Virus record (IMG/VR): IMGVR_UViG_3300038829_000263
Span: 6,111-70,110 of that record
Source of the DNA: a virus
Strand: one strand, 5' to 3'
Length of the DNA stretch: 64,000 nucleotides
The stretch's first letter is position 1, and the number at the start of each line of letters is the position of its first letter. Shown here in pieces: positions 1 through 64,000 of the stretch. Made by a program: the position numbers and the translations under genes. The notes below the pieces were generated by a model. The model worked only from the letters and a program-made list of their open reading frames with translations. It did not search any database and had not been told where the DNA came from.

Positions 1-157
1 CGCGAGGACTGGATAGCGTTTCAGGCGGCCACGGCGCGTGCGTTGATGCGCATGGCAGACGCGCTCCGTTCCGGTGACGTGGACGCGGCCCTTGCACAGG
101 CGGAGCTCCTGTGATGTCGGTGGTGCGACCTATCGTCATGGGCGAGGAGAACGCCCC

Positions 158-1153
158 ATGACCAGTGCAGTCATGCTCCCCACGATGCCGGAAGTGCACG
201 TGGTGCATGCCTACCCCCAGGCCCTCGGCCTCAACCGCCGCGTGCGAGCCTGGCTCGACCTGCGCGCCGAACGGCCGCGGGACCCGGGTATCCACCCCTC
301 GGACATCTCCCGGCTCTGTCCCGTGCTCGAGTACTACATCGAGCAGGCCAACCTTGACCTGTGCTCCGGGAACCCGACCCGGATCGAGAAGGGCATCGCC
401 TTCCGGCGCGCGGTGCTCGAGGCCCGGCGCTTCGATGCCAACCTCAAGATGGAGTTCCGGGTCGGCGACGCGATCCACGCCGACGCGCAGTTCTACCTGG
501 GCGCCCTGGGCTACCTGTGGGGCGTCTGGGAGTGCCCGCACTGCGGGGACGCGACCCCCGAGGGCTTCATGCCCCGGACCCTCCTGCGCGACCGCGACGG
601 GCAGTGGATGCACGACGCGGCGCCCTGCCGCGCCTGCGGAGGCCGGAACTACCGGCACGACAACAACTGGCTCTACCGCGAGCCCTCGGTCGGCGACACG
701 GAGCTCGCGCGCCAGTACGGCTACAAGGGCCACATGGACGGCGACCTCCGCTTCCATCAGGACGGCAACTGGTACCGGTACGTCGTCGAGGTCAAGAGCA
801 TCAACGAGGCCGGCTACAGCGGCAAGCGGGGCGACCCCCTGCCCAAGCCCGAGCACGTCGAGCAGGCGTCGCTCTACGGCTACCTCAAGGGCATCTCGCA
901 CATCCTGTTCATCTACGTCAACAAGAACCAGGTCAGCGAGTGGCGCGAGATCATCGTGCCCGTGGACATGGCGGCGGTGGGGCGGGCCCAGGCGAAGGCC
1001 GAGGCGATCATCGCCTCGCGCGAGACCGGCGCCCCGCCCCTCCAGGCCCGCCTGTGCCTGGACCCACGCGAGGAGCGGGCGCGGTCCTGCCCGGCGCAGC
1101 AGGCGTGCTGGGGCTGCGTCCCCACCGGGTTCTCGGTCGGCCGCGGGAGGTAG
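158..1153 (+). CDS. Cas4-like PD-(D/E)XK exonuclease with Fe-S cluster Cys pattern and inserted Zn ribbon
   Basis: HPSDISRLCP (first Cys), GHMDG...VVEVKS...QASLY nuclease motifs, C-terminal C..C..C; internal CPHC/CRAC; ATG 158 after GAGGAG. Confidence 0.75.
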   Translation: MTSAVMLPTMPEVHVVHAYPQALGLNRRVRAWLDLRAERPRDPGIHPSDISRLCPVLEYYIEQANLDLCSGNPTRIEKGIAFRRAVLEARRFDANLKMEFRVGDAIHADAQFYLGALGYLWGVWECPHCGDATPEGFMPRTLLRDRDGQWMHDAAPCRACGGRNYRHDNNWLYREPSVGDTELARQYGYKGHMDGDLRFHQDGNWYRYVVEVKSINEAGYSGKRGDPLPKPEHVEQASLYGYLKGISHILFIYVNKNQVSEWREIIVPVDMAAVGRAQAKAEAIIASRETGAPPLQARLCLDPREERARSCPAQQACWGCVPTGFSVGRGR

Positions 1154-1156
1154 TAC

Positions 1157-1396
1157 GTGAAGAAGGGCGATGCGACAGACGTGGACGAGGCCCGCGTGCT
1201 CGAGGCCATCGCGGCGAAGGGCTTCCGCTCCTTCGATGACTACCTGGCCGCGCGCACGATCCGGGCCGACGGAACAACTTGGACACTGATCGAGATGGCG
1301 GACGAGCTAGGGATGCGCTCGGTCACGTTCATCGGCTACCATACTCGCTGGATCAAGCAGAAGGTCGCGGAGACCGAGGGATCCAGCGAGGGGTAG
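1157..1396 (+). CDS. small HTH-like protein
   Basis: TLIEMADELGMRSVTF resembles an HTH; in operon. Confidence 0.5.
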   Translation: MKKGDATDVDEARVLEAIAAKGFRSFDDYLAARTIRADGTTWTLIEMADELGMRSVTFIGYHTRWIKQKVAETEGSSEG

Positions 1397-1399
1397 GCC

Positions 1400-2350
1400 G
1401 TGACGGCGAAGAAGCAGCCCGCAGAGAACACCACGCCTCCAGGCATCCAGGCCCCCGACGGACGCTACCTGACCGCGTTCGCGCAGCGCCTCGCGCAGGC
1501 CGTGCTCGACAAGCACCGCCGCGACTACGAGATCGGCAAGCTCGTCGACGAGGCCGTGCGCGGCTACTACTGGCTGTTCTGGCCGCAGACCGAGGGCGGC
1601 CCCTACAAGACGATGCCGGAGTGGGCCTGGGCCGTCCTCCACTTCAAGCACAACAAGGCGTACAGCCTCCGCCAGATCTACCTCGCGCTCTCCGCCCTCC
1701 AGCCGTCGGAGCTGACGCTCGCGCGGTCCCTGCGGATCGGGTGGACGAAGCTGCTCCTCATCCTGCGCGTGGCCCGGACCGAGGACGCGCTCATCGCCTG
1801 GATCGACAGGATCGAGACGCACAGGCTGACCGAGCTGGACCTCCGCGTCGAGACGAAGATCGCGGCCGGCGAGGCGGATGAGGCCGAGGCCCCGGCGCTG
1901 GAGGAGCCCGCCGACCCGGTGCCCACGCCGAGGAGCAAGCACGGGATGAAGTCCCGCCGGCGCGCCCAGGACGAGGCAGCCGCCGCGGCGCTCGAGCATG
2001 CCCCCGAGGCCCCGCCGGAGCGGACCGACGGCCGGCCCCCGCTTTACGACACGCCGAAGGTCCGCCGCACGAAGTGGCCCCTCGTGTTCGAGGACGACGA
2101 GGCCCTGCGGATCTTCAAGGACGGGCTCAAGGTCATCGCGAAGCGCTACCCCGATGCCGGGCCCGGGCGCGCGGCGGCCCTCATGGCGACCCACTACATG
2201 GCCACGGCCGCCCGTGACGACGAGGGCGGCGCCGTCGTGGAGCTCGAAGTCGTGCTCCAGGCCCTGGAGAAGACCTACGGCGTCCGCCTCCAGGTGCTCG
2301 GGCCGGCCCCGAAGCGCCAACGCCGCGCCGAGGCCGCCCAGGACTTCTAG
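1400..2350 (+). CDS. hypothetical protein, possibly DNA-binding; C-terminal AAQDF tail
   Basis: Coupled ORF with GC3-biased codons. Confidence 0.6.
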   Translation: MTAKKQPAENTTPPGIQAPDGRYLTAFAQRLAQAVLDKHRRDYEIGKLVDEAVRGYYWLFWPQTEGGPYKTMPEWAWAVLHFKHNKAYSLRQIYLALSALQPSELTLARSLRIGWTKLLLILRVARTEDALIAWIDRIETHRLTELDLRVETKIAAGEADEAEAPALEEPADPVPTPRSKHGMKSRRRAQDEAAAAALEHAPEAPPERTDGRPPLYDTPKVRRTKWPLVFEDDEALRIFKDGLKVIAKRYPDAGPGRAAALMATHYMATAARDDEGGAVVELEVVLQALEKTYGVRLQVLGPAPKRQRRAEAAQDF

Positions 2351-2352
2351 CC

Positions 2353-2769
2353 GTGACGCCGCGCGAGCACGAGATCCTCGAGCGAGTGCTGCACGCCCCG
2401 GCGCTGCGTGCCTTCGCTGTCGTGCTCGCGTCCGAGGGGCTTGACGGGGCCCTGCACGCGTGCCGCGTCCGGCGGGTGTCTGCGGCTGTGGCGACGCGCC
2501 TGGCGGCCGGTTCCTGGACGGCCGAGCGGCATCTCCCGCCGGTCGAGTTCGTGGCCGACCTCGTGCTCGCCGCGCGCCTCCTGGCCACGGGCCCCCTGTC
2601 CCACCAGCTCGACGTGCGGGCGGCGGCGGACGAGCTCCAGCTACCCTTGTCCGAGGCCCGCAAGGCGCTCCAGACCTACGCGCGCTACGCGGCCTCGGCG
2701 CCGGCGTTGCCCCAGGAGCTGCAGGACATGCTCCCGCGGGTGCCCCGCATCCCCAAGGCGGTGATGTAG
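2353..2769 (+). CDS. hypothetical protein
   Basis: Coupled ORF. Confidence 0.6.
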   Translation: MTPREHEILERVLHAPALRAFAVVLASEGLDGALHACRVRRVSAAVATRLAAGSWTAERHLPPVEFVADLVLAARLLATGPLSHQLDVRAAADELQLPLSEARKALQTYARYAASAPALPQELQDMLPRVPRIPKAVM

Positions 2770-3257
2770 TGGCCACGGCACGAGAACTCCTCGACGCTCT
2801 GCGCGCCCGCGCGCGGAACTCGGCCGACCCTGGCAACTTCACGGTCGTGCTCCTCGTCGAGCGCGACCCGATCCTGACGCGGCTCATCGCGACCTGGCCG
2901 AACCTGCGCCTGCCTGCCGACCAGGACCCGAACGAGGTATGCCCACCCGAGACGCCCGAGGACCGCCGACTCCGCTGGCTCTGGTCGAGGATCCCCGGCG
3001 ACCCCTTCGGGGAGTGGCTGCGCCTGGCCGGCCTGCCTGACGCGGCCCACACGCGCCGTGCGTGCTGGATCGCGGCCGAGAACCGGATGGTGCTCCCCGA
3101 CGGCACCCTGGCCCCGGCGCTCCAGGGCCTCGTCCAGGCGCTCGTCACGCGCGCGGCGATCAGGCTCGGGGCGGCGCCGCCTCCCCCGCCCGAGCGGCGC
3201 CCAGCGCCTCCCCCGCCGGCGCCTGCACCGGCCGTCCCGGTCCAGGGCGCGCCGTGA
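2769..3257 (+). CDS. hypothetical protein, Pro-rich C-terminus
   Basis: GTG overlaps upstream TAG. Confidence 0.6.
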   Translation: MATARELLDALRARARNSADPGNFTVVLLVERDPILTRLIATWPNLRLPADQDPNEVCPPETPEDRRLRWLWSRIPGDPFGEWLRLAGLPDAAHTRRACWIAAENRMVLPDGTLAPALQGLVQALVTRAAIRLGAAPPPPPERRPAPPPPAPAPAVPVQGAP

Positions 3258-3628
3258 TCCTGCCGGGGAAGGCCCCGCACACGGGCCCCGACGGGATCGC
3301 CGTCGTGCGCCGCATGGCCCAGCGCTCGTGCGGGGTCGTGATCCCCGAGGTGATGGAGATGTTCAACATCTCCGACGACGCGGCCAGGAAGTTCGTCCTG
3401 CGCCTCGTGAAGCACGGCGTGCTCAAGCGCACGCGCGAGCGCCGACAGCGCCCGGATGCGGTCGCCTGGCCGCGCGGGGCGGGGGGCGTCGTGTATCGTG
3501 TTGGTAACAGCTACCGAATGGAGGGCGACGATGGGGCGGCTGGCGACGATGGCGAAGGCGGCGAAGGGGCTCAAGGGCCCGGTCCAGGTCACGTTCAGGG
3601 ACGGGACCTCGCGGACGTTCAAGGATGA
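3254..3628 (+). CDS. winged-HTH protein
   Basis: VIPEVMEMFNISDDAARKFVLRLVKHGVLKR is a wHTH pattern; 3' end overlaps the next gene out of frame. Confidence 0.6.
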   Translation: MILPGKAPHTGPDGIAVVRRMAQRSCGVVIPEVMEMFNISDDAARKFVLRLVKHGVLKRTRERRQRPDAVAWPRGAGGVVYRVGNSYRMEGDDGAAGDDGEGGEGAQGPGPGHVQGRDLADVQG

Positions 3629-3770
3629 GGTCGAGGCGGAGGCCGCCTGCAAGGGCCTCGCGCTCGAGCACAAGCGTGGGGCCTTCTTCGAGGCCGAGGG
3701 TGCGCTCCCCCCGCACGAGGACAAGCCCAGGCGGGGCAAGGACAAGGGAAAGTCCGAAGAGGGGGCTTGA
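3531..3770 (+). CDS. small basic hypothetical protein
   Basis: GGAGG SD upstream of ATG 3531. Confidence 0.55.
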   Translation: MGRLATMAKAAKGLKGPVQVTFRDGTSRTFKDEVEAEAACKGLALEHKRGAFFEAEGALPPHEDKPRRGKDKGKSEEGA

Positions 3771-3796
3771 CACCCGCGCCTCGCGCGCGATAGAAC
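3767..3796 (+). promoter_or_regulatory. sigma70-type promoter upstream of structured non-coding region
   Basis: TTGACA 3767-3772, 18 nt, TAGAAC 3791-3796. Confidence 0.55.
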
Positions 3797-3799
3797 CTG

Positions 3800-4200
3800 C
3801 CCCGCTGACGCGGTGGCCTGTCCGCCCCGGTTCACGCCGGAAGCGGGCCCCTGAACGGTGCCGAACGCCTCGTGCGGATGGTCCGGGCAGGGTCGGCCGG
3901 GCTAATACCCCGGTCGACGGGCTGACGTGGGACAGTCCTGTTCCTTCGGGGGCAGGGCCCGAGGACGCTCGGGCAGGTCGGCCAGGTGGCCGGCCGAGGG
4001 CGCAGGAGGTCCGGCCGGACCAAATGCGACCCGGGCCGGTGGACACGCTGACTCGCTGTGCGATAGGCCCCCCTGGGCGCCGACTCGACGCAGCCGACGA
4101 ACAACCTCGGGGAGACTTGGGGCCGAGCCGTCAGGGAAACCTGACGGCTCTCGTCGTTTCTGGACATCGCCTCCCGCGCCAGTTCCGTTGCTCCCCCAGG
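3800..4200 (+). ncRNA. candidate large structured ncRNA, family unknown
   Basis: No credible CDS; many nested stems including a c(UUCG)g hairpin 3937-3956 and a perfect 11-bp GAAA hairpin 4125-4150. Confidence 0.6.
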
Positions 4201-4238
4201 CAGATGCGCCTGCTGTAGGGGCACGCCCATGGCTTCCC

Positions 4239-4297
4239 CTTGCGCAAGGTAGCACGGGCGGCTAATATCGCCCTTGCCCGCCAGGAGCGGGAAGGAG
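4239..4297 (+). promoter_or_regulatory. repeated promoter-hairpin-SD cassette, copy 1
   Basis: CTTGCGCAAG palindrome; TTGCGC-N17-TAATAT; hairpin CCCGC/GCGGG; AAGGAG. Confidence 0.85.
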
Positions 4298-4304
4298 CGA
4301 CCGA

Positions 4305-4538
4305 ATGGCCCGGACCGACTGGAGCGAGCAGCAGGCGAAGGACGCGGTCAAGCGGGCCCAGGCGCGGGCGGGCAAGGGCTGGACCCTCCTCGGCCCCGAC
4401 CTCCAGAGCGCGCTCGTTTGCCGCGAGCTGATGTCGGTCGTCCTCGGGCAGGCCGAGGAGACGATGGTCAAGAACCCGGCCCTCGCGCACATCGCCGACG
4501 CGGCCCGCGCGGCCTTCGACATCCTCGGGGGCGAGTAG
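4305..4538 (+). CDS. hypothetical protein
   Basis: First gene after cassette. Confidence 0.7.
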   Translation: MARTDWSEQQAKDAVKRAQARAGKGWTLLGPDLQSALVCRELMSVVLGQAEETMVKNPALAHIADAARAAFDILGGE

Positions 4539-4540
4539 CC

Positions 4541-4822
4541 GTGGCGCGCCGGGTGGCCCGCGGTGCGGCCCTTCGCGCTCAGGTCAATATCGACGGACGG
4601 CCGCGGGACGTCTGGGTGCGCGCCCTGGAGGCGCAGCGCCAGGTCGACCACTTGCTCCTGTTCGACTGCGTCGTGCTGGCGACGGAGGCCGGCCGCGAGC
4701 GCACGATCGAGGCTGGCCTGGGCGACGGCCCCGAGGCGCGCGCCTTCTGCGTCTGGAACACCTACTCCGGTCGCTGGGATCTGGAGATCCGTGTCACCCC
4801 AACCGTCAACGAGGAGAAGTAG
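4541..4822 (+). CDS. hypothetical protein
   Basis: Coupled ORF. Confidence 0.6.
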   Translation: MARRVARGAALRAQVNIDGRPRDVWVRALEAQRQVDHLLLFDCVVLATEAGRERTIEAGLGDGPEARAFCVWNTYSGRWDLEIRVTPTVNEEK

Positions 4823-4824
4823 TC

Positions 4825-5661
4825 ATGGTCCAGGTCATCGAGAAGGGCGCCGAGGCGCGCCTGTTCGTCCACTGCGGCGCTCGCGAGGTCAGCCGCCAGG
4901 AGCTGACCGGCATCCCGACCCCGAAGCCGTCGGGGCGCTGGCACAAGCCCGTCCCGCACATCGAGCTCGTGCAGGCGATCGAGGCCGCCCTGCGCGAGCA
5001 GCAGCTCGACATCGTGGAGGAGCACCTGGCCGTCCAGGGGCAGGCGCGGACCTCGGCCGGGAAGTCGTTCGACGGCGCGGCGATGTTCGGGACCTGGCTC
5101 CTGCGGGCCCGCGGCGACCTGGCGGGCTTCATGCGCGCCGGCCAGTCCTTCGCCCTGGGCGCCCGCTCGGCCAACAACAACGCGTCGAAGGTCCAGACCG
5201 TGGCCGGGCTCAAGGTGTTCGTCTGCGACAACCTCGCCTTCAACGGCGACCTCATCACGATGCAGAAGAAGCACACGCTCAACCTGCGCCTCGAGCACGA
5301 GGTCAAGCAGGGCGTCCTCCGCTACTGCGAGCACATGGCCAAGTTCGTGACCGAGACCGACAAGGCGCGCGAGGTCGAGCTGACCGACGTGCGGGCGAAG
5401 GAACTGCTCTACGACGTGTTCGCGCAGGGCGTCCTCCCCTCCCGCTTCATCGGCGAGGTCCACGGGAACTACTTCGCGCCCCAGCCGGAGTGGACCGACG
5501 TCACGCAGCACCCGCGGACCCTCTGGGCGCTCCACAACTCGCTGACGCGGGTGATGCGCCCGGTGCCGAACGACGAGGGCCGGCTCGTCGAGCCCTTCAC
5601 CCCGGCGCAGAAGTTCAAGGCGACGGCGCGCCTGGGGAGGCTGCTGGCCCTTCTGAACTAG
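4825..5661 (+). CDS. DUF932/DUF945-family phage protein
   Basis: HKPVPHIEL...RSANNN...AGLKVFVCDNLAFNGD...KKHT signature. Confidence 0.8.
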   Translation: MVQVIEKGAEARLFVHCGAREVSRQELTGIPTPKPSGRWHKPVPHIELVQAIEAALREQQLDIVEEHLAVQGQARTSAGKSFDGAAMFGTWLLRARGDLAGFMRAGQSFALGARSANNNASKVQTVAGLKVFVCDNLAFNGDLITMQKKHTLNLRLEHEVKQGVLRYCEHMAKFVTETDKAREVELTDVRAKELLYDVFAQGVLPSRFIGEVHGNYFAPQPEWTDVTQHPRTLWALHNSLTRVMRPVPNDEGRLVEPFTPAQKFKATARLGRLLALLN

Positions 5662-5671
5662 GGAGCGCGAT

Positions 5672-5701
5672 GGCAGGGCCGCGGGGAAGCGCGGTCCTGC
5701 C
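5672..5701 (+). terminator. GC-rich terminator-like hairpin without U-tract
   Basis: GGCAGGGCCGCG-gggaag-CGCGGTCCTGCC, 12 bp. Confidence 0.5.
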
Positions 5702-5750
5702 TCCAGATAGGCAAGGATGACGCAAGTACTCCGGCGTAGGGGGCTTGCGA

Positions 5751-5801
5751 TTGCGGAACGAAACTCGATAGGCTAATATCCCGCGGGCCGGGGGACGGCC
5801 C
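5751..5801 (+). promoter_or_regulatory. variant promoter cassette lacking the palindrome
   Basis: TTGCGG-N17-TAATAT (GCTAATATC) followed by hairpin GGGCCG/CGGCCC. Confidence 0.7.
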
Positions 5802-5817
5802 ACCAAGGACGGTCACG

Positions 5818-6501
5818 GTGACGAAGAAGAAGGCGAAGGCGGCGAAGGGGAAGCGCGCCGCGAAGAAGCGCCCGAGCCGGTCGAAGCGGCCCGAGCGCAA
5901 CAAGGCGGTGGAGAAGAAGGCGACGACGAAGGCGGCGACGGAGCTCGACGGCGACGGCCGGGAGCGCCTGGTGGGGACGCTCGTGCGGGCGATGATCCGC
6001 ATGACCTCGCCCCTCCTGCGCGCCCACGCCGAGGCGATCGTGGACGGCCGCGGCTCCGGCAAGGCCGTGGGCGCGGCGGCCGCGACGCTCGAGGCGTTCA
6101 CGGTGGGCGGGAAGCTCATGCCCGCGCGCCCGGCCGCGCGCGCTGACCTGATCGAGGACGTGAGGGTGGCGGGCACGTGCTCGTTCACCGAGCCGGAGCT
6201 GGTCGCCCTGCGGAAGCGCAACGACGACGGCGTCTCCTGGTCGCAGCTCGCGGTGGAGCTGGGCGTCGACGTGACGACCCTGCACGCCCTGGCCTCGGGC
6301 AAGATCAAGGCCCGCGCCCCGCGCGAGCCGAAGGCGCCCAAGGTCGCGAAGAAGGCGAAGAAGGCGAAGGCCGAGGGCGGGAAGAAGCGCACGAGGAAGA
6401 AGGCGGCCGCCGCCCCGGCCGGCGAATGGCCAGCAGCCAGCAATGGCCACGCCCCGGCGCCTGCCCCGGCCCCCGCGGCCGCCGGCGTCTCGGACTTCTA
6501 G
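5818..6501 (+). CDS. Lys/Ala-rich (histone H1-like) protein with central XRE-like HTH; C-terminal VSDF
   Basis: KKKAKAAK tracts at both ends; VSWSQLAVELGVDVTTLHALASG. Confidence 0.65.
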   Translation: MTKKKAKAAKGKRAAKKRPSRSKRPERNKAVEKKATTKAATELDGDGRERLVGTLVRAMIRMTSPLLRAHAEAIVDGRGSGKAVGAAAATLEAFTVGGKLMPARPAARADLIEDVRVAGTCSFTEPELVALRKRNDDGVSWSQLAVELGVDVTTLHALASGKIKARAPREPKAPKVAKKAKKAKAEGGKKRTRKKAAAAPAGEWPAASNGHAPAPAPAPAAAGVSDF

Positions 6502-6506
6502 CATGC

Positions 6507-6547
6507 CGCGCGCAGAGCCCGGGGCCCTCCCTCGGGCTCTGCGCGCG
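6507..6547 (+). terminator. 18-bp terminator-like hairpin
   Basis: CGCGCGCAGAGCCCGGGG-ccctc-CCTCGGGCTCTGCGCGCG. Confidence 0.55.
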
Positions 6548-6564
6548 TTCGGAAAGAGGAGCGC

Positions 6565-7458
6565 ATGAGCTACCGGCCCATCTGTGACACCTGGATCCTG
6601 GCGCGGCCGAAGGTCCGCTACCACGGCGCCTACCCCTCGGGCTTCCTCTCGCGCGCCCGGGAGCTCCTGGGCGTCCACCCGCACGCGCCGGTCCTGCACG
6701 TGTGCGGCGGGAAGATCCGGGAGTACCCCTTCCGGGGCCTGGGCAAGAACGACAAGACGGTCGACTTGTCCCCAGACTGCAGGCCCGACTTCCTGATGGA
6801 CGTGCGGCGCCTGGGGGTTGGGGCAGGGGACTTGTTCCCAGAGGGCGTGCTCGCCGGCGCCCCGCTTAACCCGTGCCGGGTCGTCGAGCTGACGAAGGAA
6901 CTGCTCAAGCAGCGCGGCGCGCCCCCGGACAACCAGCTCTGGCCGGCGGCTCTGATCGACCGCCCCTACACGGAAGAGGACGCGGCCCACTACACCCCCG
7001 GCGCCGGGACCCTGCCCGAGGCCGGCGACCTCCTGCGCCGGGCCCTCTCGGTCGTCGTGCCCGGCGGGCGCGTCGGGATCCTGGACTACATCTGGCCCAG
7101 GCCGCCGAAGTGGGCGCGCCTCGTCGCCTGCGTCGGCGTCATCGTGGGCTACGCGAACCGCATGCGGGTCTACAGCGTGTTCGAGCGAATGCTGTCCGAA
7201 GCCGAGGTGGCCCAGGAGCCCGCGCCCGAGGGCCTTGACGAAGAACCCGTGTGCCTCGTTGACTCGGCGGCTATCACAACAGAGGACGCGTGGAGAACGG
7301 TCAAGGCATACGCGTCGCCCAGCCCTTCTGCAGGTGACGGCTACGATCCGGCCGTGCTCGACGACGTATCCGAGGAGGAGCGCAACGCCGTCTGCGCGGC
7401 GGCCGCGATCGACCCGGCCCTGGGCAAGGCACGCGGCGCGGCGGCCGAGGACTTCTAG
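6565..7458 (+). CDS. SAM-dependent amino-methyltransferase-like protein, atypical DRPY motif; C-terminal AAEDF
   Basis: YHGAYP, VLHVCGG (SAM-binding-like), TVDL..PDF, LIDRPY resembling DPPY. Confidence 0.55.
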   Translation: MSYRPICDTWILARPKVRYHGAYPSGFLSRARELLGVHPHAPVLHVCGGKIREYPFRGLGKNDKTVDLSPDCRPDFLMDVRRLGVGAGDLFPEGVLAGAPLNPCRVVELTKELLKQRGAPPDNQLWPAALIDRPYTEEDAAHYTPGAGTLPEAGDLLRRALSVVVPGGRVGILDYIWPRPPKWARLVACVGVIVGYANRMRVYSVFERMLSEAEVAQEPAPEGLDEEPVCLVDSAAITTEDAWRTVKAYASPSPSAGDGYDPAVLDDVSEEERNAVCAAAAIDPALGKARGAAAEDF

Positions 7459-7461
7459 CCC

Positions 7462-8295
7462 GTGGCCGACCTGGGGCGCCTCGTGGAGGAGTCCCTGCGC
7501 GTCCTGCGCGAGAGCCTGGACGCGGACGGGAACCTCCCCCCGCACCCGTGCAAGGGGTGCGGGGCGCCCCTGGGCGCGCCTGAGCGATGTTCGTCCTGCG
7601 GGTGGGTGGGCTCCTGGGACGGGGCCGTCTGCCCAGAGTGCGGGGAGAAGACGGCCGCCCGCGCCCAACCGGCCGAGCTGTACGGGGGCACCTACACGGG
7701 CCTGTGCCAGAGCTGCGTCAGCAAGGGCCCCTACCTCGACGAGACGCGCCCGGCGGAGCCCTCCGGCGCGCGCTGGTGGAGCCACCCGCCCCACTGCCCT
7801 TCCTGGCGCCGGGACCGCGAGTCGTTCCTCTACTTCGAGGGCGCGGACTGCTGCCGGTTCGGCCGCTTGAACGTGCCCCGCGCCGACACGCGCGGAGGCG
7901 ACTACGGCAAGCAGTGCGAGAAGTGCCGCGACCGGCACGAGCGCCACCCGGTAGTGCAGGAGACCTACAAGCAGGAGCACCTACTACGCGCGGCCCAGCT
8001 CGAGTGGCGCAAGCGCATGAGCGCGGAGTACGTGGCGCGCCTCTACGAGCACGGCTTCCTGCCCCCGGTCAGCGAAGCTGTTCACGCCGACTTCGCGGCT
8101 GGGGTGTTCCAGGACGGGCCCCCAGAGCCGACGCTGGCCCTGCCGCGCGTCGGCAAGTTCGCGAAGGAGTGGGCGCACGAAGGCCGCAACGGCGCGATCA
8201 TGCGCGGGGCGACGAAGGTCCCCCTACCCGACCCGGTCCGGGCCCGCGCGGCGGCGGCCCAGGCGAGGCTACGACACGCCGCGGAGGAGTTCTGA
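7462..8295 (+). CDS. multi-CxxC zinc-finger protein; C-terminal AAEEF
   Basis: CKGC, CSSC, CPEC, CQSC, CEKC. Confidence 0.6.
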   Translation: MADLGRLVEESLRVLRESLDADGNLPPHPCKGCGAPLGAPERCSSCGWVGSWDGAVCPECGEKTAARAQPAELYGGTYTGLCQSCVSKGPYLDETRPAEPSGARWWSHPPHCPSWRRDRESFLYFEGADCCRFGRLNVPRADTRGGDYGKQCEKCRDRHERHPVVQETYKQEHLLRAAQLEWRKRMSAEYVARLYEHGFLPPVSEAVHADFAAGVFQDGPPEPTLALPRVGKFAKEWAHEGRNGAIMRGATKVPLPDPVRARAAAAQARLRHAAEEF

Positions 8296-9320
8296 TGGCC
8301 AGCTCTGCCGATCTTGCTCTGCTCGTGAACCTCATGGCCGAAGGCGCCGAGGAGCTGCGCGGCCGCATCGAGGACCACGCGGACGCTCAGGAGAAGGGCC
8401 AGCAGGTCGCCTGGGACGCGGCGGCCTTGCACGTCACGGCCGCGCGCGCCGCGCTGATGGAGGCCGCCGGCGCCCTCATCCCCTTCCGAGGCGAGCGCCC
8501 CGGCGACTGGATCCAGGTGCTCGGCGGCCGGCGCGTCTGGCCCCTCGACCTCCGTGAGGACGAGATCCACTACGAGGACATCGCGCGCATGCTCGCGGCG
8601 AAGCCGCGGTTCTCCGGCTGCACGTCCAGGCTCGACGTGAAGAGTCGCCCGATCCGCTTCTGCTCCATCGCAGAGCACTCGCTCCGCGTGGCCTTCCTGG
8701 CCCGCCACATGGCCACGCGGGACGGCCTCTCGCCGCGCGAGATCGAGTCCGCCTGGAACCACGGTTGCGTGCACGACTCGCCCGAGGCGTACATGGCCGA
8801 CGCCCCGTACCCCGTGAAGCGCTTCCTGCTCCTGTGGGGCCTCATCGAGGACAAGGCCCACGAGCGCATCCTGGAGTACTTCTTCCTCCCGCCGCCCAGC
8901 ACGGCTGTGGCGGCCCTCGTGAAGCGGGCCGACCTCATCATGCGCGGCGTCGAGGCAGAGAAGTTCTTTCCGGCCCAGGACGTGTCGGAGTGGGCGCCCC
9001 TGGCGGTGAGCATCTTGCCCGACGAGTACGAGGTCGCCTGCCAGCAGCCCCGGCCGATCGACAAGGTCTACGACATCGAGCACTGGGAGGCGCTCATGTG
9101 CGTCGCGCTGGCCGACATCCGCCAGCGCAAGGTGGAGCTCGAGCCTCTCCCGGCGCGCACCCACCCGACGACGGGAGAGTCCGCCTGGAAGCAGGAGCTG
9201 ACCCGGGCCTTCGACGAAGGGCACGCGACCGAGGAGGAGATGCGCGGCGAACCCCCGCCGCATCTGCGTCACATGATGCTAGAGGACGAGGGCCCCAGCG
9301 CCCAGGAGGGCGCGCAGTGA
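8295..9320 (+). CDS. HD-domain phosphohydrolase (YfbR/YfdR-like 5'-deoxynucleotidase)
   Basis: EDIARMLAAKPRFSG...SIAEHS...HDSPEAYMAD. Confidence 0.8.
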   Translation: MASSADLALLVNLMAEGAEELRGRIEDHADAQEKGQQVAWDAAALHVTAARAALMEAAGALIPFRGERPGDWIQVLGGRRVWPLDLREDEIHYEDIARMLAAKPRFSGCTSRLDVKSRPIRFCSIAEHSLRVAFLARHMATRDGLSPREIESAWNHGCVHDSPEAYMADAPYPVKRFLLLWGLIEDKAHERILEYFFLPPPSTAVAALVKRADLIMRGVEAEKFFPAQDVSEWAPLAVSILPDEYEVACQQPRPIDKVYDIEHWEALMCVALADIRQRKVELEPLPARTHPTTGESAWKQELTRAFDEGHATEEEMRGEPPPHLRHMMLEDEGPSAQEGAQ

Positions 9321-9616
9321 TCCGCCACGTGAGCGCCCGCGGCAAGAACGGCACGCTCCTGTTCATGGGCCTGGACAGGCGGAACGTCGAGCGCCTGCTG
9401 GCCGGCGAGCCGATCCTGTTCGACCCCGCGCCCCTGGGCCTGCGCCTTGTGGCGGCCGAGTTCCGCGAGAGCGGGCCCGATCGCGTGGCCATCGCGGCCG
9501 GCGAGACCCTGCAGGACATCGCGCGGGAAGCCGGGCTACCCGTCATGCCTTCACCGGGCCCCGGTGGGGAGGTCCGCATCAGGCGCGACCTGCCTGATGA
9601 CGAGAGCTCGTCGTGA
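9317..9616 (+). CDS. hypothetical protein
   Basis: GTGA overlap. Confidence 0.6.
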   Translation: MIRHVSARGKNGTLLFMGLDRRNVERLLAGEPILFDPAPLGLRLVAAEFRESGPDRVAIAAGETLQDIAREAGLPVMPSPGPGGEVRIRRDLPDDESSS

Positions 9617-10269
9617 GCAGCCCCGGCTATTTCGAGTTCACGCACCTGGTCGACCAGGACGACGAGCACGAGCCGGAGTTCGAGGTCGAGGTTTCGTGCG
9701 ACATCGTGTCCATAGGGGACGGCGACCTGGAGGCGCGCGACGTCGTCGCCAAGCGTACGGACAACTTCCAGGAGCTGAGCGAGGACGCGATAGTACAGCT
9801 CGACCTGGGCTACCACGCCGTCGAGGCCATGATGTCGCGGACCCCCTGCTCGGGAGAGGACGAGGCGGGGTTCTACTACTCCCCGGACCTGGGCACGTTC
9901 TGGGAGGTGCTTGACGTCGCGAAGGTCGACTCTGTTTGTGCTTGGTACGTCCTGGCGCGCCGCCTGCTGGAGGACCCCCGGACGCTCGCCCAGCGCGCGT
10001 GCACCTGGTGCAAGAAGCCAGGCCACATCCGCTACTACGATGCTTGCCCCGATGGCCTGACCGCCCGCGCACGAGGCATCGGCGACCGAGCTCCCTGGAG
10101 GCTCCTCGAGTTCTTCCAGAGCCGGCGCTACATCGTCGGCGGTGACGTCCGGCGCTTCTGGCGCATCGAGTTGATCGGGCCTCCTCCCGAGGGCCAGTTC
10201 AGGCCGTGCGGCGTCATCTACGCCGGCGATCCTCTCCCGAAGGCCGATGCGGAGCGGGAGGACTGGTGA
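9613..10269 (+). CDS. hypothetical protein with CxxCxxxGH knuckle
   Basis: CTWCKKPGH. Confidence 0.6.
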   Translation: MSSPGYFEFTHLVDQDDEHEPEFEVEVSCDIVSIGDGDLEARDVVAKRTDNFQELSEDAIVQLDLGYHAVEAMMSRTPCSGEDEAGFYYSPDLGTFWEVLDVAKVDSVCAWYVLARRLLEDPRTLAQRACTWCKKPGHIRYYDACPDGLTARARGIGDRAPWRLLEFFQSRRYIVGGDVRRFWRIELIGPPPEGQFRPCGVIYAGDPLPKADAEREDW

Positions 10270-10454
10270 AGGCGCCCATCACCCTCTGTGGGAACTGCGA
10301 CGCGCACGCCTCGGGGCACATCGCGAAGGGGCACTGCGGCTACCCGCCGACGTACTACATGGTCGAGGGCGGGGACCTATTCGACGATGAGGGCAACGTC
10401 GTCGCCGAGCGCGTGGAGTGCCCAGGAGGGGACGCGTGCACGCACTTGGCGTGA
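10266..10454 (+). CDS. small Cys-rich protein
   Basis: Coupled ORF. Confidence 0.5.
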   Translation: MKAPITLCGNCDAHASGHIAKGHCGYPPTYYMVEGGDLFDDEGNVVAERVECPGGDACTHLA

Positions 10455-10705
10455 CGCCGGCCTGCGCGCACGGCTACATCTGGCGCTGGGAGTGGGGCTG
10501 CGGGATCCTCTGGCGCGTCCTGGGCTGCTGGCCCTGCAGCGTAGAAGTGCTCAAGCTGGGCGCCGAGACGCACGCGACGAAAGGCGCCTGGGAGTGGCAG
10601 GCGCCCGGCCAGCCCTACCCAGAGGAGTTGGCCGCCTTGCCTCCGATGCAGCGCACCCTGTTCGGCCCGGACGAGCCGACCGCCCGGCCGCGGAGGATCG
10701 CGTGA
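10451..10705 (+). CDS. hypothetical protein
   Basis: Coupled ORF. Confidence 0.45.
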   Translation: MTPACAHGYIWRWEWGCGILWRVLGCWPCSVEVLKLGAETHATKGAWEWQAPGQPYPEELAALPPMQRTLFGPDEPTARPRRIA

Positions 10706-10899
10706 ACAGGCGCTGCATCGTGTGCGACCACAGCCGCGTCCGTGCCCACAAGGGCACGAGCCTGTGCGACCCCTGCGGCCGAGCCTACGACCGCTACTCG
10801 CGCGCCGGCGGCGGCTCGGTGTGGGACGTCATCGTGTGGGCCGCGCGCAGGGCCCGCCGCTACGCCCGGCGGCGCGGGCCGAAGGCCATCGAGCCATGA
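10702..10899 (+). CDS. small zinc-finger protein
   Basis: CIVC...CDPC. Confidence 0.5.
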   Translation: MNRRCIVCDHSRVRAHKGTSLCDPCGRAYDRYSRAGGGSVWDVIVWAARRARRYARRRGPKAIEP

Positions 10900-11564
10900 G
10901 CACGGAACGGAAGGCCCCAGCAGGCGTCATCGGCCCCAAGGGCGGCGCGCTAGACACGACGTGGCAGACGCCGCCCGAGCTCCTCGTGCCGCCCAGGGAG
11001 TACTGGGGCGGCGCCATCCCCTTCGACGTGGCGACCTCGATCACGAACCCGACGGCGGCCCTCGGCTACTGGACCGCGATCGACGACGCCCTCGCCCGCG
11101 AGTGGCCGAAGGCGCTGTGGGTGAACCCGCCCTACGGGAAGGGCCTGCGCCTTTGGCTGCTCAAGATGGCCGACGCGGCGCAAAAGGGCAGCGAGATCAT
11201 CTCCCTCCTCCCCTGCGCCCGGTGGGAGCAGCGCTACTTCCAGACGGCGCTCGCGCAGGCAAACGCCGTGTGCATGATCCGCAAGCGGGTGAACTTCATC
11301 CGCGCCTCGACGGGGGACGCCGTCTCCGGGAACACCTACGCGAACATGTACCTGGGGTGGAACGTCGACGTAGACAGGTTCACCAAGACGCACAGCCCCC
11401 AGGGCGCGTGCTTCGCCCTCCGCTGCACGGCCGGGCCGCCCCTCATCGAGCCCGTGCGCCGGTCAGGTAAGCGGCCGCGGAAGGATCTCCCAGCCCCGAT
11501 CGCGGCGCTGCGGGCTCGCCTCCTCTCCGTGGCAGGTCTGCCCGCTGGCGCGTCCGAGTTCTGA
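10896..11564 (+). CDS. phage DNA N6-adenine methyltransferase (Dam-phage family); C-terminal ASEF
   Basis: WQTPPEL, FDVATS, WVNPPYG, LLPCAR, RVNF. Confidence 0.85.
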   Translation: MSTERKAPAGVIGPKGGALDTTWQTPPELLVPPREYWGGAIPFDVATSITNPTAALGYWTAIDDALAREWPKALWVNPPYGKGLRLWLLKMADAAQKGSEIISLLPCARWEQRYFQTALAQANAVCMIRKRVNFIRASTGDAVSGNTYANMYLGWNVDVDRFTKTHSPQGACFALRCTAGPPLIEPVRRSGKRPRKDLPAPIAALRARLLSVAGLPAGASEF

Positions 11565-11578
11565 TGTAGACTCCTGAC

Positions 11579-11935
11579 ATGTACGAGTACTGGGCGACAC
11601 CCCTGCGCGTCGTGGACGGGGACACGTTCGTGGCGATGATCGACCTGGGGCTGCGCGTGTCCAAGCAGGAGACGCTGCGCCTGCGCGGCATCGACACGCC
11701 CGAGATGAACTCGCCGGACCCGGCCCTGCGGGCGAAGGCGGCCGAGGCCAAGACCCGGCTGTACCAGCTCCTGGGCCTGGGCATGACCGGCGCGCCGCGG
11801 GTGCGCATCCGGACGGAGAAGCCCTACGAGACGGACAAGTACGGCCGCTGGCTCGCGGACGTCATCCTGGCCGACGAGCGCAAGGTCTCGGCCGTGCTCC
11901 TGGTCGAGGGCCTGGCCGTGCCCTACATGGTGTGA
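11579..11935 (+). CDS. thermonuclease (SNase family)
   Basis: VVDGDT, LRLRGIDTPE, DKYGRWLA. Confidence 0.9.
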   Translation: MYEYWATPLRVVDGDTFVAMIDLGLRVSKQETLRLRGIDTPEMNSPDPALRAKAAEAKTRLYQLLGLGMTGAPRVRIRTEKPYETDKYGRWLADVILADERKVSAVLLVEGLAVPYMV

Positions 11936-11938
11936 GCC

Positions 11939-12706
11939 GTGCTCGACTGCCTCTTGACCGTCCCGCATGGTGCCGAGGGTAACGACGTGGCCGCGCCCCT
12001 CGTGGCGCGGCCGCTCCTCGGGCTCCTGCAGGAGGCGGGCTGGCGCGCGGGCCTCGTCATCAACTACGCCGACCGCCTCGACGTCGTCGACATGAACCGG
12101 CCGACCTCGCGGGACACGACGTTCCGCCAGGCCGTGGCAGAGCGCCTCCCAGCGCGCCTGCTCCTCGACGTGCACTCCTTCCCCAACCACGCCGAGCGGT
12201 TCAAGCAGCACGACATCGTGCTCTTGTTCACCCCTGGGGTGCAGGATCCCTCCTGGCTCGCCGGCTACGCCGCGTTGCTCGAGCAGGCCGGCGACTCGCT
12301 GGGGGTCGCGCCGCGCGTGTCCATCCAGCCCGCCCAGGCCGTCGACGACATCGTGATCGCGGCCGTCGAGGGCGGTCAGTCGCCTCGCGGGAACATGCTG
12401 GCCGAGCACAACGAGGACGGGGACCCACTCCTCTACGCCGCGCTCCACGCCAGGGCGATCGGCGGCGTGCTGCGGGGCGCGAGCCTGGCCGAGGCCGCCC
12501 CGTCGTTCTTGGTAGGACAGCGCGTGCGAATGGTGCGATGGCAACAGACCGACTGGAGCGCGGCGCCGAAGTCCTACATCGGAAAGACGGGGACCGTCGT
12601 TGAGCTGGAGGACACCCGTGGGCGCTGGACGCCCAGGGCGTTCCGCGTGGCCTTCGACGGCGCGGCTGCCGAGTGGGCGCTCGAGGACTGGCTGGCACCC
12701 GCGTGA
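11939..12706 (+). CDS. Zn-amidohydrolase-like protein (N-formylglutamate amidohydrolase fold) with C-terminal KOW/SH3-like domain
   Basis: LLTVPHG and LLDVHSF; VGQRVR...GKTGTVVE. Confidence 0.45.
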   Translation: MLDCLLTVPHGAEGNDVAAPLVARPLLGLLQEAGWRAGLVINYADRLDVVDMNRPTSRDTTFRQAVAERLPARLLLDVHSFPNHAERFKQHDIVLLFTPGVQDPSWLAGYAALLEQAGDSLGVAPRVSIQPAQAVDDIVIAAVEGGQSPRGNMLAEHNEDGDPLLYAALHARAIGGVLRGASLAEAAPSFLVGQRVRMVRWQQTDWSAAPKSYIGKTGTVVELEDTRGRWTPRAFRVAFDGAAAEWALEDWLAPA

Positions 12707-12716
12707 GAGGCGCTGT

Positions 12717-13241
12717 ATGACCCGGTACCACCCGCGGCGCATCATCCCGCACGGGCCCCACAACGTGCCTGGGGCGACGCCTTTCCTCCAGGAGCCCGCG
12801 GCCGCTCCGCCCTCGGCGGATGCGGTCGCTCGGCCGGACGTGTTGATGCGGCGCATCCAGCCCATGGCCGACGCGGTCAAGGCCCGGTTCGAGAACGACC
12901 CCCAGCAGCTCGCCTGGAACGCGCAGAAGGACCCCCGGGGGATGGCCGAGGCGCTCAAGGTCGCCGGCGCCCGCCTGAGCGGCATGGCGCGCTGCCACGA
13001 GGAGCTCCTGCGGGCCCTGGCCCGGCACGCCGGCGGCTTCCAGATCGTGGCGAAGCTCGTCTCCCCGGCTGTGCTCAGTGGGACGTGCGTGGGCATCTAC
13101 CGGTGGGACATGGACCGCGCGCTCAAGGCGGGCGCCCCGGCCGCGCGCGTCCTGCGCGGGGCGACCCTGGAGTCCGTCCTGTGCGAGGTCATCCGGGCGA
13201 TGTTCCCCCAGCCGCCGCGGTCGTGGGTGCCACCGCGTTGA
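12717..13241 (+). CDS. hypothetical protein
   Basis: GC3-biased ORF. Confidence 0.55.
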   Translation: MTRYHPRRIIPHGPHNVPGATPFLQEPAAAPPSADAVARPDVLMRRIQPMADAVKARFENDPQQLAWNAQKDPRGMAEALKVAGARLSGMARCHEELLRALARHAGGFQIVAKLVSPAVLSGTCVGIYRWDMDRALKAGAPAARVLRGATLESVLCEVIRAMFPQPPRSWVPPR

Positions 13242-13265
13242 AAAGTCGGCATCGGCTGGTAATAT
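13238..13265 (+). promoter_or_regulatory. promoter of ParB/deazaguanine operon
   Basis: TTGAAA-N16-TAATAT followed by CGCC, same -10 context as the cassettes. Confidence 0.65.
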
Positions 13266-13286
13266 CGCCCAGCGGAGGCCAGGCGG

Positions 13287-14132
13287 ATGGCGCGCACGAA
13301 GAAGGGGCAGGCCGTGGACACGTCGATCCCGGCCTCCGGCAAGCTCGAGGACGACGTGGCCGCGGTTTACCTGCCGGCGGCCGACCTGACGCCCTGGGAC
13401 AAGAACCCGAGGCGCATCCCGGAGTCGGCCGTGCTCAAGGTCGCCCGGATCGTGGCGACGGTCGCGTTCGGCGCGCCGCTCCTGGCGCACGACCCTACGA
13501 AGCGCGTGATCGCCGGGCACACGCGCCTCCTGGCCTTCAACTACCTGCTGGGCCTCCTCGACAAGTTCGGCGCGCCCCAGCCCGGTCAGACCTGGCCCGA
13601 GGGCGCCGAGGCCCCGCCCGAGTGGTGGCCGACGCTCAAGCCCGCAACCCTGGCGCTCCTCCAGCAGCGGCGCCTGCCCGTGCGCATGCTGGCCGTCAGC
13701 GACGAGGAGGCCGACCAGCTCGCCATCGCCGACAACCGCCTGGGCCAGGAGGCGGAGTGGGACTACGAGGCCCTGGCGAACATCCTCCGCGGCTTCGGGT
13801 CCGACGCCGGCCGGCTCCTGACGGGCTTCGATCCGCACGAGCTCGAGCCCCTGCTCGCGGCCGAGTGGACGCCCCCGCCCATCGGCCCGCTGCCCGGGCA
13901 GGAACCGGGCGCCGGTGATGTGCCTCCTCCCCCGCCCGCCGGCGCGGTCGTCTTGACGCCCGAGCAGCGCGTGGTCTGGGAGAAGGCCCTCGTCGAGGCC
14001 CGCGACCTGTGGGGAGAGGAGCTGGCCGAGGGCGCCGCCCTCATCGAGATCGCGCAGAGCTGGCTCGCGGCCCACGAGGAGGACGAGGAGCCGGAGCCGG
14101 CCGGCAAGGGTACCGCCGCCGAGGACTTCTAG
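13287..14132 (+). CDS. ParB/Srx N-terminal-domain protein; C-terminal AAEDF
   Basis: LTPWDKNPR, FGAPLL, VIAGHTRL, LAIADNRL. Confidence 0.8.
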   Translation: MARTKKGQAVDTSIPASGKLEDDVAAVYLPAADLTPWDKNPRRIPESAVLKVARIVATVAFGAPLLAHDPTKRVIAGHTRLLAFNYLLGLLDKFGAPQPGQTWPEGAEAPPEWWPTLKPATLALLQQRRLPVRMLAVSDEEADQLAIADNRLGQEAEWDYEALANILRGFGSDAGRLLTGFDPHELEPLLAAEWTPPPIGPLPGQEPGAGDVPPPPPAGAVVLTPEQRVVWEKALVEARDLWGEELAEGAALIEIAQSWLAAHEEDEEPEPAGKGTAAEDF

Positions 14133-14133
14133 C

Positions 14134-14997
14134 GTGACCGACCTGGGTCCGCACGTCCGCCTGGCGCACGTTCCAGGCGCCCAGGGGGACAACAACCTCC
14201 TGGGCCAGCGCGGGGTCGACAAGGTCCCCGACGAGGGCCGCCCGGCGCTCCTCGTCAGCTACTACTACGCCGAGCCCTTCCTGGCTCGGCGTGCCGACTA
14301 CGCCTACCGGGATTGGGTGCTCGACTCCGGCGCCTTCACGGCCAACGCCCAGGGCGAGCCCATCGACCTCGACGCCTACATCGCGAAGTGCCAGGAGCTG
14401 CTGGCCACGGACCCGACCCTGACCGAGGTATTCGCGCTCGACGTGATCGGGGACTGGAAGGCGTCGGCCGCGAACACGGACAAGATGTGGGAGGCCGGCA
14501 TCCCGGCCGTCCCGTGCTTCCACATGGGCTCCCCCGAGGAGGAGCTCGTCCGCCTGGCCAAGACCTACCCCAAGATCGCGCTCGGGGGCGTCGTCGGTCT
14601 CCGCGAGGACGTGCGCATCGAGTGGGCCGGGCAGTGCTTCGCGCGCGTCTGGCCGAAGAAGGTGCACGGGTTCGGCTTCGGCGGCCGCAAGGCCATCCTG
14701 GCGATCCCCTGGCACTCCGTCGACGCGACCAACTGGGAGCTGGGCCCCTGCAAGTTCGGGCAGTGGCGTACGTTCGGGAAGCTGTCCGTGCGGGGCTCGT
14801 CCCAGAACCTGCGCGTCGAGATCGAGCATTACCTGCGCCTGGAGCGCGAGGCCCGCCAACGCTGGCGGCGTGAGATGGCGCTCCTCGAGCAGCTCTCGCC
14901 GGCGCCGGCGCCTTCGGTGCGCCTGGCGCTGCCCATCTGGGGCAAGGGGAACTCGCTCGACAAGAAGGTCACGAAGGCCATGGGCGGGGGGCCGTGA
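14134..14997 (+). CDS. dpdA: DpdA/TGT-like 7-deazaguanine DNA transglycosylase, paralog 1
   Basis: LDSGAF, ALDVIGD, PCFH, IALGG, VHGFG, HSVDATNW; adjacent to queC/D/E/folE. Confidence 0.7.
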   Translation: MTDLGPHVRLAHVPGAQGDNNLLGQRGVDKVPDEGRPALLVSYYYAEPFLARRADYAYRDWVLDSGAFTANAQGEPIDLDAYIAKCQELLATDPTLTEVFALDVIGDWKASAANTDKMWEAGIPAVPCFHMGSPEEELVRLAKTYPKIALGGVVGLREDVRIEWAGQCFARVWPKKVHGFGFGGRKAILAIPWHSVDATNWELGPCKFGQWRTFGKLSVRGSSQNLRVEIEHYLRLEREARQRWRREMALLEQLSPAPAPSVRLALPIWGKGNSLDKKVTKAMGGGP

Positions 14998-15230
14998 GCC
15001 ACACGCCCGAGCTGCAGGCCGAGATCGCCCGAACCATCGCCTCGTGCGTCGAGCGCTTCGAGCTGAGCGGGACACGCGAGCGCTGCGGGCGCACGTCCTG
15101 CACGGCCGGGCCCGGCGGTCAGCGCACGCCGGTGCCTCTCACCGTCCGCGAGGCCGCTGACTGGTCTCTGCTCGTCGTGATCGGCGGGCACTCCTACATC
15201 CTCTGCCCTACTTGCACGGCCTGGAGGTAG
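14994..15230 (+). CDS. small Cys-rich protein
   Basis: CGRTSC, CPTC. Confidence 0.5.
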   Translation: MSHTPELQAEIARTIASCVERFELSGTRERCGRTSCTAGPGGQRTPVPLTVREAADWSLLVVIGGHSYILCPTCTAWR

Positions 15231-15233
15231 ACC

Positions 15234-16508
15234 ATGTGCAGCATCTTCGGCGCGGTTGCGTCGGGCATCGGCGGGGCCATCCTGGACGAGGGCCTGCTCG
15301 CCAAGCTCCGCGAGAACGCACGCGACCGCGGCCGCGACGGCGGCCGGATGGAGTACTACGAGGGCTACGACTTCGGCGTCCACGTGCGCGCCGCGCTGGG
15401 GAACTGGCGCGCGACGCCGACGCCTGAGCTCGCCCAGGGCCGGCTGCAGCCCTACGGCGGCATGGTCCACAACGGGACCATCGCGAACGACGAGGAGCTG
15501 GGGAAACGCGAGGGCGAGATCGACTCCGAGGTGCTCGCGCGCGTCATCGACAGGCGGTCCGCGCTCACCCTGGCCGAGTCGCTCAAGGCCGTCGTGGGGT
15601 CATGGGCCCTGGCCGCCTGGAACGGCCGGGCGGTCCTCCTCTCGACGAACTACAAGCCCCTCTACTACGCCCGGATCAGGTCGTTTGGCGCCGACCCGGA
15701 CGAGCAGTCGTTCTACTTCTCGTCCATGGCCCGGCACTTCGACGGCCTCCTCCCCCGCGGCGTGGCGCCTGCGGCGGTGGCGCCCTACTCGACGCTCGAC
15801 CTCCTCTCCGGCCAGGTCGCGCCCTTGGCGCAGAAGTACGCCCGACGGGCACTCGTCATCTGTTCGGCTGGCCTGGACTCGACCGTCGTCGCGACGAAGC
15901 TCGTGCGCGAGGGCTGGGACGTGACCCTCATCCACTTCGCTTACGGGTGCCGGGCGGAGCGGCGCGAGACCCGCCAGATCCCGCTCATCGCGGAACGCCT
16001 GGGCTGTCGCTACGTCATCATGCCCCTCAGCTACTCGTTCGCGGAGGAGTCCTCGCCGCTCCTGCGCGACGGTGCGCCCATCGCTGGCCAGATCGCCGGC
16101 GCCGAGTACGCGCACGAGTGGGTGCCGGCGCGGAACCTCCTGTTCATGTCGCTCGCGGCCGCCTACGCCGAGGCGCGCGGCTACCACGCGCTCGCCATCG
16201 GCATCAACCTGGAGGAGGCCGGCGCCTTCCCCGACAACGAGGAGGAGTTCACCCTTCGCTTCAACGCGTTGCTCCCCTTCGCTACGCAGAACGGCTACCG
16301 CCTGGAGCTACTGACGCCCGTCGGCAACCTGATGAAGCACGAGATCGTGCGCCTGGGCCTGGAGCTGGAGGCGCCGCTGGACCTGACCTGGAGCTGCTAC
16401 CGCGCCGGCGAACATCACTGCGGCGAGTGTGGTCCGTGCTTCATGCGTCGCGAGGCGCACGCGCGCAACGGCGTCGTCGATCCCGTGTTCGCGGAGGCGC
16501 CGAAGTGA
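15234..16508 (+). CDS. queC: Gat-QueC fusion (class II glutamine amidotransferase + preQ0 synthase)
   Basis: N-terminal MCSIFG, RGRD, HNGTI, IDSEV; SAGLDS PP-loop, WVPARN, CY...HCGECGPC. Confidence 0.9.
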   Translation: MCSIFGAVASGIGGAILDEGLLAKLRENARDRGRDGGRMEYYEGYDFGVHVRAALGNWRATPTPELAQGRLQPYGGMVHNGTIANDEELGKREGEIDSEVLARVIDRRSALTLAESLKAVVGSWALAAWNGRAVLLSTNYKPLYYARIRSFGADPDEQSFYFSSMARHFDGLLPRGVAPAAVAPYSTLDLLSGQVAPLAQKYARRALVICSAGLDSTVVATKLVREGWDVTLIHFAYGCRAERRETRQIPLIAERLGCRYVIMPLSYSFAEESSPLLRDGAPIAGQIAGAEYAHEWVPARNLLFMSLAAAYAEARGYHALAIGINLEEAGAFPDNEEEFTLRFNALLPFATQNGYRLELLTPVGNLMKHEIVRLGLELEAPLDLTWSCYRAGEHHCGECGPCFMRREAHARNGVVDPVFAEAPK

Positions 16509-16975
16509 CCCGCTATGCCCACGGCACGGCCGTGCCGGTCGAGCGCAGCCGCGGCGAAGTCGAGCGGCTCATCGCGAAGTACGGCGGGGACCGCTTCGTC
16601 TACGGCCAGCCCCAGGACAACCTGGTCGTCGTGGGCTTCCGGATGCGCGAGCGCTTCGTGCGGATGGACCTGCCGCTGCCGGAGAGGGCAGAGGCCAAGC
16701 GCACCCCGACAGGGAAGGTCAGGAAGTCGACCGTCGCCGATCAGGAGTTCGAGCGCCTCGTCAAGCAGCGCTGGCGCGCGCTCGTGCTCATCATCAAGGC
16801 CAAGCTCGAAGCCGTCGAGTCGGGCGTGTCGTCCTTCGATCAGGAGTGGCTTCCCTACTTCGTCCTCCCGGGCGGCGTGACCGTCTACCAGAAGGCGCTG
16901 CCCGAGATCGAGGCGGCCTACAAGACGGGGAAGGTCCAGCAGGGGCTTCTCCTGGGGATGGGCGCGAACGCGTGA
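16505..16975 (+). CDS. conserved phage hypothetical protein
   Basis: YAHGTAVPVERSRGEVERL...WRALVLIIKAKLEAVESG pattern. Confidence 0.7.
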   Translation: MTRYAHGTAVPVERSRGEVERLIAKYGGDRFVYGQPQDNLVVVGFRMRERFVRMDLPLPERAEAKRTPTGKVRKSTVADQEFERLVKQRWRALVLIIKAKLEAVESGVSSFDQEWLPYFVLPGGVTVYQKALPEIEAAYKTGKVQQGLLLGMGANA

Positions 16976-17709
16976 CGGTCGTCTACCTGTCCTGGTGCAG
17001 CCCAGGCACGCTGACGCTCGAGCGCCACGCGGACGGCGAGGCCGTGGACCTCCTCGTGGCCTACCCCTTCCTGCGCGAGTTCGAGAAGGTCCGGGGCAGG
17101 TTCAACATTCGGTCGTGGTGCCTTGACTCCGGGGCGTTCACCGTGTGGCAGGGCGGCGGCAAGATCGAGCTCGCCGACTACATGGCGGTCGCGCGCGACA
17201 CGGATGCGTGCGAGGTGTTCGGCCTCGACGTCGTCGGCGACCCCGAGGCCACGCGCCGGAACCTGGAGGTGATGTGGGAGGCCGGCATCAAGGCCATCCC
17301 GACCTTCCATTACGGCTCCCCGCCCGAGGCCCTGGACTGGTGCGCCAGGCACGCCGACAAGATCGCGCTCGGCGGGTCGGTCGACACGACGGATGAGCGG
17401 CGCGTCGCTTGGGCCGTGGCCTGCCTGGGCCGGGTCTGGCCGAAGAAGGTGCATGGCTTCTCGCTCTCTTCCTGGCGGGCGCTCAAGGCCGGTCCCTTCC
17501 ATTCGGTCGACGCCTCGTCCTGGACCTTCGCGCCGGCGCAGTACGGGGCCTGGGCGGGCTTCACGGGCAAGCAGATGCCGATGCGCACGCGCGGCGTCCG
17601 CGACTTCTGGATCGAGGTCCAGGAGCATCAGAAGCGGGCGCGCTGGGCCGAGTGGCGCTGGCGCCGGGAGCTCGCGGCACTCGATGGGAGGACGACGTGT
17701 ACCACCTGA
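16972..17709 (+). CDS. dpdA: DpdA/TGT-like protein, paralog 2
   Basis: LDSGAF, GLDVVGD, PTFHYG, IALGG, KVHGF, HSVDASSW. Confidence 0.7.
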   Translation: MTVVYLSWCSPGTLTLERHADGEAVDLLVAYPFLREFEKVRGRFNIRSWCLDSGAFTVWQGGGKIELADYMAVARDTDACEVFGLDVVGDPEATRRNLEVMWEAGIKAIPTFHYGSPPEALDWCARHADKIALGGSVDTTDERRVAWAVACLGRVWPKKVHGFSLSSWRALKAGPFHSVDASSWTFAPAQYGAWAGFTGKQMPMRTRGVRDFWIEVQEHQKRARWAEWRWRRELAALDGRTTCTT

Positions 17710-18125
17710 GCAAGGAGTTCCGGTTCGAGGCGGCGCACCGCCTCCCCGACCACGACGGCAAGTGCGCGCGCCTGCACGGGCACTCCTGGCGCGGCGTCGT
17801 TCATGTCTCCGGCCACCGTCTCGAGCAGGAAGGCCCCAAGGCGGGCATGCTCCTCGACTACGGCATCGTCAAGGGCCTCGTGGCGGACCTGGTGGAAGAG
17901 AAGCTCGACCACCACTACCTGAACGAGACCCTGCCGGACCTTGGTCCGCCGACGAGCGAGAACCTGGCGAGGTTCATCTACGACTACGTGCAGGGTCGTC
18001 TCGTTCAGATGGGCCTGTTCCCGACGGTCTGCAGCGTGACGAAGGTCACGATCGAGGAGACCTGCACGAGCGCCTGCGTCTACGATGGGGAGCGCATGCA
18101 CGATCCTCGAATGGCGGGCCTGTGA
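17697..18125 (+). CDS. queD: 6-carboxytetrahydropterin synthase
   Basis: KEFRFEAAHRLP, CARLHGHSW, LDHHYLN, PTSENLA, EETCTS. Confidence 0.95.
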   Translation: MYHLSKEFRFEAAHRLPDHDGKCARLHGHSWRGVVHVSGHRLEQEGPKAGMLLDYGIVKGLVADLVEEKLDHHYLNETLPDLGPPTSENLARFIYDYVQGRLVQMGLFPTVCSVTKVTIEETCTSACVYDGERMHDPRMAGL

Positions 18126-18808
18126 AGCAGTACGCGCTCGTCGAGGCGTTCCTGTCGCCCCAGGGCGAGGGGGCTCGCGTGGGTACGATCAACGTGTTCG
18201 TCCGCTTCGCGGGGTGCAACCTCCAGTGCGTGGACGGGAAGGCCCTGGGCCGGCCTCTCCAGGGCCGCGAGGTCGACGCCAAGTTCTTTTGTGACACAGA
18301 CTTTGCCCAGGCTAAGGGCCGGATGACGGCCGAGGAGATCGTGGAGCTCGTCAAGCGCCTCGACGTGGGGAGCTGCGGCTGGGTGATCCTGACGGGCGGC
18401 GAGCCCTCGCTCCAGGTCGACGGCGAGCTCGTGCGGTGGCTGCGCAGCGCCGGCTACAAGCTGGCGATCGAGACGAACGGAACGGGCGCTAGCTGGTCCC
18501 TATTCCACTCGATGTACGACTGGATCTCGTGCTCGCCGAAGCCAGGCACGCGCGTCGGCCTGGAGGAGGCCGATGAAGTCCGGTGCGTCGTGAAGGCCGG
18601 CCAGGCGCCCGACGCGCGCGGCGTTCGGGCGAAGCACTACTTCGTCTCGCCAGCCTTCAAGGCTCCCACGGCCGACAAGCTCGCCGGCTGGAGCGCTTCG
18701 CCGGCCGACCTCGACCCCGAGGCGTGCGCCTGGGCCGTCGAGTGGTGCCGTCACAACCCGATGTGGCGGGTCTCGATGCAGGTCCACAAGCTGCTGGGGG
18801 TGCGCTGA
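18122..18808 (+). CDS. queE: 7-carboxy-7-deazaguanine synthase (radical SAM)
   Basis: SPQGEG, FVRFAGCNLQC...FCDTDF, LTGGEP, IETNG, SPK, SMQVHK. Confidence 0.92.
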   Translation: MKQYALVEAFLSPQGEGARVGTINVFVRFAGCNLQCVDGKALGRPLQGREVDAKFFCDTDFAQAKGRMTAEEIVELVKRLDVGSCGWVILTGGEPSLQVDGELVRWLRSAGYKLAIETNGTGASWSLFHSMYDWISCSPKPGTRVGLEEADEVRCVVKAGQAPDARGVRAKHYFVSPAFKAPTADKLAGWSASPADLDPEACAWAVEWCRHNPMWRVSMQVHKLLGVR

Positions 18809-19530
18809 TGAGCCGGACGCTGACCTACGGATGCTGTGGCGCGCCTGTCGACGCCAGCCACAAGCTGACGTGCCCTGACAACGGGGGCCACCTGGCGGAG
18901 ATCGCGGCCGGCGGCGTGCGCGCGCTGCTCGAGTCGGCCGGCCTCGACTGGAAGAACGACAGCGGGCTCAAGGACACCCCCGACCGCGTCGTGCGAGCCT
19001 TCCGGGAGTTCACGGCCGGCTACCGCGAGGACCCGGCGAAGATCCTGGCGCGCACGTTCGAGACGGAGAACGACGAGATGGTCCTCGTCACGGACATCGA
19101 GTTCGCGTCCCTCTGCGAGCACCACCTCCTCCCGTTCCATGGGCTCGCGACGGTCGGCTACATCCCGGGCCTCATCCCCGAGGAGGCGCACTTCGCCACG
19201 CTCGCGGGAACGGACCTGATCGCGCCCCAGCCCTGCGTGCCGCGCCGGAAGATCGTGGGCCTGTCGAAGATCCCGCGCCTCGTCCATTGCTTCGCGCGTC
19301 GCCTCCAGGTCCAGGAGTCGCTGACGCGCGAGATCGCCCAGGCCCTGGCTGAGCACCTGGACCCCATCGGCGTCGGCGTCGTGATCGAGGCGACCCACAC
19401 GTGCATGAGCGCGCGGGGCGTCCGGGCCTCGGGCGCGAAGATGACGACGAGTTGCCTCCTGGGCGAGTTCCGGGCGCGGCCGGAGGTCCGGGCGGAGTTC
19501 CTGGCCCTGGCCGGCCGGCGGGGGGCCTGA
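18808..19530 (+). CDS. folE: GTP cyclohydrolase I
   Basis: DTPDRV, SLCEHHLLPF, GLSKIPR, LQVQE, HTCMSARG. Confidence 0.95.
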   Translation: MSRTLTYGCCGAPVDASHKLTCPDNGGHLAEIAAGGVRALLESAGLDWKNDSGLKDTPDRVVRAFREFTAGYREDPAKILARTFETENDEMVLVTDIEFASLCEHHLLPFHGLATVGYIPGLIPEEAHFATLAGTDLIAPQPCVPRRKIVGLSKIPRLVHCFARRLQVQESLTREIAQALAEHLDPIGVGVVIEATHTCMSARGVRASGAKMTTSCLLGEFRARPEVRAEFLALAGRRGA

Positions 19531-19898
19531 TGGGCCGGCAGTCGCGGCTCAAGGCCGAGCGGCGCGCCTGGCGGGCGCAGGAGCAGCGCTCGATGCTCTC
19601 GCAGTGCGGGCAGAAGGACGCGCAGGGCAAGCGATGCATCTTCCCGGCGGAGTGGGAGGGACTGCTGCCGGACGAGTCGGCCGCAGGGCCCGGCGTCATG
19701 CAGGTACGGGAGAAGAAGGTCCGGGCGTGCGAGTTGCACAAGGTCCAGGCCGAGGTGATGGGCGTGGGGCGCGCGTGGGTGCCCATCCACGGGACGCTGG
19801 CTGGGGAGATCTACAAGACGCTCGAAGCGCGCATGAAGAGTCGCGCGGGTAGCACGCCCGTAAAGGGAGGGCAAGCGCAACCTGCTCCCGTGGACTAG
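19530..19898 (+). CDS. hypothetical protein
   Basis: TGATG overlap. Confidence 0.55.
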   Translation: MGRQSRLKAERRAWRAQEQRSMLSQCGQKDAQGKRCIFPAEWEGLLPDESAAGPGVMQVREKKVRACELHKVQAEVMGVGRAWVPIHGTLAGEIYKTLEARMKSRAGSTPVKGGQAQPAPVD

Positions 19899-19909
19899 AT
19901 AAAGGGAGC

Positions 19910-20224
19910 ATGACCGCCTATATTCCTGACAGTGGCACCGGGGCATCGGGTCCCGGCGGCCACGCGGAGGCGGTCATGCACAGCGAGTCGGACGAGCGCG
20001 AGTTCAGTTCCAGCGAGGAGCTGGAGCTGGCCATGGTCGACCCGGTCCGGTGCGAGGACAGCCTGAACGAGGAGTCCTGCACGCGGCCGGCGACGGAGAA
20101 GCTCTGGTACGTGGGCGAGGGCGGCGTGGATGAGCTGATGAACCTCTGCGCGAAGCACCTGATGCCGAATGCTCGGCGGCTGCGCGCGGAGGGGATGACG
20201 CTCAGGCACAGGCACGTCGGGTAA
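19910..20224 (+). CDS. hypothetical protein
   Basis: AAGGGAG SD. Confidence 0.55.
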   Translation: MTAYIPDSGTGASGPGGHAEAVMHSESDEREFSSSEELELAMVDPVRCEDSLNEESCTRPATEKLWYVGEGGVDELMNLCAKHLMPNARRLRAEGMTLRHRHVG

Positions 20225-20232
20225 GAGGCGGC

Positions 20233-20550
20233 TTGAACGTCACGGGCAAGACGAGGGACGCGCTCGCGATCGTGGCGCGGGCGCCGGCCCACGGCATCGC
20301 GCCCATCGAGTTCGCGGCCGCGATGTGGCCCGGCCGCCCCGCGCTCTACGTGACCCGCCCCGCCGCGTCCTACCTCGCCCGCCTCCTGGAGGCCGGCTTC
20401 GTGCGCCTGGCGCCGGGATGCACGGCCGAGTCCCCGCGCTACCACATCACGAAGCTCGGGCACGAGGCCCGGTCCCGGCGCTGGCTGCGCAAGGTCCCGT
20501 TCGTCGACGCCTTGTTCCGGGCCCGGGCGCGGAAGGGGAACAGACGATGA
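20233..20550 (+). CDS. winged-HTH protein (paralog of 62955-63401)
   Basis: GIAPIEFAAAMWP...LARLLEAGFV...YHITKLG. Confidence 0.55.
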   Translation: MNVTGKTRDALAIVARAPAHGIAPIEFAAAMWPGRPALYVTRPAASYLARLLEAGFVRLAPGCTAESPRYHITKLGHEARSRRWLRKVPFVDALFRARARKGNRR

Positions 20551-20894
20551 GCGAAGTGATCCGCAAGTTCCTGTTGTTCATGGGGCGCCATCTCGACGAG
20601 GACTGCCCCGCCGGCGAGCGCTCGGATGCCTCCTGCGCGGAGCTGCGTAGCGGCGTGCTCATCGGCAAGGGTTGCACTGGAGAGATCGGAGGGTGCTGCG
20701 CTGCCAGCGTGGACCTCTCGGCCTTGGCCGAGGAACTGAGAGGGCTGACGGACTTCCCGATGAAGGACCACGATCACGTATGGGGGCCCAAGCGTGGCGG
20801 AGGCTATCGCCTGTGCGAGAAGGCAGCGTGTCCGGCCTACCTCAGCGTCGAGGGCGAGGTCAAGGTCCGCGATGACCTGGAGGCGTCGTCGTGA
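20547..20894 (+). CDS. Cys-rich hypothetical protein
   Basis: Coupled ORF. Confidence 0.5.
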   Translation: MSEVIRKFLLFMGRHLDEDCPAGERSDASCAELRSGVLIGKGCTGEIGGCCAASVDLSALAEELRGLTDFPMKDHDHVWGPKRGGGYRLCEKAACPAYLSVEGEVKVRDDLEASS

Positions 20895-21550
20895 CGATGT
20901 CCTTCACGTGCCCTGCCTGCCAGCGGACCTCCTACAACCCGAACGATGCGCAGCACGGCTACTGCGCCGCCTGCTGCGCCTTCACCGGGGCGCGCACGTT
21001 CACGCCGGCGGTCGTCCAGGGCGTCCTTGCGCCAGGCCCTGAGCCCGCCCAGGCGACCGTCATGGTCCGCGTCCTGGGGAAGCGCGGGGCGCCGTTCGGC
21101 CGCGAGACCATGCGCGACATCGGAACGAGGGCCGCGAACCGCTTCCGCGAGCTCTACCACCGTGACCCGCCTCGTGTTCTCGAGAACCATCCGGAACTGA
21201 GCGCCGAGGCCCTGTCGGTGTTCTGCTACCCCGGGGCGTTCATCGAGATCCTGGACGAGGCCATCGACGCCTTCTCCCAGCAGGAGACGGCCTATGGGCC
21301 CAAGGCCGACCCGCGGCCCCAGCCCTGCGAGTGCTGCGGGGCGCCGCCCTCGGTGACCTCGCCAGTCGTTCCTGGCGCCGGGAAAGCGCCGGGGCCTGAG
21401 CGCTGGCTCTGCGGCCCCTGCAAGGCGAACCCGCGGCCGTTGTGCGGCGCCTGGAAGCAGCTCCCGAGGAACGAGGTCATCCGCTGCGGCCTGCCCGCCG
21501 GCCACTACCCGGCCCGGGCGCATCAGGCCGGCTATCACTCCTGGAGGTAA
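20891..21550 (+). CDS. multi-CxxC protein
   Basis: CPAC, CAAC, CECC, CGPC. Confidence 0.55.
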   Translation: MTMSFTCPACQRTSYNPNDAQHGYCAACCAFTGARTFTPAVVQGVLAPGPEPAQATVMVRVLGKRGAPFGRETMRDIGTRAANRFRELYHRDPPRVLENHPELSAEALSVFCYPGAFIEILDEAIDAFSQQETAYGPKADPRPQPCECCGAPPSVTSPVVPGAGKAPGPERWLCGPCKANPRPLCGAWKQLPRNEVIRCGLPAGHYPARAHQAGYHSWR

Positions 21551-21553
21551 GGC

Positions 21554-21748
21554 ATGGGGGCGAAGGGGCTCAACGTCGACGTGGCAGAGTACTCGGGCCG
21601 GCGGCGCTGCACGCAGCGCGTGCGTGACGCCGATGGTGTCCTGGAGAACTGCGACCGGAAGGCGACGGCGCGCGTGCGCTGGTGGCACGTGCACCGCCAC
21701 GGGCAGGTCAAGACGGCCCGCCGCTTCCGCTGCAAGGACCACGCGTGA
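21554..21748 (+). CDS. small hypothetical protein
   Basis: GGAGG SD. Confidence 0.5.
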   Translation: MGAKGLNVDVAEYSGRRRCTQRVRDADGVLENCDRKATARVRWWHVHRHGQVKTARRFRCKDHA

Positions 21749-21864
21749 GCGAGGGATGGGTCTACCTGCTTGCGCTCCTGGTCCTGGCCTGGGCGCTGAC
21801 CTACGATCCCCTCGCGCACGCCATCCCTGATGACATCCCTGGCTCGGAGGAGCCGGGGCCGTGA
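21745..21864 (+). CDS. small membrane protein
   Basis: [14 protein letters not shown] hydrophobic segment; coupled at both ends. Confidence 0.45.
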
Positions 21865-22298
21865 TCGAGGTGACCCGGCGCGCCCGATGGACGCTCTACA
21901 TCGTCGAGTGCGCCGACGGCTCGCTGTACACAGGCATCACGACGGACCTGCTCCTGCGCGTGGAGGCGCACAGCGAGGGCCTGGGCGCGAAGTACACGCG
22001 CGGCCGCGGGCCCGTGCACCTGCGCTACCAGCGCCGAGGGCTCACGAGGAGCCAGGCCCTGCGCGAGGAGCGGCGAGTCAAGCGCCTCTCCCGGGAGCAG
22101 AAGCTGGCGCTCTGCCGGGCGCGCGTCGAGTGCGCGCATGGCCAGGCGCTCTCGCCTCTCTTCCGCCTGTCCGGCGGCGTGAAGCCGCCCGGCATGACCT
22201 CGACGAACAACTGCTGGTGCTGTGGCGTCTGGCTCGGCCCCGAGGACTACGACGGGACGTGCCCGTGCTGCGACGCGACAACCGACGAGGAGATGTGA
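21861..22298 (+). CDS. GIY-YIG nuclease (UPF0213-like) with C-terminal CxxC finger
   Basis: [16 protein letters not shown]...[12 protein letters not shown]. Confidence 0.9.
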
Positions 22299-22299
22299 C

Positions 22300-22548
22300 A
22301 TGGACGAGCTGCAGGACGACCACGTGGCGCGGCGCATCGTGATGAGGCGCGAGGTCTGGGACAACCTCGTCCACCTGGCCGACGCCCTGCGCGAGTCGCG
22401 TGGGATCGAAGTCACGCCCACCGACGTGGCCACAATCGCGCTCGAGGCCGGCATGTCCGAGGTGCGCAAGGCGGCGGAGACCGCGACCGCCGCCCTGGAG
22501 AATAAGAGGACCAAGGGCGGGAAGAAGAAGGCCAAGCGCAAGCGGTGA
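22300..22548 (+). CDS. small basic, possibly RHH-like protein
   Basis: RIVMRREVWDNLVHLA; K-rich tail. Confidence 0.45.
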   Translation: MDELQDDHVARRIVMRREVWDNLVHLADALRESRGIEVTPTDVATIALEAGMSEVRKAAETATAALENKRTKGGKKKAKRKR

Positions 22549-23135
22549 TCGTCGCGCGCTGCCGGCTCTGCGGGAAGGACGGACCGCACCGGCCGCGCGC
22601 GGACTGTAAGACCCTGCGCGCGTGCAACGACTGCGAGGCCGACCGCGCCCGGGCCTGGCGCGAGAAGCGGGCCCTGCACCGGAAGCTCTACGACACCTGG
22701 AAGGGGATGATCCGGCGCTGCCACGGCGGCTGCGATCGATGGTCCTTCTGCCCAGGCGTCCCCTCCTGGAACGACTACGGTGGCCAGGGCATCCACGTCT
22801 GCCGGCGCTGGCGCGGGCCCGGAGGCTTCCTCCGCTTCGCCATCGATGTCGGGCCCCCGCCGAGCATGGAGCACACGCTCGACCGCAAGCGCACGCGCCT
22901 CGGCTACCGGCCGAGCAACGTGCGCTGGGCGACGCCGGCGGAGCAGGCGGCCAACCGCTCGAACACGCGCTGGGTCGAGGGCCCGTGCCCGGAGACGGGC
23001 CAGACCCTGCGCCTCTCCTGCTCGGAGTGGGGCCGGCGGACGGGCATCGACCGCCGCACGATCGCGAGGCGCCTGGACCGCGGCTGGACACCGGCGGAGG
23101 CCCTGAAATGCGCGGCCGTCGGATGCCCCTTCTAA
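22545..23135 (+). CDS. HNH-type homing endonuclease
   Basis: YDTWKGMIRRC, YGGQGIHVCRRW, DVGPPP, HTLDR, GYRPSNVRWAT. Confidence 0.85.
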   Translation: MIVARCRLCGKDGPHRPRADCKTLRACNDCEADRARAWREKRALHRKLYDTWKGMIRRCHGGCDRWSFCPGVPSWNDYGGQGIHVCRRWRGPGGFLRFAIDVGPPPSMEHTLDRKRTRLGYRPSNVRWATPAEQAANRSNTRWVEGPCPETGQTLRLSCSEWGRRTGIDRRTIARRLDRGWTPAEALKCAAVGCPF

Positions 23136-23176
23136 GGTAGTGGCAGGCAACGGCCGCGAGCCTGCGTCAACGGACC

Positions 23177-23236
23177 CTTGCGCAAGCTAGCGTGGGCGGC
23201 TAATATCGCCTCTGCCGGCCAAGAGCCGGGAAGGAG
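23177..23236 (+). promoter_or_regulatory. promoter-hairpin-SD cassette, copy 2
   Basis: TTGCGC 23178, N17, TAATAT 23201; CCGGC-caaga-GCCGG; AAGGAG. Confidence 0.85.
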
Positions 23237-23242
23237 CCTCGA

Positions 23243-23548
23243 ATGAGCCGCCTCTACTCGCCCGACCACGACGCCCTCTGGCTGGAGCTCGACGGCACCG
23301 TCATCACGACCGAGGACGAGGACGGGATCGAGTGCGCGCTGCGCGCCCGCACCTATCAGGCCGTCTACCCCTACGGGCACTACCGCCTCTCCCTGGACCT
23401 CGTGCCCACGGCGCGCGGCCGCCGCACCGAGGCGTATCAGAAGATCCGCCAGGAGCTGCGCGACGACTGGAGCACCGACCTGACCGAGAGCGACCCCGAG
23501 CGCGTCGCGGCGATCCTCGAGCGCCTCCAGGCGAAGGCCGGCCAGTGA
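23243..23548 (+). CDS. hypothetical protein
   Basis: First gene after cassette. Confidence 0.65.
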   Translation: MSRLYSPDHDALWLELDGTVITTEDEDGIECALRARTYQAVYPYGHYRLSLDLVPTARGRRTEAYQKIRQELRDDWSTDLTESDPERVAAILERLQAKAGQ

Positions 23549-24411
23549 GCCGCCTCCTGCCCCTGGCTGGGCCCGCCCGCCCCGATCCCTCCCTGCCCCT
23601 CGTCGTCAGCTACGGCGCCGGCGTCGACTCGACGGCCGTCCTCGTGGGCCTCGCGGCCCGGGGCATCCGGCCTGACTACGTCCTCTTCGCCGACACGGGC
23701 TCCGAGCACCCGGAGACCTACGACTTCCTGCCCGTGATCGATGCCTGGCTCGCCTCCGTCGGCTTCCCGCGCCTGACGATCGTGCGGAACCGCTCGCCCC
23801 GGACGGGCTACGTGAGCCTGGAGGTCAACTGCTGCTCGAACGAGACGCTCCCCTCCCAGGCGTTCCGCGGCGGCCAGCCCGGCGGCGGCGCCTGCAGCGC
23901 ACGCTGGAAGCACGAGCCCATGGACCGCTGGCTGTTCAGGGCCGGCGTCAAGCAGCGCGTGCGGGCGATCGGCTACGACAACGGCAAGCAGGACCGCAAG
24001 CGCGCCGGCCGGGGCTCGGGCGAGGCGAAGAAGCACAAGCGCGACCTGTTCTGGTATCCCCTCCAGGACTGGGGCTGGGACCGCGCGCGGTGCGAGCAGG
24101 AGATCGCGGCCGCGGGCCTGCCCGTGCCCCGCAAGAGCTCGTGCTTCTTCTGCCCCGCGATGAAGGCGCCCGAGATCCGGGACCTGGCGGCCAAGCACCC
24201 GGCGCTGCTGCGCCGCGCGATCCAGATGGAGAACGGCGCCCGGGCCGGAAAGCACGGCCTGCGCTCGGTCAAGGGCCTCGGCCGCTCGTTCTCCTGGGGT
24301 GCTATGGCGGAGGCCGAGGGCCTGCTCGTCGGCGTGGCCGTCGAGGCTGTCGCGCCCACGGCCCAGGGCGCCGGGGCGGCCTTCCTGCTCGAGCGGACGA
24401 CCCTGTCCTAA
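23545..24411 (+). CDS. PAPS-reductase-like PP-loop protein
   Basis: VSYGAGVDS, FADTGSEHPETY, RKSSCFFCP. Confidence 0.8.
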   Translation: MSRLLPLAGPARPDPSLPLVVSYGAGVDSTAVLVGLAARGIRPDYVLFADTGSEHPETYDFLPVIDAWLASVGFPRLTIVRNRSPRTGYVSLEVNCCSNETLPSQAFRGGQPGGGACSARWKHEPMDRWLFRAGVKQRVRAIGYDNGKQDRKRAGRGSGEAKKHKRDLFWYPLQDWGWDRARCEQEIAAAGLPVPRKSSCFFCPAMKAPEIRDLAAKHPALLRRAIQMENGARAGKHGLRSVKGLGRSFSWGAMAEAEGLLVGVAVEAVAPTAQGAGAAFLLERTTLS

Positions 24412-24451
24412 CTGGCCTCCCCGCAACGCTCGCCTGGCCAGCCCCCACGGG

Positions 24452-24513
24452 CTTGCGCAAGAGGGCATGCGCGGCTAATATCGCGGAGTGCCGGCAAGGC
24501 CCGGCCGAAGGAG
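24452..24513 (+). promoter_or_regulatory. promoter-hairpin-SD cassette, copy 3
   Basis: TTGCGC 24453, N17, TAATAT 24476; GCCGG-caaggc-CCGGC; AAGGAG. Confidence 0.85.
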
Positions 24514-24519
24514 CGACGA

Positions 24520-25008
24520 ATGGACGGCATGGTGCGGACCCTGGAGCGCGAGGCGGCGGTGGCGGTGGCGGGCGAGGAGAGCGGCGGCGACCTGCGGGAG
24601 CGCCTCGCCCTGGCGAAGATCAGGGCCGGCGCCCTCGTCGCGGTCATTCGCACGCGCAAGCGCGAGGACTCGAACGCCAAGCGCGTCAGCGTGACGAAGC
24701 GCGCGGCCAACGGCAATACCTGGAAGTCCCAGCAGAAGCGTGCGGCGCGCCTCTACCTCTTCTTCAAGGGCGGCGACTCGCCGAAGGCGCGCCGCCTGGC
24801 CATGCGCCTCGCCCTGGCCGACCTCGGCCTGGCCTCGGCCGAGCCGAAGTCCCTGCCCCTGGGCCTCGTGGCCACCTGGGCCCGCGACGCCGGCTGCTCC
24901 TGCGGCTGCTCGCCCGGCTTCGTCCTCTCTGGGCCCCTGGCCGATGAGCTGCGCGGCTGGGACCTCTTCGCCGACGTCCTCTCCGCCGAGCCCGAGGAAC
25001 TTTCGTGA
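24520..25008 (+). CDS. hypothetical protein
   Basis: First gene after cassette. Confidence 0.65.
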   Translation: MDGMVRTLEREAAVAVAGEESGGDLRERLALAKIRAGALVAVIRTRKREDSNAKRVSVTKRAANGNTWKSQQKRAARLYLFFKGGDSPKARRLAMRLALADLGLASAEPKSLPLGLVATWARDAGCSCGCSPGFVLSGPLADELRGWDLFADVLSAEPEELS

Positions 25009-25298
25009 CCACCCTGCGCGAGGCCCTGCGGATGGACATTCGTGAGGTTGTGGCCGACCCCGAGTGGCAGGCGCTGCGTGAGTCGCTAGTGGGAACCTGG
25101 AAGTCCCAGGGCCCCGAGAACGCGGCGCGCCTTCGGGCCTACGTGGGCGACTTCAAGGATCCGCTGCGCGTGCGCCGCGTCCTGAACTACCTGACCGGGA
25201 CCGGGTTCCGTTCGGGTGCGATCGCGTGCCCCGAGGCCGGCACCTTGCGCGAAGAGGTCAGGGCGGCCTACGCCTGGCACCGGGCCGGTTGCTCGTGA
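25005..25298 (+). CDS. hypothetical protein
   Basis: Coupled ORF. Confidence 0.6.
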   Translation: MTTLREALRMDIREVVADPEWQALRESLVGTWKSQGPENAARLRAYVGDFKDPLRVRRVLNYLTGTGFRSGAIACPEAGTLREEVRAAYAWHRAGCS

Positions 25299-25609
25299 GC
25301 GCCCCCTGGACCCAACGAGATGAGCTGGCCCTGCGCGCCGAGATGGAGCGGCGGTTCAAGTCCCGGACCCCGGCGGCCCGCATCGACGAAGTGCTCGTGG
25401 AGACGCGCGTCGGTCGCGGCGAGATGCGGGCCTGGGCAACGGAGACCCTGGGCAAGGCCATCCCCGAGGCGGCCGACGTGCCCCTCGCGGCCGAGCGCGC
25501 CCGCTGGTATCGGCAGATGGCCCTCCGCGTGATCGCGGCGCAGGACCGGGACAACCTGCGGACGGCGCGCGCCTACTTCCGGCGCGTGGCGAGGCAGCCC
25601 GGAGCATGA
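25295..25609 (+). CDS. hypothetical protein
   Basis: Coupled ORF. Confidence 0.55.
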   Translation: MSAPWTQRDELALRAEMERRFKSRTPAARIDEVLVETRVGRGEMRAWATETLGKAIPEAADVPLAAERARWYRQMALRVIAAQDRDNLRTARAYFRRVARQPGA

Positions 25610-25857
25610 GGAAGCGCGCCACGATCGCCCAGGGCCTCGTCCGCCGCACCTGGCCGGCCTACCAGATCGAGGAGGTCTACGAGCACGGCGTCCGCGCGCT
25701 GACGACGCCTGGGCGCGCCGCCTACACCTACGAGGTCTTCCAGGGCGAGGTGCTCGTCTGGAGCCGCAGGGTCTACTTCGACGCCGGTCATGCGGCGCGC
25801 GTCGAGACGGCGCGCGAGCAGGACGCCTTCGCGACCAAGCTCGCCAGGGGGAAGTGA
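25606..25857 (+). CDS. hypothetical protein
   Basis: Coupled ORF. Confidence 0.55.
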   Translation: MRKRATIAQGLVRRTWPAYQIEEVYEHGVRALTTPGRAAYTYEVFQGEVLVWSRRVYFDAGHAARVETAREQDAFATKLARGK

Positions 25858-26310
25858 ATGGGCTGGGTCGAGGACCGCGAGGAGCAGATGCGGCCAGCGC
25901 CGCGGGTCGACTACTGCATCACGTGTGGGCGCGAGCACGAGGCGCGCCCCTTCCTTCGGGACGTGACGCCCGCGCATCGGGCCCGCTACCTCCAGGGCAC
26001 GCCACGGTTCCCCGTCCCGCCCGTCCCGACGAGTGGGTGGGACATGGACGCCTGGTGCCGCTGGATCGACGGGCACGGCGAGTGGGGCGAGCCCCTGGGC
26101 AACGAGCGCGACCCGCGCGCCGACCCTGTCAAGGGCGACGTCCTGCGCCTCCTGGGCAAGTGCCTGGCAGTCGAGGAAGTCGGCCCCTCTCGAACCATGC
26201 AGGGCGAGTCATCCGTGATCTACAAGATCGACGGGCGCCTGTTCGACGCCCGCTCTCTGACGCGCTGGCGCGAGACGACGAGTAGGGCGGAGGTCGTGAG
26301 TCGCGCATGA
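25858..26310 (+). CDS. hypothetical protein with DPRxxPxxGDV domain
   Basis: DPRADPVKGDVL...SLTRWRE...EVV, shared with 33476-33883. Confidence 0.55.
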   Translation: MGWVEDREEQMRPAPRVDYCITCGREHEARPFLRDVTPAHRARYLQGTPRFPVPPVPTSGWDMDAWCRWIDGHGEWGEPLGNERDPRADPVKGDVLRLLGKCLAVEEVGPSRTMQGESSVIYKIDGRLFDARSLTRWRETTSRAEVVSRA

Positions 26311-26987
26311 AGCGCCTGCGCGTCGCCCCTGCGCCTTGCACGACGTGCCCTTACCGGAGGGACACCCCGCCTGGCATCTGGAGCGCCGAGGAGTACGAGA
26401 AGCTCCTCATCTACGACGCCGACCCGGGGCGCCTCCGGCCCGAGAAGGTCCAGGAGGCGTTCTCGATCTTCCACTGCCATCAGGAGCACGTCACGAAGGA
26501 GCCCACGGTCTGCCGGGGCTGGCTCTCGGTACACGCCGACCATCCCGCCATGCGCCTGCTCGTCGCCCTGGGCGGAGTCCTGGCCAGCGAGATCCCGCGC
26601 GAGGCCGAGCCAGGGCTCTACGCCACGGCCCGCGAGGCTTGGGCGGCCGGGCTCGCCGGCGTCCCGATCCCCTCGCCCGCGGCGAAGAAGGCCATCGCGA
26701 AGATCGTCGACCAGCGTTCCCGGGTCGACGCCACGCCCGGCGCCTACTGGCTGCGCACGAAGCCCCAGGCCAAGGGCACGGAGTCCTGGCGGTGCCGCGC
26801 CGTGCTACCGGGCGAGGGCCGGTGCTTCCTGCGCTACCATCGCGACGAGCATCACCGCGCAGGCGAGGAGAGCGTCTGGGTGGAGTTCGACCTCGCCCCG
26901 GACGCGGCCGAGCTGGAACTGCGCGCGCAGGAGGCCCAGCGGCGGCGGGGGGCGCGGGAAGCGAGGAAGGCGCGCCGCCGTGGCTGA
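26307..26987 (+). CDS. DUF6283-like protein
   Basis: PCTTCPYRRD..PGIW...EYEKL...FHCH...CRGW. Confidence 0.65.
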   Translation: MKRLRVAPAPCTTCPYRRDTPPGIWSAEEYEKLLIYDADPGRLRPEKVQEAFSIFHCHQEHVTKEPTVCRGWLSVHADHPAMRLLVALGGVLASEIPREAEPGLYATAREAWAAGLAGVPIPSPAAKKAIAKIVDQRSRVDATPGAYWLRTKPQAKGTESWRCRAVLPGEGRCFLRYHRDEHHRAGEESVWVEFDLAPDAAELELRAQEAQRRRGAREARKARRRG

Positions 26988-27900
26988 CGCCCGCTTGCGC
27001 ACCCTCGAGCGCGAGGCCCAGGAGGGCGATGACGCGGCCCGTGGCGCCTACCTGCGCGCGCGGGTGCGTGCGGGCCTGCCCCCTTGGGTCGTGCGGCTCC
27101 TGGCCATGCTGGGCGACCCTGGAGCGCGAGCGGGCGCCGAGACTGGCGACGGGCTCTCGGACGAGTTCCACTCCAACCCGCACCGGCCGCGCGTTTCGCA
27201 CGAGACCCTCTCCATCTCGATCAACAGAGAGGCTGCGCGTGTGGATGCGCCGCCGAGCCGCGAGGCCGAGGAGGCGAGGCGCGGCGAGCCCTACGTCACA
27301 CGCAGCGGTGCCTGGCTGGCCGCGCAGATGAGCGTCGGTCGTGCCTGCTCGCCCGAGTTGGCGGACATCGTCGAGGTCGCCTTGCGCGTCAAGCTCGCCG
27401 CGGGGTGGGCGGCTCTGCCCCGCCAGGCGATGGCCGACCAGGCCCTGCTCGAGGTGTTCGTAGGTCCGCTCGGCACCCCTCCGCAAGAGCCGCGCCTGCA
27501 CCTTCGTGCGGTCGCAAACTGGCTGCGCAAGCCCGGGCCAGCGCCCGATTCGTGGGCCCTGGGATACGGCCGGGCCTGGAGCACGGGGGCGCAGGCCATC
27601 GCGCAGGACTATGCCTGCGGGGCCCGCGCCTCGCCGGTCATGCTCGACCTCGTGAGCGAGGTTCAACTCGCCGGCGAGGCCGCGGTCCTCGACACGGTGC
27701 AGGCGCACATCACCTGGTGGCTGGCGCAGCGCTTCGAGCTGCCTCCCTCGGTGCTCTCCTGGCCGCGCGATGATCCTTGGTTGCACGCCTGGCTGCTGAC
27801 GCCAGACCGGCCATCCATCGACCCATTGAGCTTGTTCCTGGTGGACGAGGAGCCTCCCTTCGTGCCTCTCTTCCCGCCCCTGCGCGCTTGGAGGCCCTGA
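26980..27900 (+). CDS. DxxLRxLER-leader family protein
   Basis: MADARLRTLEREAQEGDDAARGAYLRARVRAG. Confidence 0.65.
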   Translation: MADARLRTLEREAQEGDDAARGAYLRARVRAGLPPWVVRLLAMLGDPGARAGAETGDGLSDEFHSNPHRPRVSHETLSISINREAARVDAPPSREAEEARRGEPYVTRSGAWLAAQMSVGRACSPELADIVEVALRVKLAAGWAALPRQAMADQALLEVFVGPLGTPPQEPRLHLRAVANWLRKPGPAPDSWALGYGRAWSTGAQAIAQDYACGARASPVMLDLVSEVQLAGEAAVLDTVQAHITWWLAQRFELPPSVLSWPRDDPWLHAWLLTPDRPSIDPLSLFLVDEEPPFVPLFPPLRAWRP

Positions 27901-28397
27901 TGGCCGCGACGATGGAGCGCGCGGCCTTCCTCTCCGCCTGTCGCACCTGGCGCTACTGGCTGCTCAGGCGCTGGGACGCGGCGATGAACCCGCTCGTCGT
28001 CATCGGCCTGAACCCCTCGACGGCCGACGAGACGCAGGACGACCCTACGATCCGGCGGTGCGTCCGCTTCGCCGAGCTCTGGGGCTGCGGCGGCTTGCTC
28101 ATGCTGAACCTCTTCGCCTTCCGGGCGACGGACCCGAAGGCTCTGGCCATCGCGGCCGACCCCATCGGGCCCATGAACGACGAGGCCCTGGCGCGCGAGA
28201 GTGACGGCCGCGTGGTCCTCTGCGCCTGGGGGCGCTCGGGCGGGCCGGCGACGGCTGCCAGGGCGAAGGCCGTGGCCGGGCGCCTGCTCGCCCTTGACCG
28301 GAAGCTCTACTGCCTCGCCCGGAACAAAGACGGGAGTCCGAAGCACCCTCTCTATATGCGCGGTGACGCGCTACCCCAGCCCTGGAGCCCGCCGTGA
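27900..28397 (+). CDS. DUF1643 protein
   Basis: RYWLLRRW, GLNPSTAD...DDPTIRRC, NLFAFRATDP, KHPLY. Confidence 0.9.
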   Translation: MAATMERAAFLSACRTWRYWLLRRWDAAMNPLVVIGLNPSTADETQDDPTIRRCVRFAELWGCGGLLMLNLFAFRATDPKALAIAADPIGPMNDEALARESDGRVVLCAWGRSGGPATAARAKAVAGRLLALDRKLYCLARNKDGSPKHPLYMRGDALPQPWSPP

Positions 28398-28954
28398 ACA
28401 AGTTCATCTGCTGCGCGAACCATCCGCCTGGTGGCAACGGCCAGCCCATCGCCTGCGTAGGGATGGAGGCGATGAAGATGCTCGCCTTCCGCTGGAAAGG
28501 CCATGGGAAGTCCCCGCCGGTCAACGTCTGGGGCGCCGACTCTCTCGTGGAGAGATACTCCCAGGGCAAGGCCCCGACGCGCTTGGGCTTCGTCCTGGCT
28601 TGCCCCGAGCACCTTCCCATGGCCAGGTTGAGGGCGGCACGCCTGAGCAACCGCGGCCTCGTGGAAGAGACGGCGGTACGCGCGTGCCCCGCATGCGCAG
28701 GTTGGGGCCAGGGCGAGAACCGGCGCGGGGCCACGCCCGACGGCGGTTGCTGGATCTCGCCTGAGTGCCCGGCGTGCGCGGGGCGCGGCAACATCCCGGA
28801 CTCGCCACCCGTGCAGCGGCCCGATGTCATGGATGAGGCGCTTGTCACCGAGACCGAGGTCCGATTCTCGCGCCCTCTCACCGACGAGGAGCGCGAAGCG
28901 GTTCTGGCCTGGATCAAGGATGACGGCCTTCTGGAACTGGTGGAGGCCGAGTGA
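28394..28954 (+). CDS. Cys-rich protein with DnaJ-like CxxCxGxG motifs
   Basis: CPACAGWG, CPACAGRG. Confidence 0.5.
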   Translation: MNKFICCANHPPGGNGQPIACVGMEAMKMLAFRWKGHGKSPPVNVWGADSLVERYSQGKAPTRLGFVLACPEHLPMARLRAARLSNRGLVEETAVRACPACAGWGQGENRRGATPDGGCWISPECPACAGRGNIPDSPPVQRPDVMDEALVTETEVRFSRPLTDEEREAVLAWIKDDGLLELVEAE

Positions 28955-29310
28955 AGCTCGGGCGGCACACTCGCGAGGCCCTGGCCTGGGCGGCCGACCA
29001 GCCCTGCCGGCGGCGCAACTGCGGCACGGTCTGCCTGTGCGGACCTTGCCATGCGCGGCGGGCGCTGGCCGAGGCCGAGGAGCAGGAGCGCGCGCACCGC
29101 ACGAGGTGGCCGCTCGAGTACGACGGCTTCCCCGCGCGCGCAGTCGGTAGGCATCGGGGATGCCGACTCGGCCAGCGCAAGAGCGTCGTCCTGGCCGTCG
29201 CCGCGCCTGGCCGGCCCTTCTACGTCTGTGGGTGCGACCTGCGGTTGCTAGACGATGAGATCATCTTCGCGAAGGGCCCCGCGCGCGTTCCTGGGGCAAG
29301 GAAAGCATGA
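28951..29310 (+). CDS. hypothetical protein
   Basis: Coupled ORF. Confidence 0.5.
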   Translation: MKLGRHTREALAWAADQPCRRRNCGTVCLCGPCHARRALAEAEEQERAHRTRWPLEYDGFPARAVGRHRGCRLGQRKSVVLAVAAPGRPFYVCGCDLRLLDDEIIFAKGPARVPGARKA

Positions 29311-29531
29311 CCGACCTGCGCTTCGCCGTCACGATCGACGAGAAGGTCTGGACGAAGTACGTGAAGCGCCAGGCGCGTAAGGGCATCGCGGCCCTGCCTC
29401 CCGCCGAGATGCTCGAGGCGCTCATCGCCCAGGCCCTGGCGCAGGACTCAGCGAAGAGGGCCGAGGACGAGCAGACCTCGACGAGCATCATGATGGTGCT
29501 CGGCCGCGTGAAGGTCGAACACCATCCATGA
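29307..29531 (+). CDS. small hypothetical protein
   Basis: Coupled ORF. Confidence 0.5.
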   Translation: MTDLRFAVTIDEKVWTKYVKRQARKGIAALPPAEMLEALIAQALAQDSAKRAEDEQTSTSIMMVLGRVKVEHHP

Positions 29532-30511
29532 GTCGAGAGAAGGGACGCAAGATGGGACGCAAGATGGACTGGACGATGCTCGAGTTGCTGCGCGCTGATG
29601 ACTGGGCCGTCGCGGTCCACAACGACTACAGGCAGGACGGCAAGCCGCGGACGTTCTGGCTGCTCACGCATCCGAGCGGCGTCTGGGCCAAGGGAGAGGG
29701 CGCGACCGACGAGGAGGCCATCGAGGCGGCCGCCGCGATGGCCGAGAAGAGGCTCAAGCCCGACGGCGAGGCCCTGGAGGCCCTCGCGGCCGCGGAGCAC
29801 GACTCCTGGACCGGCTGGACGAAGTGGATGCTGGAGAAGATCGAGGCCGAGCTGCTGGCGGCGGTCGCCGGCCTGGAGCTCGAGCGCGCGGTGCGGGCGC
29901 TGGCGGACGTGCGGAGCAACTTCGGCATCGAGGCCCTTCCTTCGGTAGCCCGGTCCGCGGCCAAGACGCTGCTCGACAACCTGCCGAGCGTCGTGCGCTG
30001 GCGGCGCCAGATGGGCACGCCCTACGCGGAGCTGAGCGAGAAGGAGCGCGAGTCCGACCGCGAGGAGGCGCGGAAGAAGATCGCCGCGTGGCGCTCGCGA
30101 CTCGGGCGCCTCCCCGCCGGGCCTCCGCCCGACGGCCGCACGGCCGGCGAAGTGCTGAAAGAGCTCGTGGAGACGCCGGTCAAGTTGATGCCGACCGTGA
30201 AGGTCATGCTTGATGGCCAGCCCGTCTACGTGCCCTGGCACGTCGCCGATCACTGGGCGGCGCGCGGAGCCCTGGGCCTGGCCCGCGGCGAGGGCGTGTG
30301 GCTCAAGGGCGGCGAGCCGAAAGCCCTTGCGTTCGACGACCCCGGCGGCTTCTCGTTCGAGCAGGGGATGGAGTTCGTGCGCGTGTCGGTGCTCGACGTC
30401 ATGCAGAACCTGGGCGAGAAGATGGACGGGAAGTACGGGGATGACCCCGATACCTGGAAGGGCGGCGAGCGCGGGCCCGGCGAGCCCGAGCCCTGGAGGC
30501 CCGAGGCGTGA
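29528..30511 (+). CDS. composite hypothetical phage protein
   Basis: WAVAVHNDY...FWLLTH and EHDSW..W...TPYAELSEKERESDR modules. Confidence 0.6.
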   Translation: MSREKGRKMGRKMDWTMLELLRADDWAVAVHNDYRQDGKPRTFWLLTHPSGVWAKGEGATDEEAIEAAAAMAEKRLKPDGEALEALAAAEHDSWTGWTKWMLEKIEAELLAAVAGLELERAVRALADVRSNFGIEALPSVARSAAKTLLDNLPSVVRWRRQMGTPYAELSEKERESDREEARKKIAAWRSRLGRLPAGPPPDGRTAGEVLKELVETPVKLMPTVKVMLDGQPVYVPWHVADHWAARGALGLARGEGVWLKGGEPKALAFDDPGGFSFEQGMEFVRVSVLDVMQNLGEKMDGKYGDDPDTWKGGERGPGEPEPWRPEA

Positions 30512-30966
30512 GCGCGAAGGCGAAGGCGTTCGAGGACGTCCAGCGGGAGTTCGATCGCCTGTTCCACGAGAACGATACCGAGGCGTTGCCGTATCCTCCT
30601 CCCACCTTGCAGGAGGACCCGCACGGCTTCGACCGAGTGGCGTCCTTCGACGCGATCTACGTCGGCGGCAGTAGCGACCGCGAGGCGGCACCCAGGGCGC
30701 GCCGCTTGTTCGCGCGCTGGATCGTCGAGGTCGTGCACTGGGAACAGGAGCACGGCACCAAGCACACGAACTACGACGAGGCCGTGGAGCATCTCCTGGT
30801 CATCCTCCTGGCGGTCAACTCGAAGGCCAGCCGCACGCCCCCGCCGGTCGTGCCGGAGTTCTGCCCGCATTGTGCCTGCCGCCTGCGCGATGGCGTCCCG
30901 GCCGCGCAGGTCGAGGCGCAGCGGAAGGAGCAGGTCGAGATCGAGAAAGAGCTGGGCCTGCGATGA
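30508..30966 (+). CDS. hypothetical protein
   Basis: Coupled ORF. Confidence 0.55.
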   Translation: MSAKAKAFEDVQREFDRLFHENDTEALPYPPPTLQEDPHGFDRVASFDAIYVGGSSDREAAPRARRLFARWIVEVVHWEQEHGTKHTNYDEAVEHLLVILLAVNSKASRTPPPVVPEFCPHCACRLRDGVPAAQVEAQRKEQVEIEKELGLR

Positions 30967-31214
30967 GCGGCCCCGGCTACTCGCCCTTCGACAGGCGGAA
31001 AGTGGGCAACGCGAAGGGCGGCCGCGTCCCGACCTCCGCCACCCGCCGCGACCGCGCGCGGACCTTCCTCCTGCAGCGCGCGGCGGTCATCGGCAAGGCC
31101 AAGGGCGAGACCGAGGAGGCCGCGCCCAAGGCGCCCCCGCGGAACGCGCCTTGCCCCTGCGGGAGCGGGAAGAAGGTCAAGCGCTGCCACCCCGAGGGCT
31201 GGAGTCCCCCATGA
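30963..31214 (+). CDS. SEC-C metal-binding motif protein
   Basis: PRNAPCPCGSGKKVKRCH. Confidence 0.8.
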   Translation: MSGPGYSPFDRRKVGNAKGGRVPTSATRRDRARTFLLQRAAVIGKAKGETEEAAPKAPPRNAPCPCGSGKKVKRCHPEGWSPP

Positions 31215-31684
31215 ACCTCGACGACTTCGTGCACATCCCGACCGCCGGCGGCACCTGGTCACGCTGCGGCCGCCGCGCCCACGGCCTGCCCGTCGCCTCC
31301 TCGGCCGCTGCAGGCCAGGGCGTCGCCGCGAAAGCCGGCGGCCGCTACCTGCCCTCCGCGTCCTCTGGCCGTCCCATCTGCCCGGAGTGCCTCGTGGGCC
31401 CCCTGCGCGACTCGGAGGGCCGCCCCAGGCCCTGCGCCGCGCTCGCCCCGACGCACCACCTAACTCCTGCTGCGCTCTCGCCCGGCTGGCTCTGCGCCTG
31501 CGGCTGGCGCGGCCAGGCCGAGGCCCTGCGCGACGGCCCTGGCGGTATCCGCTACTGCCCAGGCTGCGGCGGGACAGGCGGCCTCGTCCTGGCGCCCATG
31601 CCCCCGCTCTACGGCCCGCCATTCCTCGCGAAGGCCATCCCGACCTGGAAGGCCCTCGAGCTCCTGCGCGGGCGTAATTCGTGA
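31211..31684 (+). CDS. Cys-rich hypothetical protein
   Basis: Coupled ORF. Confidence 0.5.
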   Translation: MNLDDFVHIPTAGGTWSRCGRRAHGLPVASSAAAGQGVAAKAGGRYLPSASSGRPICPECLVGPLRDSEGRPRPCAALAPTHHLTPAALSPGWLCACGWRGQAEALRDGPGGIRYCPGCGGTGGLVLAPMPPLYGPPFLAKAIPTWKALELLRGRNS

Positions 31685-31872
31685 GCTGGCGCTGTGCGGC
31701 CTGCGGCGCGGTGATCGAGGGGGAGTACTCTCGCGCGGCGGCTGACAGGCACTACGTAGATGGCTTCCCTCGGCCGTGCCGCGAGAGGCCCGCTCCGTTC
31801 GACCCAGTGATGGCCGGGGACATCGAGGGGGCGTGCCTCGTGGATGGCTCCGAGTACGGGGACTACTTGTGA
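31681..31872 (+). CDS. small hypothetical protein
   Basis: Coupled ORF. Confidence 0.45.
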   Translation: MSWRCAACGAVIEGEYSRAAADRHYVDGFPRPCRERPAPFDPVMAGDIEGACLVDGSEYGDYL

Positions 31873-32390
31873 CCTTCTCGCCCGAACCCTGCCCCGACCG
31901 CTGCGGGAAGCCTCGTGGGCGCACCGGGGGCGTCTGCCCGCACGGCCACACGGCGATCATCGAGATCGACCCGCCGCGCCCTGACGGCGGCGTCCCGACC
32001 CGCGAGTACATCCCCTACTGCTGCAAGCGCTGCCGGCCGCCCGAGGACGATGGCGAGTCGCGCCTCGTGCACGAGTACGTGGACTACTGGGATGCGCACA
32101 AGAGCGCACCCGCTGGAGGTGATTCCGTGCCCGTGGACCCACATCAAGAGCTGCGCGACGAGGAGACCCGCAAGGCGCACGAAGCCTGGACGCGTGACCA
32201 CACGTGCGCGGCCTGCGGCCAGCTCTCGCCCCAGGTCGCGACCCTCCTCGACGTGGGGCCCAAGGTCATCCTGTGCTGGCCGCACCACGCGGCCTGGCGG
32301 GCCTACGTGCGGGCGCTGGTCGAGGAGCGGCTGGGCCCCTGGCTCGAGCAGCAGCGCACGACGGCTGCGCCGGCGGACGAGAAGACATGA
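31869..32390 (+). CDS. Cys-rich hypothetical protein
   Basis: Coupled ORF. Confidence 0.55.
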   Translation: MTFSPEPCPDRCGKPRGRTGGVCPHGHTAIIEIDPPRPDGGVPTREYIPYCCKRCRPPEDDGESRLVHEYVDYWDAHKSAPAGGDSVPVDPHQELRDEETRKAHEAWTRDHTCAACGQLSPQVATLLDVGPKVILCWPHHAAWRAYVRALVEERLGPWLEQQRTTAAPADEKT

Positions 32391-32539
32391 CTCCGGGCAG
32401 TCACCTGCGGGGGCGTCGGGTAGGGGCATAGAAGCCCAAAAACTCCGTATCCAAGGTGGTGTGAAGGCGGTGCCCGGACCCGGCCTACCTGACCGGGAAC
32501 CGCCGCAACGCCACCATCCCGGCGTAGAAGGAAGAGGAC

Positions 32540-32743
32540 ATGGCCAAGAAGTTGATGACCCACTCGCGCGAAGTTCCGCTCGCCTTGCTCTGCAAGCTCG
32601 GCTCGATTGCTGTGCACATCGAGGAGGCCCTGAGCATCAAGGGCCACCCCTTCGACATTGAGGCGCTCAAGGTGCTCATCCACGACCCCGACGTGCAGGC
32701 GTGGCTCAAGGCCATGGGCCCGCTGGTGCCGCGGAAGCGTTGA
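32540..32743 (+). CDS. small conserved phage protein
   Basis: LLCKLGSIAVHIEE...D..DVQAWL. Confidence 0.65.
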   Translation: MAKKLMTHSREVPLALLCKLGSIAVHIEEALSIKGHPFDIEALKVLIHDPDVQAWLKAMGPLVPRKR

Positions 32744-32746
32744 TGC

Positions 32747-33088
32747 GTGAGCGCGGCCAGTCGCTACCGCCAGGCCATCGAAGCCGCCGAGCGCGACCCC
32801 TCGCCCGCGGCCGCGCAGGCCATCGAGCGCGCCCGCCGCGCCCTCACCGCGCGGCGCCTGGAGTGCCAGCAGACCTTCGCCTCCCCGCGCGAGGAGGACG
32901 ACTACATCCAGGGCCTCTACCTCGACGCGTGCGAGGCCGAGGGCGACGCGGCCGCCCGCGCCTGGGCGAAGGTCCGGCGCGCTGCCGCGCGCGCCATCGA
33001 GGCATCGCCCAAGACCTCGCGGACGCCGGGCTGGGACCGCCGGCGCCTCGACTACCTGCTCTGGGTCCACGAGGAGAGCAAGCGATGA
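32747..33088 (+). CDS. hypothetical protein
   Basis: GC3-biased ORF. Confidence 0.55.
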   Translation: MSAASRYRQAIEAAERDPSPAAAQAIERARRALTARRLECQQTFASPREEDDYIQGLYLDACEAEGDAAARAWAKVRRAAARAIEASPKTSRTPGWDRRRLDYLLWVHEESKR

Positions 33089-33185
33089 AGTTCCTGCGCG
33101 CGCTCCTCTGCGCCTTCGCCCGGTGCGGTCGGCGCCCGCGGCCAGGCCCTGTCTGGGCCTTCTGCCCGCGCTGCGGGCGCGCGCG

Positions 33186-33479
33186 GTGATCGAGTGGCGC
33201 GGGCATCTTGTCACCGGGCCGCCGGCGCGACGCGAGGTCATCTGCCTCTCGTGCGGGTCGAGTTGGAGCGACTACCCCGGCACGCTGCGCGAAGAGGACT
33301 CCTGTCCATGGTGCAAGGGCGACTACTGGCGCACGCCGCGCGAGCCCACGCTGAACCGGTATCGGATCGAGGCGAGGCTTCTCATCCGCTGGCAGGAGAC
33401 CGGCGCGCTCGCCCTCTGCTGCGGCGGCCGCGGGCTAGCGATTGGATGTCCGCGCTGCGGGAAGGTCTGGCCTGCATGA
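33186..33479 (+). CDS. zinc-ribbon protein
   Basis: CLSC, CPWC, CPRC. Confidence 0.5.
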   Translation: MIEWRGHLVTGPPARREVICLSCGSSWSDYPGTLREEDSCPWCKGDYWRTPREPTLNRYRIEARLLIRWQETGALALCCGGRGLAIGCPRCGKVWPA

Positions 33480-33883
33480 GCGACGCGGCCCTGCGCGAGC
33501 TCGAGCGCCAGGCCCGGGCCGGTGACACCTCTGCTCGCCGGCGCTGGCGGGCGGGCCTCCTCCGCCTGCGCGACCCGCGGCAGGCCCCACAACCCGGCGA
33601 TGTCATCCGCGTCGCCGGACTCTCGCGCCTCGTGCGTCGCGTGAACACGCACCCCACCATCGCCTATCCCTCCGGGCGTCCCATCGAAGAGGTCACGATC
33701 GTCTGGCACAAGGTGCTCTGGCTCTACGGTGAGGAGCAAGGCGCCGGCCTCTGCTACCGCTTCCGCCCGATGCTCTGCTCCCTCGCGCACTGGCGCCGCT
33801 GGGCGCGCAAGGGCGAGGTCGTGCGCCTGGCCGAGGAGCGCGAGCCGGCAGACCAGGACGACGTGCCCGAGACGGAGGTGTAG
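33476..33883 (+). CDS. DxxLRxLER-leader protein fused to DPRxxPxxGDV domain
   Basis: MSDAALRELERQARAGD; DPRQAPQPGDV...SLAHWRRW...EVV. Confidence 0.65.
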   Translation: MSDAALRELERQARAGDTSARRRWRAGLLRLRDPRQAPQPGDVIRVAGLSRLVRRVNTHPTIAYPSGRPIEEVTIVWHKVLWLYGEEQGAGLCYRFRPMLCSLAHWRRWARKGEVVRLAEEREPADQDDVPETEV

Positions 33884-33943
33884 AAGATGCCTCGACGCGC
33901 GGCCGCGCCCGGACCCTGGGCTACCATCTGGACAGGAGGCTCC

Positions 33944-34090
33944 ATGCTGAACTACGAGTTCTCGCTCGAGGCCGTCGCACGGACTCTCGCTTGGATCGCG
34001 CTCATGGCGCCCGTCGCCGGGTTCTGCTGGGCCGCCGGCGCGAGCCTCTATGGGCGCATGAGTCAGTGGAAGGCCCGGTCGGCCGGCTAG
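33944..34090 (+). CDS. small membrane protein
   Basis: AGGAGG SD; hydrophobic core. Confidence 0.5.
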   Translation: MLNYEFSLEAVARTLAWIALMAPVAGFCWAAGASLYGRMSQWKARSAG

Positions 34091-34353
34091 CTCCCGCCTT
34101 CCGCCCTGATCTGCGCCTTGAGCGAGGGCGGCGTGTGGCGGTCGCATCGAATCGACCACTCGGTGACCTTCCCGCGCGGCGGCAGGATCGACCGGAAGGC
34201 GATGAGCCCGACGCCTCCGCATGCGACCGGCACCCGCGGCGCGTCTGCGTCATCCCCTTCCGCGTCCCGCCATCCGATGGCGTAGCCGCAGACCCACCCC
34301 GACCCGGCGCGGATCCACTCGACCTCCGCCCCTTCGCCTGGGCCCCCGCTCAA
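34087..34353 (-). CDS. hypothetical protein
   Basis: Convergent with + operon. Confidence 0.4.
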   Translation of the reverse strand: MSGGPGEGAEVEWIRAGSGWVCGYAIGWRDAEGDDADAPRVPVACGGVGLIAFRSILPPRGKVTEWSIRCDRHTPPSLKAQIRAEGGS

Positions 34354-34707
34354 GGACCCTCCTGCTCGTCGCCCTCGTTCTGCGCGGCCCGGCTCATCCA
34401 GTAGTCGAGCAAGGCCAGGATCCCGGTCACGACCCCGAGCACGAGCAGGAAGACGAGCGTGGGCGTCACGGCGCGAGGGGCACCCACCCAGGCGGCGCAG
34501 GCGCGTCGCCCGTCCCGCCCAGGAGCTCGAAGCGCAGGTTAGGGCAGATGTGCCCCGTCCACCCGACCGGCTGCAGGCAGAACCGGCAGGGCGGCGTGAG
34601 CGCCCAGCACAGGTGCATCGCGCGGGCCCCGCCAGGCATCCCGCAGAACGTGCAGGGCTCGGCGGCCTGCTCTGCCCCTGGCTCTCGACCGTCCATGCCG
34701 CGTACGC

Positions 34708-35187
34708 TCATGGCCACATGGGGTCCCCGCCCCAGAAGTCCTCGTCGCCGTCGGTCTCGGGGTCGCGGTGCACATCGCCCCGCCATGCCTCGAGCTCGTC
34801 CGAGTCCGCCTCCCAGGGCGGCCGCTCCTCTTCGCTCTCGATGGCCCCGGCCGCCTCAAGTGCGCGCCTGGGCCCTACGATCCCCGCCGCCTCGGCCTCG
34901 CCGCGCGAGAGCGTCACGTACCGCTCACCGTCCTGGAACCGCCACCCGCCGCCCATCTCGCACCGCCCCGCGATCCCTCGCCGCGGCTTCCCGCTCTTGC
35001 CCAGCTCGCGCGCGACGCATCGCCCCGCCGGGACCTCGAGCGCCCCGCGCCCTTCCCAGGACGAGACGACCCACGCCGGCACGACGCGCGCCTCGCCGTC
35101 GAGCCAGACCCGCACCCGCGACCGTTCCCCGGCATAGGGGACCTCCGGCGCCCGGCGCTTCTTCGGGCCCTTCCCACCTGCCGCCAC
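34708..35187 (-). CDS. hypothetical protein
   Basis: Part of coupled minus-strand run. Confidence 0.45.
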   Translation of the reverse strand: MAAGGKGPKKRRAPEVPYAGERSRVRVWLDGEARVVPAWVVSSWEGRGALEVPAGRCVARELGKSGKPRRGIAGRCEMGGGWRFQDGERYVTLSRGEAEAAGIVGPRRALEAAGAIESEEERPPWEADSDELEAWRGDVHRDPETDGDEDFWGGDPMWP

Positions 35188-35496
35188 CTACCAGACCTCC
35201 GCGCGGCATCCCGACCGCCCTGGCGCCCCTTCGCGCGACTCGACGTAGCGCATGATCGGCGACATGAGGATCAACTCCTCGAAGGCCCGCGCCTGCGCGT
35301 TCAGGGCCTCCCCTTCCCGGAACTCGCCGGGGACCCCGACCTTCGCCAGCTCGGCCTCGGGGACGAACTTGAACAAGTCGCCAGGCCGCAGGTCCGCCAT
35401 CGGGGTCGGCGTCCAGGTCGCCAGCTCCTCGTCCTCTGGCGTGAAGCAGTAGCCGTCGGTATCGGGTGCGGCGAGCGCCTCAGCTACGTCGGTCAT
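35188..35496 (-). CDS. hypothetical protein
   Basis: ATG overlaps stop of upstream gene. Confidence 0.5.
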   Translation of the reverse strand: MTDVAEALAAPDTDGYCFTPEDEELATWTPTPMADLRPGDLFKFVPEAELAKVGVPGEFREGEALNAQARAFEELILMSPIMRYVESREGAPGRSGCRAEVW

Positions 35497-36101
35497 GCCT
35501 TCCGCCCTGGATGCCACGCGCCCTCCCCTAGCGCCCAGGCTACCAAGGCCCTCTCCATCGCCGCACGGACCGGCGCCTCCCCGGGCCACGTGGCCGCGAG
35601 CCCTATCTGCCTCACGATGTCCGCCTCCCGCGACCACTCCATCGGGTGCACGTCCGGCGTGTTCGCCGCGCTCACGAGCGCCCAGGTCGCACGGTGCTCC
35701 TCGCTCGGATAGGCGAGCCAGGCTTCGGCGCTCTCGACGACGCGCACGACTGCCTCGGCCCCGTCTGGCGTGACCAAGGGCGGAGGAGCGCCCCCATGGG
35801 CTACCCAGGCCCTCGCGGCCGCGCATCCCGCCCTGACCATCACGGGCCGCCCCCAGAGCGAGAGGCCCTCCGCCCATTCGCCGAGCGGCCGCTCTCGCGG
35901 ATCGACCCCGCGCCCCACGGACCAGCTATCTAGTCCCCCACCCGCTATCGCCCCCGCGTCCCCGCAGTAGGCGGCCAGCTCGAGCATCGCCTCCGCCAGG
36001 TCGCCGGCCCTCACGCGTTCGCGTAGTGCCCTCCCTCGCGCCTCCGGCGTCCCTTCCAGGAGGGCCCGCCGCTCTGCCTCCCTCCCCCGCAAGTCGGCCA
36101 T
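35493..36101 (-). CDS. DxxLRxLER-leader family protein
   Basis: MADLRGREAERR...RERVRAGDL..MLELAAYCGD; C-terminal LVAWALG. Confidence 0.65.
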   Translation of the reverse strand: MADLRGREAERRALLEGTPEARGRALRERVRAGDLAEAMLELAAYCGDAGAIAGGGLDSWSVGRGVDPRERPLGEWAEGLSLWGRPVMVRAGCAAARAWVAHGGAPPPLVTPDGAEAVVRVVESAEAWLAYPSEEHRATWALVSAANTPDVHPMEWSREADIVRQIGLAATWPGEAPVRAAMERALVAWALGEGAWHPGRKA

Positions 36102-36257
36102 GCCCTGAGTCTCTTCCCAGGTCACGGGATTTTCCAGTCCACGGTATGGCGCACAACTCGCCTCTTCCCCGCGACTTCCTGCTGCGCTACCCTCCTCCAG
36201 GACCCTATTGAGTCCGCCCATCTGCGCGGCGCCCCTGCCGAGCGAATGGGAGGAGGG

Positions 36258-37160
36258 ATGACGACTCACATGCCGAAAGAGCCCGCGCCCGCTCCAGCCC
36301 CGGCCTCCCCCGCGCGTCGGAAGCGGAAGAAGCGCACGGTCTACGCGCCTGTCCAGTGCCTCATCTGCAAGGACTCGTTCCCGAAGCTGACCCGCTCCCA
36401 CCTTGCGCTCCACGGCTACACGATTGAGCGGTACTGCATCACCTTTGGGGTCCAGAGGGGGCTGTTCAAGCCCTCACGGGGCCCATTTCCGCCCCCTGGA
36501 GTCGATTCTGCGGCCTCCCCAGGCGCCCCCACGGTTCCCGCCGGCAGGGCCCGGGACGAGGTCCTGGCGATCATCGCCAATGGGCACGCGGGGCCGGAAG
36601 GCGCACTCCTGGCCCGTCGCATCGCCGAGGAGCTCGTGGGGGATCCTGAGTTCCTGCAGACTCTCGCGGACGAGGTCGAGCAGACGATCGTCACGTCCTC
36701 GCTGCGGCCGCGCCTGACTTCTGCCCTCGCGAGCATCCTCGCCGCGCGGCTGGAGACTCACGGCGCGGCCCTCTCGCTCCTCGAGCGTGTACGCGGCGAG
36801 TTGGGCCAGACCTGGCGCATCGAGCAGGGTGGCGACGATGGCGGCCCGACGCCGACGCGCGACCTGACCGGGATGCACTTCGCGGCGAACGCCGAACTCA
36901 AGACGGCCGAGGATCTAGTGCTCCGGGCGGTCAAGCTCGCGATCGACGAGAAGAAGGGCCAGGACCCATCCGCGGCCGCGCAGCCGCTCGACGGCGTCCG
37001 CTACTCCGGCCAGATGGAGGCGGCCGCTATCCCGAGCGACCTGACGCCGGCGGAGCGCGAGGCGATGCGGAACCTGGCTGCTCTCCTGCAGAAGGGCATC
37101 GCCGCGAGGCGCTCTCTCGATGCGGTCGCGGCCGAGCGCCAGGGCGAGGACGCCGACTAG
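36258..37160 (+). CDS. MucR/Ros-like C2H2 zinc-finger protein
   Basis: VQCLICKDSFPKLTRSHLALHGYTIERY; GGAGG SD. Confidence 0.6.
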   Translation: MTTHMPKEPAPAPAPASPARRKRKKRTVYAPVQCLICKDSFPKLTRSHLALHGYTIERYCITFGVQRGLFKPSRGPFPPPGVDSAASPGAPTVPAGRARDEVLAIIANGHAGPEGALLARRIAEELVGDPEFLQTLADEVEQTIVTSSLRPRLTSALASILAARLETHGAALSLLERVRGELGQTWRIEQGGDDGGPTPTRDLTGMHFAANAELKTAEDLVLRAVKLAIDEKKGQDPSAAAQPLDGVRYSGQMEAAAIPSDLTPAEREAMRNLAALLQKGIAARRSLDAVAAERQGEDAD

Positions 37161-37573
37161 GCGAACTGCACCTTGCAGCCTGCGCAGACGCCGCGGGCGT
37201 CGAGGCGCCCGGTGCAGCCATACATGCCTTTGCAGAGCTGCCCAGCGAGCGGGGAGGGCTTCGCGGGGGCGGGCGCCGGCGAGAAGTCCGCGGCCTCCTC
37301 GGCGCGATGCACATTCGCATCAGGCTTCGGCCGGCGAGGGGGCTTCTGATGCACCCGTGATGCACGGGCCTTCTTCGGAGGCGCCTTGACCGGCTTCTTC
37401 GCCGGCGTCGCGGCCTTGACCTCGCCGAACGGCCTCTTGCAGGAGGGACAGCCGGCGGCCAGGCGCTCCTCCACCAGGGCGCCCAGCCAGGCTGACAGGG
37501 ACTGGTCGGCCTCCTCGGCTGCTGCCTGCGCCCGCGCACCGACCGCCTCGTTCACCGTCGCGACTATCCGCAC
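37157..37573 (-). CDS. ribbon-helix-helix-like DNA-binding protein with CxxC and Lys/Pro-rich linker
   Basis: RIVATVNEAVGARAQAAAEEADQSLSAWLGALV; AGGAGG SD. Confidence 0.6.
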   Translation of the reverse strand: MRIVATVNEAVGARAQAAAEEADQSLSAWLGALVEERLAAGCPSCKRPFGEVKAATPAKKPVKAPPKKARASRVHQKPPRRPKPDANVHRAEEAADFSPAPAPAKPSPLAGQLCKGMYGCTGRLDARGVCAGCKVQFA

Positions 37574-37584
37574 AGGGCCTCCTC

Positions 37585-37624
37585 GATGCAGATGTGCATC
37601 ATGCACGCGATGCAGATGCGCATC
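37585..37624. promoter_or_regulatory. tandem GATGC-N6-GCATC inverted repeats, candidate operator
   Basis: Copies at 37585-37600 and 37609-37624; also 37306-37321 and 37747-37762. Confidence 0.55.
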
Positions 37625-38010
37625 AAGGTGGGCCCTCTCCAGACCCCTACCCCGGGGGTCCCTCCAGGAACGGCCTCCTGGGGCCTCATCAGGACGCCCT
37701 GCAGGAACGAGGGGCCCGGGCGTCTCTCGCGCGCCTCTCTCGCGGCGATGCATGCGCGCATCGCCCTCACGCGGCCTCTCCAGAATGCGTACGGGCGGCC
37801 GTGATGGGGGCGGCCCTCGCGCTCGTACGAGGGACGGACGTCAACGAGCCGGAGGGGGGTGGGGTCGTAAGTTGTGGCCGGGGGGAGCGCCACGAGTAGT
37901 GCGCGATGGGCGAAACCTGTAGCTGTGATCGGGCTAGGGCGCAGGCGCATCGTACGACTAGCAGTAGGTGCGGTGGACGAAACCCGTAGACGTAGGGCCG
38001 GGGCGGGGGC

Positions 38011-38562
38011 CTATTCCTGGTCGTACGACTCCTGCGCCTCGGCCTGGGCGCGGGACTCCGCGAGCGCAGCCTCGAGCGCGGCCCTGAACTCCTCCGGGTC
38101 CATGCCGTCGGGGCAAGGGACGGTGACGGACTCGACTTCTACCGGTTGGGCAGGGCGGAAGCGGACGGTCGCCCGCAGGAGGCCCTGAGCCGTGTCGCCT
38201 GGATCCTGGTGGACCTCTACCTGGGGCGGTTCGGCGAGGCCGGGATGGTTCGCAAGGGCCTCCTGGAGGACGCCCTGTATGGCGGGCGCGAACACCTCCG
38301 TCAGGGATGGGCCGTAGGGCGTGGAGCGGATGAGGCCCAGCGCGTTCCTGACCCAGCCGGGGAGGTGCGCACGGTCCCAAGGGGGATGGTTGGGAGGCCA
38401 GTAGACCTTCGCCGGCAGGAGGCAGAACCCTGCGCGGTCGAGGGCGGCCACGTAGGCGCGCGAGAGGAAAATCTCATCGGGGGAGATGGGGGCGCCCCAC
38501 CCGGTCCCGCCGCCGGCGAGTCTCCAGGCCCTTTCCTTCCCGCGCAGCTCGGCGTCGCTCAT
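38011..38562 (-). CDS. DxxLR-leader protein
   Basis: MSDAELRGKERAWRLAGG. Confidence 0.55.
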   Translation of the reverse strand: MSDAELRGKERAWRLAGGGTGWGAPISPDEIFLSRAYVAALDRAGFCLLPAKVYWPPNHPPWDRAHLPGWVRNALGLIRSTPYGPSLTEVFAPAIQGVLQEALANHPGLAEPPQVEVHQDPGDTAQGLLRATVRFRPAQPVEVESVTVPCPDGMDPEEFRAALEAALAESRAQAEAQESYDQE

Positions 38563-38942
38563 GCGCGGGGCCCGAACCTCGAGACGTAGATCTCGTCAGG
38601 GCCCCAGGTGTAGCCGCGCGGGGCGTAGAACGGTACTGGCATCTGCACGGCGACCGCGTCCAACGGATGCAAGGGGAAGCCGAGGACGCCGGCGAGGTCC
38701 ACGCGCACCGTGTTCATGCTCTCGGGGTGGAACGCCCAAGGGGCCGGGCCGTAGGCAACGCCATTCACGTAGACGAGCACGCGATCGAGCGCCGGCAGGA
38801 GCGGCGGCGAGGCGCGGTCGAGGGCCGCGAGGTAGACAGCCTGCCTGGCCTGGGCCTCGGCGTCCCAAGGGGACCACTGTCCGCGGCGGCCTCCGGCGGC
38901 CAGCCAAGCGCGCTCAAGGGAGCGAAGGAAGAGATCAGTCAC
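38559..38942 (-). CDS. DxxLR-leader protein
   Basis: MTDLFLRSLERAWLAAGG. Confidence 0.55.
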   Translation of the reverse strand: MTDLFLRSLERAWLAAGGRRGQWSPWDAEAQARQAVYLAALDRASPPLLPALDRVLVYVNGVAYGPAPWAFHPESMNTVRVDLAGVLGFPLHPLDAVAVQMPVPFYAPRGYTWGPDEIYVSRFGPRA

Positions 38943-39385
38943 AGACAGCGCCTCCCGGGGTCCGGGGCCTCCTGGTCTGCGGCCCAGACACGCGCGGCGA
39001 AGTGAACTGTCTGGCCGTTATCGGCCGAGAACGGCCAGGGCCTGCCCACGCCGAAGTCTATGCTCGGCGTCTGGAGTTCAACGAGGGCGGCCGCAAGGTA
39101 CTCATCAGGCCAGGCGTAGACGCACGCGCTCCGAGGTGTCCGGCGAGCAAGGGAATTTCCGTTGTCGTGCCGGTACACCGCTACCCGGATGGGGATGTGG
39201 CCGCCGCCGTGGAACCTCACGCGGAAACAGATGCCGGCGGATGTAGGTTGCTCGAGGACGAGATCCGTGCTGGGAAGCGGCAAGGGCAGGCAGGCCCGGC
39301 GCAGGGCCGCTAGGTAAGCCAGAGGCGCGCCTGCCTCTCGCTCTTGCGCGCGGCGCTCCAGGTCTCGCAAGCGCGCGTCGCTCAC
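38939..39385 (-). CDS. DxxLRxLER-leader protein
   Basis: MSDARLRDLERRAQEREAGAPLAYL. Confidence 0.55.
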   Translation of the reverse strand: MSDARLRDLERRAQEREAGAPLAYLAALRRACLPLPLPSTDLVLEQPTSAGICFRVRFHGGGHIPIRVAVYRHDNGNSLARRTPRSACVYAWPDEYLAAALVELQTPSIDFGVGRPWPFSADNGQTVHFAARVWAADQEAPDPGRRCL

Positions 39386-39759
39386 GAAGTCAGCCGGCGG
39401 TACTCCATGACGAGCACCCTCTCGCGCTCCACCTCTCCCTTGGAGAAGGTGAACATCCCTCCGTAGGACTCGACGCCGCGCACGACCTTCACGAGGACCA
39501 TCGCGCGAAGCTGCCGGCGCTCGACGCACTCGGGGTCGTTCGTGGAGGGGTCGCAGATGGCATCGCCCTCGGTGAGGTTGTGCGCCGCCCGGAGAGCCGT
39601 GCCGAGCGCGGCCTGCAGCTCGCGCCAGGCGAGCGGCGGGGGCAGGGTGTCGGTGAAGAAGCACCGGCCGACGATGCGGTAGATGTCCCCCGCGGCCGCG
39701 AACACGGGGACCATGTCCGGCGTGATGACGTCCACGGGGGCGGTCAGCTTGACGATCAC
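39382..39759 (-). CDS. hypothetical protein
   Basis: Coupled ORF. Confidence 0.55.
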   Translation of the reverse strand: MIVKLTAPVDVITPDMVPVFAAAGDIYRIVGRCFFTDTLPPPLAWRELQAALGTALRAAHNLTEGDAICDPSTNDPECVERRQLRAMVLVKVVRGVESYGGMFTFSKGEVERERVLVMEYRRLTS

Positions 39760-40043
39760 TTGCCCTCTCCCTTCGGTTCCTGGGGGCGCCAGAAGAGGGC
39801 GCCGCGAATGCCGTCCTCGTCAATGTAGATCTCCAGGTCGAGGCCCAGGGCGTGGAGCTCGAGCTGGAGGGACCCGTCGCAGCAGGGCACGACGGCGAAG
39901 CCGCGCAGGAGCTTCCGGGCGTGCTCGATGGCCGAGGGCGAGATGGCGTGGGCGCCGTACGAGTCCCAGCCAGGCTTGAGGGCGGCCAGGTCGTCGAGGC
40001 GGTCGTAGGGATCGCGGAGGTCAGGCGTGGGCATCGTGGGCAT
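39756..40043 (-). CDS. conserved phage hypothetical protein
   Basis: LAALKPGWDSYGA...VVPCCDGSLQLE. Confidence 0.6.
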   Translation of the reverse strand: MPTMPTPDLRDPYDRLDDLAALKPGWDSYGAHAISPSAIEHARKLLRGFAVVPCCDGSLQLELHALGLDLEIYIDEDGIRGALFWRPQEPKGEGK

Positions 40044-40935
40044 CGTGTACTTCCTCTTCGCACCGCTCGAGGCCGCCGCCCTCTTCGCGGAGTTGGTAGC
40101 AGCCCCGGCCGTGCTCGATCTCGCCGGGCGGGCGGCAGGACGCGTGACAGACCTTGCAGACGCGAATGCAGACCGGCGCAGAGAGATGGGCGTGCGCGTC
40201 GCAGAAGACGCGACCGCTGTGCTGTCGCAGGGTTCCGTGCTCCAGGCATCCCTCGCGGCGGCAGCGCGCCTCCTCCAGGGACACCATCCGCCCGCCGCAG
40301 GCTTGGCAGGGCATGTCGCGTGTCCCAGGCGACCGCGGCCACTGGACCCCGCAGTACAGGCAGCGCAACTCCGCGGCGTCAGGATAGTACTCACGAAGGC
40401 AGGCCGCGCAGTTCACCTGACCGAGGACGTTCGTGATTGTCTGCGCCTCGTCAGCGATGATCACGTCGTAGTCCGCCCCGCAGCAGACCGCTGGGCCATC
40501 ATCTACGCACAGGTGCACCAACCTGCATGATCCGAGGTGCGCGGCCCGCTCGCAGCGCGGGCAGTTCCCGACCGCGATCCGTGCGGCGGCCGCCGGGGTC
40601 AGGCCCTGGGCGGCGGCCTCCACGATGGGAACTCCTGCGGCAGGCACCATGGGTACCCCATCCCCACGGATGAACGCCACCATGTCCTCGGGGAGGACCG
40701 GGCGGGAGTATGCGGCCATGAGGGCATCCGCCAGCTCACGGGCGTTGATGGGACCGGCCCGGCAGTGCACGTAGAGCTCGTTGATAGTACGCGCGCTCGT
40801 GACGCCCTGGGCGATCATGGCCAGGATCGGCGCCCCGCGGGCGCGGAGTTCCTCCTCGACCCAGGCCATCCCCGCGGCCGCGTCTTGCGTCTCCCGCCAT
40901 CGCCGCTCCAGCTCGCGCAGCTTCTCGTCGCTCAT
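40021..40935 (-). CDS. DxxLRxLER-leader protein with multiple CxxC
   Basis: MSDEKLRELERRWRETQD. Confidence 0.65.
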   Translation of the reverse strand: MSDEKLRELERRWRETQDAAAGMAWVEEELRARGAPILAMIAQGVTSARTINELYVHCRAGPINARELADALMAAYSRPVLPEDMVAFIRGDGVPMVPAAGVPIVEAAAQGLTPAAAARIAVGNCPRCERAAHLGSCRLVHLCVDDGPAVCCGADYDVIIADEAQTITNVLGQVNCAACLREYYPDAAELRCLYCGVQWPRSPGTRDMPCQACGGRMVSLEEARCRREGCLEHGTLRQHSGRVFCDAHAHLSAPVCIRVCKVCHASCRPPGEIEHGRGCYQLREEGGGLERCEEEVHDAHDAHA

Positions 40936-41264
40936 GGTCCCTTCCTTCGCCTCTTCCCCGCGCTCGCGAGTTCGTCCATGGCCTTCGCCACGACGCGGCA
41001 GTCCTTGGCCCTGTCGACCGCCCAGGCCGTCCCGACCTTCGACTCCAACTTGAGCGCCATGTCCCGGAGGCCCGCGGCGAGGCCATCGCCCGAGACGCCC
41101 AGGCGCTCATCGTGGCCTTCGAGCAACGTGGCCAGGTTGCGGCAGTTCTCGGCCTGCGTCCCCAGGAAGGCGACGAGCTCCGCGGCGCCGGCGGGCGAGG
41201 CCGCAACGGCCGAGTCGAGCGTGGCGGCCATGCGGCGCAGGCCCTCACAGAGGGTGATGCTCAC
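40932..41264 (-). CDS. hypothetical protein
   Basis: Coupled ORF. Confidence 0.5.
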   Translation of the reverse strand: MSITLCEGLRRMAATLDSAVAASPAGAAELVAFLGTQAENCRNLATLLEGHDERLGVSGDGLAAGLRDMALKLESKVGTAWAVDRAKDCRVVAKAMDELASAGKRRRKGP

Positions 41265-41656
41265 GGCTTCGCCTCGTCCTCTGGGGCCTGCGCGGCCTCC
41301 GCCTGGGCCAGCTCCTGGAGGAGGACCGCCTGTCCCGCCTCGGCCTTCGCCAACTCCCGGAGTAGCCTCGTCCGCTCCATCTGCGCTTTCGCCAGGGCAC
41401 AGTCGACCTTCGCCTTCGCGATGCGCTTCTCCAGCATCGCCACGTAGATCGCCTGGGCCTTGAGGAAGCGCTCCTCTGCGCGTTCTAGCCTCGTCGGGCC
41501 CGGCTTCGCGGGCAAGGTCGGGCCGCAGGGGCCTCGGCGCCCTGCGGCCGGCCCAGGCTTCTTCCGCGGGCGGCCGCGCTTCTTCGCTGGGGGTGGGGTC
41601 GCGGCCGGAGACGGGGAGGCGTTCACATCCCCGGTGGGAACTTCGGAACCCGTCAT
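41261..41656 (-). CDS. AT-hook/coiled-coil protein
   Basis: KKRGRPRKK AT-hook-like motif; helical C-terminus. Confidence 0.55.
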   Translation of the reverse strand: MTGSEVPTGDVNASPSPAATPPPAKKRGRPRKKPGPAAGRRGPCGPTLPAKPGPTRLERAEERFLKAQAIYVAMLEKRIAKAKVDCALAKAQMERTRLLRELAKAEAGQAVLLQELAQAEAAQAPEDEAKP

Positions 41657-41898
41657 CGACCCTCCCTCCTGGCCACGGCGCGGAGCGTCCAGCCCAGCGC
41701 CACGAGACCTTCCCACGTCGGGGCGACCTTCCGGTAGTTCCAGGCCGCGACGAACATGGCCTCGGCCTGCGTCTCGAACACGGGCACGAGCGGGATGCCC
41801 TGCGTCGGCACGAGGACGACGCCGGGTTCGCCGCGGGCCGCGCGCGCCCAGCCGTGCCACCACAGGTCGATCGCGTGCCGTGCCTCGGGCTCAATCAA
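41653..41898 (-). CDS. hypothetical protein
   Basis: TTG overlaps stop of upstream gene. Confidence 0.45.
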   Translation of the reverse strand: MIEPEARHAIDLWWHGWARAARGEPGVVLVPTQGIPLVPVFETQAEAMFVAAWNYRKVAPTWEGLVALGWTLRAVARREGR

Positions 41899-42191
41899 GG
41901 CGCCTCTCCTGCGTCGATGGCTTGCCAGGGGGCGTCTGGGTTGATCGTCTGCGGCCGTGGTGCTCGGGCCTGCACTGGTTTCGACCGGCCGGCCTGCACG
42001 CAGGCGGGGCAGAGCACGACGCCGTCCTTGAGCCAGAGGCGCCACCCGGCTAGGCGCGCCCGCCGGCGGCACGTCTCCCCGCGCTCGGCCGTCAGCCCCA
42101 GGAGTACGGGCGTCCGCCACTTCTCGGGGCCCGCGGCCGCGCAGGGTTGGCCGTCGCAGTAGAGGTCGAGGGAGTAGCAACCGACGATCAC
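41895..42191 (-). CDS. small Cys-rich protein
   Basis: GCYSLDLYCD...LCPAC. Confidence 0.55.
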   Translation of the reverse strand: MIVGCYSLDLYCDGQPCAAAGPEKWRTPVLLGLTAERGETCRRRARLAGWRLWLKDGVVLCPACVQAGRSKPVQARAPRPQTINPDAPWQAIDAGEAP

Positions 42192-42754
42192 GTGGTGCCC
42201 TCTCCCTGCGCGTCCGCATCGATCGCGTCGATGATCCCATGGCCCACGTAGTCGAGGTTCATCGCGGCCGCCGGGTCGTGGCCAGACTCCACGATGTAGT
42301 TGGCCATCTCCCGGACCACGTCAAAGCGTCCGCGCTCCGCGGCCTCCTCGAACATGGAGAAGATCATCCCCGCGCGGTCCTGTACGTTCTGCACGTCAGC
42401 CCCTGGAGAGGCGAGGAACGCGCCGATGCGGGTGACCTCGGTCGAGGTCAGCGAATCGCGGCCAAGGGCCCCGGCGATCTCCTCCCACAGGGCGCGGCCG
42501 AGGACATGGTACTGCGCACTGACTTCCGTCGGGTCTAGCTGGACGGCCTCGTAGAAGTGCGTGCGCAGGCGGAGGAGCACCGCGCGCCAGCGGCGCCGGG
42601 AGAGGGCGCGCAGCGCTGCGCAGAGCCTCTCGCGACTCTCGTGGCGAATGCCCGGCCCGCCGAGGCGGCGCTGTGTGGCGTCGAGGGCCTCGTAGTCGAT
42701 CTCGAGCGGCTGGTAAGTGATCTTGCGCTCCAGGGCGCGGGCGGCCTCATCCAC
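42188..42754 (-). CDS. hypothetical protein
   Basis: Coupled ORF. Confidence 0.55.
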   Translation of the reverse strand: MDEAARALERKITYQPLEIDYEALDATQRRLGGPGIRHESRERLCAALRALSRRRWRAVLLRLRTHFYEAVQLDPTEVSAQYHVLGRALWEEIAGALGRDSLTSTEVTRIGAFLASPGADVQNVQDRAGMIFSMFEEAAERGRFDVVREMANYIVESGHDPAAAMNLDYVGHGIIDAIDADAQGEGTT

Positions 42755-43070
42755 GGCGGCGGATCAACTTCTCGATGTCGGTCGGCCGCGCGTAGATGGC
42801 CTTGAGCAGGGCGAGGCGCTGGCGGATCCGGGCGACGGCGCGCTCCTCGCGCTTGAGCTGGTCCTCGTGGTCCGCGATGGCCTTCTCCAGCGCGGCCTCG
42901 GGCGTCTCCAGCACTTCCTCGGTCGGGAGGTAGGAGGCGCACCCGAACACGGAGTCCCTCTTCGCCAGATAGGCCCGGGCCGGCGTGCGCTTCGTGATGG
43001 GAATGCCGACGAGGTCGAAGGCAGGCTCCTCGGCGAAGTGTTCGATCTTGCACTTCCAGGCGAACTCCAT
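42747..43070 (-). CDS. hypothetical protein
   Basis: Coupled ORF. Confidence 0.55.
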   Translation of the reverse strand: MEFAWKCKIEHFAEEPAFDLVGIPITKRTPARAYLAKRDSVFGCASYLPTEEVLETPEAALEKAIADHEDQLKREERAVARIRQRLALLKAIYARPTDIEKLIRRRG

Positions 43071-43072
43071 GG

Positions 43073-43396
43073 TCACAGCCTCCTCGTGATGTCCTGCAGC
43101 ATGCGCGCGCAGATGGCGCACTTGTCGTCTCCTGCGTAGTCGCGGTCGCACCCGCCGTCCCACTCGTGCCGGCCGCACAGGGAACGCGGGGCCTTCACGC
43201 CCCCGAAGAAGTGGACCTTGTGACTGCCCGGCGGATGGGCCCAGCCCGCCTCGCGGCGCGCGGCCGGGCGGGGAGGCCCCGGCCGCTTGCAGGCACAGCG
43301 GAACGTGCCGGAGGGCCCGGTGGAGTAGTAGGCGAGGCAGCCATCGGCGCCGTGGCGCTCGGTCAGGTGCCGGCACTCGGGGCAGAGGCGGCTCAC
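43073..43396 (-). CDS. Cys-rich hypothetical protein
   Basis: CPEC, KVHFF...SLCG...CAIC. Confidence 0.5.
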   Translation of the reverse strand: MSRLCPECRHLTERHGADGCLAYYSTGPSGTFRCACKRPGPPRPAARREAGWAHPPGSHKVHFFGGVKAPRSLCGRHEWDGGCDRDYAGDDKCAICARMLQDITRRL

Positions 43397-44079
43397 GGCT
43401 CCTCCAGGGCCCAGGCGATGAGGGCCTCGGTCATCGCTCGGTGGAGCGTCGCCTGCATCGCCTCTGCGTAGTCGGGATCCCATCCCCAGCCGACTCCTAG
43501 CGCGGCGTCCTCGATGAAGTGGATCAGCGCGTTCGTCTCCTCTTCCTCGTTGCCGATGGCCGTGAAGGCGCGGAGGAGCGGGCAGTTGAAGGCGCCGGCC
43601 GCGAGGTCGCGAACTTCGGGGACCAGGGCCTCGTCCGCCAGACTCAGGACGACGACGCGCGCTAGACCCTCTCCCTCCCCGCCCATGTGTGAGGCGACAG
43701 CCGCGGCCGCCCGCACGAGGGCCTCATCCGGGCGGCGCGTCAGGTGCGCGAAGTGCGAGACGAGGTCAGTCGCGAACTCGACGTTCGTCTTGTCAAGGCA
43801 GAGGCGCCCAGGCACGTGGATGGGCGATGGCGTCGGGGATCCGTCTGGCCCCTCGTGGCACTTGTTCCAGGGCTGGTCCTCGGGCGCCGAAGTGAAGTCG
43901 TGCACTGAACAGAGGCCCAGGGCCGACCGGGCCGCCAGGTCGCCGCACGCCGCCGCGAGCTCCACGCGCAGCAGGGAGACCTGGCCGACGCGGAGGCGCG
44001 CCCGAAGCCAGGGCTCGCGCGCCTCGGCCTCCCCGGCGCGCGCGCGGCGCTCGAGGTCCCGCAGGCCGGCGTCGCTCAT
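43393..44079 (-). CDS. DxxLRxLER-leader family protein
   Basis: MSDAGLRDLERRARAGE...WLRARLRVG...RVELAAACGD; C-terminal LIAWALE. Confidence 0.7.
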   Translation of the reverse strand: MSDAGLRDLERRARAGEAEAREPWLRARLRVGQVSLLRVELAAACGDLAARSALGLCSVHDFTSAPEDQPWNKCHEGPDGSPTPSPIHVPGRLCLDKTNVEFATDLVSHFAHLTRRPDEALVRAAAAVASHMGGEGEGLARVVVLSLADEALVPEVRDLAAGAFNCPLLRAFTAIGNEEEETNALIHFIEDAALGVGWGWDPDYAEAMQATLHRAMTEALIAWALEEP

Positions 44080-44357
44080 CGGGCCTCCGCCAGGCGCCGG
44101 GCTCGTTGCCAGAGCCGGCGCAGGGTCGCGCGTTCCTTCGGGGCGGCCTTGTGGCCGAAGAACGCCTGTCCGTAGAGGCCGGCCCCCTGGACGAGGCGTT
44201 CGTAGTAGGCGTCGGGCGTCTTGGCGCCGTCCTGGGCATCGAAGGCGCGCGCGAGGCGGCAGCCGTAGGGCCCGCGGTCGCCGCGCACCTGGGCGTCGAG
44301 GCAGGACTCGTCGGCGCACCGACCGCCGGCGAAGGGGCAACGTCGCGAGGCGTTCAT
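44076..44357 (-). CDS. hypothetical protein
   Basis: Coupled ORF. Confidence 0.5.
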   Translation of the reverse strand: MNASRRCPFAGGRCADESCLDAQVRGDRGPYGCRLARAFDAQDGAKTPDAYYERLVQGAGLYGQAFFGHKAAPKERATLRRLWQRARRLAEAR

Positions 44358-44644
44358 GCGGGGCTCCCCTTCGCCGCGCGCTCCGCGGCCGCGATGGTGG
44401 CGCAGGCCCGGAGCATCTCTGCCCGGGCGGCCAGGTACTCGTTCCAGTCCTTGTCGCGCCAGGGCGACCAGAAGCGCCTCTCCCAGTCCGGCCGCGGGAG
44501 GGCCTTCCGGTAGCGGTCGCGCACGGCTTGGGGCAGGCGCTGCTCGCAGGCGTAGCACAGGAGCATGAACGGGACGCAGGAGAGCGCGCGGCGCAGGCAG
44601 CCGGGGAAGTGGCACCCGACCCTCTTCTGCCCGTAGAGCCTCAC
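44354..44644 (-). CDS. Cys-rich hypothetical protein
   Basis: Coupled ORF. Confidence 0.5.
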   Translation of the reverse strand: MRLYGQKRVGCHFPGCLRRALSCVPFMLLCYACEQRLPQAVRDRYRKALPRPDWERRFWSPWRDKDWNEYLAARAEMLRACATIAAAERAAKGSPA

Positions 44645-45159
44645 GCGAGCCCCAGGAGGAAGCCGTAGATGATGCCCTCGGTCCGCGCCTGGATGCCGGG
44701 CGCCTTCGACTCGCGCGTGCCGGCGACGTTCAGCACGACGGGCCTGGGCGGCGGGTAGAGGAAGCCGCGCGTCTCGACGACCGAGCGGATCCACCCGAGT
44801 AGCTTCGTCACGTGCGCGGCGTCGGGGTCGCCCTGGAGGTCGAGGTGCAGCATGCACGGGACGCTCTTGAGCCGCTTCACGGCGGCGGCGGTCGCGGCCG
44901 ACCCGGGGGTCATCTTCCGCGTGAGGGTGATGATGAGGGTCGCGTCCGCGTCCTCGACGTTGCGCTTCGTGCGCTCGATGTAGTCGTCGGTCTCGGTCTC
45001 CTGCAGCGGGTAGGACGGGTGGATCTTCCCGTCCTCGGCCTTCCGGCCCTTGGGGCACCATCCGCCGCAGGGGAAGCCCAGGCGCAGCGCCGCGTCGAGG
45101 GCGCCGCGGTCAACGCCGGCCTGGCCTCCACTGACGAGCCTGGCGACGAGGCGGCTCAC
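44641..45159 (-). CDS. SLOG-family (putative molybdenum-carrier-like) protein
   Basis: SGGQAGVDRGALD...GGWCPKG...RTKRNVEDADATL...LNVAGTRES. Confidence 0.85.
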   Translation of the reverse strand: MSRLVARLVSGGQAGVDRGALDAALRLGFPCGGWCPKGRKAEDGKIHPSYPLQETETDDYIERTKRNVEDADATLIITLTRKMTPGSAATAAAVKRLKSVPCMLHLDLQGDPDAAHVTKLLGWIRSVVETRGFLYPPPRPVVLNVAGTRESKAPGIQARTEGIIYGFLLGLA

Positions 45160-45437
45160 GGCGTCGCGTCCGCGGCGATGCCGGCCGCGCGCACATCGGC
45201 CCCCGTGATGCCGTTGAGGCGCATGCACGCCTCCCTCGCCCGCCACTCTGCCTCGCACCGGCGCTCGCCGCGGGTCCGGCGGCCGTAGCGCGAGCGGGGC
45301 GCCCCGGCGAAGCGATGCACGATCAGGCCAGAGGCCCGGAGGTAGACGAGGAAGAACGGGCCCTCTTCCCTGTACATGAACGGGAAGTGGAGGCCAAAGC
45401 TACCGCCCAGCTCGGGGTGCTCCACGGCGGGCTTCAT
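45156..45437 (-). CDS. hypothetical protein
   Basis: Coupled ORF. Confidence 0.45.
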   Translation of the reverse strand: MKPAVEHPELGGSFGLHFPFMYREEGPFFLVYLRASGLIVHRFAGAPRSRYGRRTRGERRCEAEWRAREACMRLNGITGADVRAAGIAADATP

Positions 45438-46252
45438 TCGTTCGGTGCTCCGGCCAGCAGCCAAGGGATCAGCCGCTCCCCGACGGCCTCCATCAAGGAC
45501 CGCTGGCTCATCAGGCGCCGCACGTCTCGGTTCACCCGGTTGTTCGCCGCGGTGAAGGTCAGCGCAAGGAAGTCGCGGTCCGTGCACCTGACCTTGCCAG
45601 GGTTCGGGTCCAGAAGGTCGTTCAGCGGCCGGGCGGCGAGGGCGAGCGACGCGAGATACCAGGTGTGCTCGGGATCGCCATGGCGGAAGAAGGCCCGGAA
45701 GAAGGCCCGGGTCTTGCGCTCGAGCTCGTGCGGTGTGACCGTGAATTCGGAGGGGTAGTCGCGGCAGTCACGCGTGAGCCAGAGGCGCGCAATGTCCAGG
45801 GCGCTTGCTGCCTGGCTCAGGTCTCCCGGCAGAAGCTCCGGCGTCCCGCGCGGGACTGAGTGCCAGCCGGCCCTCCTCGCGTCTTCGATGACCGCCTCCG
45901 TGAGAGCGCATGCGGCCCGCGCGGCGACCCGCCATCCCAGGCCAGCGACGAACCGGATCCACCGAGGGGCGTCGGGCCAGGCGCGCAGGCAGCTATCGTC
46001 GTGATGGTGGTGTGCGCGCCGCGGGCAACCGGCTACTCCTGTGCCCTTGTGCGTGTCGTCCTTGCACCAGGCGCCCGTCCCTCCCAAGACGGCTCGGGCC
46101 GGGATGTACCCGAGGAGGGCAGCGGCCCCCAGGTGCTTCGGCAGGATAGTGCCGGCGCGCAGGCGCGCGGCCAGGTCGCGGCTTTGGGCCTCCTCGCTGT
46201 CTGGGGCCGCCTGAACCGCTCTGGCGCGCGTGCGCATGTCGCGGTCGCTCAT
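45434..46252 (-). CDS. DxxLRxLER-leader family protein
   Basis: MSDRDMRTRAR...LAARLRAG...LGAAALLG; C-terminal LIPWLL. Confidence 0.6.
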   Translation of the reverse strand: MSDRDMRTRARAVQAAPDSEEAQSRDLAARLRAGTILPKHLGAAALLGYIPARAVLGGTGAWCKDDTHKGTGVAGCPRRAHHHHDDSCLRAWPDAPRWIRFVAGLGWRVAARAACALTEAVIEDARRAGWHSVPRGTPELLPGDLSQAASALDIARLWLTRDCRDYPSEFTVTPHELERKTRAFFRAFFRHGDPEHTWYLASLALAARPLNDLLDPNPGKVRCTDRDFLALTFTAANNRVNRDVRRLMSQRSLMEAVGERLIPWLLAGAPNE

Positions 46253-47169
46253 GCGTTCGCCTCCATGTCCGCGATGTTCCGGGCGGCCTTGTGGATGAGC
46301 GGGTCGCCATCCCCGAGGGCCCAAGGGAGGAGGTAGGCCCGGACGATGCGAGAGCAGCGCGCCAGGGCGTAGCGGCCGGTCCTGCTCCGCAGGAAGTCGG
46401 CGTAGCTCATCCCCGGCGGCGGGTTCTGCTCGATCCGGCGATCCACGTCCCTCGTGACCAGGTACTCGTACCCGCAGTTCCTGGCGACCTCAGCGGCCGC
46501 GTTCGGGTCGCCGGCGATGAGCCAGACGCGCAGGAGGCGCACAGGGTCGGCGAAGCGGACCCAGAAGTGCCCCTCGTCGCCCTGGCCTCCTGTCCCGCGG
46601 CAACGGCTCACGAGGGCATCGATGTCCATGATGAGCTCGTCGCCGTTCGTCAAGGTCCCGCCCTCCTCCAGGACGGCGATGGCCAGGCCGAGGGAGGTCA
46701 TCAGGCCGCTGATGAGGCCACGCGCGGCGGCATGCGGATCGTCGATCGTGTGCACGAAGCTCCCTGGGAGAAGGATGCGCGCGACCGTCCGCTCCTCGGG
46801 CTGGATGGCCTGGCGCGCGTAGGCGTGCCGGGCGGCCCAGAGCATCGCCCAGGCGGCGCGGCCTTGCGCGGCCGCCGGCCGGAGATGGCGAACGAACGTC
46901 GTGATCTGCCGCGGCTTCTCGAATGGGAAGGGATGCCGGCGATACTCCTTGTCGGGGACCGCGTCCTCGCCCGGCAGGGGGACGAGGTCCTCGGCCAGGC
47001 CCTGCTCGGCGGCGATGGCCAGCGCGTGCGGGTCCTGCAGCCAGGCCGCCAGGCGCAGACGGCCCGGGGAGATCAGGCCGGCGCGGAAGCGCCCCACGAT
47101 GAGGGCCTGGCGCTCGAGCGGGTCGAGGGCGGCGCGGCGTTCGAGGTCCCGAAGGCGGGCGTCGGTCAC
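46249..47169 (-). CDS. DxxLRxLER-leader family protein, probably leaderless mRNA
   Basis: MTDARLRDLERRA...RFRAG...RLRLAAWLQD; C-terminal LLPWALG. Confidence 0.7.
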   Translation of the reverse strand: MTDARLRDLERRAALDPLERQALIVGRFRAGLISPGRLRLAAWLQDPHALAIAAEQGLAEDLVPLPGEDAVPDKEYRRHPFPFEKPRQITTFVRHLRPAAAQGRAAWAMLWAARHAYARQAIQPEERTVARILLPGSFVHTIDDPHAAARGLISGLMTSLGLAIAVLEEGGTLTNGDELIMDIDALVSRCRGTGGQGDEGHFWVRFADPVRLLRVWLIAGDPNAAAEVARNCGYEYLVTRDVDRRIEQNPPPGMSYADFLRSRTGRYALARCSRIVRAYLLPWALGDGDPLIHKAARNIADMEANA

Positions 47170-47175
47170 CAGGCG

Positions 47176-47203
47176 ATATTAGCAGGGCATACTCCACCTT
47201 CAA
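47176..47203 (-). promoter_or_regulatory. leftward promoter for the minus-strand block
   Basis: TTGAAG-N16-TAATAT (GCTAATATCGCC) on minus strand, 6 nt before GTG 47169. Confidence 0.7.
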
Positions 47204-47268
47204 GCCCACGGCTTGACAGGCGACGTCCTAGTTGTTCGTCTAGGCGCTCCTCAACGAAAGGGGGAGCC

Positions 47269-47556
47269 ATGCCGGCGACCAAGACGCCGAAGATCCGCAA
47301 GGGAGACATCTACGTCGAGACGAAGCCAGACCGCGCGCCCGCGCGCCAGGTCCGCATCGTGCGGTTCACCGACCGCGCGCAGAGCAACATCCAGGTCGAC
47401 AACCTGGGCCTTCCGCTCAAGACGGGCGGCTACAAGACCCTGGAGATGAAGGCCACGCGCTTCCGCGAGATGTTCCGGCTCAAGCAGCGCGCGACCGCGA
47501 AGGACAAGGCCGAGGCCATCCGCCGGGCGCGCCGCCTGGCCACGGCCAAGGGGTAG
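47269..47556 (+). CDS. small basic hypothetical protein
   Basis: GGAG SD; GC3-biased. Confidence 0.6.
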   Translation: MPATKTPKIRKGDIYVETKPDRAPARQVRIVRFTDRAQSNIQVDNLGLPLKTGGYKTLEMKATRFREMFRLKQRATAKDKAEAIRRARRLATAKG

Positions 47557-47568
47557 ACCGGCGCCTTC

Positions 47569-47605
47569 CACGGGCCCGGGGCGGCACGGCCGTCTCGGGC
47601 CCGTG
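47569..47605 (+). terminator. 17-bp terminator-like hairpin
   Basis: CACGGGCCCGGGGCGGC-acg-GCCGTCTCGGGCCCGTG. Confidence 0.55.
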
Positions 47606-47652
47606 CTCTGTACCGCCTGCCCGGCCGACGGTTGCTCCTACGTGCACGGACC

Positions 47653-47713
47653 CTTGCGCAAGCTAGCACGCGCGGCTAATATCGGGGAGTCCTGCAAGGC
47701 CAGGACAAAGGAG
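47653..47713 (+). promoter_or_regulatory. promoter-hairpin-SD cassette, copy 4
   Basis: TTGCGC 47654, N17, TAATAT 47677; GTCCTG-caaggc-CAGGAC; AAGGAG. Confidence 0.85.
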
Positions 47714-47719
47714 TCCGGG

Positions 47720-48724
47720 ATGAGCGCGAAGGCCCTGCCGGTGGTGAACGTCGCGAGCCCGGACCTCCTCTCCTACGACGCGATCATCGTGGCCTTCTCG
47801 GGCGGCAAGGACTCGCTCGCCTGCCTGCTCCACCTCCTCGAGCAGGGCGTCCCCGTCGAGAAGATCGAACTCTGGCACCACGACGTCGACGGCCGCGAGG
47901 GTTCGAGCCTCATGGACTGGGCCCCGACCCGGGCCTACTGCCGCGCGGTCGCGGCGGCCTTCGGCGTGCGGATCTACTTCTCCTGGCTCTCGGGCGGCTT
48001 CGAGCGCGAGATGAACCGCCTGGACTCGTCCAAGGCCGAGACCGTCTGGGAGAACGCGGACGGGACGATCGGCCGGAGCGGCGGCCGCGGGCCGAAGAAC
48101 ACCCGCCGGAAGTTCCCCCAGGTGACGGCCGACCTCTCGAAGCGCTGGTGCTCGGCCTACCTCAAGATCGACGTCTGCGCGGCGGCGATCTGCGGCCAGG
48201 CGCGCTTCAACGGGACCCGCACCCTGGTCGTCACGGGCGAGCGCGCGGAGGAGAGCGCGGCCCGGGCGAAGTACAAGACCTTCGAGCCCCACCGCGCGGA
48301 CATCCGCGACGGCGCGAAGGCCCGGCACGTCGACTCCTGGCGCCCGGTGCACGGCTGGAGCGAGGCCCAGGTGTGGGCGATCATCGAGAAGTTCTCGGTC
48401 AACCCCCACCCCGCCTACCGCGCCGGCTTCGGGCGCGTCTCCTGCCAGTTCTGCATCTTCGGCTCGAAGGACCAGTGGGCCTCGGCGGCCGCGATCTCCC
48501 CCGAGCGGTTCGTGCGTGTCGCGCAGTACGAGGAGACCTTCGGCCTGACGATCCAGCGCAAGGAGTCGGTGCGCGCCATGGCCGCGAAGGGCCGCGCCTA
48601 CGCGACGAGCGAGGCCGACCTGGCCGCCTGCCGGAGCGAGTCGTTCGACGAGCCCGTGATCCTCGCCGCGGGCGAGTGGCGGATGCCCGCCGGGGCCTTC
48701 GGCGAGGCTACTGGACCTTCGTAG
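47720..48724 (+). CDS. PAPS-reductase-like PP-loop protein
   Basis: AFSGGKDS, KRWCSAYLK, TGERAEES, WRPV, RVSCQFCIF. Confidence 0.85.
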   Translation: MSAKALPVVNVASPDLLSYDAIIVAFSGGKDSLACLLHLLEQGVPVEKIELWHHDVDGREGSSLMDWAPTRAYCRAVAAAFGVRIYFSWLSGGFEREMNRLDSSKAETVWENADGTIGRSGGRGPKNTRRKFPQVTADLSKRWCSAYLKIDVCAAAICGQARFNGTRTLVVTGERAEESAARAKYKTFEPHRADIRDGAKARHVDSWRPVHGWSEAQVWAIIEKFSVNPHPAYRAGFGRVSCQFCIFGSKDQWASAAAISPERFVRVAQYEETFGLTIQRKESVRAMAAKGRAYATSEADLAACRSESFDEPVILAAGEWRMPAGAFGEATGPS

Positions 48725-49262
48725 ACAGCGCACCTTCGGGAGACCAGCCATGCGCCAGCCGATGCCGAAGAGTGCCGAGGCCCACAACGCAACGGGCGTC
48801 CTCCAGCCAGGCGGAGCGTGTCTTGGTCTCCCCCCACGCTGTGATGCGCACGATGTCGCGCCGGTTCCGCGACTGCTCGCGCCGGGTTGCCCAGCGGCAG
48901 TTCCCTGGCTCGTAGCCTCGATCGTTGTTCTCGCGCTCGATGGTCGCGCCGGGCGGTCGAGGGCCCATGTCCGCGCAGAAAGCGGCGAAACTGCGCCAGG
49001 CGGCGCAGACTGCGATTCCGCGGCCGCCGTAGTCCGGCCAGTTCTTGTGCCTGCGGTTCGTGCACCGCGCCCACATCGAGGCCCAGCAGTGGTAGCCATC
49101 TGGCAGCGCCCTGCTGGTGTTGTAGCGGCTGACGCACTCCGAACACTTCGCGGCCGCCTGGCCTTCGCGGCCGGCCTCTGTGCGCAGGCACTTCGTATGG
49201 CGAGTCCGCCGCCCGCATCGACGGCAGAACTTGGACACAGGCGTAAGCCCAACAGCGCGCAT
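48708..49262 (-). CDS. HNH-type homing endonuclease, antisense to operon
   Basis: WASMWARC, YGGRGIAVC, DMGPRP, TIERENNDRGYEPGNCRWAT. Confidence 0.88.
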   Translation of the reverse strand: MRAVGLTPVSKFCRRCGRRTRHTKCLRTEAGREGQAAAKCSECVSRYNTSRALPDGYHCWASMWARCTNRRHKNWPDYGGRGIAVCAAWRSFAAFCADMGPRPPGATIERENNDRGYEPGNCRWATRREQSRNRRDIVRITAWGETKTRSAWLEDARCVVGLGTLRHRLAHGWSPEGALSTKVQ

Positions 49263-49586
49263 GCGAGCCTCCGGGGCGTTTGCCCCGTCATGCTAGCATG
49301 CGGCCCGGCGTAGAGGAGGAACCGTGGATACCTGCACGCACTGCCACGCCCCGATTCCCTCCTGGATCCGCGCCGCGGGCCCGGAGTCCATGGACTGGTC
49401 GCCCCAGGCCACCGCGACCGGCGGCTTCCTGGCGACGCTCCTGTGGGCGACCCCCAGATGGGCGGCCTGCTGACGCCGGTGGCCTACACCGAGACCCGCG
49501 CCGATCAGTCGCAGGGCGGCCTGTGGTGCACGGACCCCGCCTGCACGAAGGCCATGCGCACGCTCACCCGCACGAGGAGGTAGACC

Positions 49587-50084
49587 ATGCTCACCGTCAC
49601 GATCATGCAGGGCGTTCCTGGCGCCGGGAAAAGCTACGTCGCGCACCGCTGGCGCCTGGCCAGCCCGGAGACGGTCGTCGTCTCGGCCGACGGCTACCCG
49701 GGGCTCTACGTCTACGACCAGGGCCCGGGCAAGCCGCCGACCTATGACCGCGCCCTCCAGGGCAAGGCCCACGGCTGGTGCTTCCGCCGGGCCTGGGAAG
49801 CCCTGGCGCAGGGCGCGTCGATCATCGTCGACAACACGAACCTATCGGCGCTCGAGATCGCGCCCTACATCCTCATGGCCCAGGCGTTCGAGGCCGCCCC
49901 GCGCATCGTGCGCGTCCCCTGCCAGCCAGACCGCGCCTGGGCGCGGAACGTCCACGGCCTCCCGGCGGACATCCACGAGAAGATGGTCCGGGCGATGATG
50001 GACTTCGCCCCGGCGCCCTGGTGGGAGTACATCCCCGGCTTCCAGATGCTCGAAGCCCCTGGCGACTACCTCCCTAGCGACTAA
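49587..50084 (+). CDS. AAA_33 / polynucleotide-kinase-like P-loop kinase
   Basis: GVPGAGKS, IIVDNTN, RNVHGLP. Confidence 0.8.
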   Translation: MLTVTIMQGVPGAGKSYVAHRWRLASPETVVVSADGYPGLYVYDQGPGKPPTYDRALQGKAHGWCFRRAWEALAQGASIIVDNTNLSALEIAPYILMAQAFEAAPRIVRVPCQPDRAWARNVHGLPADIHEKMVRAMMDFAPAPWWEYIPGFQMLEAPGDYLPSD

Positions 50085-50114
50085 CCGTAGAGGCCACAAC
50101 ATGGGCCGCCCACC

Positions 50115-50177
50115 CTTGCGCAAGGCAGGGTGGGCGGCTAATATCGCCTATGTCCCCGCAAGGCCGGGGCAAAGGAG
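50115..50177 (+). promoter_or_regulatory. promoter-hairpin-SD cassette, copy 5
   Basis: TTGCGC 50116, N17, TAATAT 50139; CCCCG-caaggc-CGGGG; AAGGAG. Confidence 0.85.
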
Positions 50178-50185
50178 CGAGGCGA

Positions 50186-50845
50186 ATGCGGAACAACTGC
50201 CCCTACTACACCCACCGGTTCGACCCCGAGACCCACCGCTGCAAGGGCTGCCAGCGCTGGCAGGCCGGCTACGCGCCGAAGAAGGCCGCGACGAAGGAGC
50301 GGGCCGAGTGCCAGGTCTGCGCCAAGGTCCAGGCCACGCACGCGGGCGCCCTCGTCCACCACGGCTACAAGCGCCCCGGCTGGGGCTGCATCGTCGGGGA
50401 CTGCTACGGCGCCGGCTACGCGCCCTTCCCGGCGCACGACCGCCTCGACGCCTGGCTCGCCCAGGTCGAGACCCACAAGGCGACGCTCGAGCAGACGATC
50501 GCGGCCGGCGAGCCCGAGGAGATCGTCCAGCAGGAGATCGACTACGACGCCCCGCGCCGCTACGGCCAGAAGCACGCGACGAAGCTCGTGACCTACACCC
50601 GGGCCCCCAGCGAGGGCCCCCACCCGGACGGCGCCGCGAGCGAGGTTCGGATGGCGTGGGTCAAGGCCCACCAGGCGCACGAGAAGTGGACCTCGCTCGT
50701 CCGGGCCCGCGCGAAGCGCCTGACCGGCCAGGTCGAGGAGTGCGTGGGGGAGATCGCGCGCGTCTCGGCGCGGATCGAGCGGGCGAAGGCCCAGCAGGCC
50801 CTCGTGGCGCAGGCCGCCCAGGCCGGCGTGGGGAATGCGCAGTGA
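50186..50845 (+). CDS. hypothetical protein with CxxC
   Basis: CQVC...HHGY...CYG. Confidence 0.65.
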   Translation: MRNNCPYYTHRFDPETHRCKGCQRWQAGYAPKKAATKERAECQVCAKVQATHAGALVHHGYKRPGWGCIVGDCYGAGYAPFPAHDRLDAWLAQVETHKATLEQTIAAGEPEEIVQQEIDYDAPRRYGQKHATKLVTYTRAPSEGPHPDGAASEVRMAWVKAHQAHEKWTSLVRARAKRLTGQVEECVGEIARVSARIERAKAQQALVAQAAQAGVGNAQ

Positions 50846-51204
50846 GCCGCCCCGCGAAGCCGACCAAGCACGACCTCGACTGGGCCCTGATCGTCTACGC
50901 GATCCGGGGCCCCGGCTACGACTCACTCCCGTCGTTCGCCCAGAACCGGATGCTGATCGAGACCTGGCGGCACACCGACGCCTACGGCGAGGTCGGCCTG
51001 GTCCCGCCCCAGGGCTGGGACTGGTCGGGCATCCGCGACTCCTCGCGCGAGGCCCTGGCGAAGATCGCCCAGGCCGCCCGCGGCGTGCTCGAGCAGGCGG
51101 GGGCGCGGGTCCCCACCAAGGCCGAGCTGACCAAGACGGCCGCCGAGAACCTGCGCAAGCGCGCCGAGGTCGAGGCCATGCTGCGCGAGGAGGGACTGGC
51201 GTGA
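50842..51204 (+). CDS. hypothetical protein
   Basis: Coupled ORF. Confidence 0.55.
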   Translation: MSRPAKPTKHDLDWALIVYAIRGPGYDSLPSFAQNRMLIETWRHTDAYGEVGLVPPQGWDWSGIRDSSREALAKIAQAARGVLEQAGARVPTKAELTKTAAENLRKRAEVEAMLREEGLA

Positions 51205-51665
51205 GCAAGCGGGTACTGCTGGGAGAGGGCACGTTCGGCTGGAACTCGCCGGAGCGGCGCGCCGACCGCTATGGCTTCGTGCACCTCAGCACGACCGAGG
51301 ACCCGGACGTGTTCGTGCAGGACCGCGGCGGCGCCTGCACGCTCGACCTGCGCGCCGCTGTCGGCCTCCAGGGCACGCGCGGTCGTCTCGTCGTCGAGGT
51401 AGTCGAGCCGCGCGAGTCGACGCACATGGGGGATCTCTTCCGCGGGCTGCGCCAGCGGACCCTGCCGGCCGTGGGCGAGCACGAGCTGGCGCCCCTCTCG
51501 GGCGCCCTGGCGGTGGACAAGTCTGTGCCTGGCTGGCCCGCCGTGGGCATTCGCCCCGACGACGGCCGCGCGCACGACTGGCTGATCCCGGAGCGGCTCT
51601 ACGCCTTGCACGACTCGGTCGTCCGCCTCTACTTCGTCCCGGAGGCCGCCGATGGCCTCGCCTGA
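51201..51665 (+). CDS. hypothetical protein
   Basis: Coupled ORF. Confidence 0.55.
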   Translation: MSKRVLLGEGTFGWNSPERRADRYGFVHLSTTEDPDVFVQDRGGACTLDLRAAVGLQGTRGRLVVEVVEPRESTHMGDLFRGLRQRTLPAVGEHELAPLSGALAVDKSVPGWPAVGIRPDDGRAHDWLIPERLYALHDSVVRLYFVPEAADGLA

Positions 51666-52143
51666 GCGGCCGCGCTACACGCGCATCCCCGGCACGGAGG
51701 AGGTCGTCAAGATCGTCCCTCCCGGCGAGGAGCGCTGCGACTTCTGCTACGGGCCCAACCCGTCGAGCTCCTACTTCGGCCCGGACGACTTCCTGACGAG
51801 CACGAGCTACGAGGCGGGTGAGGGCACGCTCGACACGGTCGCCGACCCCGAGTGGCTCGCTTGCGCCTCCTGCGCGCGGGTGATCGACAAGCGCGTCCCG
51901 GAGATCCTGGCGAACTACGTCACGCGCCGGATCCTGGCCCGGCGCGGTCTGACCGGCGAGTCGCGCCAGGCCCTGCGCGCCATCCTGCAGCCCCAGCTCC
52001 TGGGCATGTATGCGCGCCTCCTGCCCGCCCTGGGCTCGCGCCAGCCCTGGGCGCCGACGCCGGGCGCGCCGCCGGTCGAGAACATCAAGCAGCAGGTCAT
52101 CCGCCACACCGCACCCGACCCCGGCGAGCCCGGGGCCAACTGA
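51652..52143 (+). CDS. hypothetical protein with CDFC...CASC
   Basis: GC3-biased ORF. Confidence 0.55.
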   Translation: MASPERPRYTRIPGTEEVVKIVPPGEERCDFCYGPNPSSSYFGPDDFLTSTSYEAGEGTLDTVADPEWLACASCARVIDKRVPEILANYVTRRILARRGLTGESRQALRAILQPQLLGMYARLLPALGSRQPWAPTPGAPPVENIKQQVIRHTAPDPGEPGAN

Positions 52144-52150
52144 GGACGCC

Positions 52151-52534
52151 ATGGCCGACGCCACGCTACGAGCGACGATCCGGGACCTCCTGCGCGCCGG
52201 ATGCGAACCCCTCAAGATCCCGGTGCGCATCGCCGATGAGATGCGCGTGCCGCCGGAGGAGCGGCCGGAGTTCTACCGCGCGGTGATGCAGGGGGCACTC
52301 GAGGCCCTCATCGCCGAGACGCCTGGCGAGAAGTGCGGGTGGTGCGCGCACCCGGTCCTCTGGCACAGCCAGGGGCCCCCCGGGTGGACTTGCGAGCGCC
52401 CGGCCGAGACCGTGGGCCTGACGAAGAAGGGCGGCGTCGTCGTGCGCGCCGCCGTCGTGGAAGGAAGCAACCCGCGCAGGCGCGTGCGTGCCTGCGCCTG
52501 CAAGGCAGACCCCAAGACGAAGCCGGAGGGCTGA
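52151..52534 (+). CDS. hypothetical protein, weak leader match
   Basis: MADATLRATIRD. Confidence 0.5.
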   Translation: MADATLRATIRDLLRAGCEPLKIPVRIADEMRVPPEERPEFYRAVMQGALEALIAETPGEKCGWCAHPVLWHSQGPPGWTCERPAETVGLTKKGGVVVRAAVVEGSNPRRRVRACACKADPKTKPEG

Positions 52535-52535
52535 G

Positions 52536-52988
52536 ATGAAGTTGTCGAAGGAACACGCCGTGGCGCGCGCCTGGGTCCATGCCCAGGGCCGGATCAACGG
52601 CGACAACCTGGCGGCGGCCTACGCCGTGCTGCAGCTCGTTGCGGATGTGACCCACGCGAAGGGGGAGGTCACGCTGCGCACCCTGCGCCTGCTCCTCTCC
52701 CACAAGGCCGGCCGCATCGCCGAGACGCTGCTCATCGGCGAGCCGCCCTCCTCCCTTCGTGACCTCATCCCTGGCGAGCGGAAGCGCGGGGTCGCCGGCC
52801 CGGCCCTCTCGTTCGGCGTGCCCATCCCCGAGCACGAGCTCACCGAGCACCTGGACGAGCCGCTCGTGCTCACGAAGAACGGCCGGGTCGTGCTTGACGC
52901 CTGCGAGTTGCTCATCGGCTGCACGCAGGCGGCGGACTCGAAGGACCCGACCGTCGAGGGCTGGGACAAGGACAGCGTGAGCCCGTGA
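52536..52988 (+). CDS. hypothetical protein
   Basis: Coupled ORF. Confidence 0.5.
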   Translation: MKLSKEHAVARAWVHAQGRINGDNLAAAYAVLQLVADVTHAKGEVTLRTLRLLLSHKAGRIAETLLIGEPPSSLRDLIPGERKRGVAGPALSFGVPIPEHELTEHLDEPLVLTKNGRVVLDACELLIGCTQAADSKDPTVEGWDKDSVSP

Positions 52989-53269
52989 CCAGACCCCCTA
53001 CACTGCCGGCCTCGAATCGCCTCGCCGGCCACAAGGCCCGCCTGGAGGAGGCCGCCCGCCTTGTGCGGTCCGTCCGGGACGACCTGGACACGTCCTCGCA
53101 GTCCTGCGAGTGCTGCGGCCTGGACAAGGCGGTCAACTGGGGCGAGTCCCTGGCAGCCGAGTCCCTGGGCGGCGTCATCCGCCGCCTCGAGCGCTGCGCC
53201 GAGGAGGCGTACCGGGGTTACCCCTCGAAGCGCAAGACCGACCACGTCAGCGAGGAGAGCCAGGGATGA
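52985..53269 (+). CDS. hypothetical protein
   Basis: Coupled ORF. Confidence 0.5.
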   Translation: MTRPPTLPASNRLAGHKARLEEAARLVRSVRDDLDTSSQSCECCGLDKAVNWGESLAAESLGGVIRRLERCAEEAYRGYPSKRKTDHVSEESQG

Positions 53270-53520
53270 CCCTCCCCGAGGAGAACGTCTACTGGCGCGA
53301 CCTCTGGGGAGCGGACCACCAGACGCGGCGCGCCCGCCTCGAGCTCGTCGGGCCCAAGGGCGCGCGCAGCTACGTCGCGACCTTCCCCGGCGGCCGGCGC
53401 GCGGTCGTCTACTGGAACGGACAGGAGTCCCGGCTGGCCCAGGCCGCGCTGGACAAGGCTGTTGCGAAGGACGCCCACGGCCTCGGCCCCGCCCTTGCGC
53501 AAGAGAGCACGGGCGGCTAA
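53266..53520 (+). CDS. hypothetical protein
   Basis: Stop TAA lies inside the -10 box of the next cassette. Confidence 0.5.
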   Translation: MTLPEENVYWRDLWGADHQTRRARLELVGPKGARSYVATFPGGRRAVVYWNGQESRLAQAALDKAVAKDAHGLGPALAQESTGG

Positions 53521-53555
53521 TATCGGGGCGTGCCGGCAAGGCCCGGCCGAAGGAG
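53494..53555 (+). promoter_or_regulatory. promoter-hairpin-SD cassette, copy 6
   Basis: TTGCGC 53495, N17, TAATAT 53518; GCCGG-caaggc-CCGGC; AAGGAG. Confidence 0.85.
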
Positions 53556-53563
53556 CCCGGAAC

Positions 53564-61777: not shown

Positions 61778-62316
61778 AGATCGAGCACCAGGACGGCATG
61801 GGGAAGCTGACGCCGACGACGGACGAGGAGCGCCGCGCCTTCGGGGCGTGGGTCGCGCAGCTCGAACGTGGCGCGCGGCTGCGCTACAAGGGCCAGGGCC
61901 CGCGCGACGGCGACGAGCAGTTCTGGACGATCGTCCTGGAGGCCGCCGGCGTCCGGCACAACGTGCGCGGCGACGACGAGGCCGACAAGTTCAAGGTCAA
62001 CGGGCTGCGGAACGTTTGCTTCTTCGGCCCGGTCGGCGGCCTGCTCCTCGTGGACTGGGCGTTCCAGGAGGCCGATGTGCGGCGCCCCCTCGCCTACGTG
62101 CTCGTCTCCGGCGGCTACTGCAAGCTCTGCGGCGCGTCGTTCATCGACGAGTCCTCGGCGGAGTGGAAGGTCTGCCGCGCCTGCTCGGAGAAGTGCGCGC
62201 ACGAGCTCACGCCCGAGGAGGGCCTGACCCACAACTTCTCCACGGGAAGGCTCAGCGCAGGGCGCTACTGCACGAAGTGCGGCCGGGTCCCCGCGGCCGC
62301 GAAGGCCGAGGCGTAG
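61774..62316 (+). CDS. hypothetical protein with C-terminal CxxC motifs
   Basis: Coupled ORF. Confidence 0.55.
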   Translation: MKIEHQDGMGKLTPTTDEERRAFGAWVAQLERGARLRYKGQGPRDGDEQFWTIVLEAAGVRHNVRGDDEADKFKVNGLRNVCFFGPVGGLLLVDWAFQEADVRRPLAYVLVSGGYCKLCGASFIDESSAEWKVCRACSEKCAHELTPEEGLTHNFSTGRLSAGRYCTKCGRVPAAAKAEA

Positions 62317-62318
62317 CC

Positions 62319-62678
62319 GTGTTCCACAAGGGCCGCATCCACTCGATCAAGAACGCCGACATCGGGACGCCGGCCGAGCTGGCCGAGAAGCTCACCCAGC
62401 ACTACTGGACCCTGTGCCAGGGCTTCCGCATCGGGCCGCCTGGGCGCGGCCTCCTCTTCCTCAACGACGCGACGTGCGAGGACGGCGCGGCCGAGTTCTG
62501 CGTGGTCCGCGAGAGCGACGGCGCCCAGGTCGAGAGCCTGACCGTCTCGTGGATGAAGCAGGAGGCCCTGGCCGAGGACATCCGGCGCTACCTGGCCGAC
62601 CCGGAGGCCATGACGAACTACGGTCCTGGGGGCGCGCGCCTGGTCCATCCGGACGGCCCCTGCCACTTCTGCGCCTGA
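62319..62678 (+). CDS. conserved hypothetical protein
   Basis: LAEKLTQHYWTLCQGF...LFLNDAT.EDGA.EF...QVESLTVSW. Confidence 0.6.
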   Translation: MFHKGRIHSIKNADIGTPAELAEKLTQHYWTLCQGFRIGPPGRGLLFLNDATCEDGAAEFCVVRESDGAQVESLTVSWMKQEALAEDIRRYLADPEAMTNYGPGGARLVHPDGPCHFCA

Positions 62679-62707
62679 CATCACGTTTCAGGAGTTATGA
62701 CAGCGCG

Positions 62708-62793
62708 TTTTCCTGGCGCCAGGAAAGTGCGCGCCCGCCGTTTTCCTTGCCCCAGGAAAGTGCACGCCCCGCGTTTTCCTGGCGCCGGGAAAG
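62708..62793. repeat. three 20-bp palindromic repeats at exact 33-bp period
   Basis: TTTTCCTGGCGCCAGGAAAG 62708, TTTTCCTTGCCCCAGGAAAG 62741, TTTTCCTGGCGCCGGGAAAG 62774. Confidence 0.9.
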
Positions 62794-62954
62794 CGGGGGC
62801 CGCCGAAGGGCCGCGAACCGCGAAAAAATTGCATGGATATAGCATTACTAGCTAAACACTTATCTAGTGAACCCGCGCTCGATGACAAGGAGATGATGGC
62901 GCGCCCCAAAGTGCAGGGCCCCGCAGATGCCCTCCGCAGGGAAAGTGTACCGCG

Positions 62955-63401
62955 ATGCAGATGCCTCCCGAGGGGAAAGTGCATCGGCTAGCATCTCCCC
63001 CGGTGCCCTCCAACCTGGAACGTCACATCGCCACGACCGTCCGGGCCCTTCGGGTCGTGGCCGAGTTCTGCCAGCGCTACCCGGGCGCGCGAGGGGTGAC
63101 CCCCGCCGAGTTCGCGGCGCGCCTCTGGCGCGACTGCCGGCCGACGCGGACGGAACGCGCCAGGGGCATCACGCGCACCGACCAGTCCCATTCCCGTGCC
63201 CGGGCTCCGGGGCGAGCCCGCGTCGCCGGGCGCGTCCTGATCGGCCTCCTGCGCGAGGGCCTGGTGTGCGTCGACCCCGACCTGTTCGGCCGGGCGCACT
63301 ACCGGCTGTCCCTCGACGGCATGGACTACCTGGACGACCCGCCCTGGCCTCCCATCGTCAGGCGCCGCCGCCGGGCGCGCATGACCCGCTGTTACACTTG
63401 A
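62955..63401 (+). CDS. winged-HTH protein (start may be GTG 63003)
   Basis: GVTPAEFAARLWR...LIGLLREGLV...YRLSLDG. Confidence 0.55.
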   Translation: MQMPPEGKVHRLASPPVPSNLERHIATTVRALRVVAEFCQRYPGARGVTPAEFAARLWRDCRPTRTERARGITRTDQSHSRARAPGRARVAGRVLIGLLREGLVCVDPDLFGRAHYRLSLDGMDYLDDPPWPPIVRRRRRARMTRCYT

Positions 63402-63405
63402 GGGC

Positions 63406-64000
63406 ATGCCCAGCCCCTTCGAGCCGGCCGGCGATGCGCTGAACCCCGCCGAGGCCGCCGCCGTTCTGGAGAACATCGCGGCCGGGTCGCTCGAGCTCTT
63501 CCAGCGCCTCCCGGCGTCGGGCCGCGCCTGGATCCTCCACAACGTGATCGAGCCGGCCGTGCGCGCCGGGTCCGGCGACAAGGCCGCGATGGAGGCCCTC
63601 TACGCGCACGACTACGAGCGGATCCCGCCTGACCCCGTCACGTTCCTCGACTCGCCCGACTACGTCGGCGGGGCCGCGAAGGAGCTGTTCCCCGCCTGGC
63701 GGCCCGTCGTGCTCAAGGCGTGCGAGCCGCTCTCCGGCATCTACGAGATGAACCTCACCGGCGCGTCCTCGCTCGGCAAGACGACGGCGGCCGTGTTCGT
63801 CCTGGCCTACAAGATCGCGCGCCTCCTCTGCCTGCGGGACGCGGCCGTGTTCTACGGGCTGCAGGCCCGGACGAAGATCTACATCGGCCTGTACGCGATC
63901 ACGAAGAACCTCGTCAAGCAGGTCGGGTTCTACGACCTCCGCGACAAGATCATCGACTCGTCGCCCTTCTTCCGGGACGTCTACCCGCGCGTGCCGCACG
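63406..64000 (+). CDS. terL: terminase large subunit, 5' part (runs off window)
   Basis: Open frame to window end; PPDPVTFLDSPDYVG, Walker A LTGASSLGKT, PFF. Confidence 0.7.
   Translation, partial: MPSPFEPAGDALNPAEAAAVLENIAAGSLELFQRLPASGRAWILHNVIEPAVRAGSGDKAAMEALYAHDYERIPPDPVTFLDSPDYVGGAAKELFPAWRPVVLKACEPLSGIYEMNLTGASSLGKTTAAVFVLAYKIARLLCLRDAAVFYGLQARTKIYIGLYAITKNLVKQVGFYDLRDKIIDSSPFFRDVYPRVPH

What the first reader, a model, noticed from the sequence alone, without database searches (positions are those of the whole stretch)
2327..14132. Shared C-terminal [DE]-F-stop tail on six proteins of the DNA-metabolism region
Seen: 1400-2350 ends AEAAQDF*, 5818-6501 AAAGVSDF*, 6565-7458 GAAAEDF*, 7462-8295 HAAEEF*, 10896-11564 AGASEF*, 13287-14132 GTAAEDF*. 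The tails usually follow Ala/Pro-rich linkers. The proteins are unrelated: two methyltransferase-like, ParB-like, H1/HTH, a Zn-finger and an unknown. I did not see this ending among the called genes outside the first 14.2 kb. Known: an acidic tail ending in Phe is the docking peptide of SSBs (E. coli SSB ...DDDIPF, T7 gp2.5 ...DEDGDF). Inference: a phage-encoded docking code that recruits modification and chromosome proteins to one hub (replisome, clamp or SSB-binding pocket), or a degron. Four copies share GGACTTCTAGC at the DNA level, so a nucleic-acid motif is an alternative.
Basis: partly seen in the sequence, partly recalled or inferred. Interest (0 to 1): 0.8.

Follow-up and report, generated by a model that had tools for sequence, protein, structure and literature searches.

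The report
Shared Phe-tipped tails on phage DNA enzymes
Eight unrelated DNA-handling proteins of an uncultured 150-kb phage, including its DNA methyltransferases, end in the same short peptide tipped by phenylalanine; the peptide is kept by selection, changes in step within each related phage, and is most likely a common docking handle for one still unidentified partner.

Summary
Genome-wide there are 8 [DE]-F-stop ends among 197 genes against 0.8 expected. Seven of them lie in one run of 25 genes. Five share A-A-[EQ]-[DE]-F, which occurs only at C-termini.

The signal is at the peptide level, not the DNA level. Orthologues and unrelated neighbours in five other uncultured high-GC phage contigs carry the tail with different codons, stop codons and downstream context. 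Twenty contigs with the same methyltransferase family carry a bare enzyme core and background rates of such ends.

Each genome has its own version of the tail: AAEDF, AMTDF, L[DS]EF or M-x-DF. This points to one co-evolving receptor.

The virus record is trimmed. The missing 7.6 kb encodes a family-A DNA polymerase, two primases and an SSB-like protein with a very long disordered linker and a Phe tip.

The closest known system is the T7 pair gp2.5 and gp4, whose tails dock on the polymerase, together with bacterial SSB tips. Here the tail sits on more proteins, it is barely acidic, and it includes DNA-modification enzymes.

The receptor is unknown, and a degron role is not excluded. This scan has noted Phe-tipped shared tails in other phages before.

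The parts
1400..2350 (+). 316-aa protein of unknown function. It has two helical domains and a disordered tail; the tail ..RRAEAAQDF is encoded at about 2321-2347.
   Evidence: Translation. The AF2 model from 51 homologues gives helical domains at 20-155 and 233-293, with low confidence over 156-230 and 294-316. There is no significant PDB match. Cluster representatives of its family end in DF, EF, GF, PF, DL, DI or EGFG.
5818..6501 (+). 227-aa Lys/Ala/Pro-rich protein, possibly with an HTH; tail ..AAAGVSDF.
   Evidence: Translations. The only Pfam match is a weak HTH_3 hit, E = 0.13.
6565..7458 (+). DNA methyltransferase. The core is about residues 1-210, followed by a 90-residue extension ending ..RGAAAEDF.
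   Evidence: phrog_3816, E = 3e-30. Most homologues are bare cores of 175-230 aa; extended ones end in SDF, QEF, TDF, FDF, DGF, MPF or LPF. In 20 other viral contigs the enzyme has no tail.
7462..8295 (+). 277-aa Cys-rich protein, putatively a zinc ribbon; tail ..RLRHAAEEF.
   Evidence: Translation. The Pfam DZR match is below its cut-off, E = 1e-3.
9613..10269 (+). 218-aa protein ending ..AEREDW. It may be a Trp-tipped variant of the tail and is not counted in the statistics.
   Evidence: Gene call and listing of C-terminal ends. No Pfam family.
10896..11564 (+). Dam-type N6-adenine DNA methyltransferase; tail ..LPAGASEF.
   Evidence: PF05869, E = 6e-18; phrog_111. Dam genes in contigs L019 and L009 (the L009 one matches by tblastn; L019 by Pfam and synteny only) end ..AEASEF and ..NLGDVF.
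13287..14132 (+). ParB-like protein, the first gene of the 7-deazaguanine DNA-modification operon; acidic linker and tail ..GKGTAAEDF.
   Evidence: phrog_620, E = 3e-22. Its closest homologues (40-53% identity) end in GVGDF, GMCDF, GASDF, KLDEF or SGAF, while more distant ParB-methylase fusions lack the tail. It is followed by DpdA-like and QueC genes.

Best explanation
The [DE]-F-COOH ending is the tip of a short linear motif of about 5 to 10 residues. In this phage it reads [RK]-x-x-A-A-[EQ]-[DE]-F. It sits at the end of a flexible Ala/Pro-rich extension and has been added to unrelated DNA-handling proteins of one clade of uncultured high-GC phages. These proteins are two DNA methyltransferases, the ParB-like protein of the 7-deazaguanine operon, a UvrD-like helicase, a basic protein with a possible HTH, a Cys-rich protein and two proteins of unknown function.

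It most likely acts as a common docking handle. The terminal Phe and its free carboxylate, with the neighbouring acidic residue, would plug into one pocket on a single receptor. That would bring DNA-modification and DNA-maintenance proteins to the place where phage DNA is made.

The tail version differs between related phages but is uniform within each. The receptor is therefore probably phage-encoded and fast-evolving. The leading candidates are parts of the phage's T7-like replisome: the family-A polymerase, the DnaB-like helicase, or the SSB-like protein, which itself ends in Phe.

Shown: enrichment, peptide-level conservation, modular gain and loss, within-genome uniformity, and the disordered context. 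Inferred: that the motif binds a partner, which partner, and that the outcome is recruitment.
For: 1. Enrichment and position. There are 8 of 197 such ends against 0.8 expected. The 5-residue motif is found only at C-termini.

2. Peptide-level conservation. Homologues and syntenic counterparts of the ParB-like, Dam, MTase, UvrD-like and 316-aa proteins keep a [DE]F or F tip while the linkers diverge. Codons and stops vary: GAC/GAT, GCC/GCG, TAG/TGA/TAA. In L007 the SD of the next gene lies after the stop.

3. Recurrence on unrelated neighbours in other genomes.
- L009: 5 [DE]F ends and 7 F ends in the first 27 genes, and none in the next 28.
- G001 (118 kb): AMTDF three times, AMVDF, PMTDF, AAAEF and DEPF twice.
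- L007: MMDF and MCDF. L019: ASEF and SGAF.

4. Within-genome uniformity. Positions -5 to -2 are more alike within genomes than between them: 1.44 against 0.75 identities, with 0 of 20,000 shuffles reaching this.

5. Negative controls. In 20 viral contigs with the same MTase family the enzyme is a bare core, and only 2 of about 394 genes end in [DE]F.

6. Context. The tail is disordered in the AF2 model and the linker is rich in Ala, Pro and Gly.

7. Replisome. The 7.6 kb trimmed from the record encodes PolA, two primases and a 532-aa protein. That protein has a Cys4-containing N-domain, a P/G/Q/Y-rich linker of about 270 residues and the tip ..DPASF; its relative ends ..KDEPF.

8. Precedent. 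The acidic tail of T7 gp2.5 contacts a basic patch on the T7 polymerase (text of PMC12339929), and papers cited there report that its terminal Phe is essential.
Against: No partner has been shown.

The tails are much less acidic than T7 or SSB tails. Usually one or two acidic residues follow Ala-rich sequence.

The DnaB-like helicase of this phage has no such tail, unlike T7 gp4.

The G001 counterpart of the 316-aa protein lacks the tail, so the tail is dispensable for at least that protein.

In G001 the SSB-like tip (DEPF) differs from the common version (AMTDF), which may mean two receptors.

Within-genome uniformity could partly reflect short gene-conversion tracts. TAG stops are mildly over-represented after the tails: 12 of 22 against 6.8 expected, P = 0.018.
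Confidence: 0.55

Rival explanations
1. The docking idea is the same, but the receptor is a conserved host protein. Candidates are the beta sliding clamp or one of the proteins that bind the host SSB tip. The tails would then mimic a host peptide.
For: The G000 record has no clamp and no PF00436 SSB. Some tails in relatives resemble host-type SSB tips: DEPF in G001, and ELPF and KMPF in L022. The L009 tails x-L-D-E-F resemble the clamp motif QL[SD]LF in three of five positions (the motif itself is from my own knowledge).
Against: Host SSB tips and clamp motifs are highly conserved, whereas the tail versions here diverge between related phages. The penultimate residue is acidic, where clamp motifs need a hydrophobic residue and SSB tips a Pro. 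The host is unknown, so nothing could be tested.
Confidence: 0.15
2. The tail is a C-terminal degron. A host or phage protease or adaptor would recognise it and remove these DNA-modification and other early-region proteins on schedule.
For: It is a terminal, disordered and transferable tag on many unrelated proteins, seven of the eight clustered in the DNA-metabolism region. A shared adaptor would also explain the within-genome uniformity.
Against: The tail does not resemble known bacterial C-terminal degrons such as ssrA-type ..LAA (own knowledge). The SSB-like protein and the UvrD-like helicase, which should be needed throughout replication, also carry Phe tips. Degrading one's own DNA-protective methyltransferases has no obvious benefit.
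Confidence: 0.12
3. Each tail folds back on its own protein's DNA-binding surface as an autoinhibitory DNA mimic, as described for T7 gp2.5 and SSB tails. There would be no common partner.
For: All carriers with an assigned function are DNA-binding or DNA-modifying proteins. Fold-back of acidic tails is described for T7 gp2.5 and E. coli SSB (own knowledge).
Against: The carrier domains are unrelated, so independent intramolecular sites would not produce one genome-wide version that changes in step. The tails carry only one or two acidic residues.
Confidence: 0.08
4. The signal lies in the nucleic acid. It could be an embedded Shine-Dalgarno and coupling signal for the next gene, a termination context, or a recombination joint at gene ends. 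The peptide would then be a by-product.
For: GGACTTCTAGC is shared exactly by four genes. GAGGA lies 8-10 nt before the next start in three cases. TAG is mildly enriched after the tails.
Against: Three AAEDF tails differ at synonymous sites and in their stop codon. The tails persist where no gene follows closely. In L007 the SD follows the stop, and L009 uses GAG TTC TGA. GAC and TTC are 89% and 98% of their codon families, so the peptide forces most of the 11-mer. The motif never occurs off-frame or internally.
Confidence: 0.03
5. The tail is a packaging signal that loads these proteins into the capsid for injection together with the DNA.
For: Some phages package DNA-protecting enzymes, for example P1 DarB (own knowledge). 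The tail-bearing UvrD-like helicase gene lies among the structural genes.
Against: The known capsid-targeting signals I can recall are N-terminal. Nothing in the data links the tails to head proteins. The SSB-like tip fits replication better.
Confidence: 0.04

Closest known systems
Phage T7 acidic C-terminal tails of gp2.5 (SSB) and gp4 (primase-helicase), which dock on gp5 DNA polymerase
   Same: Several proteins of one phage share a disordered C-terminal tail that ends in acidic residue plus Phe-COOH. The phage has a family-A polymerase replisome without a clamp. Its SSB-like protein also ends in Phe.
   Different: There are eight or nine carriers here instead of two. They include DNA methyltransferases and a ParB-like DNA-modification protein rather than core replisome parts. 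The tails are Ala-rich with only one or two acidic residues. The replicative DnaB-like helicase lacks the tail. Binding to the polymerase has not been shown.
Bacterial SSB C-terminal tip (..D-D-D-[IL]-P-F) and its interactome
   Same: A terminal Phe with a free carboxylate at the end of a long flexible linker, used as a general docking peptide. Relatives of this phage have true DEPF and ELPF tips.
   Different: In this phage the penultimate residue is Asp or Glu, not Pro. The peptide sits on the client enzymes rather than on the SSB hub. The sequence varies between related phages.
Clamp-binding C-terminal peptides (bacterial QL[SD]LF; T4/RB69 polymerase, gp33 and gp55 tails on gp45; DNMT1 PIP box on PCNA)
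   Same: One short terminal peptide shared by many DNA enzymes tethers them to a replication platform. DNMT1-PCNA is the precedent for coupling a DNA methyltransferase to replication (own knowledge).
   Different: No clamp gene was found. The motif positions do not fit: there is no Gln, and an acidic residue stands where a hydrophobic one is required.

Membership tests
T7-type acidic Phe-terminated docking tails (gp2.5 / gp4) | Phe is the very last residue of a disordered C-terminal extension | tested here: met
   All eight proteins end in F directly before the stop. The tail has low pLDDT in the AF2 model.
T7-type acidic Phe-terminated docking tails (gp2.5 / gp4) | Strongly acidic tail, with many Asp/Glu in the last 15-25 residues | tested here: not met
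   Most tails are Ala/Pro/Arg-rich with one or two acidic residues. Asp is not enriched and Glu only slightly (1.3-fold) over -40 to -6. Only the ParB-like and UvrD-like tails are clearly acidic.
T7-type acidic Phe-terminated docking tails (gp2.5 / gp4) | Carried by the SSB and the replicative helicase of a family-A polymerase replisome | tested here: inconclusive
   PolA is present in the trimmed 7.6 kb. The putative SSB ends ..DPASF. The DnaB-like helicase ends ..KQGAA and has no tail. The SSB assignment rests on architecture and on a weak gp32 lead.
T7-type acidic Phe-terminated docking tails (gp2.5 / gp4) | The tail binds the DNA polymerase | not testable with these tools
   This needs a binding assay, and no usable computational answer was obtained.
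Bacterial SSB C-terminal tip | Consensus acidic run followed by [IL/P]-P-F, with a penultimate Pro | tested here: not met
   The penultimate residue is D or E in all eight G000 tails. DEPF, ELPF and MPF tips occur only in the relatives G001 and L022.
Beta-clamp-binding motif QL[SD]LF | Gln at -4, Leu at -3 and a hydrophobic residue at -1 before the terminal Phe | tested here: not met
   In 45 non-redundant tails, position -1 is D or E in 31 of 45 and position -4 is mostly Ala. No clamp gene was found.
Short linear docking motif in general | Conserved in orthologues while the flanks diverge, found in a disordered context, and gained and lost as a module | tested here: met

The most novel reading that the evidence does not exclude
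A clade of uncultured high-GC phages uses a co-evolving, Phe-tipped C-terminal address tag to tether its DNA-modification enzymes (adenine methyltransferases and the ParB-like partner of the 7-deazaguanine pathway), together with accessory DNA proteins, to a phage-encoded receptor at the replication fork. An alternative site is a replication compartment built by the SSB-like protein and its 270-residue P/G/Q/Y-rich linker. Either way, new DNA would be modified as it is made. This would be a phage counterpart of DNMT1-PCNA coupling, with its own private peptide code.
Probability: 0.3. Interest if true: 0.75.

Novelty: new variant of a known kind. Interest (0 to 1): 0.6.

Why it matters
Phage DNA must be modified before host restriction enzymes reach it. 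How modification enzymes find nascent phage DNA is largely unknown. A transferable tail that recruits methyltransferases and a deazaguanine-pathway protein to one receptor would give a testable mechanism for co-replicative DNA protection.

It would also extend the T7-type docking tail from two core replisome proteins to a whole set of client proteins. The genome-specific versions offer a natural experiment for finding the receptor by co-variation. In addition, the tail could serve as a marker for picking out functionally linked proteins among phage genes of unknown function.

Tried and rejected
1. Co-fold. The phage family-A polymerase (2-row alignment A2) was co-folded with the last 42 residues of the methyltransferase. 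The verdict was no answer (score 0.00, controls not run). This is no evidence either way.

2. Putative SSB N-domain. The AF2 model from a 2-row alignment was unusable (pLDDT 34). Profile and sequence searches of PDB, Pfam, PHROGs and cultured phages found nothing. The only lead is a weak ESM-Atlas link to gp32.

3. Close relatives. None turned up in cultured phages, in plasmids, or in IMG/VR searches with the ParB-like and 316-aa proteins. Later IMG/VR scans found one related 118-kb record, G001. The host could not be identified.

4. Protein X (window 11939-12706) as receptor. It is a conserved hydrolase-like protein present in every tail-bearing contig. I rejected it as a specific lead because its motifs suggest an enzyme of the N-formylglutamate-amidohydrolase type, and because more distant homologues in eight other viral contigs have no tail-bearing neighbours.

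5. Searches of the G000 record for a clamp, a PF00436 SSB, or polymerase families A, B or C were all negative. The polymerase turned out to lie in the trimmed part.

6. Fold search of the 316-aa protein gave no significant PDB match.

7. The contig of a methyltransferase with a DGF-type tail could not be read, because no DNA was held for it.
Full report
**1. Observation**

The window has 71% G+C. It is part of a 143,219-bp IMG/VR virus record.

A codon-usage gene call of the whole record gives 197 genes. Eight end in [DE]F:
- a 252-aa coiled-coil and Pro-rich protein just upstream of the window (..RSAAAEDF);
- a 744-aa UvrD-like helicase at genome 80.4-82.7 kb (..DDLDDF; Pfam UvrD-helicase and UvrD_C).

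The expected number is 0.8 (P = 1.8e-6). Seven of the eight lie in 25 consecutive genes. The longer motif A-A-[EQ]-[DE]-F occurs five times, always at a C-terminus and never internally (expected 0.0012). The 35 residues before the tails are enriched in Ala, Pro and Gly.

**2. The carrier proteins**

- Window 6565-7458 is a DNA methyltransferase (phrog_3816).
- Window 10896-11564 is a Dam-type methyltransferase (PF05869).
- Window 13287-14132 is ParB-like. It opens the 7-deazaguanine operon, which includes DpdA-like and Gat-QueC genes.
- Window 7462-8295 is Cys-rich, with a sub-threshold zinc-ribbon match.
- Window 5818-6501 is Lys/Ala/Pro-rich, with a weak HTH hit.
- Window 1400-2350 has no family. 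An AF2 model from 51 homologues shows two helical domains, a disordered linker and a disordered tail. It has no significant PDB match.

**3. Peptide or DNA?**

GGACTTCTAGC occurs four times in the record, only at these stops. However, GAC is 89% of Asp codons and TTC is 98% of Phe codons, so the peptide dictates most of that string.

The three ..AAEDF tails differ at synonymous Ala codons and in their stop codon. In related contigs the same kind of tail is written GAT TTC TAG, GAG TTC TGA or GAC TTT TAA. In L007 the Shine-Dalgarno sequence of the next gene follows the stop instead of lying inside the tail. The feature is therefore selected at the peptide level.

One small residue remains unexplained. 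TAG follows the tails more often than expected: 12 of 22 against 6.8 (P = 0.018).

**4. Conservation and modularity**

The closest homologues of the ParB-like protein (40-53% identity) end in GVGDF, GMCDF, GASDF, KLDEF or SGAF after unalignable linkers. More distant ParB-methylase fusions have no such end.

Among cluster representatives of the 316-aa family, five end in [DE]F (the query included) and six more in another F tip (GF, TF, QF, IF, PF, NF). Others show close variants such as DL, DI, DV and EGFG.

Most homologues of the methyltransferase are bare cores of 175-230 aa. Among the 21 extended ones, five end in [DE]F and others end in DGF, MPF or LPF.

As a control, I examined 20 IMG/VR contigs carrying the same methyltransferase family. 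There the enzyme is a 176-191 aa core, and only 2 of about 394 called genes end in [DE]F. That is 0.5%, the background rate.

**5. Other genomes of the clade**

- Contig L009/L018 (66% GC) has 7 F-ended genes, 5 of them [DE]F, among its first 27 genes and none among the next 28. The carriers are Dam, a ParB-like protein, an N6_N4 methyltransferase and four unknowns.
- L007 has an MT-A70 methyltransferase (..AMMDF) and a ParB-like protein (..GMCDF).
- L019 has Dam (..ASEF) and a ParB-like protein (..SGAF).
- L021 has the methyltransferase (..ATSDF).
- G001 is a 118-kb relative with 61 reciprocal best hits to this phage. It carries AMTDF three times, AMVDF, PMTDF (the methyltransferase orthologue), AAAEF (the UvrD orthologue), LDGFE and DEPF twice.

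Only some carriers are orthologous between genomes. The 316-aa protein's counterpart in G001 lacks the tail. So the tail is gained and lost as a module.

**6. Each genome has its own version of the tail**

Positions -5 to -2 are far more alike within a genome than between genomes: 1.44 against 0.75 identical positions, and none of 20,000 label shuffles reached this. The versions are:
- this phage: [RK]xxAA[EQ][DE]F;
- G001: (F/L)xxAM[TV]DF;
- L009: L[DS]EF;
- L007: M-x-DF.

Unrelated proteins changing in step is the signature of a shared, co-evolving receptor. The divergence between related phages argues for a phage-encoded rather than a conserved host receptor. This last step is inference.

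**7. The replisome**

The G000 record has no clamp, no PF00436 SSB and no polymerase of families A, B or C. However, the record is trimmed.

The same phage on ENA contig k127_159187 (locus L023) carries 7.6 kb between the record's two ends. It encodes a DnaG-like primase, a 532-aa protein, a 799-aa family-A polymerase and an AEP primase.

The 532-aa protein has three parts: a 245-residue N-domain with C-x13-C-x3-C-x2-C, a P/G/Q/Y-rich linker of about 270 residues, and the tip ..EHDPASF. Its relative in L020/G001 ends ..SKDEPF. This is the architecture of an SSB. A weak ESM-Atlas lead points to T4 gp32. The assignment is not proven.

The phage therefore has a T7-like, clamp-less replisome with an SSB that is probably Phe-tipped.

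**8. Mechanism**

The best reading is a shared docking peptide. The precedent is T7. [quoted passage not shown] That the gp4 tail docks on the polymerase in the same way is from my own knowledge.

Bacterial SSB tips and clamp-binding peptides work on the same principle (own knowledge). Formal membership of those families fails on defined features: the tails here are barely acidic, they lack the penultimate Pro, and they do not fit QL[SD]LF.

The receptor is unknown. The remaining rivals are docking to a host hub, a degron, autoinhibitory fold-back, a packaging signal and a DNA-level signal. The last is essentially excluded.

**9. Relation to earlier notes of this scan**

Other agents have reported shared Phe-tipped tails that change in step on replication proteins of several unrelated phages. 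I did not check those notes. They suggest that the principle is widespread. What is particular here is the number of carriers, the inclusion of DNA-modification enzymes and the low acidity of the tails.

**10. Verdict**

This is a real, selected and lineage-specific C-terminal motif. It is a new variant of a known kind of docking tail. The partner and the outcome are unproven.

Noticed in passing
G000 ends; locus L023:11509-19168: The IMG/VR 'provirus' record is a trimmed, circularly permuted phage genome. About 7.6 kb between its right and left ends is missing from the record. It encodes two small proteins, a DnaG-like primase, an SSB-like protein, a family-A DNA polymerase, a 73-aa protein and an AEP primase.
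   Followed up: yes
L023:13116-14714 (outside the window): A 532-aa protein has a Cys4-containing 245-aa N-domain, a Pro/Gly/Gln/Tyr-rich low-complexity linker of about 270 residues and the tip ..DPASF. It is probably a gp32-like SSB with an exceptionally long disordered linker. Its fold could not be confirmed.
   Followed up: partly
window 11939-12706 and 12717-13241: Two adjacent genes are conserved next to the methyltransferase and ParB-like genes in the tail-bearing contigs (the first in all of them, the second in all except L021). The first has motifs TVPHGA, DMNR, DVHSFP and LAEHN, which suggest a metal hydrolase of the N-formylglutamate-amidohydrolase type. It may be an unrecognised DNA-modification enzyme.
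   Followed up: partly
genome 3282, 5026 and 7267; window 1400, 5818 and 13287 (N-termini): Six proteins of the same region start with a Lys-rich N-terminus: MAKKKAKA, MARKKKAP, MKKGD, MTAKKQPA, MTKKKAKA and MARTKKGQ. Four of them also carry the Phe tail. This could be a second shared motif, or A-rich start codons that favour translation in a high-GC genome.
   Followed up: no
window 9613-10269: A 218-aa protein in the same gene run ends ..AEREDW. It may be a Trp-tipped variant of the tail.
   Followed up: no
stops of tail-bearing genes in G000, G001, L007, L009, L019 and L021: TAG is used after the tails more often than the genome-wide stop usage predicts: 12 of 22 against 6.8 expected, P = 0.018. 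This is unexplained.
   Followed up: partly
window 4825-5661: A 278-aa protein with high codon-usage score is a DUF932-like phage protein by ESM-Atlas features and structure (TM 0.81). Its function is unknown.
   Followed up: partly
L023:14774-17173: The family-A polymerase carries a CxxC...CxxC insertion, a probable zinc ribbon followed by a basic stretch, between polymerase motifs A and B. It may be an accessory-factor binding site.
   Followed up: no
locus L022 (IMG-independent ENA contig, 61% GC): In an unrelated contig the same methyltransferase family ends ..KKKMPF after a Lys-rich linker. A 92-aa neighbour ends ..DNDELPF and a 211-aa neighbour ends ..DESPW. This is another tail version, here of the classical SSB tip type.
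   Followed up: partly

What the first reader, a model, noticed from the sequence alone, without database searches (positions are those of the whole stretch)
3767..4200. About 400-nt highly structured non-coding RNA candidate with its own promoter
Seen: the largest gene-free gap in the left arm, preceded by TTGACA-N18-TAGAAC. Stems: 3817-3824/3884-3891 enclosing GTTCA/TGAAC (3830-34/3852-56); 10-bp stem 3892-3918 with CUAAUAC loop; 8-bp c(UUCG)g hairpin 3937-3956; 3958-3973; 3979-3992; CGACGA 4095-4100/TCGTCG 4151-4156 closing a junction that contains a perfect 11-bp GAAA-tetraloop hairpin GAGCCGTCAGG-GAAA-CCTGACGGCTC (4125-4150). Canonical UUCG and GNRA tetraloops point to the + strand. I could not match it to tmRNA, RNase P, SRP, 6S or intact group I/II intron consensus. 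Inference: a new large phage ncRNA class, possibly a protein scaffold or sponge.
Basis: partly seen in the sequence, partly recalled or inferred. Interest (0 to 1): 0.78.

Follow-up and report, generated by a model that had tools for sequence, protein, structure and literature searches.

The report
Orphan structured RNA in phage gap
The largest gene-free gap of this 143-kb groundwater phage carries about 370-430 bases that fold, on one strand only, into an unusually stable set of RNA-style hairpins, so it is probably a non-coding RNA element; no relative of it was found, so neither its reality as an RNA gene nor its function could be confirmed.

Summary
The + strand folds far better than shuffles (z -4.2 to -5.3). 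It ranks 1-2 of 715 GC-corrected windows genome-wide, while the - strand is ordinary. Three of the genome's 13 long + strand hairpins with GNRA/UUCG loops lie here. No ORF in the gap looks coding, and no Rfam family matches.

No homolog was found, so covariation could not be tested. I searched phage and viral collections, a metagenome pattern scan, about 250 fetched loci, roughly 650 bacterial genomes by BLAST and about 450 by covariance models. Four syntenic relatives keep the upstream block (exonuclease to the 79-aa gene). After it they carry something else: a terminator plus promoter, a reverse-strand gene, or an AT-rich spacer. The segment is therefore a lineage-specific insert at a variable module junction. 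TTGAC-type promoters recur at that junction in three of the relatives.

Best reading: a promoter-to-terminator RNA "moron" of a new, so far singleton class, function unknown. A cis-acting operon-boundary element is almost as likely. "New class" is unproven.

The parts
3531..3770 (+). 79-aa gene, the last gene of a block conserved in relatives (exonuclease, 316-aa protein, 162-aa protein, winged-helix protein, this gene)
   Evidence: Coding score +0.43. Homologs at 44-53% identity in G808, L238, L243 and L245, always at the end of the block.
3767..3796 (+). Promoter-like site TTGACA-N18-TAGAAC. The -35 overlaps the TGA stop codon of the upstream gene.
   Evidence: Unique in the window, 0 expected in shuffles, but not called by the sigma-70 scan. 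TTGACA-N17-TAACTT, TTGACA-N17-TATCGT and TTGACG-N17-TATAGT lie at the same junction in relatives.
3799..3892 (+). 5' hairpin set (3799-3817, 3820-3848, 3849-3892). An alternative pairing is 3817-3824/3884-3891 enclosing GTTCA/TGAAC.
3892..3918 (+). 10-bp hairpin with the 7-nt loop CUAAUAC. The loop resembles an anticodon loop and shares GGCTAATA with the phage's repeated -10 element GGCTAATATC.
   Evidence: ARAGORN builds a poor 94-nt 'tRNA-Ile(aat)' around it. GCTAATA occurs 12 times in the genome: 11 are promoter -10 elements and this is the 12th, with about 1 expected by chance per strand.
3917..4188 (+). Predicted multi-helix domain closed by the long-range helix 3917-3932/4172-4188.
   Evidence: pair probabilities 0.38-0.99. 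The closure is lost if the RNA ends at about 4160, so it is the least certain part.
3937..3956 (+). 8-bp hairpin with a c(UUCG)g tetraloop
   Evidence: probability 0.99
3957..3974 (+). 7-bp hairpin with a GACG loop
   Evidence: probability 0.99
3976..4053 (+). Long irregular arm ending in the palindromic hairpin 4008-4021 (GGCC loop)
   Evidence: inverted repeat I1
4055..4094 (+). Irregular hairpin arm
   Evidence: probability 0.96-1.0
4095..4156 (+). Three-way junction: closing helix CGACGA/TCGTCG, GAGA hairpin 4105-4122, perfect 11-bp GAAA hairpin 4125-4150
4125..4162 (+). Candidate intrinsic terminator: the GAAA hairpin followed by UCUCGUCGUUUCU
   Evidence: Covariance model R1 of this part picks up terminator hairpins behind genes in other phages. 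The relative G808 has a hairpin with a similar pyrimidine-rich, U-poor tail after its 79-aa gene homolog. The terminator scan does not call it, because the U run is too poor.
4189..4223 (+). 3' hairpin between the structured segment and the next promoter
   Evidence: probability 0.4-0.5, weak
4237..4304 (+). Repeated promoter cassette (CTTGCGCAAG-N-GGCTAATATC), a short 5'-UTR hairpin and the Shine-Dalgarno site of gene 4305. Not part of the RNA.
   Evidence: Eight copies in the genome
4305..4538 (+). 77-aa orphan gene, the first gene of the next module
   Evidence: Coding score +0.59; no homolog among 5.8 billion proteins

Best explanation
Window ~3797-4160 (possibly to ~4225), + strand, is a lineage-specific non-coding RNA element inserted at a variable module junction of a ~143-kb groundwater phage.

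It is most likely transcribed rightwards. Transcription would start at the TTGACA-N18-TAGAAC site that overlaps the stop codon of the upstream gene, and would also come from read-through of the upstream operon. It would end at the GAAA-capped hairpin at 4125-4160, which acts as an intrinsic terminator. The product would be a stable, compactly folded RNA of about 365 nt, a 'moron' that is an RNA instead of a protein gene.

It has about nine helices, three of them capped by UUCG, GAGA and GAAA tetraloops. It also has a 10-bp hairpin that displays a 7-nt A/U-rich loop. I infer that it works in trans as a protein-binding RNA, a decoy or scaffold.

Shown: the stretch is non-coding; the thermodynamic structure is exceptional and strand-specific; RNA-type tetraloops are enriched; there is no known family; related phages lack it.

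Inferred: transcription, the two ends, stability and any trans function.
For: - Non-coding.
- Structure above chance and only on the + strand. RNA energy rules give a much stronger signal than DNA rules (z -4.2 against -2.0).
- Three of the genome's 13 long-stem GNRA/UNCG hairpins fall in this one 450-nt bin.
- Many G.U pairs in the + strand helices explain the strand asymmetry.
- A promoter of the same TTGAC type sits at the same junction in three syntenic relatives.
- The terminator-like reading of the GAAA hairpin rests.
- No direct repeats or iterons, and no AT-rich unwinding tract (GC 0.71).
- The GC-skew minimum lies about 128 kb away, near the helicase genes.
Against: - No homolog anywhere, so no covariation.
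- Four syntenic relatives have other content in this slot.
- The -10 hexamer is poor: it ends in C and is not called by the scan.
- No terminator separates the segment from the upstream gene, so an independent gene is not demonstrated.
- The U tract of the proposed terminator is weak.
- The long-range closing helix conflicts with termination at 4160.
- Thermodynamic z-scores on one GC-rich sequence are known to over-call structure.
- The reverse-strand frame of ORF 3832..4230 keeps a mild third-position GC excess of 0.79.
Confidence: 0.4

Rival explanations
1. It is a cis-acting operon-boundary element rather than a gene. The hairpin array would be the structured 3' UTR of the upstream operon, protecting the mRNA against 3' exonucleases and terminating at 4125-4160. 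It could also be a long structured leader or attenuator between an ancestral TTGACA promoter and the downstream module, which has since gained its own cassette promoter at 4237.
For: No terminator lies between the stop codon at 3770 and the structured segment. In relatives the same junction holds only a terminator plus a promoter for the next gene. The first terminator-like hairpin in our phage is at 4125-4160. Structure on the + strand only fits equally well.
Against: About 360 nt and nine helices are far more than termination or 3'-end protection needs. Other module boundaries of the same genome manage with 0-130 nt. The predicted multi-branch architecture looks like a folded RNA rather than a hairpin string. 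No riboswitch or leader family matches.
Confidence: 0.3
2. It is a functionless spacer: a recombination scar or a decayed gene at a hypervariable junction, whose hairpins are incidental to 71% GC sequence.
For: It is a singleton, and the slot is variable in all the relatives examined. One relative (L243) has a 140-aa reverse-strand gene there. The reverse-strand ORF 3832..4230 has the highest third-position GC of the six frames, 0.79. Long open frames are expected by chance at this GC content.
Against: The structure signal is the strongest of the genome and is limited to one strand. GNRA/UUCG loops are enriched here. BLASTP finds no alignment between the L243 reverse-strand protein and our reverse-strand ORF (E > 100). 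No Pfam or PHROG family reaches significance for any frame; the best is one PHROG at E = 0.2. The only tblastn match is on the wrong strand, at E = 0.015 against the 701-nt gap alone with composition correction off.
Confidence: 0.15
3. It is a DNA-level element: a replication origin, a packaging or recombination site, or single-stranded-DNA hairpins.
For: It lies next to recombination and replication genes (RecA-like, Cas4-like exonuclease). It contains a perfect 11-bp palindrome and a 25-nt imperfect palindrome.
Against: There are no direct repeats or iterons and no AT-rich tract. The DNA-parameter fold gives only z -2.0. The strand asymmetry depends on G.U pairs. The cumulative GC-skew minimum lies near genome position 137.7 kb, beside the helicase genes.
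Confidence: 0.08
4. It is a degenerate copy of a known RNA: a tRNA-like module, or a remnant of a group II intron (a GUGCG at 3872, and a domain-V-like hairpin GAGCCGU...GAAA...ACGGCUC at 4125-4150).
For: ARAGORN calls a 94-nt tRNA-Ile(aat) at 3867-3960. The hairpin at 4125-4150 starts with the domain V motif GAGCCGU and has a GAAA loop; that resemblance rests on my own knowledge of the domain V consensus.
Against: The cloverleaf has a mismatched acceptor stem, a weak D arm and a non-canonical T loop UUCCUUC. Rfam tRNA, Intron_gpII and the group II D1-D4 models give nothing even at E = 10. The hairpin lacks the domain V bulge and is 26 nt rather than 34 nt. There is no reverse transcriptase in the genome. 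The flanking ORFs are not exons, because each has its own stop or start and its own promoter.
Confidence: 0.05

Closest known systems
Orphan 'large ornate' bacterial and phage ncRNAs: GOLLD, ROOL, OLE (Weinberg et al. 2017, PMC5737381; Kretsch et al. 2024, bioRxiv 10.1101/2024.12.08.627333)
   Same: Several hundred nucleotides long and multi-branched. Rich in GNRA-type tetraloops. Found in phages or prophages. No protein partner or function evident from the sequence.
   Different: No Rfam match to any of them. At about 365-430 nt it is shorter than ROOL or GOLLD. Those families rest on hundreds of covarying homologs, whereas this is a single sequence.
Phage morons (independent promoter-to-terminator units inserted between conserved modules)
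   Same: It is inserted at a junction that is variable among syntenic relatives. It is flanked by a promoter-like site and a terminator-like hairpin.
   Different: Classical morons encode proteins. This one has no coding frame.
Intrinsic terminators and structured 3' UTRs
   Same: A GC-rich GAAA-capped hairpin followed by a pyrimidine/U tail at 4125-4162. Model R1 cross-hits terminators in other phages.
   Different: This explains about 40 nt of about 400. The eight other helices are not needed for termination.
Large structured RNA family of Blastocatellia/Pyrinomonadaceae noted earlier in this scan (e1-4262094, e1-4315685)
   Same: A promoter-to-terminator unit of about 0.5 kb with strand-specific GNRA/UUCG hairpins and no ORF.
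   Different: Model R2 found nothing in the 151 Blastocatellia genomes searched. There is no evidence of kinship.
tRNA / tRNA-like elements
   Same: A 7-nt loop with U at position 33 and a purine at position 37, on a long stem. ARAGORN calls it.
   Different: Poor cloverleaf, no canonical T loop, 10-bp 'anticodon' stem, and no Rfam tRNA hit.

Membership tests
Any Rfam 15 family (including tmRNA, RNase P, SRP, 6S, GOLLD, ROOL, OLE, HEARO, raiA, group I/II introns, riboswitches) | Covariance-model score at or above the gathering threshold, or at least a suggestive E-value | tested here: not met
   No hit in the whole window at gathering thresholds. For 3600-4400 at E up to 10 there was only a chance snoRNA match at E = 6.7, inside the upstream gene.
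tRNA | Canonical cloverleaf with a 7-bp acceptor stem, D arm, 5-bp anticodon stem, and a T arm whose loop is T-Psi-C-R-A | tested here: not met
   The ARAGORN model is 94 nt with a mismatched acceptor stem, G.U-rich arms and the T loop UUCCUUC. There is no Rfam tRNA hit.
Group II intron (domain V/VI) | A 34-nt domain V with the AGC triad and a 2-nt bulge, a domain VI branch A, a GUGYG 5' end, and flanking exons | tested here: not met
   The hairpin 4125-4150 is a perfect 26-nt stem-loop without a bulge. Intron_gpII gives no hit at E = 10. There is no RT in the genome. The flanks are separate genes.
Retron / DGR / DRT-type ncRNA | An adjacent reverse transcriptase gene | tested here: not met
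   PF00078 is absent from the 143-kb record, while the control genomes ring.
Bacterial Y RNA (YrlA) | Linkage to Ro60 (TROVE) and often RtcB | tested here: not met
   PF05731 and PF01139 are absent.
Protein-coding gene | The genome's codon usage (third-position GC about 0.93), and homologs or a family hit | tested here: not met
   All six ORFs score -0.49 to -1.07 per codon, with third-position GC of 0.61-0.79. No Pfam or PHROG family reaches significance.
Structured ncRNA (generic) | Conserved secondary structure supported by covariation among homologs | not testable with these tools
   No homolog was found in any collection searched. All copies of the phage are 100% identical.
Structured ncRNA (generic) | Strand-specific folding stability beyond the genome background | tested here: met
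   z -4.2 and -5.3 on the + strand against -1.5 on the - strand. Rank 1-2 of 715 windows on the + strand, 226 on the - strand.
Independent transcription unit | Own promoter and own terminator; a detectable transcript | tested here: inconclusive
   TTGACA-N18-TAGAAC is unique, and such promoters are positionally conserved in three relatives. However, the -10 is weak, and the terminator-like hairpin has a poor U tract. No RNA library was available.
Replication origin | Iterons or DnaA boxes, an AT-rich unwinding element, and a GC-skew switch | tested here: not met
   No direct repeats, GC 0.71, and the skew minimum is elsewhere.

The most novel reading that the evidence does not exclude
The segment is the founding member of a new class of large (~370-430 nt) phage-encoded structured RNAs. 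It would be carried as a self-contained promoter-to-terminator 'RNA moron' in the early region of a so far uncultured family of ~120-150-kb groundwater and sediment phages. It would act in trans on a host or phage protein. One possibility is that the long hairpin, which displays the phage's own -10-like sequence (GGCUAAUAC) in single-stranded form, titrates a transcription or nucleic-acid-binding factor.
Probability: 0.25. Interest if true: 0.7.

Novelty: new variant of a known kind. Interest (0 to 1): 0.42.

Why it matters
Large, intricately folded non-coding RNAs are rare, and each new class (OLE, GOLLD, ROOL, raiA) has opened new biology. Phages are a recurrent source of them. If this element is a real RNA gene, it would show that phage 'moron' slots can be filled by sizeable structured RNAs as well as by proteins. 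It would also give a compact ~370-nt candidate for structural work.

It has a practical use too. The conserved gene block that ends in the 79-aa gene marks a hypervariable junction in this phage family, and that junction is a good place to look for further cargo.

As it stands, the case rests on one sequence. It is a well-supported candidate, not a discovery.

Tried and rejected
1. Sequence homologs. BLASTN against phages, an exact hairpin pattern in viral contigs and a two-loop pattern in viral contigs found nothing. A two-loop pattern in metagenome contigs gave 13 hits, which were 16S rRNA genes, a tRNA and chance matches. BLASTN and nhmmer against about 250 fetched loci gave only chance-level matches. 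BLAST of 401 Planctomycetota and 251 Methylomirabilota genomes gave only 30-70-nt GC-rich chance matches.

2. Three single-sequence covariance models, R1-R3. I ran them against 96 loci, the relative G808, other relatives' loci, 151 Blastocatellia genomes, 151 Planctomycetota genomes (R2 and R3) and 151 Methylomirabilota genomes. Only chance-level scores appeared, and the R1 hits were terminator hairpins.

3. Synteny through DUF932 (gene 4825..5661). The 160 loci fetched shared no other gene with the window.

4. Variants in reads. All contigs of the phage are 100% identical, and a third run holds only a 156-nt identical piece.

5. Expression. No RNA holder is listed for this sequence, so this says nothing either way.

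6. Decayed-gene test against the L243 reverse-strand protein. BLASTP gave no alignment. One tblastn match was on the wrong strand, at E = 0.015 against the 701-nt gap alone with composition correction off. Rejected.

7. Target search. RNA duplex energies between the RNA and the eleven cassette 5' UTRs gave inconsistent sites with giant loops, so the method was unsuitable and I dropped it.

8. Internal promoter at GGCTAATAC (3900-3908). There is no -35, and C sits at position -7 (and the sequence). Rejected as a promoter and kept only as a curiosity.

9. Host flanks. Both ends of the record carry phage replication genes, so there was no host DNA to identify the host.

Full report
**Context.** The window is positions 6111-70110 of a 143,219-bp IMG/VR virus record with 71% GC. 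The same phage occurs, 100% identical, on ENA and Logan contigs from one groundwater study. Both ends of the record carry replication genes: a ResIII helicase at the start, and UDG and a DnaB-like helicase at the end. The 'provirus' label is therefore doubtful. The finding lies in the early region, where all genes are on the + strand. That region runs RecA-like protein, Cas4-like exonuclease, a 316-aa protein, two small proteins, a winged-helix protein, a 79-aa protein (3531..3770), the gap, a 77-aa orphan (4305..4538), a 93-aa protein, DUF932 (4825..5661) and methyltransferases.

- The gap has no coding potential in any frame. Codon log-likelihood is -0.49 to -1.07 per codon, against +0.58 for the phage's genes.
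- By a sliding score, 3768-4283 is the longest non-coding run of the entire genome.
- Independent gene calls leave it empty, and no Pfam or PHROG family reaches significance for any of its ORFs.

**Is it more than chance?**
- The + strand folds with z = -4.2 (3795-4200) and -5.3 (3797-4162) against dinucleotide shuffles. The - strand gives -1.5, and DNA parameters give -2.0.
- As a genome-internal control I folded 715 windows of 400 nt on both strands and regressed the energy on GC content. The candidate ranks 1-2 on the + strand (z -3.3 to -3.5) and 226th on the - strand.
- Of the 183 + strand hairpins with a stem of at least 7 bp and a 4-nt loop, 13 carry GNRA or UNCG loops. Three of those 13 are in this gap, the only 450-nt bin on either strand with more than one.
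- The asymmetry comes from numerous G.U pairs in the + strand helices.

These are the marks of selection on a + strand RNA fold.

**Anatomy.**
- Three 5' hairpins span 3799-3892.
- A 10-bp hairpin at 3892-3918 carries the loop CUAAUAC.
- A domain then follows, closed in the MFE by 3917-3932/4172-4188. It contains the UUCG hairpin (3937-3956), a GACG hairpin (3957-3974), a long arm ending in a palindromic GGCC-loop hairpin (3976-4053), another arm (4055-4094), and a three-way junction (4095-4156) with the GAGA and GAAA hairpins.
- The local helices are robust in every fold. The long-range closure is not, and it disappears if the RNA ends near 4160.

**Ends of the RNA.**
- TTGACA-N18-TAGAAC (3767-3796) is unique in the window. 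Its -10 is poor, however, and the sigma-70 scan does not call it. Its -35 overlaps the TGA stop codon of the upstream gene.
- No hairpin separates the upstream gene from the structured segment, so read-through from the upstream operon is expected.
- At the 3' side, the perfect GAAA hairpin 4125-4150 is followed by UCUCGUCGUUUCU. A covariance model of this part cross-hits terminator hairpins behind genes in other phages. The relative G808 has a hairpin with a similar pyrimidine-rich, U-poor tail after its 79-aa gene homolog. I therefore read 4125-4162 as a probable terminator.
- Positions 4237-4304 are not part of the RNA. They are one of eight copies of the phage's promoter cassette (CTTGCGCAAG...GGCTAATATC, then a short 5'-UTR hairpin and the Shine-Dalgarno site), which serves gene 4305.

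**What it is not.**
- No Rfam 15 family matches, either at gathering thresholds over the whole window or at E up to 10 over 3600-4400.
- ARAGORN's 94-nt 'tRNA-Ile(aat)' at 3867-3960 is the only tRNA call in the genome. It has a mismatched acceptor stem, weak arms and a non-canonical T loop.
- The GAAA hairpin begins like group II intron domain V, but it lacks the bulge and is too short. There is no reverse transcriptase in the genome.
- There is no Ro or RtcB for a Y-RNA system.
- There are no direct repeats, iterons or AT-rich tract for an origin. The GC-skew minimum lies near the helicase genes about 128 kb away.

**Search for relatives.** This was the decisive test, and it came out empty.
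- Direct sequence and pattern searches found nothing. These covered phages, viral contigs, one metagenome scan and 652 genomes of two candidate host phyla.
- The downstream 77-aa protein is an orphan among 5.8 billion proteins. DUF932 neighbourhoods (160 loci) share no other gene with the window.
- The terminase, however, has many relatives at 50-63% identity. One of them, a 117,865-bp IMG/VR record (G808), is syntenic with our phage over most of its length.
- A full HMMER search with the 316-aa upstream protein gave further relatives, whose contigs I fetched.
- In all four lineages the block exonuclease / 316-aa protein / 162-aa protein / winged-helix protein / 79-aa protein is conserved at 35-56% identity, and it ends with the 79-aa gene. 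What follows differs in each:
  - G808 has a terminator hairpin, then TTGACA-N17-TAACTT and the next gene.
  - L243 has a real 140-aa reverse-strand gene with divergent TTGACA promoters.
  - L238 has a 388-nt AT-rich spacer with TTGACG-N17-TATAGT.
  - L245 has small ORFs and inverted genes.
- None of these contains anything like our RNA by BLAST, nhmmer or three covariance models. G808 has no comparably structured window anywhere.

Two things follow. The junction after the 79-aa gene is a hypervariable cargo slot. The structured segment is a lineage-specific insert there.

**Interpretation.** The evidence supports an RNA-level, + strand, non-coding structured element. It does not show that the element is an independent gene, nor that it belongs to a 'class'.
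- I favour (0.4) a self-contained RNA moron of about 365 nt that runs from the promoter at 3767-3796 to the terminator at 4125-4162 and acts in trans. Any mechanism, such as a protein decoy or scaffold, is inference.
- Nearly as likely (0.3) is a cis-acting boundary element: a structured 3' UTR and terminator for the upstream operon, or a leader or attenuator left between an ancestral promoter and the newer cassette promoter.
- A functionless scar or decayed gene (0.15) is disfavoured by the strand-specific structure and the tetraloop enrichment. BLASTP also finds no similarity to the L243 gene.
- A DNA-level element (0.08) and a degenerate known RNA (0.05) are unlikely.

**A curiosity.** The loop hairpin reads GGCUAAUAC, 8 of 9 positions identical to the phage's own -10 element GGCTAATAT. 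The heptamer GCTAATA occurs 12 times in the genome: 11 times as a promoter -10 element and once here. About one chance occurrence per strand is expected, so this is only a lead.

**Verdict.** This is a well-supported candidate structured RNA, but a singleton. Interest is moderate. The next step is to read this junction in the closest terminase relatives and test covariation there.

Noticed in passing
window 4237-4304, 23178, 24453, 47654, 50116, 53495, 57541, 59026 (A2 alignment): Downstream of the invariant GGCTAATATC in the eight promoter cassettes, each copy has a short hairpin. The stem sequences differ between copies but stay complementary, and the loop is AAGG/AGGA-like. A Shine-Dalgarno site and the start codon follow directly. 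This looks like a conserved 5'-UTR stem-loop with compensatory changes among paralogous copies.
   Followed up: partly
window 3254-3628 and 3531-3770: The winged-helix ORF (homologous to relatives over residues ~21-83) stays open to 3628 and so overlaps the 79-aa gene by ~98 nt. In relatives the two genes abut. A G-run at 3478-3488 lies where the coding signal changes frame. This could be a frameshift, a sequencing error or a true overlap.
   Followed up: no
G000 ends (genome 1-1503 and 141,292-143,013; L097, L098): Both ends of the 'provirus' record carry phage replication genes (a ResIII helicase; UDG, a 2OG oxygenase and a DnaB-like helicase). No integrase or host flank was seen. The record looks like a permuted or linear phage genome rather than an excised prophage.
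   Followed up: partly
window 58691-59090 (+); outside the window at window-coordinates ~100,691-101,290 and ~113,441-113,890 (+): These are the other 400-nt windows with unusually stable + strand folds (GC-corrected z about -3.1 to -3.3). The last one overlaps a 189-nt low-coding stretch with GC 0.75.
   Followed up: no
G808 (L230-L235), L238-L240, L243, L245-L247: A family of ~120-150-kb uncultured phages shares genome-wide synteny with this one. It has a conserved block running exonuclease / 316-aa protein / 162-aa protein / winged-helix protein / 79-aa protein. A hypervariable cargo slot follows directly after that block.
   Followed up: yes
terminase relatives P0113, P0114, P0131, P0135, P0137, P0141: Several large-terminase homologs of this phage family are ~1,060-1,100 aa long and carry intein or homing-endonuclease domains (PF14528, PF14890). 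The window's own terminase (708 aa) has none.
   Followed up: no
L094 447-2049: In the closest DUF932 relative (49% identity), the DUF932 gene is followed directly by a DpdA-family gene. This links DUF932 to the 7-deazaguanine modification module, which lies 8 kb further on in the window.
   Followed up: no
genome 140,980-141,492 (outside the window): A 513-nt low-coding stretch with GC 0.62 lies just upstream of the DnaB-like helicase gene and near the cumulative GC-skew minimum (~137.7 kb). It is a better replication-origin candidate than the finding's gap.
   Followed up: no
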